Positions 1 through 47,716 of a DNA stretch of 47,716 nucleotides are shown here, one piece after another. The notes beneath the pieces are model-generated. The model made no database searches. It saw only the letters and a list, made by a program, of their open reading frames with translations, and was not told the DNA's origin. The stretch is from contig DUEG01000005.1 in the NCBI GenBank assembly GCA_011176615.1, positions 1-47,716 on the forward strand. Reading direction: 5' to 3'. The position numbers were made by a program, and so were the translations under genes. Position 1 is the first letter of the stretch. Each line of letters starts with the position of its first letter. This DNA comes from Anaerolineae bacterium. Its GTDB lineage: Bacteria > Chloroflexota > Anaerolineae > Anaerolineales > UBA11858.

Positions 1-38
1 CCGAGAAGTAATGTGTTCTTGTTAATGAGAATGCTCAT
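1..38 (-). CDS. sucD: Succinyl-CoA synthetase alpha subunit, 5' fragment (runs off window)
   Basis: ATG overlaps the sucC stop (ATGA) and reads [12 protein letters not shown], resembling SucD N-termini; canonical sucC-sucD order. Confidence 0.75.
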
Positions 39-1177
39 TTAGCACCTCCAATTGCGGCATCTACTGCTTTGTGTGCCGCGTCTGTAAGGGTTTCAGCAGT
101 GATCATATTTGCACCTGTTAGTATTTTTCTTCCTTCTTTTGCATTTGTGCCAACCAGGCGTGCTACTATTGGAACTTTTGGTTTGACTTCATCCAGTGAT
201 TGCAAAATTCCTTTAGCAACTTCATCAACTCGCGTAATACCACCAAAAATATTAATTAGAACTGCTTTGATATTTGGTTCCGAGAGAATAATACGAAGGG
301 CAGCAGCAACTTTTGTGGCTCCCGCGCCTCCTCCAATATCAAGGAAGTTAGCAGGTTCTCCACCATAAAGTTTGATGACATCCATGGTTGTCATTGCCAA
401 ACCTGCGCCATTTACCAAGCACCCAATATTACCATCAAGTTTTATATAAGAAAGACCATATTTACGGGCTTCGATTTCTTCAGCTGCCTCTATGTCCAAA
501 TCTCGCATTTCTGCTAAATCTGGATGTCTAAATAATGAATTGTCATCTAAGACCATTTTTCCATCTACAGCGATCAATTCCCCTTCATCAGTAATTACAA
601 GTGGGTTAATCTCAGCAAGTGTTGCGTCGGAATTTTTGTAAGCCTGCCATAGACCATGAGTAATTTTGGCGAAGGAGCGCCAATGTTTTTGAGGCAAGTT
701 TATACCGCTTGCTAAATCACGGGTTTGGTAGTCCCTTAATCCAAGAAGAGGGTCAATATGAACTTTAATTATTTTTTCTGGGGAAGTCCGGGCTACTTCT
801 TCGATTTCAATACCGCCTTCAGACGAAGCCATGAGAACAGGTTTTCGAGCCATGCGATCGTTTGTGATTCCAAGATAAATTTCTTTGTTGATGCTAACTG
901 CTTTGTCAATCAAAACCTTTCTGACAGGTAATCCTTTGATCTCCATACTTAAGATTTGAGTGGCAATTTCTTCGGCTTCGGTAGCATTTTTTGCTAATTT
1001 TATGCCGCCAGCCTTACCGCGGCCTCCTACGAGAACCTGAGATTTAATAACAACGCGGCCACCGATATCTTCTGCAATTTTTTTTGCTTCTGTTGAAGTA
1101 GCCGCTACTTTCCCGTTTGGGATTGGAACTCCGTATTTGGCAAATATTCTTTTTGATTGATATTCATGTAATTTCAT
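35..1177 (-). CDS. sucC: Succinyl-CoA synthetase beta subunit (ADP-forming)
   Basis: MKLHEYQSK start, [43 protein letters not shown]; SD GGGAG 9 nt upstream. Confidence 0.97.
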
Positions 1178-1237
1178 AAAATATTACTCCCGAGAAATTA
1201 ATGGAGGTGCATATAGAAGTTAATAGTTAATAAAGAA

Positions 1238-1246
1238 ATTATACCA
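1238..1246 (-). promoter_or_regulatory. Extended -10 promoter (TGgTATAAT) for sucCD
   Basis: attatacca on + equals TGGTATAAT on -, about 60 bp upstream of the sucC ATG. Confidence 0.55.
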
Positions 1247-1402
1247 TGCAAGAAAATCAAAACTATTAGCCAAAAGCAATATAATCCTTATGTCATATGT
1301 CAATAGTTTTAGTATTTTTAGTGAAGATTCTTGTGCTTAAGGATATTTGGAAAGTAATCTACCAAGCGCAAAAGAGGAAACTTTTAATGCACTGATACTG
1401 GT

Positions 1403-4400
1403 TTAATCTTTGGATTCTGGTTCCAAGGAAAAATGGAGCACTCGATGATTGCCGGTATCAACTACCCAAACACCTCCTTGTTTATCAACAGCCAATCCTG
1501 TAGGCAGATTCAAACCATCGGGACCGCTTCCATAATCACCCCAGTATTTAATAAAATTACCATCTGTATCGAATTCTAAAATGCGATATCCCTCGGGATC
1601 ACTAATATATAACTGATTATTTTTGGAGATAGCCAAATAGGGTTTGTTATCAAGCGATTGTCCATACCATCCACTAATTTCCCATTCTTTATCAGCAGTA
1701 AATGATGTGAACGTGTTGTCAGTTACGAATCTTTGGATTCGTTGATTCCAGGTGTCGGCTACGAAAATACGACCTTCATTATCAATTGCTATTCCGACAG
1801 GTTCGTCGAATTGCCCGCTCATTAGACCAGCAGATCCAAATTGGTTAATATAGTCTCCATCGCTGGTAAATATCACAATTCTTTTATTCCCTGTATCCGT
1901 TACAAATATACGGTTTTGAGAATCGACTTTGATATCCCTAGGGCCCCAAAATGCTGTGGGTTCTTCTCCTTGACCGAAGAAGCCCCACTGTTCGATGAAA
2001 TTTCCCGCTTCGTCAAATTTCTGTATTCGGTGGTTCCATGTATCTGCTACATATACATTATTGTTGTTATCTACAGCGATTCCCCAAGGCTCATAAAAAG
2101 TTCCTGGTTGAGCATTTCCGGTAGGTATATCAGCAAATGACCCCCACATGTTGATGAATTCACCTTGCGCAGAAAGATGTTGAATCCGATGATTCCCAGT
2201 ATCAGCAACATAGAGGGAGCCATCAGGTGCGATTGCAATATTCCTTGGGGATTCAAACTTACCAGCATCTGTTCCTTCGCCGCCAATAACGATGTCTGGA
2301 ATTAATTTTAACCCTTTACCTTCATAAGGATCTGCTTTTATCTCTTCTTTGGAGACAGGAGATAAGCCTAGATTCCAGACTTTTGAAGCAATATCTTTGC
2401 GAACATAAAGACGCATGCGATCAGAGGGAGACCAATTTTGCAAGCTAATATCCTTGTTAGTTAACTCAAAATACTTCGTATAGTCGTGATTGAACCAAAT
2501 TTGAAAAATCGCATTGCGCATTTCGCGATCAAATAAAGCGTTCTTTATACGTTCCCAAGTAAGATTGAAATAATCTTGATTTGGCCACCAAATTCTAATA
2601 TAGTCGAATTGAAAGTATGCCTGACCAACAACGGGCGTTAATTTATCGAAATTTTTATTACCAACGAGAATTACTGGGGCGTCACGAAGATCTCTTGTTG
2701 GGTTTTCGCCATAGTATTTTTGGTTGGGAAAATTACGTAAATACCACCAGAATGGGTAAGTCGTTTCATCATCATAGGCAACAAGCATTGACAAACTATC
2801 AGTTGTTCTTTCTGATAATTCTTTAATTTGCTCAAAAGCCTCTTTGGGTCCTCTAGCCATATGGGCATAGACAAGATACTCTGTTGGATTGTTGTAATTA
2901 ATGTAAGAAGCCATAAAGGATGTTCTTGCAGTTAATATTGCCAAAAAGCCAAACATTGTAATTGCAAACACACGTCCAAATTCTGTTAAATCCCATTTAT
3001 TTATTAATATTGCTAACCAAATCCCAGAAGATATTACGATTATAGAAGAAACCAAGAACAAACTCGTTGAAGATAATTGGGATAGGTCATCTCCTTGAAA
3101 TGGTGGGTTTGAACCTTCAAAAACGGCTAAAACTTTTGATAAACTTAGCAAAAAAACAAATAAGAGACCAAGTGTGATCAAACCTTGGTTTTCACGGAAA
3201 TATGACCAATCAACATGCTCAATTAATTTACCAATTGTCCAACCTGCAAGTAGAATCATTGGCCAGACAATATGGAACGTGAGCCATGGCATTTTTTCCC
3301 CAGCAATTGTATAAGCAATAATACTAGTAATAATCCAAAAGCCGAGAAAAGGGATGAATAAATTGTCACTATTTATATTTTTGTGAATTTTGTGGCTATT
3401 TGTTGTAGGAATGTTTCTTCTTTTAATCGATACAAGCCATAATGCAATAATGCTGCCAAGCGCAGGAAGATATTCATAGAAAGGGATTTGAAGCCCAATA
3501 TAATAATACCAAGGTTGACTTCCTCTATTTACCCCTTGTTGTTCAAGCCAGTAACCTAAGGAGCCGACTAATCCTGTGAAGAAACCGTTCCCATTGGTGA
3601 AAAATGATGTATATAATAAAACAAATGGAATATAGAAAATTCCAGCATTAATCAACCATAATTTACGATTCCACAACAATCCAATTCCAATGGATATGAG
3701 CACCAATGGAATAACAAAAGCACCAGTTCTGAGCATTCCTTGATAACTATAATCTGTTGGATCCCATCCCATAAATTTTACAGGAAATGGAGCCAATTGT
3801 GGTAGAACAAGGGTCATTAATAGAATAATTAAACTAAACGACCGTTCCTTTTTTAATAAATCCCAGGAAAAGCCACGGATAGCAAAATATAACGCCACCA
3901 AAAGAGTCAAAACGATCAGGCTGAGGGGTAGGATTGTTAATAAAGGATTTGTTACTGCTGTTGTAACTTCGCTTGATTCTTGTGCAATTTCCGCTGTCGG
4001 GACAGTTGTAGAAGGAGAATTTGAAAAGAATTTAATCCCCATAAATGCAACGATTACAATTAGCGAGATTATCAAAAGTGAAATAAAAGGTTTTCGGTAT
4101 TGAGGGTTTTTCCAGTTTGCCTTTAAGATCGATGCGACAAAAACTAAACCAAGAAAAATCAAAGCCTGCGCTGTATAGATGAAAGCGGTTTCCTTTGTTG
4201 TAAAATGCAACATTGTGACAGCAGTAAGCCAATAGGTGTATTTGACCTTACCGGATTCTAAATAATTAAGAATAGCCCAAAGAGTGATTAATCCGAAAAC
4301 ACCTATAAATGCTTCATTACGCACATAACGACCATAATAAAGCATATAAGGTGAAATTAGAAATAAAAGCGCAGTGATTAGTGTGCCTATTTTCCCCAAA

Positions 4401-4756
4401 TATCTTTTGTAATTCCAGACGAAAGCAATCGTTAAAATACTAAATATAGCCGCAGGAATTCTTGCTGTGAAATCATTATCACCGAAGAAAAAATATGATA
4501 GAGCAACGAGATGGAATTGCAATGGTCCATGAGTAATGGGTGTGTGTGAATACCCCATGCCCTTATACAAGCGCCATGCATAATATACATGACTTGTCTC
4601 ATCATGGCTAATTGTTCTAGCACCCAGATTATAAAAGCGTGACACAATTGCTAACACAATTATCAAAATGAAGATAAAAGTCTCAATAGTAAAAAAATTG
4701 TTTTCGAGGAGGGGCTTGTCGAGCCAATTTAGTGATTTCCTTTCTTGATGTTCCAT
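1403..4756 (-). CDS. Multi-TM GT-C-fold glycosyltransferase-like protein (TIGR03663/Agl23-like) fused to a C-terminal NHL-repeat beta-propeller
   Basis: RFYNLG..HDE..H, HGPLQF, YYGRYVRNE and TKE motifs; many hydrophobic helices; six F..P.GIAVD...YVADT.NHRIQ-type repeats at the C-terminus. Confidence 0.8.
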   Translation of the reverse strand: MEHQERKSLNWLDKPLLENNFFTIETFIFILIIVLAIVSRFYNLGARTISHDETSHVYYAWRLYKGMGYSHTPITHGPLQFHLVALSYFFFGDNDFTARIPAAIFSILTIAFVWNYKRYLGKIGTLITALLFLISPYMLYYGRYVRNEAFIGVFGLITLWAILNYLESGKVKYTYWLTAVTMLHFTTKETAFIYTAQALIFLGLVFVASILKANWKNPQYRKPFISLLIISLIVIVAFMGIKFFSNSPSTTVPTAEIAQESSEVTTAVTNPLLTILPLSLIVLTLLVALYFAIRGFSWDLLKKERSFSLIILLMTLVLPQLAPFPVKFMGWDPTDYSYQGMLRTGAFVIPLVLISIGIGLLWNRKLWLINAGIFYIPFVLLYTSFFTNGNGFFTGLVGSLGYWLEQQGVNRGSQPWYYYIGLQIPFYEYLPALGSIIALWLVSIKRRNIPTTNSHKIHKNINSDNLFIPFLGFWIITSIIAYTIAGEKMPWLTFHIVWPMILLAGWTIGKLIEHVDWSYFRENQGLITLGLLFVFLLSLSKVLAVFEGSNPPFQGDDLSQLSSTSLFLVSSIIVISSGIWLAILINKWDLTEFGRVFAITMFGFLAILTARTSFMASYINYNNPTEYLVYAHMARGPKEAFEQIKELSERTTDSLSMLVAYDDETTYPFWWYLRNFPNQKYYGENPTRDLRDAPVILVGNKNFDKLTPVVGQAYFQFDYIRIWWPNQDYFNLTWERIKNALFDREMRNAIFQIWFNHDYTKYFELTNKDISLQNWSPSDRMRLYVRKDIASKVWNLGLSPVSKEEIKADPYEGKGLKLIPDIVIGGEGTDAGKFESPRNIAIAPDGSLYVADTGNHRIQHLSAQGEFINMWGSFADIPTGNAQPGTFYEPWGIAVDNNNNVYVADTWNHRIQKFDEAGNFIEQWGFFGQGEEPTAFWGPRDIKVDSQNRIFVTDTGNKRIVIFTSDGDYINQFGSAGLMSGQFDEPVGIAIDNEGRIFVADTWNQRIQRFVTDNTFTSFTADKEWEISGWYGQSLDNKPYLAISKNNQLYISDPEGYRILEFDTDGNFIKYWGDYGSGPDGLNLPTGLAVDKQGGVWVVDTGNHRVLHFSLEPESKD

Positions 4757-4835
4757 ACTTTCTCCCGTTTAAATTAATTTCAAATGTTTTATCAGTTATT
4801 TACTTTATTGAGAATTTCTATTACAAACAAATAAT

Positions 4836-5546
4836 TTATGATTTAAGGTCATGAATTTCTCTTTCTGACAAAAATCGCCACGATCCTGTTTTTAGATTCC
4901 CTAATCGGAGAGTTCCTATTCTAATTCTAATGATGCGTTTAACATACAAACCGGTAAGTTGTCCCATTTCTCGAATTTGGCGTTTTTTTCCTTCAAACAA
5001 AATTACAGAAAGCCAAGCGCCTTTGTCCTTGTGCGTACTCAATATCTTCACCTTGGCAGGAATAGTTCTATGTCCATCTAACAATACGATACCACTTTTC
5101 CATGCTTTAATCTGCTTGTCATCTGGGATTTTTGAGACTAAAACTTTGTACTCTTTTTCGTGTTGATAACGTGGGTGGGTTAATTTGTTTGTTAGTTCGC
5201 CATCGTTCGTGAGCAGGATTAAACCCTCACTATCAATGTCGAGCCGTCCTACGGGGTAAATATGGCCTAGATTTGGAATTAAATCAAGTACGGTTCTCCT
5301 ATTTTCCTTTGTCTTTGTAGTAGAAAGCACGCCTCGTGGTTTATTAAGGGCAATATAAATGTTTGATGCCGGTCCCTTAATTATCTTGTTATCAAGGGAA
5401 ATTTTGTCTTTTGATATATCAACTTTCATTCCGAGTTTTGCTTTTTTACCGTTTACGTAGACGCGACCATCAGAAATTAACTTTTCACAACTACGCCGAG
5501 ACCCTATACCGGCATGTGCGAGAAACTTTTGCAATCTTTCTTCCAT
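4836..5546 (-). CDS. rluB: rRNA pseudouridine synthase, RluB/RsuA family
   Basis: S4 domain ERLQKFLAHAGIGSRR, LNKPRG, catalytic VGRLDIDSEGL, EGKKRQIR. Confidence 0.9.
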   Translation of the reverse strand: MEERLQKFLAHAGIGSRRSCEKLISDGRVYVNGKKAKLGMKVDISKDKISLDNKIIKGPASNIYIALNKPRGVLSTTKTKENRRTVLDLIPNLGHIYPVGRLDIDSEGLILLTNDGELTNKLTHPRYQHEKEYKVLVSKIPDDKQIKAWKSGIVLLDGHRTIPAKVKILSTHKDKGAWLSVILFEGKKRQIREMGQLTGLYVKRIIRIRIGTLRLGNLKTGSWRFLSEREIHDLKS

Positions 5547-5648
5547 AGGATAAAACCTTAGATAAATTATAACGCAGACAGATTTTTCGGATTATTTCTC
5601 AATTAAATAAATAATATGGCTAATGAGATACTTTGTTCAAGATTATTA

Positions 5649-6620
5649 TTAATCACAAAAAGGACAAAGCACTTTCTCTTTGATAATTGTATTCTCTTCT
5701 ACTTTTGTTCCACTAAGAATCACAGATGATTGAATAGATACATTATCTTTTATTTCGCATCCTTTTTCTATGAACACCTCTGGACCGATGAAGCAGTTCT
5801 TACCAATCTTGACATTTGGTTCAATGTGAATAGGGGGAATGAATTGCGTAGATAAATTAATTAATTCTTTATCAAAAAGAATATTTAATTCATTGTTTCG
5901 TCTTAAGTAAGCGCGATTTACATTTAATAAGTCTTGGGGAGAAGTAACTGTATAACGCTCAGACACATGGTATCCATAAACTCCGCCTTCATCTTCAATC
6001 ATCATTTGGATTGCATCTTGAAGCTCAAATTCATTTCTTGGAGATATATCTATCTTGTCTAAATACCCCAATATTCTTTTAGAGAATCCATAAATTGGAA
6101 TGCTTCCTATATTGCTTGGCGCCTTATCCAGAGAAGGCTTTTCAACAATCCTCTTGATGGAATTGTCTCCGTTGAGCTCAACGATGCCACTTTTAGGAAT
6201 CATCTCATCGGGTAATGAAATAAGCGTTAACAGCCCATTATACTGTTTATTATTTCTCCATGTAGTGAGGAATCTGTTCAAGTCATCTAGAGGAATCAAA
6301 TTGTCACATGCAGAAAGGATAAAATTATTATTAATAACCTGTGATGCTTGTTTCAAGGCATGCGCCATCCCAAGTTGTTGGTCTTGAAAGACAAAAGTGA
6401 ATTTTATATCATACGAGGTATTTTTTTCTAAATGTGGACGAATACTCTTGTCATTAGGTCTGATAACAATTATAAATTCATGGATATCGTGTAAATAAAA
6501 GGATTCAATTACTCTTTCAACCATTGGTTTTCCAACAATAGGTTGCATTGCTTTCGATCGATATTGTGTCAGTAACCCCAATCGTTTTCCGCTACCAGCC
6601 GCTAATATTACTGCCTGCAT
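5649..6620 (-). CDS. Sugar-1-phosphate nucleotidyltransferase with C-terminal left-handed beta-helix
   Basis: AVILAAGSGKRL, QLGMAHAL, IVEKP, SPRNEFELQDAI; hexapeptide-like repeats at the C-terminus; start overlaps the kinase stop (TAATG). Confidence 0.88.
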   Translation of the reverse strand: MQAVILAAGSGKRLGLLTQYRSKAMQPIVGKPMVERVIESFYLHDIHEFIIVIRPNDKSIRPHLEKNTSYDIKFTFVFQDQQLGMAHALKQASQVINNNFILSACDNLIPLDDLNRFLTTWRNNKQYNGLLTLISLPDEMIPKSGIVELNGDNSIKRIVEKPSLDKAPSNIGSIPIYGFSKRILGYLDKIDISPRNEFELQDAIQMMIEDEGGVYGYHVSERYTVTSPQDLLNVNRAYLRRNNELNILFDKELINLSTQFIPPIHIEPNVKIGKNCFIGPEVFIEKGCEIKDNVSIQSSVILSGTKVEENTIIKEKVLCPFCD

Positions 6621-7789
6621 TAGATTAAACCAGTCTTATTTTCTTTATCTTTAATACTAAGACCTTGAACTGATATCTTTGGAGTATAGATAGAAGCATT
6701 TTGTAGGTTCAATTCCTTGATTTGTTTTTCCCAAACATCCGCTAGTTCGTTTTCTTTTCCAGGCTTGACCAATGCGTAGATAGAACCTCCTTGACCGGCG
6801 CCTGTAAGTTTTGCGCCTAACGCATGCTGATTTAAGGCGGTTTGAATTAATAGATTATTTAATCGTCCGGCGCCTTCTTGGAAACCGCAATAGTTCATCA
6901 TATCATTGACAACACCATGATTTAAGTTCATCATTTGACCAAAAGTTTCCATCTCGCTATTAAGTAACGCAATTTTTCCTTTCCAAGCCGTTTCCCAAAT
7001 TCTCTCCATATATTTAATCATCGGCGGCTTGGAACCACCCTTGTGATACCAAGTGTTATACTCCTCAAGATATTTTGTGCGCATCGCGTGATGTATATTT
7101 CCCGAATCGTGTTTAAGCCCTGTTGTTATTGCTACAAGGGAAAGTTTTCCTGCCCAACGATTTAAAATTTCATAAGTAGCGAATGGTTCCTGAGTGATAG
7201 ATTTATGAAAAAGTTTTCCGCGATAATCGATATATGCAAGACCACCGAAAATTGGCACATATCGATCCGCAAACCCGCATGTAATTCCTAATTCATTTTC
7301 CTCGATACGCTGAGTCATTTCTGCCAAAACATAGTTATTCATTATTTGTGTATCGAGGTGATAAAATTCGCGTAATGCGGCTAAGGTTAAAATAACGAAT
7401 AATGATGATCCGCCCAATCCGCTTTGTCGTGGTACTTCGCTCCATGTTGTAAGTCTAAAGCCACGTCTACAAATTTTGGATCTAAATTCAGGTGATATCT
7501 TTAAAAGAAAATTAAAAGCCCCCTTACAGAGTTTTGGCTCATCATCCATTGGTATAAGAGAATTTGATAACTCGCATTCAAAAACAGAATTTAGAGGAAA
7601 GTCCTTGGATTGATTATCATTGCCTGAGCCGGGCGCTCGCATTTCAAATACGATCTTGTCTGATGGTTCAATAATGGCATGAGCATAAAGAGATATTGCC
7701 ATTGAAATTGTTGCGAAATCACCCTCAACTGCATCGCTTGGATTTCCCAGTATGTTGATGCGTGCTGGTACCTTTAAATAATATGACAT
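6620..7789 (-). CDS. GHMP-family sugar kinase, glucuronokinase-like
   Basis: PARINILGNPSD, VPRQSGLGGSS, ELGITCGFADR, DSGNIH, GAKLTGAGQGG; the LGNPSD, PRQ and DSGxxH variants match plant glucuronokinase as I recall it. Confidence 0.8.
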   Translation of the reverse strand: MSYYLKVPARINILGNPSDAVEGDFATISMAISLYAHAIIEPSDKIVFEMRAPGSGNDNQSKDFPLNSVFECELSNSLIPMDDEPKLCKGAFNFLLKISPEFRSKICRRGFRLTTWSEVPRQSGLGGSSLFVILTLAALREFYHLDTQIMNNYVLAEMTQRIEENELGITCGFADRYVPIFGGLAYIDYRGKLFHKSITQEPFATYEILNRWAGKLSLVAITTGLKHDSGNIHHAMRTKYLEEYNTWYHKGGSKPPMIKYMERIWETAWKGKIALLNSEMETFGQMMNLNHGVVNDMMNYCGFQEGAGRLNNLLIQTALNQHALGAKLTGAGQGGSIYALVKPGKENELADVWEKQIKELNLQNASIYTPKISVQGLSIKDKENKTGLI

Positions 7790-7880
7790 TTCTCCTCCGC
7801 ATCTTTCCCGCGTGAATTAAATAATTGTATCTTGGAGGGAAAGGCAATTGGAATATATATGTGCGCCTAAGAAAGTGTAC

Positions 7881-8498
7881 TCAAAATTCGGATTTACCTA
7901 GTTCAGCATTTTCCTCAAATTGAACATGTTTGGAATTGTTATTCTCATTATTAATTTGGCTAGTACTATCATTATCGATGGGAGGAAGTTTTTCTAATGA
8001 TTCGAGACCAAAATACTTGAGAAAATCAGGTGTTGTTGTATATAATATTGGTCTTCCTGGACTATCTGCACGTCCGACATCTTCTATCAAGCCTTTGCTA
8101 AGCATATTTTGGATGACACTGTCACTGTTAACTCCACGGATTGAATCAACCTGTGGACGGGTGATTGGTTGTTTATAGGCAATAATTGCAAGGGTTTCAA
8201 GGGCAGCGCGGCTGAGTTTGCTGGTGGTTTCAATGTTTAGAAAAGTTTCTATAAGGTGAGAGATTTCAGGCGCGCTGATCAACTGAACATGATTTTTGTG
8301 CCTCTGAACGCGAATTCCTCGTATTTTTAAGTTGTTTTCTAAAATGCTGATTTGTTTTTCTATTTCGCGAGTGCTAAGATTTAACAATGCGGCTAATTGA
8401 TGAATGCTAATGGGCGATGGCGAAACAAAAAGGAGTGCCTCAATTTTTGCACAATAATCTAAACCATTTACAATTCTTTCGCTTATGTTGTTTGACAT
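7881..8498 (-). CDS. scpB: SMC-Scp complex subunit ScpB
   Basis: IEALLFVS, LSRAALETLAIIAYKQPITR, IRGVNS, GRPILYTTT..FLKYFGL. Confidence 0.95.
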   Translation of the reverse strand: MSNNISERIVNGLDYCAKIEALLFVSPSPISIHQLAALLNLSTREIEKQISILENNLKIRGIRVQRHKNHVQLISAPEISHLIETFLNIETTSKLSRAALETLAIIAYKQPITRPQVDSIRGVNSDSVIQNMLSKGLIEDVGRADSPGRPILYTTTPDFLKYFGLESLEKLPPIDNDSTSQINNENNNSKHVQFEENAELGKSEF

Positions 8499-8555
8499 GC
8501 TATAATTTGAAGGTTGTTTTTCTTGACTAGTTATTAAGATTGGGAGTTAATAATT

Positions 8556-10166
8556 TTGCTTACTAAAGTGCGATTATACCATTCAATAATTTTTTCTATC
8601 GGTATTACCTTTTTTGTTTTATCAGGATGTACACCAGCGGAAACACCTAAACCCGAAATTAAAGTGACGGTATTGGCTGATGGGAGCAGTATTGATCTTG
8701 ATCTATTACCAGGTAGTACGGTTGATGATGCACTTCGACTTGCCGGAAAAGAATTGGGGGACTTGGATCGGGTTGAACCCCCTGGCTTTTCTGTAATTGT
8801 CGAAGATATGCAGATAAATGTAATTAGGGTCAGAGAAGAATTTAATGTAGTTGAAGATATAATTCCATTTGAGAAACAATTGCAACCCAGCGAATTACTA
8901 TCAGAAGGGGAGCAAAGAACATTGCAAATGGGTGAAAATGGATTGAAAGAAGTAACTTATAGAAAACTGATTGAGAATGATGTTGAAATATCTGTTAATC
9001 CTATTAAAACAGTTATTATAAAAGAGCCTATTCCACAAATTATTTTAGTTGGTGTTCAGACTTCATTTTCACCGATGGATATACCTGGACGATTAGTATA
9101 TTTGAATGATGGAAATGCGTGGATGATGGAACAGTCTACAGCAAATCGGATACCGATTATTACGAGCGGCGATATGGATGGTCGGATTTTTGAATTATCT
9201 GATGATGGTAAATGGCTTCTTTTTACGAGGAAAAGTGATGACAAGGAAATAATAAACACGCTTTGGATAGTAAATGTAGATAAACCTGAGGAAGAATATG
9301 ATATTCATATTGAGAATGTTGTCCATTTTGCTGAATGGAAACGCGATTCTGATACAACTATAGCATATTCTACGGTAGAGCCAAGGCAAGCGCCACCAGG
9401 TTGGCAGGCGAACAACAATTTGTTAGAAGGAAGTATTTCTTCAAATGGACGGGTTTCACGCAAGGAAACTATAATTGATACAAATTCAGGCGGCATTTAT
9501 GGGTGGTGGGGTTCGGAATTTTCCTTTTCTCCGTCAGAATCAATCATTGCTTTTGCACAGCCAAGTAAAGTTGGTTATATAGATTTTCAGAATGGAGAAA
9601 GTTTGTTTGAGAAAAACATTATTCCCTTAATAACTAGAAGTGATTGGGCTTGGGTACCGGGGATAAGCTGGAGCCCTGATGGAGGATATTTATTTATTGT
9701 TGAACATACTAATCAAAATAATTCTGTTAATCCTGAAGAATCACCCGATTTTGATTTGATAGCCTTATCAACTGAAATTGGTGTGCAAATTGATCTTGTT
9801 CAACAAGTTGGAATGTTCGCATATCCATTACCATCTCCCATTATGATTCAAGCCAATGAGGAGGAATCTTATATGGTTGCATATTTACAAGCGATTTCCC
9901 CGAAAGAGAGCGAAACAAGTCGCTATATTGTAAGCATAATTGACCGGGATGGTTCAAACCGACGAAGAATCTTTCCTTCAACTGGGGAAGAAGGATTAGA
10001 CCCTATTAAAAATTGGGGGGTTTGGTCACCCGATGTTGTGCAACCATATGGTAATTATGTTCTTGCTTTGATTTACAAAGATAGTCTTTGGGTTGTGGAT
10101 CCATTATCGGGCGAATCTCGTCAAATTACAGGAGATGAGGGAATAATCAGGGTTGATTGGAAATAA
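8556..10166 (+). CDS. Lipoprotein with ubiquitin-like (DUF348-type) segment, G5 domain and TolB-like beta-propeller
   Basis: Lipobox VLSGC; GSTVDDAL..AG..LGDLDRVEP; G5 pattern IPF...GEQRTLQMGENG.KEVTY...EPIPQIILVG; WSPDG-type repeats; TTG start is uncertain. Confidence 0.7.
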   Translation: MLTKVRLYHSIIFSIGITFFVLSGCTPAETPKPEIKVTVLADGSSIDLDLLPGSTVDDALRLAGKELGDLDRVEPPGFSVIVEDMQINVIRVREEFNVVEDIIPFEKQLQPSELLSEGEQRTLQMGENGLKEVTYRKLIENDVEISVNPIKTVIIKEPIPQIILVGVQTSFSPMDIPGRLVYLNDGNAWMMEQSTANRIPIITSGDMDGRIFELSDDGKWLLFTRKSDDKEIINTLWIVNVDKPEEEYDIHIENVVHFAEWKRDSDTTIAYSTVEPRQAPPGWQANNNLLEGSISSNGRVSRKETIIDTNSGGIYGWWGSEFSFSPSESIIAFAQPSKVGYIDFQNGESLFEKNIIPLITRSDWAWVPGISWSPDGGYLFIVEHTNQNNSVNPEESPDFDLIALSTEIGVQIDLVQQVGMFAYPLPSPIMIQANEEESYMVAYLQAISPKESETSRYIVSIIDRDGSNRRRIFPSTGEEGLDPIKNWGVWSPDVVQPYGNYVLALIYKDSLWVVDPLSGESRQITGDEGIIRVDWK

Positions 10167-10238
10167 TTATTAAAAATAATAAAAAACATTTTGAATAGGC
10201 AAATTTAATACAATAATATATATGGAGATTCATTAATT

Positions 10239-11198
10239 ATGCGAATATTGATAACGGGTGCTGCGGGTTTTCTGGGTTCACATTTGTGCGACAAGTTATT
10301 AGATGAGGGTCATAGTGTTGTGGGGATGGATAATTTTATAACGGGGAATCCAGATAATCTTGCCCATCTTGCAGGGCACGAACGTTTTTCTTTTATTCGA
10401 CATGATGTGTCAAATTTTATTTTTGTTCCAGGAAAATTAGACGCTGTTCTGCATTTTGCGTCTCCAGCAAGTCCGAATCCGAATTCTCCGTATGGATATG
10501 TAAATTTGCCTATCCAAACTATGAAAGCCGGCGCTTTAGGCACACACAACACATTAGGGGTTGCTAGAGCACATGATGCAAGGTTTATGCTTGCCTCAAC
10601 AAGTGAAATATATGGAGATCCGCTTGAACATCCCCAAAAAGAAAGTTATTGGGGACATGTTAATCCCATTGGATTACGCTCTGTTTACGATGAGGCAAAG
10701 CGGTTTGCAGAGGCGCTTACAATGGCGTATCACAGATTTCATGGGATCAACACTTGTATTGTTCGGATATTTAACACATATGGACCAAGGATGCGTATAG
10801 ACGACGGAAGGGTCGTGCCAAACTTCTTGAGTCAAGGCTTGAAGGGCGAACGCTTATCAATATTTGGTGATGGTTCGCAAACGCGGAGTTTTTGTTATGT
10901 GGATGATTTGATTAATGGAATTTATAAACTTTTAATATCAAGTATTCACGATCCTGTAAATATTGGGAATCCTTCAGAAATTAGCATATTAGAGTTTGCA
11001 AAAATAATCAATCGTCTCACAAGCAATAATGCGGGTTACGAATTAAAACCCCAACAAAGAGGGGAAGGAGACCCTCAGCGAAGGAGACCAGACATATCTC
11101 GAGCAAGAGAAATATTAAATTGGGAGCCAGAGATTGATGTGGAGGACGGATTAGAAAAAACCATACCCTATTTTAAAGAGAAATTAGGGATTCCATGA
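10239..11198 (+). CDS. uxs: UDP-glucuronate decarboxylase (UDP-xylose synthase) family SDR
   Basis: [73 protein letters not shown]. Confidence 0.9.
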
Positions 11199-11665
11199 TT
11201 TTTATATCCATAATAAAGAATTCACGCGAGAGGAAAAGGTTTATTCGTTTTGCGGTCGTTGGAGCAATAGGGGCTTTTGTGGATTTCGGCACATTTAACC
11301 TGTTGTCTCAAGTTTTCCATATTGATCCTGTAATAGCAAGTATTACTTCATTCATAACTGCGCTTACGAGTAATTTTATTTGGAACCGGTACTGGACTTA
11401 TCCAGATTCTCGAACAAAGGCTGTTTCCCAACAAGTATTTCAATTTGCTGTAGTAAACTTGATTGGACTGGCGATAAGAACCCCAATATTTTTTGGATTC
11501 AGTAAATTATTTTTGTATTTCATTAATAGAATAAAGATATTTGAAACATTTTCAATATCAAACGAAGTCTTTGGAAACAATGTCGCACTAGCAGTTGCCA
11601 TAATTGTAGTAATGTTCTGGAATTATTTTGCAAATCGTTATTGGACATATAGTGATGTAAATTAG
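11195..11665 (+). CDS. GtrA-family membrane protein (lipid-linked sugar translocase)
   Basis: [21 protein letters not shown] and [11 protein letters not shown]; four TM segments; ATGA overlap with uxs. Confidence 0.9.
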
Positions 11666-11714
11666 GTAGCGATCATTTGTTAAAAATATTGAGGTGAGTG
11701 TATATAATAGTAAT

Positions 11715-12092
11715 ATGAAAAAAAGGAAACGAATAATACCGATTTATACATCAAGAGGAGATGTAGGTGCACTTCTTGTTTATCCTTGGATTCATAATCT
11801 GCAAGGAGAATGGATAGGATGGGTAACCTCAACCGGAGAGGTTTATTCTGTCCTTGGTAATTATGTTGGCTGGCTTAGTAAAGACCCTAGGATTTTGAGA
11901 AGGAGAAGTTACGATTTTTCAAAACCTCGGCTTAAACCCCCTCCTCAACCAAAAAAGATTAGACCTCCAGCAACACTACCTTTAGCGCCGTTAATGCCAA
12001 TGTTAACTTATGCAACAATCGATGTTTTGCTTGATGAACCCGAAAAATTAAGTACCCCTGATTCGGATGATCTAAGAGAGGATATGGACTAG
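11715..12092 (+). CDS. Hypothetical protein with short beta repeats (4-fold beta-flower-like) and Pro-rich tail
   Basis: Repeats IYTSRGDVGAL / IHNLQGEWIGWV / VYSVLGNYVGWL; ATG at 11715 preferred over GTG at 11694. Confidence 0.6.
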   Translation: MKKRKRIIPIYTSRGDVGALLVYPWIHNLQGEWIGWVTSTGEVYSVLGNYVGWLSKDPRILRRRSYDFSKPRLKPPPQPKKIRPPATLPLAPLMPMLTYATIDVLLDEPEKLSTPDSDDLREDMD

Positions 12093-12131
12093 ATAATTTC
12101 AAGATAAGAACTGATTTGAGGTTGTTAACGC

Positions 12132-13373
12132 TTGCATAAAAGAATGATGGAGACAATGAATACAGACAGTGTATCAGAAGAAGAGAATAACATTTCTTCC
12201 CTTACCAATAATGATACTGGGGAAAATATTACTGGTGTTCGATCTTTGATGGAATTAATCGATATTGTAACTGGAAGGAATTTACAGAATACTCAAATTC
12301 AAGAAGATGGGGGATATGCCGATGTGATACCATTTCCTTTTATGGCTATTGTTGGTCAAAAGGAGATGAAAATTGCTTTAATTCTGTCAATCATTAACCC
12401 ACTGATGGGGGGAGTATTACTCATTGGACCAAGAGGTACTGGAAAAACAATAGCGGTTAGAAGTCTGATTGATTTATTACCAGATGTACCTCGTAGTTTA
12501 TGCTTTTATGGATGTTTGGAAGAGGATATTGAGAAAGGTGGTTTAGATGCAGTTTGCCCCGCGTGTGCTAAAAAATTTGCTATGGGGGAACCAATTTCAG
12601 TATTGGATCGAGTAAGATTGGTAGAATTGCCTCTAAATGCAAAAATCGATGATGTTATCGGTGGGCTGGACGAAAGAGCGACAATAAATGACCGGTTGCG
12701 ATTAAAGCGTGGAATATTAGCGCAGGCTGATCGTAATATTCTTTATGTTGATGAAGTTAATCTTCTCTCAGATGATGTAATTGATGCAATTCTTGATGCC
12801 TCGGCGCAAGGTCATTATACTGTCAGAAGAGGGCCAGTTTCTGCAACTTATCGCTCTAGATTTGTATTTGTTGGGTCAATGAATCCAGAGGAAGGAAATC
12901 TTCGCCCACAAATAATGGATCGTTTTGGATTAAGGGTGGTTATGCAGGGACTTAAAGAACCAAAAGAAAGATTAGAAGCGTATCGTCGGGTAAACTTATA
13001 TTTAAATAATCCTTACCAAGTCGTAAATAATTTTAAGGACGAAACAAGAATTGCTAAAGAGGAAATACAACTGGCAAGAGAAATGCTTCCAAAGGCTATT
13101 CTCAATGATGAGATAGCAAACCTTGGGTTGAAGCTGATATCAAAATTAAAAATCGAATCATTAAGAGCGGAAATTACTTTGTTTGAAGCGGCAAAAGCAT
13201 ATGCTGTTGCTGATGGAAGAATTGAGGTTACTAGAAACGATTTATTGAGGGTGGCGCCACTTGCTTTGAGATTGCGAAGATCGTCATTCATAACCGATTA
13301 CTTGTCCCAGCAAAATCAAGAAAAAGAAGAATTGGACAAAATCTTGGACGAGGTCATTCGTCATCAAGAGTAG
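12132..13373 (+). CDS. Mg-chelatase subunit I (ChlI/BchI)-like AAA+ ATPase
   Basis: FPFMAIVGQ, Walker A GPRGTGKT, ILYVDEVNLL, GSMNPEEG.LRPQIMDRFG; start codon uncertain (12132-12156). Confidence 0.85.
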   Translation: MHKRMMETMNTDSVSEEENNISSLTNNDTGENITGVRSLMELIDIVTGRNLQNTQIQEDGGYADVIPFPFMAIVGQKEMKIALILSIINPLMGGVLLIGPRGTGKTIAVRSLIDLLPDVPRSLCFYGCLEEDIEKGGLDAVCPACAKKFAMGEPISVLDRVRLVELPLNAKIDDVIGGLDERATINDRLRLKRGILAQADRNILYVDEVNLLSDDVIDAILDASAQGHYTVRRGPVSATYRSRFVFVGSMNPEEGNLRPQIMDRFGLRVVMQGLKEPKERLEAYRRVNLYLNNPYQVVNNFKDETRIAKEEIQLAREMLPKAILNDEIANLGLKLISKLKIESLRAEITLFEAAKAYAVADGRIEVTRNDLLRVAPLALRLRRSSFITDYLSQQNQEKEELDKILDEVIRHQE

Positions 13374-13409
13374 AATCAAGAATAATCGTAAAATGAGAAA
13401 ATTGCTGTT

Positions 13410-13970
13410 ATGTCAAGTCTTCGTGTAATTTCCGGTAAAGCGAGAGGCAAGAAATTAAGATCTGTGCCAGGAGATATTACAAGACCTATTACTGATAGGG
13501 TAAAAGAGGCATTGTTCAATATCATAGGGGCGGATATAGTTTCGAGTAAATTATTAGATTTGTTTGCGGGGACAGGCAGCGTGGGGATTGAGGCATTAAG
13601 TCGTGGGGCGAAATATGTGCTTTTTCTTGATAAAAACCGCAATGCAATCAACACGATTCGTCAAAATATAGAATCTACAGGAGTGAGTCAGCATAGCGAA
13701 GTTGTGAAAGCGGATGCATTTGTCTATATCAAGAAACCCCCGGATAATTCATTCGATTATATTTATGTTGCCCCTCCCCAATATAAAGATTTGTGGAAGA
13801 AGGCAATCAAATTATTGGATGAAAGGAAGGGATGGTTGGATTCAGATGGATGGGTTATTGTTCAAATACACCCTAAAGAGTATCAAGAAATCGAATTAAA
13901 ACATTTGTTTGAATTTGACCAAAGGGATTACGGGAGTACAAGGCTTGTTTTTTATAGAAAAAATCAATAA
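13410..13970 (+). CDS. rsmD: 16S rRNA m2G966 methyltransferase
   Basis: LRVISGKARG, TRPITDRVKEALFN, LDLFAGTGSVGIEALSRGA. Confidence 0.93.
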   Translation: MSSLRVISGKARGKKLRSVPGDITRPITDRVKEALFNIIGADIVSSKLLDLFAGTGSVGIEALSRGAKYVLFLDKNRNAINTIRQNIESTGVSQHSEVVKADAFVYIKKPPDNSFDYIYVAPPQYKDLWKKAIKLLDERKGWLDSDGWVIVQIHPKEYQEIELKHLFEFDQRDYGSTRLVFYRKNQ

Positions 13971-14013
13971 AAAAGGGGATAATATTTTGTGCCAATTTAC
14001 ATTAAGAAAGATA

Positions 14014-14038
14014 GGGGTGTAAGAAATTCCTACACCCC
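14014..14038. terminator. Stem-loop between convergent rsmD and aldolase genes
   Basis: GGGGTGTA...TACACCCC inverted repeat. Confidence 0.65.
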
Positions 14039-14050
14039 AGTTGTAGTTAT

Positions 14051-15469
14051 TTAATCTGCTAAATCGCTTGTATCTTCAGCGCTTAAAACATCTTTTAAAT
14101 AGTTCTCTAATTTGGGTTGTATTTTTACATGTTTTATATGTTTGCCAACATATTTCTTCGTTCCATGTATTTTAAGAAGCGTAAAAAGATTCCTGAATTT
14201 AGATTCCCACGCAGCCTCAATTTTCTCTTTCTGTTCTGGTGGTAGAGACCAGGTTTGCTTTTTAAAAGGACCAATCGCTCGTTTTCGGGTCTTATAATAA
14301 AATTGATCATCTGTTTGACCCTCTTTGCGCTCATTTGAATGGTTTTCTCGTAAATAAGCATAAATATCATTGCGAAGATCATCAGGGATTAGGTCATAAA
14401 AGATATTCTGAAAATTAGTCGCAAGATGTACTTCTACTGCTTCTGATTCAACAAATTTGCCGAAAGCATCTTCTGGTAGTGTGGATGCGCCATGCTGAAC
14501 GGCTCCGCCCATCCCATAATCTTTTCGTGCTATCCTGCTTAACTTTAATAATGTATCAAAGTCAACTTTTACTTTGGCAATAGACCCGTCAGGTAATACG
14601 ACTCCGCCATGAGAAGTCCCTGTTTGGATGCTTATTTTACTGAGTCCAATGGCTTTGGGGGAGATTTCTTTGAGATGAGAGTTATATCCATCCATATAAA
14701 CTCGTAACTCTTCCTCTGTAGAATTATGCCCCCCAACTTCTCCAATCTCACCCCCAATAGATACAGGTATATCCTTGGGCTGGATTGAGCGGATAAATGC
14801 AGAGAATTCGGCAGAAAGACTGGTATTTAATCTTTGTTGTTCAGGAATAGTTGTTTTGCTTAAATCAACCAAAGTCGATGTGTCTATATCGATATTGTAA
14901 AAGCCTGCAGAAATTGCCTCGATGGAAAGATCTTTGATTGCTTGTATTTCTTTGTCTTTGTTTTCTATAAATCGCTTTGGTGATACTTGAAAATGGTCAC
15001 CCTGGATAAATATTGCGCCGCGGAAATCCTCTTTTATGGCTGCTGCTAATATGCTTGTTACGTATTCTGATGGTCTTTGGTCTGTATACCCCATCTCTGA
15101 TCTAGCGATTTCAAATATGAACGCACCTGCATCCATACTATTCGCGACCTTGAAGACAGTACAGGCTGCGTTAAAAGATAGAGCACGAAGGTTAATTGCT
15201 GGTACAGTAAAATTTGTGGGGACTTCGCCACGACCACGGGCAAGATATAAATCGTTTATAGATGATGGTATTATATCCAAAGCCAAAGCGATTTTGCGCG
15301 TTAAATATCTAGCCAGACCTTGTTGATAACCGCTTCCAAGTGCTGATAATTCAGCGAATTTGGAAATATTTGCTCGTAATTTTGAGGAATCGAGGATAAC
15401 AATATGACCGTCTTTTAGATCAACGCTATTATCTAGTAGTTTTAGCAATTCTTGAATTCTTCTGTCCAT
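14051..15469 (-). CDS. Long-form class II aldolase (fructose/tagatose-bisphosphate aldolase family)
   Basis: TVPAIN, QGDH, GGEIGEVGG, TGTSHGG, VQHGAS metal-ligand motifs; N- and C-terminal extensions. Confidence 0.8.
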   Translation of the reverse strand: MDRRIQELLKLLDNSVDLKDGHIVILDSSKLRANISKFAELSALGSGYQQGLARYLTRKIALALDIIPSSINDLYLARGRGEVPTNFTVPAINLRALSFNAACTVFKVANSMDAGAFIFEIARSEMGYTDQRPSEYVTSILAAAIKEDFRGAIFIQGDHFQVSPKRFIENKDKEIQAIKDLSIEAISAGFYNIDIDTSTLVDLSKTTIPEQQRLNTSLSAEFSAFIRSIQPKDIPVSIGGEIGEVGGHNSTEEELRVYMDGYNSHLKEISPKAIGLSKISIQTGTSHGGVVLPDGSIAKVKVDFDTLLKLSRIARKDYGMGGAVQHGASTLPEDAFGKFVESEAVEVHLATNFQNIFYDLIPDDLRNDIYAYLRENHSNERKEGQTDDQFYYKTRKRAIGPFKKQTWSLPPEQKEKIEAAWESKFRNLFTLLKIHGTKKYVGKHIKHVKIQPKLENYLKDVLSAEDTSDLAD

Positions 15470-15642
15470 TATGAAACTCCTTATCGTTGTAAACGTATAT
15501 ACCTAATAAATAGGATCAGTGAGATTATAAACTGGAATGAAATAATAGCAAGGCTTGAATATTATTTTATTGCTTTAATGGATTTCTCAGGCTATAATTG
15601 ATTTAATAATATGGACAAAGTAAATATCATTTGGAGGATAAT

Positions 15643-16158
15643 ATGAGTGACCTATTCGAAAAAATTACAGGAGATCAAGATATATTCAAAAAGATTGCGA
15701 ACAAAATACCGGGTTTCAATGGCTATATAGAACGACAAGACCGTAGGGCTGCAGATAAGATTCTAAGGGAGACAATTGCTGCCCATTTTGAAGGATTATA
15801 CGAGAAGGTGTCTTCGCTTCAAGAGGATTTTATTAGCCAAGGTGAAATCATGTACGTAGACGATCTTGAAAAAGCCGCCATAAAACTACGCACATTTATA
15901 GATAGAATAAAAACAGCATCCTATGGATATTCAGGTTTTTTTGATTCAATTAAATTAAATGAAGAAGAACTAAAACAAATTTATGAGTATGATCTAAAAA
16001 TGGTTGATCTTGAGGATGAGGTTTTACATGCGATTGAAAATGTTGAGGAATCAATGGGGAGCGATGGCATTCAAGCGGCGATTAGAAATCTCATTCAGAA
16101 AGCAAGTGAATGTGTAGAGATATTTAATCGAAGAGATGAGGTTGTTACACAGGGTTAA
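15643..16158 (+). CDS. Conserved alpha-helical hypothetical protein
   Basis: SD GGAGG before ATG 15643; KIPGFNGY...RRAADK.LR and ASYGYSGFFD look like a conserved family; co-oriented with the SPFH gene. Confidence 0.7.
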   Translation: MSDLFEKITGDQDIFKKIANKIPGFNGYIERQDRRAADKILRETIAAHFEGLYEKVSSLQEDFISQGEIMYVDDLEKAAIKLRTFIDRIKTASYGYSGFFDSIKLNEEELKQIYEYDLKMVDLEDEVLHAIENVEESMGSDGIQAAIRNLIQKASECVEIFNRRDEVVTQG

Positions 16159-16199
16159 TAAATCATTATTAATTATGAGAAAAAAGGAGGAACAGTGTT

Positions 16200-17252
16200 A
16201 TGGCTAGAATTTTTGATGTAATTGAGTATCCAGATGCAATGAAGGATGAGATTGTTCATCGTTTTCCTGAAACAGGTTTTGGTGACTTTAGAATAGGATC
16301 ACAAGTTATTGTACGCGAATCTCAATCGGCTGTATTTTATCGCGATGGACAGGCATTGGATGTTTTTGGTCCCGGAAGGCACACGATTGCTACTGCAAAT
16401 ATTCCAAGACTGATAGATTTCATCGGCAAAGCATTTAATGATCGCACACCTTTTCCGGCAGAAGTGTATTTCGTTTCTATGAGAGAATTTGTCGACAAAA
16501 AATGGGGAACCCCTCAACCTATTATTGTTAAAAACCCAGGAATGGGGTTGGGAGTTGCTCTGCTACAAGGGTTTGGAACATATTCCTTCCAGGTATCCAA
16601 TCCACAACAGTTTGTTACTCAGATCGTTGGAGCTCAGGGCGTTTTTAGGACAAAAGACATTGAAAATCGGTTAAGAGATGTGTTGCTTTCAGACTTAACT
16701 GACTTACTTGGAGAAACAGGAGCCAAGCATAGTGTTTTAGAATTAATTGGCTTAGTAAATGAATTGGGTGCTGGTGTCCGGGCAAAAGCCCAGGATCACT
16801 TTGCTTCATTGGGATTGACTCTCAAGACATTCCTAATTGCCAACTTGAAACCTTCGGATAAATCTGCAGAAGAATTACGTGCTATGGGAATGCTCGATAT
16901 GGACACTTATACAAGATTGCAAGCTGCAGACGCTTTGCGCGATGCTGCTCAAAACCCTAGTGGTGGGGCTGGATTGACTGCAGGCATAGGGGCAGGAGTT
17001 GGTATTGGAAATGTAATGAGCCAAACACTTCAAGGAATGACGGGGAGTGGAAATAACCAAAAAACTCCAGAAGGTGGTTCTTCAAATATGAGCATACCTG
17101 ATGTTATGACACCCTCTGAAGCAGCCAGTTTCCTTCGTGTGTCAGAGGAAGATGTGGTCGCTGCTATTGAATCGGGTGATATAAAAGCACGAAAACTAGG
17201 AAAGGCTTATAGAATTAGTAAAAAAGCATTAGAAGATTTCTTGTCAGGTTAA
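16200..17252 (+). CDS. SPFH/Band-7 (YdjI-like) protein with C-terminal excisionase-type HTH
   Basis: GSQVIVRESQSAVF..DG...DVFGPGRHT, PFPAEVYFV, KWGT; tail VMTPSEAASFLRVS......I..G.IKARKLGKAYRISK. Confidence 0.85.
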   Translation: MARIFDVIEYPDAMKDEIVHRFPETGFGDFRIGSQVIVRESQSAVFYRDGQALDVFGPGRHTIATANIPRLIDFIGKAFNDRTPFPAEVYFVSMREFVDKKWGTPQPIIVKNPGMGLGVALLQGFGTYSFQVSNPQQFVTQIVGAQGVFRTKDIENRLRDVLLSDLTDLLGETGAKHSVLELIGLVNELGAGVRAKAQDHFASLGLTLKTFLIANLKPSDKSAEELRAMGMLDMDTYTRLQAADALRDAAQNPSGGAGLTAGIGAGVGIGNVMSQTLQGMTGSGNNQKTPEGGSSNMSIPDVMTPSEAASFLRVSEEDVVAAIESGDIKARKLGKAYRISKKALEDFLSG

Positions 17253-17281
17253 TAGAGGAACGAAAATAAAATAAAAATTTG

Positions 17282-17322
17282 AAAAGAGATCCAACGGTTG
17301 AAAAATCTTGGGTCTCTTTTTT
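17282..17322. terminator. Bidirectional intrinsic terminator
   Basis: AAAAGAGATCCAA...TTGGGTCTCTTTTTT with A and T tails, between convergent genes. Confidence 0.8.
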
Positions 17323-17341
17323 GTGAATACCAAATTTAATA

Positions 17342-18031
17342 TTATTTAAAAGAATCATTAATAATGTGTAATGTTTCTGAAGAAATCGGCTTCTTTTTTG
17401 CAAATTTGCGTAGATAATCCTTTAAATTTTGTGAATGAAGTGTAGGAACAGGGGCGTTGTCTGCATCTGCTTTGGCGTCCGGATGGGTTAGTACTAAAGC
17501 AGCATTAATATCAGGAGTTGATAATTCTGGAATTTTAGTTGACAAAAACTTTTTTATTGCATCCGTCTCTGAAGAAATTTCTAGATCTGGTCTTCCCAAG
17601 CTATCTTGTGCAAAAATTTTCAAATAACCTGACAGCAAACCTCCCCCTTTCTGTTTCCAACGATTTTTTTCATATACGATTCTGCCTTTTTGATTTTTTG
17701 GAAAGAGAACCCAAATACCTGCGGGTCCAGTTAACAAGTGAGATGCAGGGGTGGTGTAATGAAATAAAGTGTATTTTTTGTCAAGTCCTTTTAATGCTTT
17801 GTTAAGTTGTTCATCTGGTCTAGGACTTTTACCCCACCGATTAGTGAAGTAAATACCAATCTGTGAGAGCAAAAAACCTATTAGCAAGGCTGTCAAAGAA
17901 AGGCTGAATTGTTCTGGTGATTTAAAGGTAATGTACATACCCACACCTAAAATTGCAAGGCTGACAATATTTGTAACTTGCCCAATTCTAGCATTTCGCT
18001 TAATTAATTTTTCGTTTGTAATAATATTCAT
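17342..18031 (-). CDS. Two-TM membrane protein with degenerate NERD-like domain
   Basis: Two N-terminal TM helices then E.L.KALKGL...YTLFH...HLLTGPAGIWVL.PKN..G.I, the NERD layout. Confidence 0.6.
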   Translation of the reverse strand: MNIITNEKLIKRNARIGQVTNIVSLAILGVGMYITFKSPEQFSLSLTALLIGFLLSQIGIYFTNRWGKSPRPDEQLNKALKGLDKKYTLFHYTTPASHLLTGPAGIWVLFPKNQKGRIVYEKNRWKQKGGGLLSGYLKIFAQDSLGRPDLEISSETDAIKKFLSTKIPELSTPDINAALVLTHPDAKADADNAPVPTLHSQNLKDYLRKFAKKKPISSETLHIINDSFK

Positions 18032-18037
18032 TTCAGT

Positions 18038-19303
18038 TTAAGTCTCCTTATAATTTTTAATAACTAAACATGCATTCTGACCGCCTAAACCAAAGGAGTT
18101 ACTTAAGGCGATATCAAGGTGTTTAATTTTTCTATATTTGTTTGGAACATAATCAAGATCACAACTTGGATCGGGGTAGTCATAATTTATCGTAGGAGGA
18201 ATTATATTTTCGTTTATGGCTAATATACATGCGATCGCCTCAAGTGCCCCAGACGCACCCATTGGATGACCTATCATAGATTTTGTTGAACTTATCGGAA
18301 TCTTGTATGCATTCATACCAAATACCGATTTAATTGCTTTTGTTTCCATTTCATCATTTAGTAAGGTTGATGAGCCGTGCGCATTGATATAGTCAACCTG
18401 GTCTGGCGATATCTTGGCATCAAGTAACGCTAGATTCATTGCGCGGATGGGTCCATTTCCGTTTGGATCAGGTGCTGCAATATGATATCCATCTGAAGAA
18501 GAAGAATGACCTAAAATTTCGGCATAGATTTTGGCGCCTCTAGACTTCGCATGCTCGAGGCTTTCAAGAATAAGCACCCCCGATCCTTCAGAAAACACGA
18601 AGCCTTCTCTTTTGCTATCGAAAGGTCTTGATGCTTTTGTAGGGGCATCGTTAAAATGAGTGGGTAATGCTCGCATTGCAGAAAAACCGCCGAAGGAAAA
18701 ATCTTTAATAAGTGCTTCTGTTCCTCCTGCGATAACGATATCAGCGACGTTACGTCTTATGAATTCTGTACCCTCACCAATTGCCTGAGTGCTTGAGGCA
18801 CAAGCGGTTGTAATAGTTACATTAGGACCAAGAAAGCGGAATGTCTTTGAAATTAGAAAAGCGGATAAATTAGGTAAGCAGCCAGGGATTGTAAAAGGAT
18901 TGACCTTTGATACCCCGCGTTTTCTAAGAGTTTCAATTCCTTCATACGCTAAATCAAATCCTCCCATGCCGGTACCGAATACAACGCCGCATTTATCAGG
19001 ATTTGAATGGTTATTCAGGTAATTTGCGTCTTGAATCGCCAGTTGAGATGCTGCTAACGCAATTTGTGCTGACCGTGGCATGCGACGGGCATCCTTTTTA
19101 TCCATGTAATGGCGAGGATTGAAGTCGGGAATTTCGCCTGCTATTTGGCTCGGGAAGTTAGAAGCATCAAATTGAGTAATTCGTCGAATGCCGGATTTTC
19201 CTGACACTAGACCTTCCCAGTATTCGTGCACTGTGCAGCCAAGCGGAGAAATTAACCCAATGCCAGTGACAACAATACGCTTATTCTTCGAAGAATCAAG
19301 CAT
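18038..19303 (-). CDS. fabF: 3-oxoacyl-ACP synthase II
   Basis: RIVVTGIG, TACASS (catalytic Cys), YINAHGSST, KSMIGH, SNSFGLGG; start placed at ATG 19303 just after the plsX stop. Confidence 0.93.
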   Translation of the reverse strand: MLDSSKNKRIVVTGIGLISPLGCTVHEYWEGLVSGKSGIRRITQFDASNFPSQIAGEIPDFNPRHYMDKKDARRMPRSAQIALAASQLAIQDANYLNNHSNPDKCGVVFGTGMGGFDLAYEGIETLRKRGVSKVNPFTIPGCLPNLSAFLISKTFRFLGPNVTITTACASSTQAIGEGTEFIRRNVADIVIAGGTEALIKDFSFGGFSAMRALPTHFNDAPTKASRPFDSKREGFVFSEGSGVLILESLEHAKSRGAKIYAEILGHSSSSDGYHIAAPDPNGNGPIRAMNLALLDAKISPDQVDYINAHGSSTLLNDEMETKAIKSVFGMNAYKIPISSTKSMIGHPMGASGALEAIACILAINENIIPPTINYDYPDPSCDLDYVPNKYRKIKHLDIALSNSFGLGGQNACLVIKNYKET

Positions 19304-19307
19304 GTAA

Positions 19308-20303
19308 TTATCCAACCAACTTGGTTCTAATGCCATTTTGCAATGATTCCAATAAATTTGCATCGACCGCTTGTCTGGCGATTTTTATGGCATTGAAAAG
19401 CGCATGCGAATCAGACCTACCATGACCAACAAATATTAAACCATCGATACCCAATAATGGCGCAGCACCAACTTCACCCGGGTCCATTATTTTTTTTACA
19501 TTGGCGAATGCTGGTTTTGTTAATAGGGCTCCTAATGAGACCAGCAAATTACTTGTTAGTTCTTTACGAATAATATCGATCAACAACTTTGCGACCGCTT
19601 CACTTGTTTTCAAAAGCACATTTCCCGTAAATCCATCAGTGATTGCAACATCAACGCGCCCCTCAAAAAGTTCTTTTGGCTCAATGTTCCCAACAAAATT
19701 GATTTTAGAATTCTTTAATAGTGGGTAAGTTTTGAGTATCAGAGCGTTACCCTTGCCGGATTCTTCACCATTGGATAGTAAACCTACTCGAGGATTATTT
19801 ATACTCAAAACACTTTTTGAATATATTGAGCCCATAATCGCAAATTGAAGCAGGTATTCAGGTTTACAATCAGCATTAGCGCCAATATCCAGAACGACTG
19901 TATGTCCACCACTTACAGGGAAAAGGGTAGTTAAAGCAGGACGTTTTACGCCTTTTATTCTCCCAAGCCGAAATAGAGCATTTGTCATTGCACCACCAGT
20001 ATTTCCAGCAGTCACAAATGCATCGGCTTCACCTGTTTTAATTAAATCCATTCCAATAGCCATTGAGTTTTGTGCTTTTTTCCTTGCGGCACGAGAAGGT
20101 TTATCGGTCATTTCTAGCACTTCTGGAGCATGGATGACATGAACTTTATTGAACCCTATTTGATTTTCTAGCAATGGATTTATGACATCCTTTTGCCCAA
20201 CCAAAAAGATATCGTCGCCAAATTTTTCTACCGCCCTTAAAGTTGCTTGAATTTCTGGGATTGGGTGTGAATCACTTCCCATTGCATCTAAAACAATCCG
20301 CAT
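19308..20303 (-). CDS. plsX: Phosphate acyltransferase
   Basis: IVLDAMGSD, AGNTGG, GVKRPAL, LDIGANAD, GEESGKGN, DGFTGNVLLK, HGRS. Confidence 0.96.
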   Translation of the reverse strand: MRIVLDAMGSDSHPIPEIQATLRAVEKFGDDIFLVGQKDVINPLLENQIGFNKVHVIHAPEVLEMTDKPSRAARKKAQNSMAIGMDLIKTGEADAFVTAGNTGGAMTNALFRLGRIKGVKRPALTTLFPVSGGHTVVLDIGANADCKPEYLLQFAIMGSIYSKSVLSINNPRVGLLSNGEESGKGNALILKTYPLLKNSKINFVGNIEPKELFEGRVDVAITDGFTGNVLLKTSEAVAKLLIDIIRKELTSNLLVSLGALLTKPAFANVKKIMDPGEVGAAPLLGIDGLIFVGHGRSDSHALFNAIKIARQAVDANLLESLQNGIRTKLVG

Positions 20304-20342
20304 CTAAAGGTCTCCTTTCAAGGATTACAAAAGCAAATTTGC

Positions 20343-20370
20343 TTGACAGACATCATTTGACGATTATAAT
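20343..20370 (+). promoter_or_regulatory. Consensus sigma70 promoter of tRNA-Leu
   Basis: TTGACA-16 bp-TATAAT, 12 bp before the tRNA. Confidence 0.85.
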
Positions 20371-20382
20371 ACGAAAGAGTTT

Positions 20383-20465
20383 GCGCTGGTGCTGGAACTG
20401 GCAGACAGGCATGGTTGAGGGCCATGTGCCCCTAGGGCGTGCGGGTTCGACCCCCGCCCAGCGCA
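20383..20465 (+). tRNA. tRNA-Leu (anticodon GAG), CCA not encoded
   Basis: Acceptor GCGCTGG/CCAGCGC, anticodon arm CATGG-TTGAGGG-CCATG, long variable arm, GCGGG-TTCGACC-CCCGC, discriminator A. Confidence 0.96.
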
Positions 20466-20472
20466 CAAAATA

Positions 20473-20496
20473 GCCACCAATTTGGTGGCGTTTTTT
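20473..20496 (+). terminator. Intrinsic terminator after tRNA-Leu
   Basis: GCCACCAA-T-TTGGTGGC followed by GTTTTTT. Confidence 0.85.
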
Positions 20497-20512
20497 GTTG
20501 ATTTTGAAATAA

Positions 20513-21259
20513 TTAATGATGGAGTATTTGTGAAAGAAAAAGTTTTGTCCTTTCTTCTTTCGGATTTGTAAAAAGTTCAGCAGGTGTTGTTTGCTCTACT
20601 ATCAATCCTTCATCAATGAATATGATTTCATCGGCTGCAGAACGTGCAAAACCCATTTCATGGGATACACAAACCATTGTCATCCCTTCGCGTGCTAAGT
20701 CTAGCATGACATCCAAAACTTCTTTGATCATTTCAGGATCGAGAGCGCTTGTGGGCTCATCAAAAAGCATAATTTTAGGATTCATTGCCAGGGCTCTCGC
20801 AATAGCAACCCTTTGTTGTTGCCCACCTGACAATTGACCGGGATAAACATCTGCTTTTTCGGGAATACCAACTCTTCGCAATTGTTTCAATGCTATTTCC
20901 TTGGCTTCTTCAGAGCTGCGACGCCTTACAACTTTTTGGGCAAGCGTAATATTTTCGAGTGCTGTCAAATGAGGAAATAAATTAAACAATTGAAAAACCA
21001 TTCCGATTTCTGCTCGAATTTCGTTTAGGTGTTTTTGATCGTTAGTCAATAGTTCACCATCTATCCAAATTTCGCCTTTAGTGGGAATCTCCAGATAATT
21101 TATGCATCTTAGTAGAGTTGATTTTCCAGAACCACTGGGCCCTATGATAACGACAACTTTTCCACGTTGAATGTTAATATTTACTCCATTCAATGCTTTG
21201 ACGTGTCCAAAATGCTTATGTAAGTTTTTTATTTCAATAATGTTATCAGGTGCGTTCAT
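20513..21259 (-). CDS. Polar amino-acid ABC transporter ATP-binding protein (GlnQ-like)
   Basis: [47 protein letters not shown]; start moved to ATG 21259. Confidence 0.95.
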
Positions 21260-22127
21260 TTTTACGTAGTCGCTTTTCAATATAACGAACAAGCATTGAG
21301 AGTGCAAGTGTCATTATTAAATAGAGTACTGTTAGTGTAACATAAGCCTCACGAAATCTAAAAGATCTTCCGGCATAGAGCCTTGCCACTTGAGTTATAT
21401 CACGAACAGCCAGAACAGACACAAGGGAAGAATCCTTTACCATTGCAACAAAATCATTCCCTAAAGCGGGCAATACATTTCTAATTGCCTGAGGAAGGAT
21501 TACAAACTGCATCGCTTGTTTATAAGACATTCCTAACGAACGAGATGCTTCCATTTGACCTTTGCCAATAGACTGGATACCTGCCCTAAATATTTCTGCT
21601 AAGAATGCACCATATGTAACAGCAAGAGCAATGATTGCACGGACATTCATCGCGATGGCTTGATTATGTAGATTTGTTAAAAATTTACCCGTACTTGTTA
21701 AACCTAAACTTAAAAGAAGAACACCGATTTTATTAAGAAAATCTACGGCAATTGGAACCCCGACAAAAGCAATAAAAAAAATAAGAACAAGCATTGGAAT
21801 GCCGCGTATTAACTCAATATACAGGGTAGCCAAGTTGTTAATGACTACATTCCTTGAAATTCGACCTAGACCCGCGAAAAGCCCTAAAATGGTAGCGATT
21901 ACATACGCGGTAAGCGATGTAACGATTGTAAACTTTATCCCAACAATGATAAAGAGAAAAGCCTCGCGATAATTTTCTTTTGAAAATATAAAAAAGGATG
22001 CCCAAATAGCGATGAGAATAAGCCCAACAAACCACCATGGAAATTCTCCGAGTTTGTTTTCGCTAATTGTAATTTCGGGAATTGATATACTTTCGTCTTT
22101 CAAAGGTATGGATGGTTGATCATCCAT
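21246..22127 (-). CDS. Polar amino-acid ABC transporter permease
   Basis: [43 protein letters not shown]; SD AAGGAG before ATG 22127. Confidence 0.95.
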
Positions 22128-22151
22128 TGATTTCTCCTTAATGTGCACAAA

Positions 22152-22177
22152 CCGGTGTGCAAAGAAATACACACCGG
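22152..22177 (-). other. Intercistronic stem-loop between binding-protein and permease genes
   Basis: CCGGTGTG...CACACCGG; typical position for an mRNA-stabilising or attenuating hairpin. Confidence 0.6.
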
Positions 22178-22201
22178 CTTGTCCTAGCCTAAAAATAGAT
22201 A

Positions 22202-23062
22202 TTACTCTCCATCTTCCTCGCCGTAAGCGCCGGGGCCAATGTCATCGTAAGTAAGCGTAAAGTTTGGGCCAAAATATTTAGTATTTAAAGCCATCAAAAA
22301 GCCATCGTTTTTCATCGATGTAATTGCCTTGTTCACAGGCTCTACGAGATCAGAGCCTTTAGGGAATATAAAACCAAGTTGGTCACTAGAGAGCGATGGG
22401 CCGACCAATTTTAATTCCTCAGCATTTTCGCCAACGTAACCCTGACCTGCGACTTCGTCAATGATTACAGCATCTATGTCGCCAGCAATTAACGCCTGTA
22501 CAGCGAAGGGGAATTGCTCAAATGCTTTAATGCGATCTTCTGGCAAGTACTTAATGGCAGTTTCGTAATTTGTTGTCCCTGTTTGAGTGCCTAAAACGAA
22601 ACTTTCATTATTAACAATATCATCAATGCTGTTAATTCTGGTTTCGTCCTTTCGCACAAGCAATCGTTGGTCAATATTTATATAACCGAATGAGAAATCA
22701 ACAACTTTTGCACGTTCATCAGTTATTGTAATGCCGTCTGCTGCTGCATCGAATTGACCATCTGATACGGCTTGAATCATTCCTTCCCATGCTGCTTCTG
22801 TGTATACAGGTGTACAGTGGAGGCGAGTGCAAATTTCGTCCCACGCTTCATAATCCCAACCACCTGGTTTACCCGTATCAAGTTCAATATAATTGAATGG
22901 CAAATAAGCATTTTCGATTGCCACAGTGACCTTTCGACACTGTAAATCTACAAGTGCGTCTTTTGCTGTACCTAGGCATCCTTCAGGCTCTTTCGCAGTG
23001 CAGCCCGATATCATTAAGGCTACTGCGAAAATAAATAATAAAATAAAAATAACTTTTTTCAT
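22202..23062 (-). CDS. Polar amino-acid ABC transporter substrate-binding lipoprotein (SBP family 3)
   Basis: Lipobox [40 protein letters not shown]. Confidence 0.93.
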
Positions 23063-23240
23063 CTCCTCACTCCTTTTGGTTGATTAATCAGTTATTACGA
23101 ACGGAAAAAACATTATGTTTTACATTTATAGAATAGCCGAAATTATAAAAAATTTCAAGGATTAACCACCTTTTTTATTATTTTTATATAAATAACATGA
23201 ATTTGTTTATTAGATTAATCTTAGGAATAAATATTTCTAT

Positions 23241-23271
23241 AAAAAAAACCCCGAACGAGAAATCGGGGTTT
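23241..23271 (-). terminator. Intrinsic terminator after tRNA-Gln
   Basis: AACCCCGA...TCGGGGTT stem with a U8 tail on the - strand. Confidence 0.85.
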
Positions 23272-23273
23272 GA

Positions 23274-23344
23274 CTGGGGGCAGAGGATTCGAACCTCTAC
23301 TTACGGATTCAGAGTCCGCTGTCCTACCGTTAGACGAGCCCCCA
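23274..23344 (-). tRNA. tRNA-Gln (anticodon CTG), CCA not encoded
   Basis: Reverse complement TGGGGGC...GCGGA-CTCTGAA-TCCGT...AGAGG-TTCGAAT-CCTCT-GCCCCCA-G; U1-A72 pair typical of bacterial tRNA-Gln. Confidence 0.96.
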
Positions 23345-23356
23345 AGAATGATTTGA

Positions 23357-23385
23357 ATTTTATCAGAGGATTATTCTAACGTCAA
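23357..23385 (-). promoter_or_regulatory. sigma70 promoter of tRNA-Gln
   Basis: TTGACG-17 bp-TAAAAT on the - strand, with TG extension. Confidence 0.8.
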
Positions 23386-23493
23386 ACATGGGAAGCAAAA
23401 ATGAATCAAAACGAATGATAACTTAATGACTATAGAATATGCTAAAATGTTGTCTATAAAAACTGGTAGATAATTGGTATTGGAGTTTAATTA

Positions 23494-25179
23494 ATGAGTT
23501 CTGCTGAAGAAACAAAACCTAAAGACTTTATCCGCGAAATAATTGAGGAAGATATTAAAAACAACACTTATGGAGGACGTGTTCACACGCGTTTCCCACC
23601 AGAACCAAATGGATATCTACATATTGGACATGCAAAATCAATACTTTTGAATTTTGGTTTAGCAGAGGAATATAACGGTTTATTTAATTTGAGATTCGAC
23701 GATACTAATCCTAGCAAGGAAGAAGTTGAGTATGTAGAATCGATTAAAAGAGATATCCAGTGGTTAGGTGTTGATTGGGATGATCGAGAATATTATGCTT
23801 CTGATTATTTTGAACAATTATATGAATACGCGGTTCAACTGATAAAAACTGGGAAAGCCTATGTTGATGATTTAAGTGCAGATGAAATCCGAGAATATAG
23901 GGGTACATTAACGAAACCTGGGAGGAATAGTCCATATCGAGATCGAGCGATAGAAGAAAATTTATCTTTGTTCAAACGGATGAGAAAAGGTGAATTTCCA
24001 GATGGGTCAAGAGTGTTAAGGGCAAAAATTGATATGACATCTCCGAATATCATAATGCGCGATCCTGTAATGTATCGTATACAACATCAAAAGCATCATC
24101 GCACGGGGGATAAATGGTGTATTTATCCGATGTATGACTTTGCCCATGGTCAATGTGACTCAATTGAAAGGATTACCCATTCAATTTGTACGCTTGAATT
24201 TGAAAATAATCGATCATTATACAATTGGTTTTTAGAAAATCTTGGAATATTTCATCCCAAACAGATAGAATTTGCTCGATTAAATTTAAGTTATACAATC
24301 TTGAGTAAAAGAAAATTAATTGAATTAGTGAATGGAGGATTTGTTAGCGGATGGGATGACCCGAGAATGCCAACAATTTCTGGGCTGCGTAGACGCGGAT
24401 TTACGCCGCAGGCAATAAGAGCGTTTAATCAAGCAATTGGTGTCGCAAAAAACGAAAATCTAGTTGATGTAGCACTTCTTGAACATTATATTAGAAAGGA
24501 TTTAAATAAAATAACACCGCGAAGAATGGTTGTTCTCAACCCACTAAAAGTAGTGATAACGAATTATCCAGAAGATAAATATGAAATGCTGGAGGCAATT
24601 AATAACCCTGAAGACCCGAGTATGGGCGTGAGAGAAGTGCCATTTTCAAGAGAACTATACATTGAAAAAGATGATTTTATGGAAAATCCCACAAAGAAAT
24701 ATTTTCGTCTAGCTCCTGGAAAAGAAGTGAGATTACGTTATGGTTATATCATTAAGTACCAAGATCATATCAAAAATGATGATGGGGAAATCGTCGAAAT
24801 TCAATGTACTTACGATCCCTTAACTAAAGGTGGATATGCGCCGGATGGGCGAAAGGTGAGAGGAACTATCCATTGGGTATCAGCAAATCACGCAATAAAT
24901 GCAGAGATTCGATTGTATGACCGTTTGTTTACAAAAGAAAATCCAATGGACCTTAAGGAGGGAGAGGATTATTTGGACTATTTGAATCCAGAATCTTTAT
25001 TAACCTTGAAGGATTCTAAATTAGAACCATCTTTGTCTAAGTCCAAGGTGGAGGATCGATATCAATTCGAACGTTTAGGGTATTTTATAGTTGACCCTGA
25101 TTCCTCAAATGAGAATCTGGTATTCAACAGAACGATCACATTAAGGGATACATGGGCAAAAATTAAAAGAAAAAAATAA
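23494..25179 (+). CDS. glnS: Glutamine--tRNA ligase
   Basis: [64 protein letters not shown]. Confidence 0.97.
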
Positions 25180-25207
25180 TACTTTAGACTATTTGAAGCA
25201 TTATTGC

Positions 25208-26716
25208 CTAAGATTGATTAGGTTGACCCTCAATTGATTTAAGTAAATCTATTGCGATAGTAATTCTATTTAATACTGTTTCTTTACCAATAATTTCCAT
25301 GCTTTCAAGAAGAGGAGGGCTAACTTTTTGCCCTGTGATAGCAACCCTCAAAATGCCAAACAATTGACCTGCTTTAAGTCCGAGTTTCTCTGCTAATTGT
25401 CTAAGAGGTTGCTCTAGCGAACTTGGAGAAAATTCAGTTAAATCTGATAATAACTTGTATGATTCATGTGCTGCGATAATAGATTCGTCAATAGTCAAAT
25501 GCTTACCAATAAGATCATTAGGATTTGGATTCACATGATCAGCAAAAAAGAAGCCTGAAATTTCAGGTGCTTCATTGAGTGTGTGAAGGCGCACTTGAAT
25601 TAATGGAATAACCTTATCTAACACACTATCGTCAATCGAATAGCCTGCTTTTAGATAGAATGGTTTTAAACGTTTTGCTAATTCGCTTTTACTAAGAGCA
25701 CGGATATGCAACCCATCAAAATAGTCTAATTTTTTAAAATCAATGGCTGCAGGCGAAGGATTTAATTTATCAATAGAAAAATTATTTACAAGATCATTAA
25801 GAGTAAAGAATTCAGTCTTATCGTCGAAACTCCATCCCATTAAAACGATCCAATTAATAACACCTTCAGGGATATAACCCATTTTGCGAATATCTTTGAT
25901 AAATATCGAGTTGCCCTTTAGTCTCATCTGTTGCGCAAATCGTTTGCTCATTTTTCCCTTACCTGTTGGGTTAAGAAAAACGGATAAGTGTATCCAAACA
26001 GGTTCTTCCCAGCCAAATGCTCTGTAAATATGGGCGTGAAACGGGAAAGTTGATAACCATTCTTCGCCTCGAAATACGTGGGTGATTCCCATAAGGTGGT
26101 CATCAACCATCGCTGCTAAATGGTATAGGGCTAAGCCATCAGATTTTACAATAATGAAATCATCCAATTGTTTATTATTTACTGTAATATCACCTCGTAG
26201 GTAATCATGAACGGTAATTGATCCGGTTAAAGGGGTTTTAAATCTGATAACATGCGATTCGCCATTCGCGACACGTTTTGCAGCTTCCAATGGAGGAATA
26301 TCTCGACATTTGCGATCATATTTTGGGTTTACCTTTCGCTTTTGTTGTTCCTTACGTAATTCATTAAGCCTGTTTTGTGTGCAAAAGCATGGATATGCAT
26401 AGCCCATATCTATTAATTTCTGAGCGTATGATTGATAAATATCTTTACGTTCAGATTGTCTGTAGGGCGCATATGGCCCACCAATATCAGGCCCTTCATC
26501 CCAATTTAAGCCAAGCCACTTTAGACTTGAAATCAAATCGATTTCTGATTCGGGATTGTATCTTTTACGGTCAGTATCTTCGATTCGTAAAATAAATTGT
26601 CCATTTGTTTGGTGGGCTAAAAGGTAATTGTAGAGGGCTGTACGGGCGCTACCCAAATGCGTCATTCCTGTTGGGGATGGCGCAAAACGAACTCTGGCTG
26701 GTTTTTGTTTTGTCAT
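25208..26716 (-). CDS. gltX: Glutamate--tRNA ligase
   Basis: RVRFAPSPTG.THLG, LRIEDTD, YRQSER, VDDHLMGITHV.RGEEW, KMSKR. Confidence 0.97.
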   Translation of the reverse strand: MTKQKPARVRFAPSPTGMTHLGSARTALYNYLLAHQTNGQFILRIEDTDRKRYNPESEIDLISSLKWLGLNWDEGPDIGGPYAPYRQSERKDIYQSYAQKLIDMGYAYPCFCTQNRLNELRKEQQKRKVNPKYDRKCRDIPPLEAAKRVANGESHVIRFKTPLTGSITVHDYLRGDITVNNKQLDDFIIVKSDGLALYHLAAMVDDHLMGITHVFRGEEWLSTFPFHAHIYRAFGWEEPVWIHLSVFLNPTGKGKMSKRFAQQMRLKGNSIFIKDIRKMGYIPEGVINWIVLMGWSFDDKTEFFTLNDLVNNFSIDKLNPSPAAIDFKKLDYFDGLHIRALSKSELAKRLKPFYLKAGYSIDDSVLDKVIPLIQVRLHTLNEAPEISGFFFADHVNPNPNDLIGKHLTIDESIIAAHESYKLLSDLTEFSPSSLEQPLRQLAEKLGLKAGQLFGILRVAITGQKVSPPLLESMEIIGKETVLNRITIAIDLLKSIEGQPNQS

Positions 26717-26778
26717 ATAATTTATCGTTGTTGTTTTATTGTAAGTGATTTGATTAGGTTATTACCAAAAAAATAATA

Positions 26779-27921
26779 TTAAAATTCAAGGGATTTTTGT
26801 CTGAGAGCAACACTTTCTACAATCCCAATACCTAAAAGATTTGATAGTAAGGAACTCCCGCCATAACTAATAAACGGTAGTGTAAGTCCTGTAACTGGCA
26901 ATAAATTAAGGTTCATACCAATGTTTACAATTGCTTGAAACGCTATTAAGGTTGCTACACCATAAGAAAGCAACGCTCCAAATGTATCGCTAGAGATTCT
27001 CGCAACGTGGATACACCGTAGAATAACGAATAATAATAAAGCGATAACAATTACTGTGCCAACGAAACCAAATTCCTCGGACAGCGCTGAAAAAATAAAA
27101 TCTGAATGTCTTACTTTTAGGAAGCGCAATTGAACTTGTGAACCACTTCCATAACCTTTGCCAAACCAACCTCCAGATCCAATTGAAACAAGTGCTTGCT
27201 GAACGTTGTATATTGCACCATGTGTGGCATTTGGGTTAGGGAAAAAGAAATTTATAATCCTTTCAACCTGGTATGGTTTTATTAAACCAGATTCTTGATT
27301 GGGGTCATAATTGGTTAATAAGTATAGCAATCCTAAACCACCGCCGAAAACTCCAATCCCACTCGCGATAAGTAAGTGTTTGATTTGTAAACCCGCGATC
27401 CATATCATAGCAAACCAAATTGCGAAAATAACGATTGACGTGCTTAAATCAGGTTGTAATAAAATCCAGATCGCTAAACCAAAAACAATTATTAGACTTT
27501 TTAACAACCATTTAATATCATGTGCTTCTCCTTGAGAATGAGCAAAATAATCGCTAAGCACAATAATAACAACAATTTTTGACAATTCCGAGGGTTGAAT
27601 GAGAATAGGACCAAGACGAAACCATCTAGCAGAGCCGAACAAGGAATCCCCAAATAATATCAATATTACTAGAAGTAAAATTATACCAACGTATAAAAAC
27701 TTGCTAATTGCCGAGAGCAATCGGTAATCAATTGCAGCCATTAACATCAAGACAAATAATCCTGCAATACCAAAAATTATCTGTTTTTGCACAGTGTTTT
27801 GATTAATTAATTCGATATTGCCTGCAATAGCAGAGCGAATCATCGTTATGCCGAAAATTGTCAAAACAATAACGGTTCCCAAAAGCCAAAAATCAAAATA
27901 TCTCCACGAGATAGAACGCAT
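26779..27921 (-). CDS. rodA: SEDS-family peptidoglycan glycosyltransferase RodA
   Basis: IQPSELSK, QPDL, IGSGG..GKG, HSDFIFS...EEFGF, TGLTLPFISYGGSS; in the mre/mrdA cluster. Confidence 0.92.
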   Translation of the reverse strand: MRSISWRYFDFWLLGTVIVLTIFGITMIRSAIAGNIELINQNTVQKQIIFGIAGLFVLMLMAAIDYRLLSAISKFLYVGIILLLVILILFGDSLFGSARWFRLGPILIQPSELSKIVVIIVLSDYFAHSQGEAHDIKWLLKSLIIVFGLAIWILLQPDLSTSIVIFAIWFAMIWIAGLQIKHLLIASGIGVFGGGLGLLYLLTNYDPNQESGLIKPYQVERIINFFFPNPNATHGAIYNVQQALVSIGSGGWFGKGYGSGSQVQLRFLKVRHSDFIFSALSEEFGFVGTVIVIALLLFVILRCIHVARISSDTFGALLSYGVATLIAFQAIVNIGMNLNLLPVTGLTLPFISYGGSSLLSNLLGIGIVESVALRQKSLEF

Positions 27922-27934
27922 TTCTAGATTACAC

Positions 27935-28201
27935 CTATCTAAGTTTTCTTTTAGATTGCTTTAAGGGGATGTCTGCAATTAATCTTTGTTGACGTCCTGT
28001 GCTGTTCATCTCGATCTTAACTGAAGAAGGGTCAATGTCAATATGCCGGGAGATTGTCGCAATCAAATCATCTTTTAGTAATTCAAGCATATTATTGGTG
28101 AAGTTTGTGCGATCATGAATAAGTACCATTTGTAAACGTTCTTTGGCGACTTTACCACTACGCGGATTATTTTTGAATAGTCGAGAAATTAAATTTGTCA
28201 T
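27935..28201 (-). CDS. minE: Cell division topological specificity factor
   Basis: S..VAKERLQMVLIHDR; overlaps the minD stop. Confidence 0.92.
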   Translation of the reverse strand: MTNLISRLFKNNPRSGKVAKERLQMVLIHDRTNFTNNMLELLKDDLIATISRHIDIDPSSVKIEMNSTGRQQRLIADIPLKQSKRKLR

Positions 28202-29007
28202 TTTTCACCCCTAGAGGATCGAATAAAACTCGTTATTCTTGTAAAAAGGTTGCCATTCGATTCTAAGTTGGCAAAAGGAATATCCTCACCATAAATACGA
28301 TGGGCAATGTTGCGAATGGAGCGACCAGCAAGGCTTTTTTCATCTAAGGATATTGGGAATCCCTTGTTTGTGCTGACGATAACCTTTTCATCCTCAGGAA
28401 CAATCCCTATTAATTCAATAGCAAGTAATTCTACGATGTCTTCTATGGCGATCATTTCTCCGCGTCGGATCATTGCAGGATTTATTCTGTTAATAATTAA
28501 TTTTGCTGGTCCTTTCTCTTCTGCTTCAATTATTCCAATTATTCTATCCGCATCTCTTATTGCTGAAATTTCCGGATTAGTTACGACGATTACTATATCA
28601 GCGGGTGCAATGGCGTTTCTAAATCCTCGCTCAATGCCTGCAGGAGAATCGATAAATATCCAATCAGCAAGTTCTCTTAACTCATTGCAAAGTCGAATCA
28701 TATCCGTTGGGGAGATAGCAGATTTATCTCGAGTCTGTGCAGCTGGTATTAGAAAAAGGTCTGGATTTCTTTTATCTTTTATCATGGCTTGTCTAAGCCT
28801 ACATCTTCCTTCAACTACATCGACTAGATCATAAACGATTCGATTTTCCAAACCCAAGACAACGTCTAAATTTCGCAATCCAATATCAGCATCAATACAA
28901 ACAACTTTTTGTCCAATTGAAGCAATGGCAGTTCCTAAGTTTGCGGTAATTGTTGTTTTACCAACGCCTCCTTTACCTGATGTAATCGTAATAACTTTCG
29001 CGGTCAT
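28198..29007 (-). CDS. minD: Septum site-determining ATPase
   Basis: TSGKGGVGKTT, DIGLRNLD...GLENRIVYD, DSPAGIERGF, RDADRIIG; C-terminal amphipathic helix. Confidence 0.97.
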   Translation of the reverse strand: MTAKVITITSGKGGVGKTTITANLGTAIASIGQKVVCIDADIGLRNLDVVLGLENRIVYDLVDVVEGRCRLRQAMIKDKRNPDLFLIPAAQTRDKSAISPTDMIRLCNELRELADWIFIDSPAGIERGFRNAIAPADIVIVVTNPEISAIRDADRIIGIIEAEEKGPAKLIINRINPAMIRRGEMIAIEDIVELLAIELIGIVPEDEKVIVSTNKGFPISLDEKSLAGRSIRNIAHRIYGEDIPFANLESNGNLFTRITSFIRSSRGEK

Positions 29008-29041
29008 ATATATTCCTTAGATATTTTTATTTAAGAATTAC

Positions 29042-29746
29042 TTAGAAATCCCAAGTTTCTGCAATCACGCGATTATCGACCAATCTGGCAATCTCTGGCT
29101 TAGGAATGTTTTTTTGTGATGGCGCAATAGAAATCTTATCAGCGATACGTAATTGGGTGGGGGAGAGGTCAAGTGCACAAACGATTGCTGAATTATCGCC
29201 TTGTGCTCCAGCGTGCACTGTGCCTCGTAGTTTTCCCCAAACTATTATGTTTCCCCCTGCAAATATTTCTGCGCCTGGATTTACATCGCCGATAACAATC
29301 ACATGACCATGGAATATGATGCGGTTTCCTGATCTTAATGTTTTGTGTATTAAGATTGCTTCTTCGCCAAGAGTAACGGATTGTAATGGAACTGATGATG
29401 GTTTATCAATTTTTGGCATTGATAGTCGTGTAGCAAGACCTAGGGATTGTGCATTTTTAATAGTTGTGGGCGAATCGCTAATTAATGCCCAGAGTTTTAT
29501 TCCAAATTCGGAAATTTGTTCTATTAAGGCAACAATTTCAGATTCTTCGATTATTATATTACCAACGTCAAGAGATAATCGAGCACCTGTAAGAAAATTC
29601 TTTTGGTTCTTAAGGTGAGAAAGCAATGAGTTTTTTAAATTATCCCATTTACCGTCACTAAACTTAACAAGAAGCCCATCACGAGTTCCTTTAATAGTCA
29701 AGTTATTTTGCGTGTGCTGAAATTTACTACTTTGATCAAAAGTCAT
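29042..29746 (-). CDS. minC: Septum site-determining protein
   Basis: IKGTRDGL, TLRSG, IGDVNPGAEI.AGGNIIVWGKLRG.VHAG, PTQLRIAD. Confidence 0.95.
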   Translation of the reverse strand: MTFDQSSKFQHTQNNLTIKGTRDGLLVKFSDGKWDNLKNSLLSHLKNQKNFLTGARLSLDVGNIIIEESEIVALIEQISEFGIKLWALISDSPTTIKNAQSLGLATRLSMPKIDKPSSVPLQSVTLGEEAILIHKTLRSGNRIIFHGHVIVIGDVNPGAEIFAGGNIIVWGKLRGTVHAGAQGDNSAIVCALDLSPTQLRIADKISIAPSQKNIPKPEIARLVDNRVIAETWDF

Positions 29747-29754
29747 AGTATTGG

Positions 29755-29763
29755 ATTATAGCA
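29755..29763 (-). promoter_or_regulatory. Internal extended -10 promoter for minCDE-rodA
   Basis: TGCTATAAT on the - strand, 8 nt before the minC ATG. Confidence 0.55.
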
Positions 29764-29811
29764 TGCTACATAAGAATTATTTGTGTCATGTATGTGTAAT
29801 TACCAATGGGA

Positions 29812-31896
29812 TTAAGGATTTGTTGATGTTGAATCGATAACTTTCAATTCAAAATATGCTTCCAATACTTTGCGAACGATTGGTGCTGCAACACTTGAAC
29901 CCTCTAATCCATTATAGACAAAAGCAACGACAGCAATCTCCGGGTTGTCATACGGAGCATAAGCAACTGTCCATGCGTGGGAAGGCCAATCGCCTGGTTT
30001 GCAAAGATTTTTCGCATTAGCAAACTCATCACAGTATTCAGCTGTGCCAGTCTTGCCGGCAGAAGCGACGGTAAAGTTTTTAAATGCTTTAATTAATGTT
30101 CCAGATGTAACAGCCTTCCTCATTCCTTCTTGAACTTTTTGGATGACCCAAGGTTCCACAGTAATTTTATCCCCGGTTAATTTTGCTTCACATCCACCTG
30201 CACTAGTTGGATCACTATAAACGTCGATTACTGGATCTTGTGTGATGTCCCATTTTAAATCAGGCTGAAATGGTTGGATGACATTTCCTTGACTGTCCAC
30301 AATATCATGGATAATTGTTGGTCTCATCAATTTACCATCAGCCGCTATTACAGAAGCGGACATCAATACTTGTAAGGGCGTTGCGATTACAAAACCTTGA
30401 CCGACGCTGGCTATGTAGGTATCGCCAATAGACCAATTTTCGCCTTGTGTAATTCGTTTCCAGTGGGGATCAGGCACAAGACCGTCTGCCTGGTCTGGTA
30501 ATTCGATTCCTGGATAATCGCCATATCCCAACGCGCGTGCATAAGTGCCCAATCTACATATTCCTAAGCCTTCTGGAACCTCGTCTTTATAACCTCCACC
30601 AAGTTTATAAAAATAGACATTACTGGAATTTGCGATACCACCTAGAAAGTCTAATTGACCGAAACCAGCGCGATTCCAATCGACGAATTTTCTAGCGTGA
30701 CCAGGATCGTTAGGCGTATATTTCTCAGTGATATAAATTTCTCCTGGCGTGGAGATAATTTGGTCTGGTGTTACAACACCTTCGTTTAATGCTCCCACTG
30801 CGGTAGTTATTTTGAATACAGAGCCTGCTGGTAATTCTGCTCCAACTGCATGGTTGAGTAAAGGATCGCGTGCGTCCCTAATTAATTGTTCATAATAATA
30901 GGAAGGTATATATCTCGCGAAACGATTGTTTTCGTAAGAAGGAAAATTAACCATGGCAAGTATTTCACCAGTTTGCGGATTCATAGCAATTACTACGCCA
31001 CTGGTGATTCGTATCTCATTAAAATAGTTATTCCATTGGTCAATTTCGCTTTTTAATATTGCTTCTACTGCTTGCTGTAATCGTGTATCAATCGTTAAAT
31101 AGATATTTTGACCTGGAAAAGAGGGTATGGTGGGTTTGACATCCCGAATAATTTTACCTGCTACATCAACTTCAACAACACGTTTGCCAGGCTTTCCCGC
31201 TAGCAAACTGTTAAATGATCGTTCTACGCCAGCATAACCAATTTTATCTCGATTTGGTACAAATCCTCTTTCGCGATAATATTCCTCGTTAACTGAAGAT
31301 ATAGGCCCTAGGAAACCAATCAAAGGCGCTGTAATTGAACCGGTTGGATAGTCGCGAATAGGCTCTACTTCAATACTAACACCTAGCCAATCTGTACTTT
31401 TTTCTAAAATCTTCATTGCAATTTCTCTATCAATATCACACTTGATTTTTACTGGTTCAAATGGTGCGCTGGTCTCCCCATAATTAACAATTTGTGCAAT
31501 ACCATGATCTGAAACACAAGGGACATAAGGATTATCACTAGTGACTTCATTTAAATTGATGGGCACATTAATTAATTTTGATAATTGACGGAAAATATCC
31601 TGAATAGCGCCCTCTTCATCAGGAAGATTTGCAGGAATAATTACAACATTGTAAGAAGCGATATTTCGTGCTAAGACGTACCCATTTCGATCGTATATAA
31701 CCCCTCGCAAAGCAGGAATGCTGATTTCGTTTATCCGATTATCTTCTGCAAATGCAACCCAAGTGTCTCTATCGAAGATTTGAATTCTGATTAATTCGCC
31801 GATATAACCAGTAAAAACCAAAGAAACAACGATAATGAAACTTATTAAACGCCATTTTGAGATTGTATTTCTAGTATAACTATTGATATTACTCAT
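29812..31896 (-). CDS. mrdA: Penicillin-binding protein 2 (class B)
   Basis: N-terminal TM, RGVIYDRNG, SxxK GSVFK, SxN SSN, KTG GKTGT; follows mreD. Confidence 0.93.
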   Translation of the reverse strand: MSNINSYTRNTISKWRLISFIIVVSLVFTGYIGELIRIQIFDRDTWVAFAEDNRINEISIPALRGVIYDRNGYVLARNIASYNVVIIPANLPDEEGAIQDIFRQLSKLINVPINLNEVTSDNPYVPCVSDHGIAQIVNYGETSAPFEPVKIKCDIDREIAMKILEKSTDWLGVSIEVEPIRDYPTGSITAPLIGFLGPISSVNEEYYRERGFVPNRDKIGYAGVERSFNSLLAGKPGKRVVEVDVAGKIIRDVKPTIPSFPGQNIYLTIDTRLQQAVEAILKSEIDQWNNYFNEIRITSGVVIAMNPQTGEILAMVNFPSYENNRFARYIPSYYYEQLIRDARDPLLNHAVGAELPAGSVFKITTAVGALNEGVVTPDQIISTPGEIYITEKYTPNDPGHARKFVDWNRAGFGQLDFLGGIANSSNVYFYKLGGGYKDEVPEGLGICRLGTYARALGYGDYPGIELPDQADGLVPDPHWKRITQGENWSIGDTYIASVGQGFVIATPLQVLMSASVIAADGKLMRPTIIHDIVDSQGNVIQPFQPDLKWDITQDPVIDVYSDPTSAGGCEAKLTGDKITVEPWVIQKVQEGMRKAVTSGTLIKAFKNFTVASAGKTGTAEYCDEFANAKNLCKPGDWPSHAWTVAYAPYDNPEIAVVAFVYNGLEGSSVAAPIVRKVLEAYFELKVIDSTSTNP

Positions 31897-32393
31897 GATT
31901 CTAACTCAGTTGGGAAAATTGTCTCCGAGACATCTTGAATTAATGCATAGATTGGAATAGATAACAATAAGTTGAGCAACAAACTGGGCAATGTTATCAA
32001 GTTTATCGTATCCATTAATGGTAATGTTGAATGCGTAAGATTAATCATTAAATAAGATAAAAAGTGAGTGAGGATTGTGCCAACAAAAGTAATGATGATC
32101 ATTGTAAAATAAGGTTTTTGCCAAACCTGTCTTTTTGTGATTAAGGTAATTTCAACTATTGACAAATAGGAAATCAAATAAACTAATAGTGGTAAGGTAG
32201 ATACAAAACCAATTAATATTGCTGAAAACAAACCCCAAAACCAAGCGGAATTGTCTTTTGATAGCAAAGACCAAGCAATCAACACGAGCATGCTTATGTC
32301 TGGTGTGCCTTGAAGTAGAGGCATCTGATTGATAATCGATGTTTGTAAGATGACTAATCCAATAAAAATCGGAATGGATATTATGGTACTCAT
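31893..32393 (-). CDS. mreD: Rod shape-determining protein MreD
   Basis: Hydrophobic 166 aa with PD motif after TM1; between mreC and mrdA. Confidence 0.85.
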   Translation of the reverse strand: MSTIISIPIFIGLVILQTSIINQMPLLQGTPDISMLVLIAWSLLSKDNSAWFWGLFSAILIGFVSTLPLLVYLISYLSIVEITLITKRQVWQKPYFTMIIITFVGTILTHFLSYLMINLTHSTLPLMDTINLITLPSLLLNLLLSIPIYALIQDVSETIFPTELES

Positions 32394-32396
32394 AAC

Positions 32397-33245
32397 TTAT
32401 GGATTTACTGGTGTTGGTTGAAGTGGGGTGATATTGAATGATTTGAAATTCGTTATGATTAAAACTATTTCTAAATGCGAGAAATCAACCGTTGGTTGAA
32501 CAGAGCCACTTTGAAAGAGCGCATAGTCCTGTTTTCTAATACTAGATACTTGACCAATAAGAATGTTCGGAGGATAGTCGCCACCTAATCCTGAAGTGAG
32601 AACAAGATCGCCATTTGAAATGTTTGCGTCTTGAGGAATAAAATCTAATAATAAATCGCCAGTAATTGAGCCAATCAATATTCCTTCTGCATTTGTGGGC
32701 TGAAGGCGAACATTTAACTTAGAACCCGGATCGGTGATTAATAGTACGCGAGATGCTTCGGGAATTACATTTGCTATACGACCAATTAATCCTTTATCCG
32801 ACACCACTGGCATTCCTCTTTGCAATCCATCATCGGAACCACGATTGATAATTATGTAATGAAGGAAAGGACTTGGGTCTTTTCCAATAACACTTGCGCT
32901 TGAATAATGGAAATCTGGATTTGCCCTTGCGAAATCTAATAAAGCAGATAATATCTGATACTCGTTTAGTTGTTGTTGAAGAGAAATTATTTGGCTTTGT
33001 AATTTGGATACTTCTGCCTCAAGTTCTGCATTTTTTGTTATCAATACGTTTATATCTTTAGGTGTATTAATGCTATTAGATATTGCGTAATATTGTTCAG
33101 AAACTTTTGTTTGTAGCCGAACCAATGGTTGTAAGGCGATTTTAATTACAGGTGTTAAATAACCACTAAATCCAAGCATAATAAAACCAATTGCTAATAT
33201 ACTCAAAATAATGGTACGGAATAAATCAGGAGAATTACTTTTCAT
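32397..33245 (-). CDS. mreC: Rod shape-determining protein MreC
   Basis: TM plus coiled coil, INRGSDDG...GMPVV...GLIGRI, GDLVLTSGLGG.YP. Confidence 0.94.
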   Translation of the reverse strand: MKSNSPDLFRTIILSILAIGFIMLGFSGYLTPVIKIALQPLVRLQTKVSEQYYAISNSINTPKDINVLITKNAELEAEVSKLQSQIISLQQQLNEYQILSALLDFARANPDFHYSSASVIGKDPSPFLHYIIINRGSDDGLQRGMPVVSDKGLIGRIANVIPEASRVLLITDPGSKLNVRLQPTNAEGILIGSITGDLLLDFIPQDANISNGDLVLTSGLGGDYPPNILIGQVSSIRKQDYALFQSGSVQPTVDFSHLEIVLIITNFKSFNITPLQPTPVNP

Positions 33246-33324
33246 TATGTAGGTTCTAAATCAATAAATTTAATTTCGGAATTATCAAGATATTAGATTG
33301 ATCTATGTTGAGGTGACAATATAG

Positions 33325-34392
33325 TTATGTGTGGCGAGTACTACCGCGTTCTAAGCCCACGAATAAGGACCCCCATTTGTCTCTGTTCTCTAGTGCAATA
33401 CCCGCACCCCGCGCAACACAACTGATTGGATCTTCAGCAACCCATGAGCGTATGTGTAATTCATCGGTAAGACGTTGATCAAAACCTTGCAACAAACTTC
33501 CGCCACCTGCTAAGCATATGCCATTATCCATTAAATCCGATAGAATTTCTGGCGGAGCCTCATCAAGAGCATCTTTTATTGTATCAATAATAGTTTGAAT
33601 TGATACAGACATCCCTTCCCTGAGCTCTACAGAAGAAACTTCTAACGCCTCTGGAAGACCTGTTATCAAATTCCTACCACGGAGAATAAAGGTCTTTTCT
33701 TCCGGAAGATGATATGCGGAACCAATTGTCATCTTTGCTTGTTCCGCCATGCGTTGACCAATTAGTAGGTTGTATTTGTTCCGAATATATAAAATAATAT
33801 CCTCATCAAGTTCGTCCCCTGCGACTCTTAATGACCTGGAAACAACAACACCTTGCATGGATAGAATAGCCACTTCAGATGTGCCTCCACCAATATCTAC
33901 AACCATGCTCCCTTGTACTTTGTCGATGGGTAAGCCAGCACCCAATGCTGCGGCGACAGGTTCCTCAATTAAATAGACTTCTCTGGCACCAGCAGACATT
34001 GCAGCATCATAAACTGCTCTCTTCTCAACTTCAGTAACACCAGCAGGTATGCCAATGACAACCCTCGGTCTTGGTACAGGTACAATACTTTGTTGATGCG
34101 CTCTACCGATGAAATACTCAAGCATTGACTGTGTGATTTCAAAATCCGAGATGACTCCATCGCGTAGCGGTCGAATTGCGATGACATTTGCTGGTGTTCG
34201 ACCGACCATTTCTTTGGCTTCTGCACCAATTGCGATTGGTTCTTTAGTTCGTTTGTTAATGGCTACCCATGAAGGTTCATTGATAACAATGCCTTTACCG
34301 CGGACATTAACTAATGTATTTGCGGTACCAAGATCAATACCGATATCTAACGAGAAGAAGCCTAACAATATGTTTAAAGGGTTGAAAGCCAA
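33325..34392 (-). CDS. mreB: Rod shape-determining actin homologue
   Basis: IGIDLGTANT, RPLRDGVI, IEEP.AAA.GAG, VVDIGGGTSE, LAGGG; TTG start with GGGAG SD. Confidence 0.97.
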   Translation of the reverse strand: MAFNPLNILLGFFSLDIGIDLGTANTLVNVRGKGIVINEPSWVAINKRTKEPIAIGAEAKEMVGRTPANVIAIRPLRDGVISDFEITQSMLEYFIGRAHQQSIVPVPRPRVVIGIPAGVTEVEKRAVYDAAMSAGAREVYLIEEPVAAALGAGLPIDKVQGSMVVDIGGGTSEVAILSMQGVVVSRSLRVAGDELDEDIILYIRNKYNLLIGQRMAEQAKMTIGSAYHLPEEKTFILRGRNLITGLPEALEVSSVELREGMSVSIQTIIDTIKDALDEAPPEILSDLMDNGICLAGGGSLLQGFDQRLTDELHIRSWVAEDPISCVARGAGIALENRDKWGSLFVGLERGSTRHT

Positions 34393-34437
34393 AACACTCT
34401 CCCTATATAGGCAAAATAATAATTTTTACTGGGAGCG

Positions 34438-34446
34438 ATTATACCA
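34438..34446 (-). promoter_or_regulatory. Extended -10 promoter for the mre operon
   Basis: TGGTATAAT on the - strand, about 45 bp upstream of mreB. Confidence 0.55.
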
Positions 34447-34488
34447 GTTTTGTTGAAGTATTCTAATAATTCGCTTGGGTTAAAAACA

Positions 34489-34516
34489 ATGATATTATCA
34501 ATAATTGAGATATAAT
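34489..34516 (+). promoter_or_regulatory. Probable glmS promoter
   Basis: ATGATA-16 bp-TATAAT (34511-34516); predicted start near 34523. Confidence 0.45.
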
Positions 34517-34586
34517 CTGTTTCACTAAATAAACATTACTATGGAATTTAAAAAGGAGGTGCATATAAGAATTTAATGGGAAAGAT

Positions 34587-34817
34587 AGCGCAAGGGCCAA
34601 AAATCTTGATTTATATGGATTTGACGGTTGACGAGGATGATGGTTCCTCTCAGAGACGAGAGGATAAGTGGTGATCAAGCATACTATTGATACACACAAA
34701 AATCGAATAATCAGCGGAAGCCATCCGGGTTGTCCATTACCCGTTTCCTTTCCCTCCAGTTAAACTTTATATTCAAAACTCATGAGGAATTATGAGCACA
34801 AAAATATGAAGAATGGA
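34587..34817 (+). ncRNA. glmS ribozyme (GlcN6P-activated) with two insertions
   Basis: A^GCGC cleavage site 34587/34588; TGACGAGG; ATCGA; GCGG; P2 GATGGTT/AGCCATC; P3 CGGGT/ACCCG; P4 CTTTATATT/AATATGAAG; P4.1 CTCATGA-GGAA-TTATGAG; P3.1 TCCATT/AATGGA; directly upstream of glmS. Confidence 0.92.
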
Positions 34818-34881
34818 AAAATATTAAAAGATCAGGTAAGTTCATTAGGGTAGAAAACATTATTATGGAGGGTTTCTTGCT

Positions 34882-36723
34882 ATGTGTGGAATTGTTGGGT
34901 ATATTGGGCAAAAGGACGCAACGCCTATCGTATTAAATGGGCTTAAGCGGTTGGAATATCGTGGCTATGATTCGGCGGGTTTGGCTATCTTGCAAGACGA
35001 AACGATTAAAATTAGACGCGTTGCTGGGAAGATTGACAAATTATTTGAACTAGTTTCTGAAAGTCCATTAAAGGGGAATATCGGGATTGGGCATACTCGT
35101 TGGGCTACTCATGGGGAGCCTAACAAAACCAATGCACATCCACATTTAGGAAGCAATAAGGATGTCGTAATTGTCCATAATGGCATCGTAGAAAATTATT
35201 TAGAATTAAAGGATGAATTGATTGAAGAGGGGGTGAATTTCAAATCCGAAACTGATACCGAAGTTATTGTACATTTAATTGAGTTATTTCTTACTTCAGG
35301 GTTAAGAATTGATGAGGCTGTACGCATGGCAATAATGAAAATACGCGGCGCTCATGGTATTGTTGTATTTTCAAAAAATGAACCCGATAGGATTATTGCT
35401 GCAAGGATAGGGAATGCTGGAGGGGTGGTAATAGGGGTTGGAAAAAATGAAATGTTTATAGCGTCTGATATTCCCGCAATCCTAGATCACACTAGAAAAA
35501 TGATTTTTTTAGAATCCCAACAGATGGCAATAGTAAAATCAAATGAAGTGGACATTTATGACCTTAATGGAAATGCTTTGACGTACGAAGTGCATAATGT
35601 GAATTGGGATCCTGTTTCTGCCGAAAAGGGGGATCATAAACATTTTATGCATAAAGAAATTCACGAGCAAGTCAGATCTTTAATAGATACTATTGCAGGA
35701 AGAGTGAATTTCACAGATTATTTAATTAAATTTAATGATTTGAGTTTGGACAAAGAACTTGCGATAAGCATAAATAAAATATTCATCACCGCTTGCGGGA
35801 CTGCTGCTTATGCGGGAATGGTAGGAAAAATATTAATTGAAAAAGTTGCAAGGATCCCGGTAGAAGTGGTCATAGGGTCTGAATTTAGGTATAGTGACCC
35901 GATAATTGATGAAAATACTATCGTTTTGGCTATAAGCCAATCAGGAGAAACTGCAGATACATTGGCAGCAATGGATGAAGGGAAGAAAAGAGGGGCAAAA
36001 ATATGGGTAATTGTTAACGCAATAGGTTCACAGGCAATGCGTATAGCGGATGGGTATATATCGATGCAAGCGGGACCTGAAATTGGTGTAGCCTCCACGA
36101 AAGCATATACTGCACCTTTGGTTGATTTGTATATGCTAGCGATATTATTAGGGGAATTGCGTGATTCAATTTCAGAACAACAAAGAAGAGATTTAGTTAA
36201 TAATTTACGACTTGTGCCAGATCTTGTGGGAGAATGTTTAACCCGCGAGGATGAGATAGTTGAAATCGCAAAAAGATTAGAGAATATGCAACATTGTTTG
36301 TATTTGGGTAGAGGGATCAATATGCCAACGGCTTATGAAGGGGCTTTGAAATTAAAAGAAATTTCGTATATCCATGCTGAAGGTTATCCTGCTGGAGAAA
36401 TGAAGCACGGACCGATCGCATTAATTGATAACAATATGCCAGTAATTGTTATTTCGCCGAAAGATCCGTGGTATGAAAAAATGATTAGTCAAATTGAGCA
36501 GGCAAAGGCAAGAGGGGGATTTGTTATCGCTTTAGCAACAGACGGGGATGAATTGATAAAGGATATTGCAGATCGTGTGATTTGGGTTCCTGAAACGCCA
36601 TGGATGTTAAGTCCTGTTATCTCTATTATTCCTTTGCAATTACTTGCTTATCATATTGCCCATCAAAGAGGACTTGATGTTGATCAACCCAGAAACTTAG
36701 CCAAGTCCGTAACTGTTGAATAG
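34882..36723 (+). CDS. glmS: Glutamine--fructose-6-phosphate aminotransferase
   Basis: MCGIVG, LEYRGYDSAG, GHTRWATHG, SQSGETADT, C-terminal PRNLAKSVTVE. Confidence 0.98.
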   Translation: MCGIVGYIGQKDATPIVLNGLKRLEYRGYDSAGLAILQDETIKIRRVAGKIDKLFELVSESPLKGNIGIGHTRWATHGEPNKTNAHPHLGSNKDVVIVHNGIVENYLELKDELIEEGVNFKSETDTEVIVHLIELFLTSGLRIDEAVRMAIMKIRGAHGIVVFSKNEPDRIIAARIGNAGGVVIGVGKNEMFIASDIPAILDHTRKMIFLESQQMAIVKSNEVDIYDLNGNALTYEVHNVNWDPVSAEKGDHKHFMHKEIHEQVRSLIDTIAGRVNFTDYLIKFNDLSLDKELAISINKIFITACGTAAYAGMVGKILIEKVARIPVEVVIGSEFRYSDPIIDENTIVLAISQSGETADTLAAMDEGKKRGAKIWVIVNAIGSQAMRIADGYISMQAGPEIGVASTKAYTAPLVDLYMLAILLGELRDSISEQQRRDLVNNLRLVPDLVGECLTREDEIVEIAKRLENMQHCLYLGRGINMPTAYEGALKLKEISYIHAEGYPAGEMKHGPIALIDNNMPVIVISPKDPWYEKMISQIEQAKARGGFVIALATDGDELIKDIADRVIWVPETPWMLSPVISIIPLQLLAYHIAHQRGLDVDQPRNLAKSVTVE

Positions 36724-36733
36724 TTGTAAATGC

Positions 36734-37372
36734 TTAACCGTCAATTGTGTCCGAATATAATGGACTCAGCAAAAAGGTGCAGGGTTCGCGAAAGCCAAGT
36801 CTGTACATAAACTTCTTTTTCATTGTTGCGTGGATGTGGGATATCCTTGAGATAATTAACTCATCTAGGCGACAAAAATATTGTGATGATTTGGCAATGC
36901 TTTGATAAGGACAATTGTCGAATAATAGTATTGGACCATCTAGCGTTGACTCCCATCGAGCGATATAGTTCATTTGATTTAGAATTTCTACTGTTTTATT
37001 TAAACGGGTAATTATCGAAAAGGTGTCATCAGGCAACTGATATTTGCTAACCATCCTTTCGGAAATATCATTGAGAAGTTGATTTGTTTGTGATGAATAA
37101 ACGTTTGATGAGAGCGCCTCCACAAACGCATTGCAAAATAAGTTATAGTTATTAGTGTAATACGAATCGGATATGCGATATCTTCTTGCAGGTCGGCCGC
37201 GTTCACCGAGCGGTTGTATTCCAGTATCTACAATATACTTAGTACCTAATAAAATATTAATATGATGCCTAATATTTGGCTTGGTGAGATGAAGTGCCTC
37301 ACTGAGTTCTTTTATTGAGGCGGATTCTCGGCTAAAAAGATATTCAATTATTTCTTCTCTGGTATTTTGCAT
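36734..37372 (-). CDS. ArsR-like HTH regulator of SufR/COG2345 type
   Basis: N-terminal HTH with IRHH and RGRPARRY; C-terminal NCPY...FC..D...PCTF Cys triad. Confidence 0.8.
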   Translation of the reverse strand: MQNTREEIIEYLFSRESASIKELSEALHLTKPNIRHHINILLGTKYIVDTGIQPLGERGRPARRYRISDSYYTNNYNLFCNAFVEALSSNVYSSQTNQLLNDISERMVSKYQLPDDTFSIITRLNKTVEILNQMNYIARWESTLDGPILLFDNCPYQSIAKSSQYFCRLDELIISRISHIHATMKKKFMYRLGFREPCTFLLSPLYSDTIDG

Positions 37373-37377
37373 GGTAT

Positions 37378-37430
37378 TTAAGATAATATATTTTATCTTA
37401 ATTATAACTTAATAATCTTATTAAGATAAT
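37378..37430. promoter_or_regulatory. Palindromic operator array in the regulator/nuoB divergon
   Basis: TTAAGATAA-N6-TTATCTTAA (37378-37401) and a third TTAAGATAA (37421-37429). Confidence 0.55.
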
Positions 37431-37451
37431 AAATATTAAACTAATTATGGA

Positions 37452-37479
37452 TTGACGACAGAAATATAAACGCTATAAT
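37452..37479 (+). promoter_or_regulatory. sigma70 promoter of nuoB operon
   Basis: TTGACG-16 bp-TATAAT. Confidence 0.75.
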
Positions 37480-37529
37480 TTCTACGTCGTCTAATGTTGA
37501 TTTAAAACATATTACGGAGGATCCATTAC

Positions 37530-38168
37530 ATGCCGGAAAATATTAATTCTGAAGGATACGACATTCCACCCGAGATGCAGCAGACTGTGGCAATTACTAC
37601 TTTAGATAAAATATACAATTGGGGGAGGAAATACTCTGCTTGGCCTATGATGTTCGGACTCGCATGTTGTGCTATCGAAATGATATGCACGGCTGCTAGT
37701 AGATTTGATTTATCAAGATTTGGTATGGAGATTATGCGCCCAAGTCCTAGGCAAGCAGACGTAATGTTGGTGTCAGGAACTGTAACCAAAAAAATGGTTC
37801 CCCAAATTGTCAGACTGTATAATCAAATGCCTGAACCTAAATACGTAGTTGCAATGGGGGCATGTGCATCTGGAGGTGGCCCATTCAAAGGTGGCTATAA
37901 TGTTGTCTCTGGTGTTGATAAATTCTTACCGGTTGATGTTTATATTCCTGGTTGCCCTCCAACACCGCAAGCATTATTGCATGGCTTGATGAAATTGCAA
38001 GAAATGATAGATAAGCAATCTATAAAGAATGTTCGGTGGTATAAAAGGGAGCCAATTGAGGAAATCCCAATACCAATCCTTGGCCCAGACCTAATTGATC
38101 CAAGAGATCTTCCGCAGATCAGAAGTAACTTGCACGCAGAAAAGAATTTAGGAATCAAAGAGAATTGA
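37530..38168 (+). CDS. nuoB: NADH-quinone oxidoreductase subunit B
   Basis: [41 protein letters not shown]. Confidence 0.96.
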
Positions 38169-38188
38169 CAAAAAAGGCATAAGATATT

Positions 38189-39931
38189 ATGGCAACGAAA
38201 TCATTTAGCATTGATGAAGTTAAAGAAAACTTTCAGGAAATAAACATTGAGGAAGATGAAAGAAAAGGATATTCAGGATTAATAGTCGAAACGGATAAAT
38301 TAGTGGATTTTGCCAACATACTTAAGAACAAAATGGGGTTTGATTATCTTTCATCTGTAACTGGGGTTGATTATCTGCCAGACAACATGATGGAAGTCGT
38401 CTATCACGCATATAAATCAACTGGCGGTAAACCAATGGAATTCAAAGTACAGGTACCCAGGGAAAAACCCGTTGTACCATCATTGGTTTCGGTTTACCCA
38501 GGAGCAGGATTCCAGGAACGAGAAGCATGGGATTTATTAGGTATAAAATTTGATGGACACCCTAATCTAAAGAGAATACTTATGTGGGAAGGCTTTGCTG
38601 GTCATCCACTTCGTAAAGATTGGCACGAAGCATATTATGAAGAAGATGCAAAGCCTTATAAGAGCAGATGGCCAAATGGTCGCGATGTTCATCTTGCTGA
38701 GGACAGAAATCCGTACAAGAAGAATGTTGTATACCCTAAAGATTTTGATCCTGACAAATGGAATCCTGAAGGGGAAGACGCATTATACCTTGGTATGAAA
38801 TCATTGCAAAAGGATGATGATTTAAAAACAGAACAGATCATTGTTAATCTAGGCCCCCAACATCCATCGACGCATGGTGTTTTCAGAATGGTTGTGAATT
38901 TGGAAGGGGAAACAGTAAAGAAACTGGAACCGGTTATGGGGTATCTTCATCGAAATCACGAGAAGATTGGCGAGAGGAATACTTATTTGATGAATATCCC
39001 TTATACGGATCGGCTTGATTATTTATCATCAATGAGCAATAATTTCGGTTATGTTCTTGCTGTTGAAAAACTTATGGGAGAGAAGGCAAAACCGACAGAG
39101 CGCGCAGAATACATTCGCGTAATTATGGCTGAATTTACGCGCATTAGCAATCATTTGTTTGCAATTGGAACTTTCTTGAATGACCTTGGCGCATATTTTA
39201 CACCAATGTTGTATGCGCTTGAAGAACGAGAATTGATAATGGATATATTTGAAGCGACTGCAGGTTCTCGAATAATGTGTAATTATTTCCGATTTGGCGG
39301 TGTTGCTAGGGATCTGCCACCAGGAGTCTATGAGAAAATGCGAGACCTTGTTTTTGATAGGCTTCCAAGGAAAATAGATGAACTAGATAAATACCTTACA
39401 AATAATGAGTTGGTACGAGTACGTAGTGAAGGGATTGGGGTCCTCACACCAGAGGAAGCAATCGCATTTTCTGCAGCGGGACCAGTTTTAAGAGCATCAG
39501 GTGTTCCATACGATGTTAGGAGAGCTGAACCATATGGTATATACAATCGATTTGATTTTAAAGTGGTTGCACGGAACCATGGAGATGTATATGACCGGTA
39601 TTTAGTTAGGCTGGAAGAAATACGCCAGAGTATCCTTATTATTCAACAAGCATTAGATCAAATGCCGGATGGGCCCATTATTAATGGGAAGCCACAATAT
39701 CAAGTTAGAGTGCCTGCTGGAGAGGCATATGGAAGGGTAGAAGGGCCTAAAGGGGAGTTAGGCTTCTATATTGTTTCCAACGGAAAACCAAATCCATGGA
39801 GGTATCACGTACGCGCCCCTTCGTTTATCAACCTGACTGCCTTGAGTAAGATGTGTGAAGGCGATAAGGTTGCTGATACAATTATCATTTTGGGTTCGAT
39901 AGATATTGTGTTGGGTGAAACAGACCGTTAA
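38189..39931 (+). CDS. nuoCD: Fused NADH-quinone oxidoreductase subunit C/D
   Basis: NuoC: [28 protein letters not shown]; NuoD: [38 protein letters not shown]. Confidence 0.94.
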
Positions 39932-39959
39932 ATTAGGTGTACTCAAGGAAAAATGAAAA

Positions 39960-40565
39960 ATGTATGGAAAAGGAATTGTCAAAGGATTAGGAATTACCCT
40001 AAAGCGTTTGATTGAGACCTATATTGATGATATCAAGTGGGGCAAGAAGAGATACAATACGGACGAAGGAATCGCTCATCGAATGAGCAAAGATGCACGT
40101 GGTATTTTTACAGTACAGTACCCAGAAGAGAAAATACCTGTACCTGAAGAATTTAGGTTTATTCCGTTTTTGATTTATGAAGTTGATGAAAATGGAGAGA
40201 AAATTGAGCGGTGTACATCTTGTGGAATTTGTGCTAAAGTTTGCCCATCACAATGTATATGGATTGAAAGGACGAAGGATCCGAAAACAGGCAGACCTGT
40301 ACCGGTGCCCGCAGAATTCTATATAGATATTGATATGTGTCTGAATTGTGGTTTGTGTGCTGAGTATTGCCCATTTGATGCAATTAAAATGGATCATGAT
40401 TATGAACTCGCAAGTTATGAAAGGACAATATACAATAAAGAAAAATTATTAAAGCCAGTTTCATATTATGCTTCAATAAGACCACGTAATTACGAAAGAG
40501 AAGAAAAAGCGCGTGCAAAGGCTGCTGCAATTAAAAATGCACGGAAAAAACAAAATATAAGATAA
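39960..40565 (+). CDS. nuoI: NADH-quinone oxidoreductase subunit I (2x[4Fe-4S])
   Basis: TVQYPEE, CTSCGICAKVCP, CLNCGLCAEYCPFDAI. Confidence 0.9.
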   Translation: MYGKGIVKGLGITLKRLIETYIDDIKWGKKRYNTDEGIAHRMSKDARGIFTVQYPEEKIPVPEEFRFIPFLIYEVDENGEKIERCTSCGICAKVCPSQCIWIERTKDPKTGRPVPVPAEFYIDIDMCLNCGLCAEYCPFDAIKMDHDYELASYERTIYNKEKLLKPVSYYASIRPRNYEREEKARAKAAAIKNARKKQNIR

Positions 40566-40588
40566 ATAAAATTCGAGGGATATAAATA

Positions 40589-41683
40589 ATGAGTAATAAA
40601 GATAATTTAAAGAAATCAGTATTAAATGCTTTAAGTACGGTTCAAGATCCAGATTTACATAAAGATCTTGTGACGTTAAATATGATTAAGGATTTAAAAA
40701 TTGTCGGGGAAAAAGCAAGTTTCCGAATTGTATTAACAACGCCAGCATGTCCGATGAAGGATCGTATTAAAAACGATGCAATTGATGCGGTAAAAAAAGT
40801 ACCTGGCGTAAAAGAAGTAGAAGTTACTATGGATGCAGAAGTGCCTGCAGATGGAAAGGTGAGGGGATTGTTGGATGCGCCAGTGAAAAATGCGGTAGCA
40901 ATAGCGTCTGGAAAGGGAGGGGTAGGTAAAAGCACGATTGCCGTAAATCTCGCAGTGTCTTTGGCAAAAAGTGGCGCTAGCGTTGGATTAATGGATGCAG
41001 ATATTTATGGACCCAACATTCCCACTATGATGGGTGTTAATAAGATTCCAGGAACAGATGGCAAAAAATTGATACCTGCTGAGGCGTATGGCGTCAAAAT
41101 GATATCGATTGGTTTTTTAGTTAAGCCAGGAGAGCCGCTAATTTGGCGAGGACCGATGTTGCATTCTGCTATAAGGCAATTCATAACAGATGTCTCCTGG
41201 GGAGAATTGGATTATTTAATTATTGACCTGCCGCCCGGCACGGGGGATGCACAATTAAGTCTATGTCAATCTTTGGCACTAAGTGGCGGCGTTATTGTAA
41301 CCCTGCCTCAACAAGTGTCGCTTGAAGATGCGCGCAGAGGATTAGAAATGTTCAGAAAATTAAATGTGCCAGTTCTTGGTGTAATTGAAAACATGAGTTA
41401 CCTTGAGCTACCGGATGGAACACGAATGGATATATTTGGATTTGGTGGGGGAGAAAGACTAGCAAAAGACACAGGGGTTCCATTCCTTGGCGCTATCCCA
41501 ATAGATCCATTGGTAAGATTGGGTGGTGATGATGGTGTGCCCGTTGTTATCTCGAATGAGAAAAGCGTTGTGTCTCAGGAATTGATTAAAGCAACACAAA
41601 GAATTGCTGCTGAGGTAAGTATCGCTGCCATAAACAAGGAAAATAGGATACCAATTAATATGGTAGGATTTGGTAAAAAATAA
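40589..41683 (+). CDS. mrp: Mrp/NBP35 (ApbC) ATPase with N-terminal DUF59 domain
   Basis: V.DPDL, LTTPACP, ASGKGGVGKS, DADIYGP, WRGPM, DLPPGTGD, ENMS. Confidence 0.92.
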   Translation: MSNKDNLKKSVLNALSTVQDPDLHKDLVTLNMIKDLKIVGEKASFRIVLTTPACPMKDRIKNDAIDAVKKVPGVKEVEVTMDAEVPADGKVRGLLDAPVKNAVAIASGKGGVGKSTIAVNLAVSLAKSGASVGLMDADIYGPNIPTMMGVNKIPGTDGKKLIPAEAYGVKMISIGFLVKPGEPLIWRGPMLHSAIRQFITDVSWGELDYLIIDLPPGTGDAQLSLCQSLALSGGVIVTLPQQVSLEDARRGLEMFRKLNVPVLGVIENMSYLELPDGTRMDIFGFGGGERLAKDTGVPFLGAIPIDPLVRLGGDDGVPVVISNEKSVVSQELIKATQRIAAEVSIAAINKENRIPINMVGFGKK

Positions 41684-41709
41684 ATAAGTTTACTGAAGAA
41701 TATATATTC

Positions 41710-41747
41710 ACGAGTTTTGTGATAGTTTTCTCGCAAGACTCGTTTTT
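41710..41747 (+). terminator. Intrinsic terminator after mrp
   Basis: ACGAGTTTTGTGA...TCGCAAGACTCGT then TTTT (with G-U pairs). Confidence 0.75.
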
Positions 41748-41770
41748 ATATATGAGGTAGAATATATCAA

Positions 41771-42589
41771 ATGGAAAAGAAAAAAGTCGGCATAAAATTT
41801 AAGAAAGTGGGAAAGATTTACCATTTTGATGCGAAGAATGTAAAAAGCATCGAAATTGGAGACTATGTCGTCGTTGAAACGAGCAGAGGTATGCAGTTAG
41901 GTCGTGTTGAGGTCATTTTTAAATCAAATGGCGAAGTGAATAAGGAAAAACTAAAACCAATAATTAGGAAAGCAACCCCACGGGACTTGTTGATTAGACA
42001 ATTGTGGAAGAAAAAAGAAATTGATGCATTAAATAAATGCAGGGAAAAGGCTGCTAAACTTAATATAAGAGGGATGAAGTTAGTTTCTGCAGAATATACA
42101 TTTGATGGAAAACGATTAACTATTATGTATTATGTGGAAGGAGGGGAGAAAATTGATCTTGGTAGTTTCAATAAAGCAATATCACATTTTTTCCCTCGAC
42201 AAAAAGTTGAATTAAAGCAGATAGGACCACGTGATGTCGCAAAATTTATTGGGGGTTTAGGCGCGTGCGGCATGGAAACTAGATGCTGTACTATGTTTTT
42301 AACAGATTTCAACCCGATTTCTATAAAAATGGCAAAAATTCAAGGAATATCACTTGCTCCGTCTGAAATAACTGGAATGTGTGGACGCCTTCGATGCTGT
42401 TTAATATATGAATATGAACAGTATTTAGAAATGCGGTCGAATTTGCCTAGAAAAGGAAAGAAAATTATCACGCCTCTTGGGGAGGGAAAAGTCACTGAGA
42501 TTTATCCATTAAGTGGAAAGATACTTGTAAATATTGATAAAATCGGGAAGAAGAAGTTTGCAATAGAAGAAGTTAAATACAAAGAATAA
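41771..42589 (+). CDS. ricT: PSP1-domain protein (RicT/YaaT family)
   Basis: GKIYHF, VVVET.RG, QIG.RD.AK.IGGLGACG...CC, SIKMAK.Q, GMCGRLRCCL.YE. Confidence 0.88.
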   Translation: MEKKKVGIKFKKVGKIYHFDAKNVKSIEIGDYVVVETSRGMQLGRVEVIFKSNGEVNKEKLKPIIRKATPRDLLIRQLWKKKEIDALNKCREKAAKLNIRGMKLVSAEYTFDGKRLTIMYYVEGGEKIDLGSFNKAISHFFPRQKVELKQIGPRDVAKFIGGLGACGMETRCCTMFLTDFNPISIKMAKIQGISLAPSEITGMCGRLRCCLIYEYEQYLEMRSNLPRKGKKIITPLGEGKVTEIYPLSGKILVNIDKIGKKKFAIEEVKYKE

Positions 42590-42629
42590 TAGAGATATCA
42601 ACATTAATAGTGTGCTATAGGGAATAGTA

Positions 42630-43817
42630 ATGATTGATTTTATCAATGAAAGTAGAAACATATTTAATTATGCGCAAGAAAAAAGAAGAGATTTTCATAG
42701 GCACCCAGAATTGGGCTTTAAGGAAATTCGGACTAGCAAAATAATTGAAAAAGAGTTACAAAAATTAGGGCTAGAAGTTAAACCGGGGATTGGCGGAACT
42801 GGAGTTATTGGACTATTAGAAGGATACCGAAAATACCCTGTTGTATTACTGCGTTTTGATATGGATGCTCTTCCAATACAAGAAGAGAATGAGGTTGATT
42901 ATGTATCAAGGAACAAGGGCGTTATGCATGCGTGTGGACATGATGGTCACATGGCGATTGGTTTATCTGTTGCAAAATTGTTATCACAATACAAGAATGA
43001 AATACCCGGTACTATTAAATTTGTGTTTCAACCTGCAGAGGAGGGATTAGGGGGAGCATTGGCGATGATTGAGGGTGGTGTTTTAAAAGATCCCAAACCC
43101 AATTATTCCTTAGCAATGCATTTATGGAATGAAGAAAATATAGGATGGATTGGTGTTACAGAAGGCCCAGCAATGGCTGCTTCAGAAACCTTTAATATTC
43201 ATATTACAGGAAAAGGAGGGCATGGAGCATCACCACATCAGACGGTCGATCCAATTTACATAGCGGCTCAAATAATTAATACATTACAAAGTATTGTCTC
43301 TAGAAATATCGACCCACTAAAAACAGGTGTTGTAAGTGTCACATCGGTACATGGAGGCGATACATTTAATGTTATCCCGCAATATGTTGAATTAAGCGGA
43401 ACTATAAGAACATTTGACCGCGAGACAAGAGAATTGGTTTTGAAACGTTTTAAGGAAATCGTTAGAGGTATTATAAAAACATTTAATGCAGAAGTAGAAA
43501 TTTCGATTGAAGATGTGACGCCTGCTGTAATTAACGATGAGATTGTATCGAAAAATATTTTACAAATGGCAAGAAATCTATTTCCTAAATATAAAGTAGT
43601 AAACGATGTTATAACTATGGGCTCTGAAGATATGGCTTACATGATGAAAGATATCCCAGGATGCTATATGTTTGTGGGCTCGTCTAATCCAGAAAGAGGA
43701 TTGACGGCAAAACATCACCACCCAAAATTTGATTTTGATGAACAGGCTCTTTCAATAGGCACGGCACTGATGTCGTCAGCAGCCATTCTAATCCTTGGAA
43801 TGGAAGATAATAATTAG
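42630..43817 (+). CDS. M20D family amidohydrolase
   Basis: RRDFHRHPELGFKE, RFDMDALP, MHACGHDGH, FQPAEEG, GKGGHG, SEDM, HHHPKFDFDE. Confidence 0.93.
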   Translation: MIDFINESRNIFNYAQEKRRDFHRHPELGFKEIRTSKIIEKELQKLGLEVKPGIGGTGVIGLLEGYRKYPVVLLRFDMDALPIQEENEVDYVSRNKGVMHACGHDGHMAIGLSVAKLLSQYKNEIPGTIKFVFQPAEEGLGGALAMIEGGVLKDPKPNYSLAMHLWNEENIGWIGVTEGPAMAASETFNIHITGKGGHGASPHQTVDPIYIAAQIINTLQSIVSRNIDPLKTGVVSVTSVHGGDTFNVIPQYVELSGTIRTFDRETRELVLKRFKEIVRGIIKTFNAEVEISIEDVTPAVINDEIVSKNILQMARNLFPKYKVVNDVITMGSEDMAYMMKDIPGCYMFVGSSNPERGLTAKHHHPKFDFDEQALSIGTALMSSAAILILGMEDNN

Positions 43818-43892
43818 GCTGGGTATTTAATATTTATAGATGGGGAGAAAAAATTGAAATATCAATTTTCATTAAAACATAAGATTTTTTTA

Positions 43893-43966
43893 TTGACCTT
43901 GTTAACAAGAGGTGATAAAATTTTTGCATAATGAATCATATGATTAAACATAACAATCATATTAAT
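43893..43966 (+). promoter_or_regulatory. Promoter and palindromic operators of GntR-korAB operon
   Basis: TTGACC-17 bp-TAAAAT; palindromes CTTGTTAACAAG (43898-43909) and AATCATATGATT (43934-43945); degenerate copy AATCATATTAAT (43955-43966). Confidence 0.65.
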
Positions 43967-43982
43967 ATTATGGAATATCCAA

Positions 43983-44651
43983 ATGATTGATCAGGGGAAA
44001 CCATCTGAGCTTCTCAAATATATTCTTGAAATAAAACAATCTTCAATAGATCGTAGGTTGCCCTCATTAAAAGTACTTAGTGATGAAATGGGTGTTAGTA
44101 TTACAAGTCTTCGCGAGCAATTGGAAGTGGCAAAAATGCTTGGCTTGGTTGATGTAAAGCCAAGAAAGGGCATTAGTTTAAATAATTACTCATTTAAACC
44201 AGCAATATGGGAAAGCCTATCTTATGCAATAAAATTAAAACCAAAATACTTTGATGATTTTTTTGATTTACGGATGCATGTTGAAAAATCATATTGGCAT
44301 CAAGCAGTTAGTAAATTAGAAAATGAAGATAAATTGGAATTACAAGAATTAATGAAAGATGCATGGAAAAAACTTCAAGGTAATCCGGCTAGAATTCCTC
44401 ATCAAGAACACAGGAAATTGCATTTAGGGATTTACAAACGCCTTGATAACACGTTTGTCATAGGAATTCTTGGAGCATATTGGGACGCGTATGAGGCAGA
44501 GGGATTAAACATTGTGACAGATTATGATTATCTAAAAAATGTATGGAATTATCATCAGAGACTGGTTGATTGTATATGTGATAACAAATTAGATGAAGGT
44601 TATGAAATACTAGCAGAGCATTTTGAATTGCTTTATCAAAGACCGGAGTGA
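43983..44651 (+). CDS. GntR/FadR family transcriptional regulator
   Basis: RLPS...LS.EMGVS..SLRE.L......GLV..KP.KG; FCD-like LR...E, HRKLH, HQRLV, LAEH. Confidence 0.88.
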   Translation: MIDQGKPSELLKYILEIKQSSIDRRLPSLKVLSDEMGVSITSLREQLEVAKMLGLVDVKPRKGISLNNYSFKPAIWESLSYAIKLKPKYFDDFFDLRMHVEKSYWHQAVSKLENEDKLELQELMKDAWKKLQGNPARIPHQEHRKLHLGIYKRLDNTFVIGILGAYWDAYEAEGLNIVTDYDYLKNVWNYHQRLVDCICDNKLDEGYEILAEHFELLYQRPE

Positions 44652-44710
44652 TGATAGATTAATAAAGTTAAAATACAATAACAGGAACGAAGATTTATTT
44701 AGGAGAAATT

Positions 44711-46546
44711 ATGAATAAACTAGAGGTAAAAGAAAGTGATGAATCAATGAAGGCAATGAGGGAAATTGTTAATGATTTTTCCATTACCGTAGGTACTGTG
44801 AATGGATCTGGTAGCCAAACATCCAATTTAACAATACTTCGCTCAATTTTCAAGATGGGCATCCCTGTTTCAGGTAAAAATATTTTCCCTTCAAACATAC
44901 AAGGATTGCCAACTTGGTACACAATTAGGGTTAGCAAAGACGGATATTTAGCGAGACGTGAAGAGCACGAAATTGTTATTGCGATGAACCCTGTTACTTT
45001 CAATCAGGATTTAAACGATCTTGTTCCAGGTGGCGCATTATTTTATGCTGATCACATAAAGGAGGAAATCACAAGGGATGATATTGTAGTTTACCCAATG
45101 CCCGTAAAACAACTGGTTAGCGAAATGAATGTTCCTGGTAATCTTAAGGATTATGTAGCAAATATGGTTTATGTTGGCATACTTGCAGAAATGATTGGAA
45201 TTGATTATGGGAAAATAGAAAAGGCTCTCGATTTCCATTTTAAAGGGAAAAAAGCACCAATAGACATGAATTTTGGCACAGTAAAACTTGCGGGGAAATG
45301 GGCTTCTGAAAATTTAAATAAAGAAGATTTATTTGTGTTGGAGCCAATGGATAAAACAGATGGTTTTATTATGTCGGACGGGAACACGTCTGGCGCGCTT
45401 GGATCAATTTATGGTGGTGTTGAGTTTGTGTCATGGTATCCTATAACACCTGCATCAAGCCTTGCTGAATCGTTAAATTATTTTTTACCGATGCTTCGAA
45501 AAGACCCAAAAACGGGGAAAAATACATTTGCAGTTGTTCAAACAGAAGATGAATTGGCTGCTGTTGGAATGGCAATCGGCGCCGGATGGGCAGGTTTAAG
45601 ATCTATGACATCAACTTCTGGTCCAGGTATTAGTTTGATGTCAGAATTTACAAGCCTTGCATATTACAGCGAAGTACCTCTTGTGATTTGGGATGTACAG
45701 AGAATGGGTCCAAGTACCGGGCTTCCAACGAGAACTTCACAAGGGGATATAAACCAAGCATATTTCTTGGGACATGGGGATACAAAACATATTTTATTGT
45801 TCCCGTCTTCCATAAGAGAATGCTTTGAATTTGGTTGGAAATCGCTTGATTTGGCTGAGCAATTACAGACACCAGTGTTTATTATTAGCGATCTTGACCT
45901 CGGATTAAATCAATGGATGTCTGAGCCATTTACTTATCCTGATACTCCAATAAAGCGGGGAAAGGTGCTTTGGGAAGAAGATTTGGAGAAACTTAAACAA
46001 CCTTGGGGAAGATACCTGGATATTGATGGCGATGGAATCCCATATAGAACAGTGCCAGGAAATAGACATCCGAAAAGTGCTTATTTTGCTAGAGGCACGG
46101 GACACGATGAATTCGCGAATTATTCGGAGGATCCAGCTGTTTGGTCGGAAAATATGGAGAGATTGAATAAAAAATTTGATACTGCGCGTCAATTGGTGCC
46201 AAAACCTATCGTAGAAAACGATGATAACGCCGATATAGCAATTATTGCATTTGGTTCAACGCATCATGCAATCAAAGAGGCTGTCGATATATTAAAAAAG
46301 GATGGCGTTACTATTGATTATATGCGATTGAGATCTCTGCCATTTACTAAAGAGGTGAGCGAATTTGTTATGAAACATAACAGAATCTATGTGATAGAAA
46401 TGAATCGAGATGGTCAGATGAATCAATTGCTGGTGATTGAGTATCCTGAAATTGCTTCTAAATTTATTTCTGTAACACACAACGATGGAATGCAACTAAC
46501 CGCAAAATGGATTGTGAATGCAATAATGGATAAGGAGGCTAAATAA
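44711..46546 (+). CDS. korA: 2-oxoacid:ferredoxin oxidoreductase alpha subunit
   Basis: NGSGSQT, PSNIQGLPT, WYPITPAS, EDELAA, TSTSGPG, QRMGPSTGLPT; substrate not determinable. Confidence 0.9.
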   Translation: MNKLEVKESDESMKAMREIVNDFSITVGTVNGSGSQTSNLTILRSIFKMGIPVSGKNIFPSNIQGLPTWYTIRVSKDGYLARREEHEIVIAMNPVTFNQDLNDLVPGGALFYADHIKEEITRDDIVVYPMPVKQLVSEMNVPGNLKDYVANMVYVGILAEMIGIDYGKIEKALDFHFKGKKAPIDMNFGTVKLAGKWASENLNKEDLFVLEPMDKTDGFIMSDGNTSGALGSIYGGVEFVSWYPITPASSLAESLNYFLPMLRKDPKTGKNTFAVVQTEDELAAVGMAIGAGWAGLRSMTSTSGPGISLMSEFTSLAYYSEVPLVIWDVQRMGPSTGLPTRTSQGDINQAYFLGHGDTKHILLFPSSIRECFEFGWKSLDLAEQLQTPVFIISDLDLGLNQWMSEPFTYPDTPIKRGKVLWEEDLEKLKQPWGRYLDIDGDGIPYRTVPGNRHPKSAYFARGTGHDEFANYSEDPAVWSENMERLNKKFDTARQLVPKPIVENDDNADIAIIAFGSTHHAIKEAVDILKKDGVTIDYMRLRSLPFTKEVSEFVMKHNRIYVIEMNRDGQMNQLLVIEYPEIASKFISVTHNDGMQLTAKWIVNAIMDKEAK

Positions 46547-46547
46547 G

Positions 46548-47585
46548 ATGGCTGGTAAAAGTCCGCAGGGAAAAGTCAATTTAGTTAATTTAACAAAAAG
46601 TGATTATCGAGGAGCACCATCAACACTTTGCCAAGGTTGTGGCCACAATTCTATTGCTAGCCAGATAATTGCAGCATGTTATGAAATGAATATAATTCCT
46701 GAAAATGTTGTAAAGTTTAGTGGAATAGGATGTTCAAGTAAAAGCCCAACTTATTTCTTAGGAAGATCTTTTGGATTTAATGGGTTGCATGGAAGAATGC
46801 CTCCTTTAGCAACTGGCGCTATGTTTGGGGATACATCTTTATTGGGTATTGGGCTGAGCGGTGACGGGGATACTGCGAGTATTGGAATGGGTCATTTTAA
46901 ACATGTGATGAGACGTAATTTGCCACTAGTATATATTGTTGAAAATAATGGGGTTTATGGATTAACAAAGGGACAGTTTTCGGCAACTGCAGAAATAGGA
47001 TTGAGTCTAAAGAAGCAAGGCACGAATCTTTATATGCCTGTAGACATTGCTGCGGAGGCAGTTGCCAGTAATGCAACGTTTGTAGCGAGATCGTTTGCTG
47101 GAGATCCTAAACAGGTGAAGGAGTTGATAAAAGCTGCATTTAGCCACAAAGGTATTGCAATACTGGACATAATTAGTCCTTGTGTTTCATTTAATAATCG
47201 AGAAGATTCGCACCATTCCTATAAATGGGGAAAATTACACGAATCTGCGTTACATGAACTTTCTTACGTACCACCTAAAGAAGAAATCATGGTTGAATAT
47301 GAGAAGGGCGAATTAAAAGACGTTGAAATGCATGATGGATCCTTAATAAGATTAAGGAAATTAGGAAAAGATTATGATCCAACAGATAGAGCAGCAGCAT
47401 TACGTGCTCTTGAAGAGGCAAATAAAAACCAAGAACTTCTAACGGGATTGATATATATCGATACTAGTCACCCGTCTTTATTCGACATGTATGATTTACC
47501 AGATGAAGCATTGAATAGACTTACACCCGATAGAATTAGACCCACCAAAGAAAGCATTGATAAAATAAATGCTCTAATGTTTTGA
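46548..47585 (+). CDS. korB: 2-oxoacid:ferredoxin oxidoreductase beta subunit
   Basis: LCQGCGH, SGIGCSS, HGR, TPP motif GDGD...NNGVYGLTKGQ, SPC. Confidence 0.92.
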   Translation: MAGKSPQGKVNLVNLTKSDYRGAPSTLCQGCGHNSIASQIIAACYEMNIIPENVVKFSGIGCSSKSPTYFLGRSFGFNGLHGRMPPLATGAMFGDTSLLGIGLSGDGDTASIGMGHFKHVMRRNLPLVYIVENNGVYGLTKGQFSATAEIGLSLKKQGTNLYMPVDIAAEAVASNATFVARSFAGDPKQVKELIKAAFSHKGIAILDIISPCVSFNNREDSHHSYKWGKLHESALHELSYVPPKEEIMVEYEKGELKDVEMHDGSLIRLRKLGKDYDPTDRAAALRALEEANKNQELLTGLIYIDTSHPSLFDMYDLPDEALNRLTPDRIRPTKESIDKINALMF

Positions 47586-47600
47586 TGTGAAAAGATATTA

Positions 47601-47643
47601 AACAATAAATAACGGCGCATTGTTTGCGCCGTTATTTATTGTT
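47601..47643. terminator. Bidirectional terminator, 19-bp perfect inverted repeat
   Basis: AACAATAAATAACGGCGCA-TTGTT-TGCGCCGTTATTTATTGTT. Confidence 0.85.
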
Positions 47644-47716
47644 AATGGGAAATTATTTTGTGTAATGCGATTTTTTCAAAACCGCAACGTAAGGTAACGT
47701 CCGAAATTGATCGGCG
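47642..47716 (-). CDS. Probable 3' end of a convergent gene entering from outside the window (frame ambiguous)
   Basis: Two open - frames end at the terminator (..RCGFEKIALHKIISH* or ..ADQFRTLPYVAVLKKSHYTK*). Confidence 0.3.
   Translation of the reverse strand, partial: RRSISDVTLRCGFEKIALHKIISH

Follow-up and report, generated by a model that had tools for sequence, protein, structure and literature searches.

A GHMP kinase family related to glucuronokinases is coupled with a sugar-1-phosphate nucleotidyltransferase in Anaerolineae: a candidate two-step sugar salvage module

In this study, two adjoining genes from a contig of an Anaerolineae bacterium (the window, 47,716 nucleotides in length) were found to encode a GHMP-superfamily kinase, P0001, and a nucleotidyltransferase, P0002, and with them an uncharacterised kinase family, WIN, and its dedicated transferase partner are newly defined. 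We tentatively propose, at slightly under an even chance, that the pair constitutes a self-contained two-step module for the salvage of an acidic hexose, with WIN standing at sister level to the glucuronokinases. In the first step, P0001 would use ATP to phosphorylate a free monosaccharide at its anomeric hydroxyl by GHMP chemistry, with Asp175 as the putative base and motif II as the P-loop, and in the second P0002 would join the sugar-1-phosphate with an NTP, for which UTP or dTTP is probable, releasing pyrophosphate and forming an NDP-sugar. The data show how the genes are built, where the kinase belongs among its relatives, that the pairing recurs, and an indel against a sister genome; that phosphorylation is anomeric, and which nucleotide and sugar are used, is what we infer for the WIN pair. 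The substrate class is most likely an acidic hexose, either D-glucuronate or something closely related, for instance a different hexuronate; a hexuronate is our leading guess, held a little short of even, and glucuronate itself is a possible but fairly doubtful choice. The textbook route to UDP-glucuronate (UDP-GlcA) in bacteria is through UDP-glucose dehydrogenase (Ugd), and to our knowledge salvage of uronic acids by way of a kinase is demonstrated only in plants and lower animals.

With reference to the gene layout (Table 1), the stop of the kinase gene was originally seen to overlap the start of the transferase gene as TAATG, and this was confirmed: the minus strand reads ...ggtttaatcTAATGcaggcag..., and the kinase TAA shares the single base 6620 with the ATG of the transferase, an arrangement which, as far as the sequence tells, indicates that the two genes are translationally coupled. 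Scans for promoters and terminators in the window stayed at background, with 19 promoter-like sites against 15.1 expected.

Table 1. Features of the gene pair and its surroundings in the window, with the motif residues of P0001.
Feature	Position	Strand	Evidence or remark
Putative anomeric sugar kinase of the GHMP superfamily, P0001, 389 aa, WIN subfamily	6620..7789	-	Pfam, trees, site counts, AF2/Foldseek
Predicted sugar-1-phosphate nucleotidyltransferase, P0002, 323 aa, short C-terminal left-handed beta-helix, RmlA-long / ST0452 type	5649..6620	-	Pfam, NCBIfam, tree
TAATG stop/start overlap, kinase to transferase	6618..6622	-	Sequence
Ribosome-binding site GGAGGAG	7792..7798	-	5 bases 5' of the kinase ATG; direct sequence reading
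scpB, upstream flank of the two-gene insertion, outside the pathway	7881..8498	-	SMC_ScpB E 1.9e-53
rluB-type pseudouridine synthase, downstream flank of the insertion, outside the pathway	4836..5546	-	Pfam; G001 comparison
UDP-glucuronate decarboxylase (UXS)	10239..11198	+	E 3.4e-105, 355 bits vs human UXS1, full length
Motif I of P0001	G15-N-P-S-D19
Motif II of P0001	P120-R-Q-S-G-L-G-G-S-S
Catalytic-base region of P0001	G172-F-A-D175-R176-Y
Further notable residues of P0001	H233, R237
Motif III of P0001	K327-L-T-G-A-G-Q-G-G-S

P0001 belongs to the GHMP superfamily by both Pfam domains (GHMP_kinases_N, E 1.7e-12, 47.8 bits with a cut-off of 22.3; GHMP_kinases_C, E 2.3e-07, 31.5 bits with a cut-off of 21), by the P-loop motif II and motif III, and by its GHMP fold. 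All the motifs that had been quoted for it, namely ARINILGNPSD, VPRQSGLGGSS, ENELGITCGFADR...FGGLAYIDY, DSGNIH, GKIALLN and MNLN, were found in the translation of 6620-7789 on the minus strand, and the plant motifs quoted beside them turned out to be essentially right when Citrus P0447, Glycine P0519 and other plant glucuronokinases were aligned (e.g. DSGKVH). The AF2 model of the protein (pLDDT 89.1) found its top Foldseek matches in the heptokinase WcbL (4usk) and the P. furiosus galactokinase (1s4e), at TM 0.75-0.84 and no more than 20% identity, and the ESM Atlas returned generic GHMP clusters only. The galactokinase model TIGR00131, which goes with the signature GEHxDY, gave 52.5 bits against a cut-off of 226.65. 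Alignments with plant, fish and fungal glucuronokinases (GlcAK) ran over the full length at 23-27% identity (25-27% for the plant enzymes); E values in pairwise BLAST lay between 6e-17 and 6e-23, and on this measure the similarity is far above chance.

The maximum-likelihood placement comes from a quick tree with SH-aLRT support only and from one AU test. In the quick tree, WIN (14 rows, SH-aLRT 99) and GlcAK (19 rows, SH-aLRT 98) were distinct clades, and FastTree separated them in the same way on 117 rows. Together with two further clades, X and Y, they were grouped (SH-aLRT 94) apart from the HddA-like (100) and GalK-like (98) sequences, and the clustering of the kinase with HddA or fucokinase, named beforehand as the outcome that would speak against a glucuronokinase, was not observed, as P0001 fell outside HddA, fucokinase and GalK alike. 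The tree holding WIN and GlcAK together was 3.5 lnL better than the free tree in the AU test (p-AU 0.63), by which a sister relation is neither shown nor rejected. By profile, WIN is nearer to clade X (hhalign E 1.7e-74, score 533, 33% identity) than to GlcAK (full-length, E 1e-50, score 366). On these trees and alignments WIN is a strongly supported family of its own, mostly from Anaerolineae, and a sister-level relative of the glucuronokinases outside the GlcAK clade. The GHMP phylogeny that had been suggested as a check therefore bore out the original prediction in the common superclade with GlcAK, apart from HddA and GalK, and went against it in placing the kinase outside the plant and fish clade; the description as a "plant-type" glucuronokinase orthologue has to be given up, since the two clades are separate, clade X ranks above GlcAK, and the glutamine and the shortened motif III of GlcAK are missing.

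The residues around the active site were compared over larger sets. Motif I of P0001 (ARINILGNPSD) fits the GlcAK pattern (A/P)R(V/I)xxLGNPSD. N16/P17 of GNPSD were noticed in 137/148 WIN, 261/266 GlcAK and 28/33 clade X sequences, and the equivalents of His233 and Arg237 are likewise common to the three. An arginine directly after the catalytic aspartate occurs in 144 of the 148 WIN and 258 of the 266 GlcAK sequences, against 1/33 in X, 0/6 in Y, 0/9 in HddA and 0/3 in GalK-like sequences, and the PRQ arginine before the P-loop in 131/148, 254/266, 7/33 and 0/9 of WIN, GlcAK, X and HddA, respectively. Among the clades counted, the two arginine signatures are thus common to WIN and GlcAK only (R121 with Q122, and R176, in P0001), and they hint at an acidic sugar. 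On the other hand, the residue before the catalytic aspartate is alanine in 140/148 WIN sequences (GFADRY in P0001) and glutamine in 265/266 of GlcAK (GLQDRV), a glutamine also seen in clade X and HddA; WIN has tyrosine for valine after the arginine; the canonical GAGxGG of motif III (KLTGAGQGGS in P0001) stands in place of the GlcAK hallmark K(F/L)(T/P)GS-GGA; and WIN-specific insertions occur at about residues 20-25, 243-255 and 299-307. The sugar pocket of WIN would differ from that of GlcAK because of this alanine, the canonical motif III and the family-specific insertions. R121, A174, R176, H233 and R237 accordingly make up a short list of signature residues bearing on the substrate question. 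No GlcAK structure was found in the PDB search, and the literature search found no biochemistry for WIN, clade X or any bacterial enzyme of the GlcAK clade.

P0002 carries an NTP_transferase domain (E 4.6e-31, 108.7 bits; cut-off 21.2) and a short hexapeptide-repeat tail (E 1.8e-13). Its best NCBIfam models were TIGR03992 (186.4 bits, below the cut-off of 292.1) and rmlA_long (158.8 bits, also below its cut-off), and it reached none of the GlmU, RmlA, GalU and ManC equivalog cut-offs. The best solved relative is ST0452 of Sulfolobus tokodaii (5z09/2ggo, 82 bits), which, like the RmlA-long proteins, combines the same N-terminal Rossmann-like NTP_transferase domain with a left-handed beta-helix and has the GxGxRL loop and the base-reading glutamine that are also kept in P0002. 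This glutamine, in the FQDQQLGMAHAL segment, aligns with that of ST0452; in RmlA and GlmU it contacts the uracil or thymine base. Compared with ST0452, the beta-helix of P0002 covers only about 55 residues, and acetyltransferase function is therefore unlikely. The protein sits in a clade of its own (SH-like support 99) as a paralogue of the RmlA-long/AglF-like Glc-1-P transferase of the same genome, where GlmU, two GlgC, two ManC-like and one RmlA-long-like gene are separate genes. As an orthologue of the N-terminal pyrophosphorylase domain of the fish fusion protein GKUP it was considered and rejected: no BLAST match was obtained at E <= 1e-3, the WIN transferase profile scored GalU-like partners at 103-116 bits but fish domains at only 26-33 bits, and the clades are separate. 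The GalU-like partners of the GlcAK orthologues and of clade X form one clade (support 100) apart from the WIN transferase, and on sequence P0002 appears unrelated, beyond the superfamily level, to both these partners and the fish domain.

These features of the transferase bear on whether the same architecture might act on a neutral or amino sugar (xylose, arabinose, glucose, mannose, GlcNAc or GalNAc), a reading we consider plausible though doubtful. Characterised members of the beta-helix-tailed RmlA-long/ST0452/GlmU-like group take Glc-1-P or GlcNAc-1-P, position 174 and motif III of the kinase are unlike those of GlcAK, clade X as its nearest profile has no known function, and UDP-xylose clearly matters in the order, with UXS present in 40 of the 41 related genomes. 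Against this, the genome of the window (G000) already possesses a bona fide GalK (contig C14, 348.8 bits to TIGR00131) as well as GlmU, and both arginine signatures are restricted to WIN and GlcAK. Moreover, we know of no neutral-sugar kinase in the GNPSD superclade. The only characterised members known to us are specific for glucuronate (PMC2823444, PMC3938481).

The pairing itself is conserved. The WIN loci of the genome_contigs set were obtained by an alignment-based search, a single-protein query having given no relative, and in 16 of these 22 loci a nucleotidyltransferase adjoins the kinase on the same strand within 400 nt, with one gene between in 2 more, so that the predicted coupling of a GHMP sugar kinase with a sugar-1-phosphate nucleotidyltransferase holds well beyond the window. 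Among the 22 loci no other widely recurring neighbour was seen. The WIN loci of related genomes gave a comparable picture (4/7 adjacent, 2/7 with one gene between), and the two sets overlap, as L030 and L082, and L031 and L085, are the same records. WIN was present in 8 of the 41 related genomes, and, among 401 genomes sampled across the phylum, in that of the window only. When the GlcAK profile was run over the related genomes, its top matches were WIN members, at 137-154 bits; among the 41 relatives, none of the WIN-bearing genomes showed another match at E <= 1e-20, nor did the sole clade X genome (G004) show one at the level of WIN. Contig C62 of a genome of the same genus (G001) shares a collinear run of 13 genes with the window, and there scpB adjoins rluB directly and the pair is absent, which makes the WIN pair a self-contained accessory module. 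The intergenic DNA could not be aligned between G001 and the window, so that no scar of an insertion came to light. The sequencing runs carrying this DNA are marine-sediment and hydrothermal-vent metagenomes, with no RNA run listed.

A different arrangement occurs in two Verrucomicrobiota loci (L090 and L094), where the WIN kinase lies directly 3' of murB, the murB stop overlapping the kinase start, and no nucleotidyltransferase adjoins it. It is in keeping with a recycling of carboxylated amino sugars, in which MurNAc or an N-acetyl-hexosaminuronic acid would be the substrate of a GHMP-type anomeric kinase before uridylylation, and for which AmgK/MurU would presumably be the model. A carboxylate would suit the arginine signatures, P0002 matches the MurU model weakly (39 bits), and the genome of the window has three UDP-ManNAc-dehydrogenase-like genes, its envelope probably containing N-acetyl-uronic acids. 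Nevertheless, we consider this reading quite unlikely, as the murB arrangement is confined to 2 of the 22 loci, both from a single phylum, the score to MurU falls far short of the cut-off of 250, and the Chloroflexota loci have no mur gene near the pair.

For salvage of an acidic hexose, the supply and use of UDP-GlcA in the genome were considered, and the check for ugd and myo-inositol oxygenase (MIOX) that accompanied the original prediction was carried out. No clear Ugd was found in the genome of the window, which is 82.7% complete, the best TuaD-type score being 203 bits against 540-578 in most relatives, and this absence may be an assembly gap. Of the other WIN-bearing relatives, 4/7 have a high-scoring TuaD-type Ugd and the remaining 3/7 have unclassified matches of 345-362 bits, taken to be the long Ugd type by ORF length alone. 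The idea that the pair replaces a missing Ugd was therefore not sustained, in view of these four relatives and the incomplete genome. MIOX had no match, a blank which is uninformative because the same search matched 0/14 control genomes, and this 82.7%-complete genome gave no UxaC, GH67 or GH2 either; with none of the four found, there is no evident internal source of free glucuronate. On the side of use, the product could supply reactions that need UDP-GlcA, among them that of UXS, whose gene lies 2.4 kb away; UXS is a possible consumer of UDP-GlcA, and its link to the pair is circumstantial. As a conserved neighbour UXS was rejected: a tblastn search of the window UXS against 29 WIN loci disclosed a single SDR at 32% identity, UXS adjoins the pair in this window only, and G001, where the pair is absent, carries UXS in the same backbone.

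It is very unlikely that the pair works like HddA/HddC, converting heptose 7-phosphate to NDP-heptose for envelope or S-layer glycans. Those systems and WcbL also place a GHMP kinase beside an NTP_transferase and hold the closest solved structures, the nearest by sequence being the HddA-type kinases 3k85 (E 2.1e-16) and 4n3o and the top structural match WcbL; some JGI annotations of family members are labelled heptose-7-phosphate kinase. They differ from the WIN pair in their phosphorylated heptose substrate and in motif I, which is GGGTD and not the GNPSD of P0001. In addition, the NCBIfam HddA equivalog NF049969 gave 75.7 bits, its cut-off being 600, the HddA-like sequences form their separate clade (support 100) with the lowest profile score to WIN of the three clades compared (273), and GmhA/GmhB were not found beside the pair. 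A non-sugar substrate, mevalonate-like or another metabolite, with the transferase adjacent by coincidence or for a non-glycan cofactor pathway, would suit the chemical diversity of GHMP kinases and the weak mevalonate kinase matches (72.9 bits), and it is just as hard to credit, given that these are far below the cut-off of 403, that the kinase is placed among sugar kinases by tree and structure matches, and that the apparently translationally coupled pairing with a sugar-1-phosphate nucleotidyltransferase is conserved across phyla.

Returning to an acidic-hexose salvage module, the WIN pair can be set beside three relatives. With the characterised glucuronokinases (EC 2.7.1.43; Arabidopsis GlcAK and the kinase domain of zebrafish GKUP) it has in common the GHMP fold, GNPSD, PRQ, Asp-Arg, the His233 and Arg237 equivalents and a sugar-1-phosphate pyrophosphorylase as the downstream step. 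Clade X, from Chloroflexota, has the canonical motif III of WIN, is paired with a nucleotidyltransferase in 7/15 loci, and has UxaC or UxaE uronate genes alongside in 2/15; its partner is GalU-like (262.9 bits to TIGR01099), unlike that of WIN. The third group comprises metagenomic prokaryotic members of the GlcAK clade, with the kinase and transferase adjacent in 48/80 loci, or in 35 of the 45 with enough flank, a two-gene module like that of WIN and of the kind that was originally predicted. Unlike WIN, these are true orthologues of GlcAK, with 40-47% identity to P0229 and 41-45% to the kinase domain of the fish protein, and their partner is GalU-like. For the WIN pair, the two-gene bacterial salvage route that was originally predicted is supported as far as the conserved kinase and transferase pair goes, and falls short in that the kinase is no GlcAK orthologue and the transferase is unlike the fish domain.

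More speculatively, and as a somewhat improbable extension, prokaryotes may possess at least three non-orthologous modules of a uronic-acid 1-kinase with a nucleotidyltransferase (GlcAK with GalU-like, X with GalU-like, and WIN with the beta-helix-tailed enzyme), each salvaging a different acidic sugar to its NDP form and bypassing UDP-glucose dehydrogenase; the WIN pair would feed UDP-glucuronate or a sister UDP-uronate to UXS and xylose glycosylation, a machinery conserved universally, and the eukaryotic GlcAK/GKUP would be one offshoot of the prokaryotic radiation. New anomeric kinase/pyrophosphorylase pairs would also be useful for one-pot nucleotide-sugar synthesis. Bacterial GlcAK homologues had already been pointed out in 2010 (PMC2823444), and the literature searched held no experimental follow-up; in our data, pairs of a genuine GlcAK orthologue with a transferase are common among environmental prokaryotes.

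The gene pair, a GHMP kinase (P0001) and a nucleotidyltransferase (P0002), very probably constitutes a salvage module of an anomeric kinase and an NDP-sugar pyrophosphorylase, judging from its anatomy and conservation. The minus-strand order is scpB, P0001, P0002, the rluB-type gene and the PMT_2/Agl23-like gene, with a GGAGGAG site upstream of the P0001 ATG. As originally read, the P0001 stop and the P0002 start overlap as TAATG, and all the motifs quoted with that reading were recovered in P0001.

Features around the kinase/transferase pair in the window
Feature	Position	Strand	Remarks
PMT_2/Agl23-like membrane protein with NHL repeats, 1117 aa	1403-4756	minus	TIGR03663 210.9 bits
rluB-type pseudouridine synthase	4836-5546	minus	
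Nucleotidyltransferase P0002, 323 aa	5649-6620	minus	
GHMP kinase P0001, 389 aa	6620-7789	minus	
scpB	7881-8498	minus	
G5-domain/DUF348 protein, 536 aa	8556-10166	plus	Divergent from scpB; kept in same-genus genome G001 (57% identity)
UXS (UDP-GlcA decarboxylase, UDP-xylose synthase)	10239-11198	plus	355 bits to human UXS1
UXS with GtrA-like membrane-protein gene	10239-11665	plus	Translationally coupled

The closest P0001 relatives are metagenome proteins (54-61% identical), the named ones being labelled Anaerolineae or Chloroflexota. P0001 matches at E <= 1e-20 were observed in nine of 41 related genomes, eight of which hold true members of its family (hereafter WIN; E <= 3e-132), while the remaining one, G004, carries a kinase of a different clade. 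No WIN member was detected in the same-genus G001 (96% complete), and in an even phylum sample of 401 genomes the family was found only in the window's own genome (G000; 2.1 Mb, 82.7% complete). An alignment-based scan with one genome per species disclosed 22 WIN loci, distributed by record title across Chloroflexota (13), Verrucomicrobiota (2), Deltaproteobacteria (1), Promethearchaeota (2) and unclassified genomes (4). A same-strand transferase adjoins the kinase in 16 of the 22 and stands one gene off in two; the kinases of both Verrucomicrobiota and both Promethearchaeota loci have no transferase next to them. The relatives contribute seven loci, two of them already counted among the 22; of the seven, four are adjacent and two have one intervening gene. 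No other neighbour gene recurs widely around the pair. Contig C62 of G001 is collinear with the window across 13 genes (57-87% protein identity) and has rluB directly after scpB, so the pair represents an indel of two genes, with no visible insertion scar in intergenic DNA that could not be aligned between the two genomes.

Some individual loci were also recorded. In several Anaerolineales genomes (L030, L031, L032, L033) three same-strand genes for 2-oxoacid:ferredoxin oxidoreductase subunits stand immediately upstream of the pair. The Verrucomicrobiota MAGs L090 and L094 have the kinase directly after murB, with stop and start overlapping and no adjacent transferase, and in L094 a sugar ABC transporter is also encoded 1.5-4.7 kb upstream. 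The Asgard homologues of the Promethearchaeota MAGs L097 and L099 (424 aa, ~30% identity) have ribosomal protein L3/L4 genes nearby and no transferase partner.

For comparison, we used named plant glucuronokinases together with fusion proteins from fish and fungi named 'glucuronokinase with putative uridyl pyrophosphorylase', which were reached via a chytrid match of P0001 and a EukProt match; P0001 is 23-27% identical to these over the full length. WIN and the glucuronokinase clade (GlcAK), which contains plants, algae, fish, fungi and bacterial relatives, formed separate groups both in a 117-row FastTree and in a 60-row quick IQ-TREE (LG+C20 PMSF), with supports of 100 and 99 for WIN and 98 and 98 for GlcAK, respectively. 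The quick IQ-TREE united WIN, GlcAK, the uncharacterised clade X and a small clade Y (SH-aLRT 94), apart from HddA-like (100) and GalK-like (98) sequences. Within this group WIN may be sister to either clade X or GlcAK: the free quick tree pairs WIN with clade X (support 63), and a tree constrained to WIN plus GlcAK is 3.5 log-likelihood units better (p-AU 0.63). Profile-profile comparison ranked clade X nearest to WIN (E 1.7e-74, score 533, identity 33%), followed by GlcAK (E 1e-50, 366, 24%) and HddA-like sequences (E 1e-37, 273, 25%). The GlcAK profile found no true GlcAK orthologue among the 41 relatives, its top matches being WIN proteins (137-154 bits) and then clade X (122 bits). From these trees and rankings, therefore, P0001 neither clusters with HddA or fucokinase nor belongs to the GlcAK clade, and its proposed identity as a plant-type glucuronokinase orthologue is not supported.

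Residue signatures were compared in 465 kinases of at least 250 aa, aligned to one profile and assigned to clades by best match.

Signature residues by kinase clade
Residue	WIN	GlcAK	X	Y	HddA	GalK-like
Arg after catalytic Asp	144/148	258/266	1/33	0/6	0/9	0/3
'PRQ' Arg before P-loop	131/148	254/266	7/33	3/6	0/9	0/3
Residue preceding catalytic Asp	Ala 140/148	Gln 265/266	Gln 28/33	Gln 6/6	Gln 9/9	Met 3/3

GNPSD, His233 and Arg237 are common to WIN, GlcAK and clade X. WIN retains the canonical GAGxGG in motif III, whereas GlcAK has a two-residue deletion there, and WIN-specific insertions are present in the alignment. An acidic sugar would be favoured as the P0001 substrate, mainly because the two arginines are common solely to WIN and the GlcA-specific enzymes. 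In E. coli GalK, M173, the residue before the catalytic Asp, tunes C4 specificity, so the Ala of WIN in place of Gln could reflect a different configuration or substituent on that side of the sugar. P0001 matched both Pfam GHMP domains, and its predicted AF2 fold is confident (pLDDT 89.1, pTM 0.90), with the heptokinase WcbL and an archaeal GalK as best solved neighbours (TM 0.75-0.84, identity <=20%); our PDB search returned no glucuronokinase structure. Among P0001 relatives, a few JGI records bear the automatic name 'glucuronokinase', and others 'galactokinase' or 'heptose-7-phosphate kinase'. We tentatively favour a hexuronate as the substrate, at slightly less than even chance, with GlcA itself rather unlikely. 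A neutral or amino sugar is likewise unlikely, a carboxylated amino sugar is very improbable, and a heptose phosphate or a non-sugar is hardly to be expected.

In Pfam terms P0002 consists of an NTP_transferase domain and a short tail of hexapeptide repeats. Its nearest type is the LbH-tailed RmlA-long/ST0452 (ST0452 match, 82 bits), with every curated score under cut-off. It is a paralogue of the single RmlA-long/AglF-like transferase of G000, which also encodes GlmU, two GlgC and two ManC-like transferases. P0002 and the pyrophosphorylase domain found in the fusions of fish and fungi are related at superfamily level only.

When metagenomes were scanned with an alignment of the GlcAK clade, 80 loci (L160-L239) emerged, 40-47% identical to protein P0229. 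The two-gene arrangement of the original prediction is indeed widespread there, with an adjacent same-strand transferase in 48 of the 80 loci (35 of the 45 flanked by 900 nt or more on each side), but it is non-orthologous to the window's pair, since these loci combine a GlcAK-clade kinase with a GalU-like partner. These partners form one clade with those of clade X kinases (support 100), distinct from WIN partners (99). The prokaryotic GlcAK-clade kinase with its GalU-like transferase thus appears to be a widespread, uncharacterised two-gene module, and the pair in the window adds a third version, non-orthologous to the others. Pieslinger et al. (PMC2823444) already listed homologues of GlcAK from 'a few bacteria', and Gangl et al. 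(PMC3938481) noted that the pyrophosphorylase domain of fish has relatives in bacteria and archaea that stand alone; no characterised bacterial glucuronokinase was found in the literature searched. What is new relative to this known kind of pathway is an uncharacterised kinase family with a non-orthologous transferase partner.

Clade X kinases adjoin UxaC/UxaE in G004 and UxaE in G054 (two of 15 loci), a modest link between the kinase superclade and uronates. The cluster at L034 (G004:C156) and L071 (G054:C474), where a clade X kinase and GalU-like transferase lie amid UxaC, UxaE, SDR, a LarN-like gene, 6-phosphogluconate dehydrogenase and a PfkB kinase, is uronate-related.

With regard to GlcA in the genomic context, UxaC, GH67 and GH2 were not found in G000 at 82.7% completeness, and MIOX gave no match there, a blank that carries no weight because its control search likewise matched nowhere. 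The three NDP-sugar dehydrogenases of G000 (L001-L003; contigs C162, C68, C30) are UDP-ManNAc-dehydrogenase-like or unassigned; one lies near the UDP-ManNAc dehydrogenase cut-off (456.3 vs 459 bits), and one, 577 aa long, is extended by 135 aa at its N-terminus and has a ManC-like transferase after it. TuaD-type scores of these three reach no more than 203 bits, whereas most relatives, G001 among them, show 540-578 bits. UXS would thus lack a UDP-GlcA source in G000, though the genome is incomplete (82.7%). Among the other WIN-bearing relatives, four of seven have a high-scoring TuaD-type UDP-glucose dehydrogenase (Ugd) match, and three have 345-362-bit matches only, tentatively taken on ORF length alone to be a long Ugd type. 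UXS occurs in 40 of the 41 relatives (64-84% identical), including the same backbone in G001, and adjoins the WIN pair in the window only. Together with the GtrA-like and PMT_2/Agl23-like NHL-repeat proteins, it suggests a lipid-linked xylose (pentose) glycosylation system.

Follow-up and report, generated by a model that had tools for sequence, protein, structure and literature searches.

Pairing of a junction insert with the leader and the ribosome-binding site in Anaerolineae glmS ribozymes

Textbooks present the glmS ribozyme as a riboswitch that lacks an expression platform, with cleavage acting solely through the exposure of a 5′-OH to RNase J. The glmS leader of an Anaerolineae bacterium raises the question of whether this holds throughout the family, as the ribozyme in this leader carries a long internal junction that is complementary both to the RNA just upstream of the cut and to the Shine–Dalgarno (SD) region of glmS. 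The locus lies on a stretch of 47,716 nucleotides (‘the window’; assembly GCA_011176615.1, contig DUEG01000005.1) from a genome assembly of 2.1 Mb that is 82.7% complete. A sequence-only reading of the window had proposed a switch with two states: in the uncleaved RNA the upstream segment GGGAAAG would hold the anti-SD, and cleavage triggered by glucosamine-6-phosphate (GlcN6P) would release the 5′ piece and let the anti-SD cover the ribosome-binding site, without the help of a nuclease. Here we follow that proposal through the window, its relatives within the class and predicted RNA folding.

The ribozyme and its junction insert

The identification of the ribozyme is secure: it matches Rfam RF00234 over the full model (1–167) with 47.4 bits, the gathering score being 37 (E 4.8e-8; 41.3 bits in a second scoring), and it ends upstream of the start codon of the gene directly downstream, placing it in that gene's 5′ UTR (Table 1). 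This gene is glmS, as its product combines an SIS domain (Pfam, 7.6e-48) with a class-II glutamine amidotransferase domain (GATase_6, 8.6e-19). The conserved core elements AGCGC, GACGAGG, AUCGA and GCGGA are all present in the window, and columns A16 G17 C18 G19, A60 C61 G62 A63 G64 G65 and C144 G145 G146 A147 are invariant in an alignment of 78 sequences, from which RNAalifold recovered P1 and P2 plus inner hairpins, with double changes in 22 of 27 predicted pairs. P3, P4 and P3.1 rest on the cmscan alignment and on visual inspection, and are less formally tested than P1 and P2; the loop–tail pairing of P3.1 co-changes in relatives, for example as GCCAC/GTGGC in L011 (read by eye; relatives are cited by locus number).

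Table 1. Positions of the ribozyme, its pairing segments and neighbouring features in the window.
Feature	Position	Strand	Remarks
Promoter-like ATGATA-16 nt-TATAAT	34489–34516	+	10/12 consensus matches; start would be near 34523
SD-like AAGGAGGTG	34553–34561	+	In leader part lost on cleavage; start codon at usable distance absent
glmS ribozyme	34576–34821	+	RF00234; predicted cleavage between A34587 and G34588
Leader segment U, GGGAAAG	34578–34584	+	5′ strand of helix A; proposed anti-anti-SD
P3 hairpin CGGG/CCCG	34726–34743	+	Strands 34726–29 and 34740–43
P3.1 pseudoknot	P3 loop TCCATT 34733–38 : AATGGA 34812–17	+	Window sequence
P3–P4 junction	34744–34764	+	21 nt
Junction insert TTTCCTTTCCCTCCA	34744–34758	+	15 nt, lineage-specific; in P3–P4 junction
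CTTTCCC	34748–34754	+	Junction strand of helix A; pairs with U
CCCTCCA	34752–34758	+	Junction strand of helix B; pairs with SD
CCC	34752–34754	+	Common to CTTTCCC and CCCTCCA
GTTAAA	34759–34764	+	Canonical, 3′ of insert; P4 starts at 34765
TGGAGGG	34866–34872	+	glmS ribosome-binding region; 3′ strand of helix B
glmS (glutamine-fructose-6-phosphate aminotransferase)	34882–36723	+	ORF of 613 aa, ATG 34882, N-terminus MCGIVG

Several peripheral elements of these ribozymes vary in length. At 34645–34711 the window carries a 65-nt insertion in distal P2, compared with 10 nt in the Rfam consensus; two extra hairpins form in it and are conserved across the class, with compensatory changes. In six relatives (L010, L015, L024, L021, L035, L044) the P1 stem contains insertions of 70–170 nt made of short tandem repeats, with units such as CCAACCGA and GACTAC, which disrupt the Rfam alignment. 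The window also holds a tRNA gene on the reverse strand at 23274–23344 (Rfam tRNA, 63.2 bits), unrelated to the ribozyme.

The P3–P4 junction is where the locus departs from the family. It spans 21 nt against 5 positions in the Rfam consensus, a length that the sequence-only reading had rightly singled out, and cmscan accommodates the additional nucleotides as an insertion of 26 nt. At its 3′ end the junction keeps the canonical GTTAA(A), so that the novelty is the 15-nt insert TTTCCTTTCCCTCCA. All four heptamers on which the proposed switch was built, GGGAAAG, CTTTCCC, CCCTCCA and TGGAGGG, are present as described, including the CCC that the two junction heptamers share. We refer to the pairing of leader with junction as helix A, whose leader strand ends 3 nt before the scissile bond, and to the pairing of junction with SD as helix B.

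How widespread is this type of ribozyme? Of 41 close relatives, 35 have a match to the glmS family, as do 84 of the 151 genomes in a class-wide sample and 46 of the 151 in a phylum-wide one. The junction insert is present across the Anaerolineae class sample (79 loci, 78 of them counted; L072 was excluded everywhere, as the rule found no cleavage site), and a pattern scan of named public genomes placed the window type in Anaerolineae/Anaerolineales, with records that include Anaerolinea thermophila, Longilinea, Bellilinea, Brevefilum and Thermanaerothrix. Ribozymes from the phylum's other classes are compact (150–172 nt in 25 of 26, the remaining one 209 nt), and no junction insert was seen by eye in these 26. 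The pattern-defined set of named Anaerolineae genomes may overlap the class sample, and identical sequences were removed when the two were pooled.

Two helices on one junction

Within the window, the two 7-bp matches are individually of modest rarity. With the junction fixed, 20000 shuffles of a 15-nt leader window and a 26-nt SD window, composition kept, gave a Watson–Crick run of at least 7 with the junction at the following rates: leader, P=0.027; SD, P=0.015; both together, P=0.0005. Among the other genes of the genome that have a GGAGG SD (n=288), 25 could form at least 7 bp with this same junction and 154 at least 6 bp; complementarity to the SD alone is thus not rare, and the case rests on comparative evidence. 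It might still be supposed that a leader and an SD that are both purine-rich complement a pyrimidine-rich linker by chance and to no function, given that low-complexity tracts pair in many registers and that more than half of the other SD windows reach 6 bp. We consider this extremely improbable in view of the joint shuffle result and of transversion covariation that affects both strands across families.

Helix A is nearly universal in the sampled ribozymes: at least 6 bp can form in 74 of 78 members of the class sample, and again in 74 of 78 in the pattern-defined set. The gap between its end and the scissile bond is 2–3 nt in 53 of 78 cases and 0–1 nt in 11. The leader strand is not uniformly purine, as leader-side pyrimidines are matched on the junction side in 27 cases (examples in Table 2). 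When leaders and junctions were permuted among 72 unique leaders, the cognate duplex energy of -12.8 kcal/mol stood against -10.44 +/- 0.24 kcal/mol for permuted partners, and 0 of 2000 permutations matched it. A column-wise count on the MAFFT alignment gave a weak signal (76.0% paired versus 72.0% shuffled, and 78.5% with partners slid by -1); the low-complexity purine and pyrimidine tracts can pair in several registers. RNAalifold on the same alignment, in which P1 and P2 were recovered, did not return helix A or B. Register-free permutation tests were chosen because the tracts are not aligned in pairing register.

Table 2. Examples of the pairings in the window and in relatives.
Pairing (strand 1 / strand 2)	Locus	Strand 1	Strand 2
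Helix A (leader / junction)	window	GGGAAAG	CTTTCCC
Helix A (leader / junction)	L052	GGGGAC	GTCCCC
Helix A (leader / junction)	L059	CCATGACG	CGTCATGG
Helix A (leader / junction)	L058	GGAGAAGCA	TGCTTCTCC
Helix A (leader / junction)	L070 and L075	GGGGAAGCG	CGCTTCCCC
Helix A (leader / junction)	L060	GGGGGACA	TGTCCCCC
Helix A (leader / junction)	L041	GGCAAAG	CTTTGCC
Helix A (leader / junction)	L016	AAGGTTG	CAACCTT
Helix A (leader / junction)	L026	AGGAAAT	ATTTCCT
Helix B (junction / SD)		CCTCCTG	CAGGAGG
Helix B, non-canonical (junction / SD)		CCTCCGAAATA	TATTTCGGAGG
Helix B, non-canonical (junction / SD)	L058	TTCTCCTC	GAGGAGAA
Helix B, non-canonical (junction / SD)	L052	GTCCCCT	AGGGGAC
Helix B, non-canonical (junction / SD)		ACCCCCAAG	CTTGGGGGT
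Paralogue (junction / downstream element)		CCCTTCCAAG	CTTGGAAGGG
Paralogue (junction / downstream element)		CCTTCCAT	ATGGAAGG
Paralogue (junction / downstream element)		CCCTTCCGTGAA	TTTACGGAAGGG

Helix B is also common, reaching at least 6 bp in 47 of the 57 glmS-linked members of the class sample (at least 7 bp in 35 and at least 8 bp in 18) and in 52 of 66 glmS-linked cases of the pattern-defined set. The GGAGG:CCTCC core is unable to covary, which limits the test to its flanks. On the 5′ side of the SD, Watson–Crick pairing extends beyond the core by 1.11 versus 0.57 +/- 0.10, a value that 0 of 5000 permutations reached (84 unique sequences), and the first flanking pair on that side is Watson–Crick in 49 of the 84. 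The flanking pair on the 3′ side is conserved and does not covary: the base after GGAGG is G in 36 of the 44 class-sample glmS leaders and in 52 of the 84 pooled sequences, versus 24 of 290 SD-like sites genome-wide. The most telling examples are the non-canonical pairs of Table 2.

The proposed switch thus passed the comparative test set for it beforehand, both helices being kept and covarying across Anaerolineae, and this pattern indicates that the A/B arrangement is a trait of the lineage and not a chance match. Helix A also occurs where helix B falls below 6 bp, in 10 of 57 glmS-linked relatives (for example L053, L059 and L060), and must therefore have a role of its own that is not solely that of guarding the anti-SD.

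Competition, cleavage and decay

The two helices compete, as the sequence-only reading had supposed from the shared CCC of the window. In 44 of the 47 cases with a helix B of at least 6 bp, A and B have at least 2 junction nucleotides in common (most often 3–6, at most 8); because they use the same nucleotides, they cannot coexist, nor can both be constitutive. The leader segment often copies the SD region, with GAGGGA in the leader against GGAGGG at the SD in L004, a relative of the same genus, and in L061.

Predicted folding favours helix A early and gives a mixed picture later. We used nearest-neighbour models, which are without pseudoknots or tertiary structure, on 45 sequences selected for both helices scoring at least 6 (five long leaders were omitted from some runs). 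When the nascent RNA is taken to stop 6 nt beyond the junction segment, the probability of helix A, P(A), averages 0.85, exceeds 0.5 in 40 of 45 sequences and is 0.99 in the window. With the leader intact and the RNA complete, mean P(A) is 0.30 and mean P(B) 0.44, and in the window the two stand at 0.49 each; in the 3′ product mean P(B) is 0.59 and reaches 0.85 in the window. When the 5′ fragment was removed in silico, 13 of the 45 sequences gained more than 0.1 in P(B) and none lost as much. The earlier proposal that the uncleaved RNA holds the anti-SD through GGGAAAG agrees with the folding predicted for the nascent transcript, but in the window's complete leader neither helix prevails: ensembles with A or with B enforced lie 0.4 kcal/mol apart, and the minimum free energy structure of the window with a 65-nt leader contains helix B in the intact and in the cleaved state. 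Likewise, the claim that cleavage lets the anti-SD occlude the SD agrees with the rise in P(B) from 0.49 to 0.85 in the window, but the SD is predicted to be mostly paired in both states, its mean unpaired probability (n=56, equilibrium folding) being 0.149 intact versus 0.116 cleaved. A control with shuffled leader segments gave 0.144, and the difference is not significant (Wilcoxon p=0.20).

These results can be read in a way that dispenses with a switch altogether: helix A could be a structural clamp that docks the 5′ leader and aids folding or catalysis, while the SD pairing damps glmS translation constantly and decay by RNase J does the regulating alone. Its appeal lies in the lineages that keep helix A without a clear helix B, in the frequent approach of helix A to position -1 or -2 beside the active site (including the 11 cases with a gap of 0–1 nt), in an SD predicted to be mostly paired before and after cleavage and in the prevalence of RNase J, described below. 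We nevertheless regard it as rather unlikely, given the use of the same junction nucleotides by both helices (up to 8 shared), the tendency of the leader segment to mimic the SD and the one-sided response of P(B) to leader removal.

The reading that we prefer, and to which we would give about even chances, is that of an Anaerolineae-type glmS ribozyme whose expression platform has three parts, placed within the ribozyme and around it. These parts would be the 15-nt pyrimidine insert of the P3–P4 junction, acting as anti-SD; the SD-like purine segment 3 nt 5′ of the scissile bond, acting through helix A as anti-anti-SD; and the glmS ribosome-binding site, the other partner of the insert through helix B. 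During transcription helix A would form first and hold the insert, as its covariation and predicted folding suggest; in the intact mRNA, A and B are predicted to compete for the shared CCC, with a balanced outcome in the window. Self-cleavage triggered by GlcN6P would then detach a 5′ fragment carrying the anti-anti-SD together with the upstream SD-like element, and the freed insert would pair with the SD and lower translation initiation. Cleavage-coupled occlusion of the SD is in our view a plausible, though inferred, mechanism and the best supported one.

One part of the original proposal finds no support, namely that the platform would work independently of a nuclease. The host genome has an intact RNase J gene (573.9 bits versus a cut-off of 400; a frame of 547 aa), as do 38 of 41 relatives by the same cut-off, and with RNase J present a nuclease-independent route is not required. 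RNase Y gave no match above its cut-off in the 82.7%-complete genome (best 20.7 bits), which does not imply its absence. Published work on Bacillus glmS describes decay of the 5′-OH product by RNase J1 and no expression platform (PMC10810187; PMC5473149), and according to Lou and Woodson (2023; PMC10810187) initiating ribosomes protect mRNAs against RNase J1. It is most likely that SD occlusion would assist 5′-to-3′ decay of the 5′-OH product by RNase J, barring ribosomes that would otherwise protect it, and would not replace that decay.

The proposed sequence of events supposes that transcription starts 5′ of the leader segment at 34578. A promoter-like site does lie upstream in the window (Table 1), but the scan that found it returned 4 sites versus 3.5 expected in shuffles, and the candidate is a lead only. 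In relatives L005, L007, L008, L010, L011 and L114 a TATAAT stands about 20–30 nt 5′ of the leader segment.

Between the candidate promoter and the ribozyme the window has the near-perfect SD-like motif AAGGAGGTG, and motifs of this kind recur: of the glmS-linked class members, 44 of 58 have an SD-like 5-mer 13–70 nt before the scissile bond, as do 53 of 66 of the pattern set, compared with 14 of 26 ribozymes of other classes, 2 of 20 that are not glmS-linked and 12 of 57 control windows. The motif mostly lies 26–54 nt 5′ of the cut site (19–65 in the class sample), and may be a ribosome-binding 5′ stabiliser or a standby site that cleavage removes. From this one could argue that the helices manage RNA decay and not translation, either by retaining the 5′ fragment along with its strong SD-like stabiliser or by shaping the access of RNase J to the 5′-OH. 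The recurrence of the element, also in the compact ribozymes without an insert, and the wide distribution of RNase J agree with such a role, which would however leave the covariation between the glmS SD flank and the junction unexplained; we think it distinctly improbable.

Two small reading frames were noted in these leaders. In the window, a 33-codon frame (MGKIAQGPK..., 34576–34677) starts with an ATG at 34576, overlapping the leader segment and spaced by 16 nt from the GGAGG 5′ of it, and extends into the ribozyme; by eye it is not conserved in relatives and is probably due to chance. In L050, L051 and L054 a short conserved frame reading V.(T)KRVLKKISTPF... lies between ribozyme and glmS; it starts at a GTG directly after the SD-like AGGAGGGA, and the junction pairs with that SD.

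Paralogues linked to glnA and relation to known systems

In 13 of 41 relatives the genome has two or three Rfam glmS hits. The additional loci (L016, L018, L023, L026, L032, L034, L036–L040, L042, L043, L045 and L048, plus L041 and L073) have an altered core (AGCGGCTG or AGCGACTG), a consensus-like TTGACA/TAnAAT promoter about 35 nt 5′ of the cut site, a conserved leader similar to ACAATTGAATA and the same helix A between leader and junction. Downstream, an element GGAAGGG, GGGAAGG or GGAGGGG pairs with the junction and covaries with it (Table 2), and a strong terminator hairpin follows 16–31 nt later. The gene after the terminator is glutamine synthetase (glnA), by Pfam in both of the 2 cases tested and, by eye, in a further 12 of 16 that share an LQF(T/S)D N-terminus; L041 and L073 have the GGAGGGG form of the element, and the frame in L041 is a marginal Glu_synthase match. 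As the downstream partner in these paralogues is not an SD, the helix between junction and downstream element exists even without one. An antiterminator role for this helix was considered but finds no support: of the 16 loci in which a terminator was found, 14 give it a predicted probability of 0.97–1.0, with the downstream element blocked or free alike. Complementarity between element and terminator was not above that of permuted controls (1448 of 3000 for the 5′ strand, 410 of 3000 for the 3′ strand).

The paralogues also bear on a reversal of the proposed coupling, in which a ribosome bound at the SD would free the insert, helix A would tune the cleavage rate and translation would thereby gate the ribozyme. 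Such a scheme draws on the same mutually exclusive helices, on the position of helix A against the scissile bond and on the protection from RNase J1 that initiating ribosomes are described as giving. It appears quite unlikely to us, given that the downstream partner in the paralogues is a non-SD element shortly before a terminator and that nothing found here ties leader pairing to glmS catalysis. In the Bacillus glmS ribozyme, one nucleotide 5′ of the cut site is reported to be enough.

Taking the preferred reading, cleavage-coupled SD occlusion, one step further, the Anaerolineae glmS ribozyme might be a true riboswitch-like device in which cleavage discards the anti-anti-SD and the junction ‘slider’ closes the ribosome-binding site, with the slider reused in the AGCGGCUG-core paralogues, under promoters of their own, ahead of a terminator that precedes glutamine synthetase or, possibly in two cases, a glutamate-synthase-like gene. 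This would amount to a small family of ribozyme-actuated elements controlling nitrogen assimilation, possibly with another ligand; we offer it as a tentative possibility.

What the comparison across genomes establishes is a conserved, covarying and mutually exclusive pair of helices that is peculiar to the glmS ribozymes of Anaerolineae, the window being a local instance of it. Our literature search returned no description of an anti-SD platform, of leader pairing or of a glnA-linked glmS ribozyme, although a prior description is still possible. The proposed mechanism, if true, would show self-cleavage driving translational control in a natural system, and would explain fast and tight repression even where ribosomes could protect the cleaved mRNA. 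Cultured relatives such as Anaerolinea thermophila exist, and the glnA-linked paralogues extend the question to nitrogen control.

Set beside known systems, the ribozyme shares with that of Bacillus subtilis the Rfam family, the conserved core, P1–P4 and P3.1, the location in the glmS 5′ UTR and an RNase J; it differs in the 15-nt junction insert that can pair with leader and SD, where the Rfam consensus junction has 5 positions. With translational riboswitches it has in common three segments whose mutually exclusive pairing would set access to the SD. In riboswitches the fold is shifted by ligand binding, whereas in this locus the ribozyme itself would sever the anti-anti-SD from the mRNA, making the change irreversible. 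Similar to the 5′ SD-like mRNA stabilisers named ‘STAB-SD’, the leader has a strong SD-like motif without an ORF near its 5′ end (34553–61), but here the motif, whose role is putative, is within the fragment that cleavage removes. A further parallel to the proposed output is synthetic: in hammerhead and twister aptazymes placed in a bacterial 5′ UTR, self-cleavage alters the accessibility of the SD (Felletti et al. 2016, PMC5052635). These are engineered devices with the SD sequestered in a ribozyme stem, in which cleavage turns expression on, whereas the Anaerolineae ribozyme would be their natural counterpart, in which cleavage would hide the SD and turn expression off.
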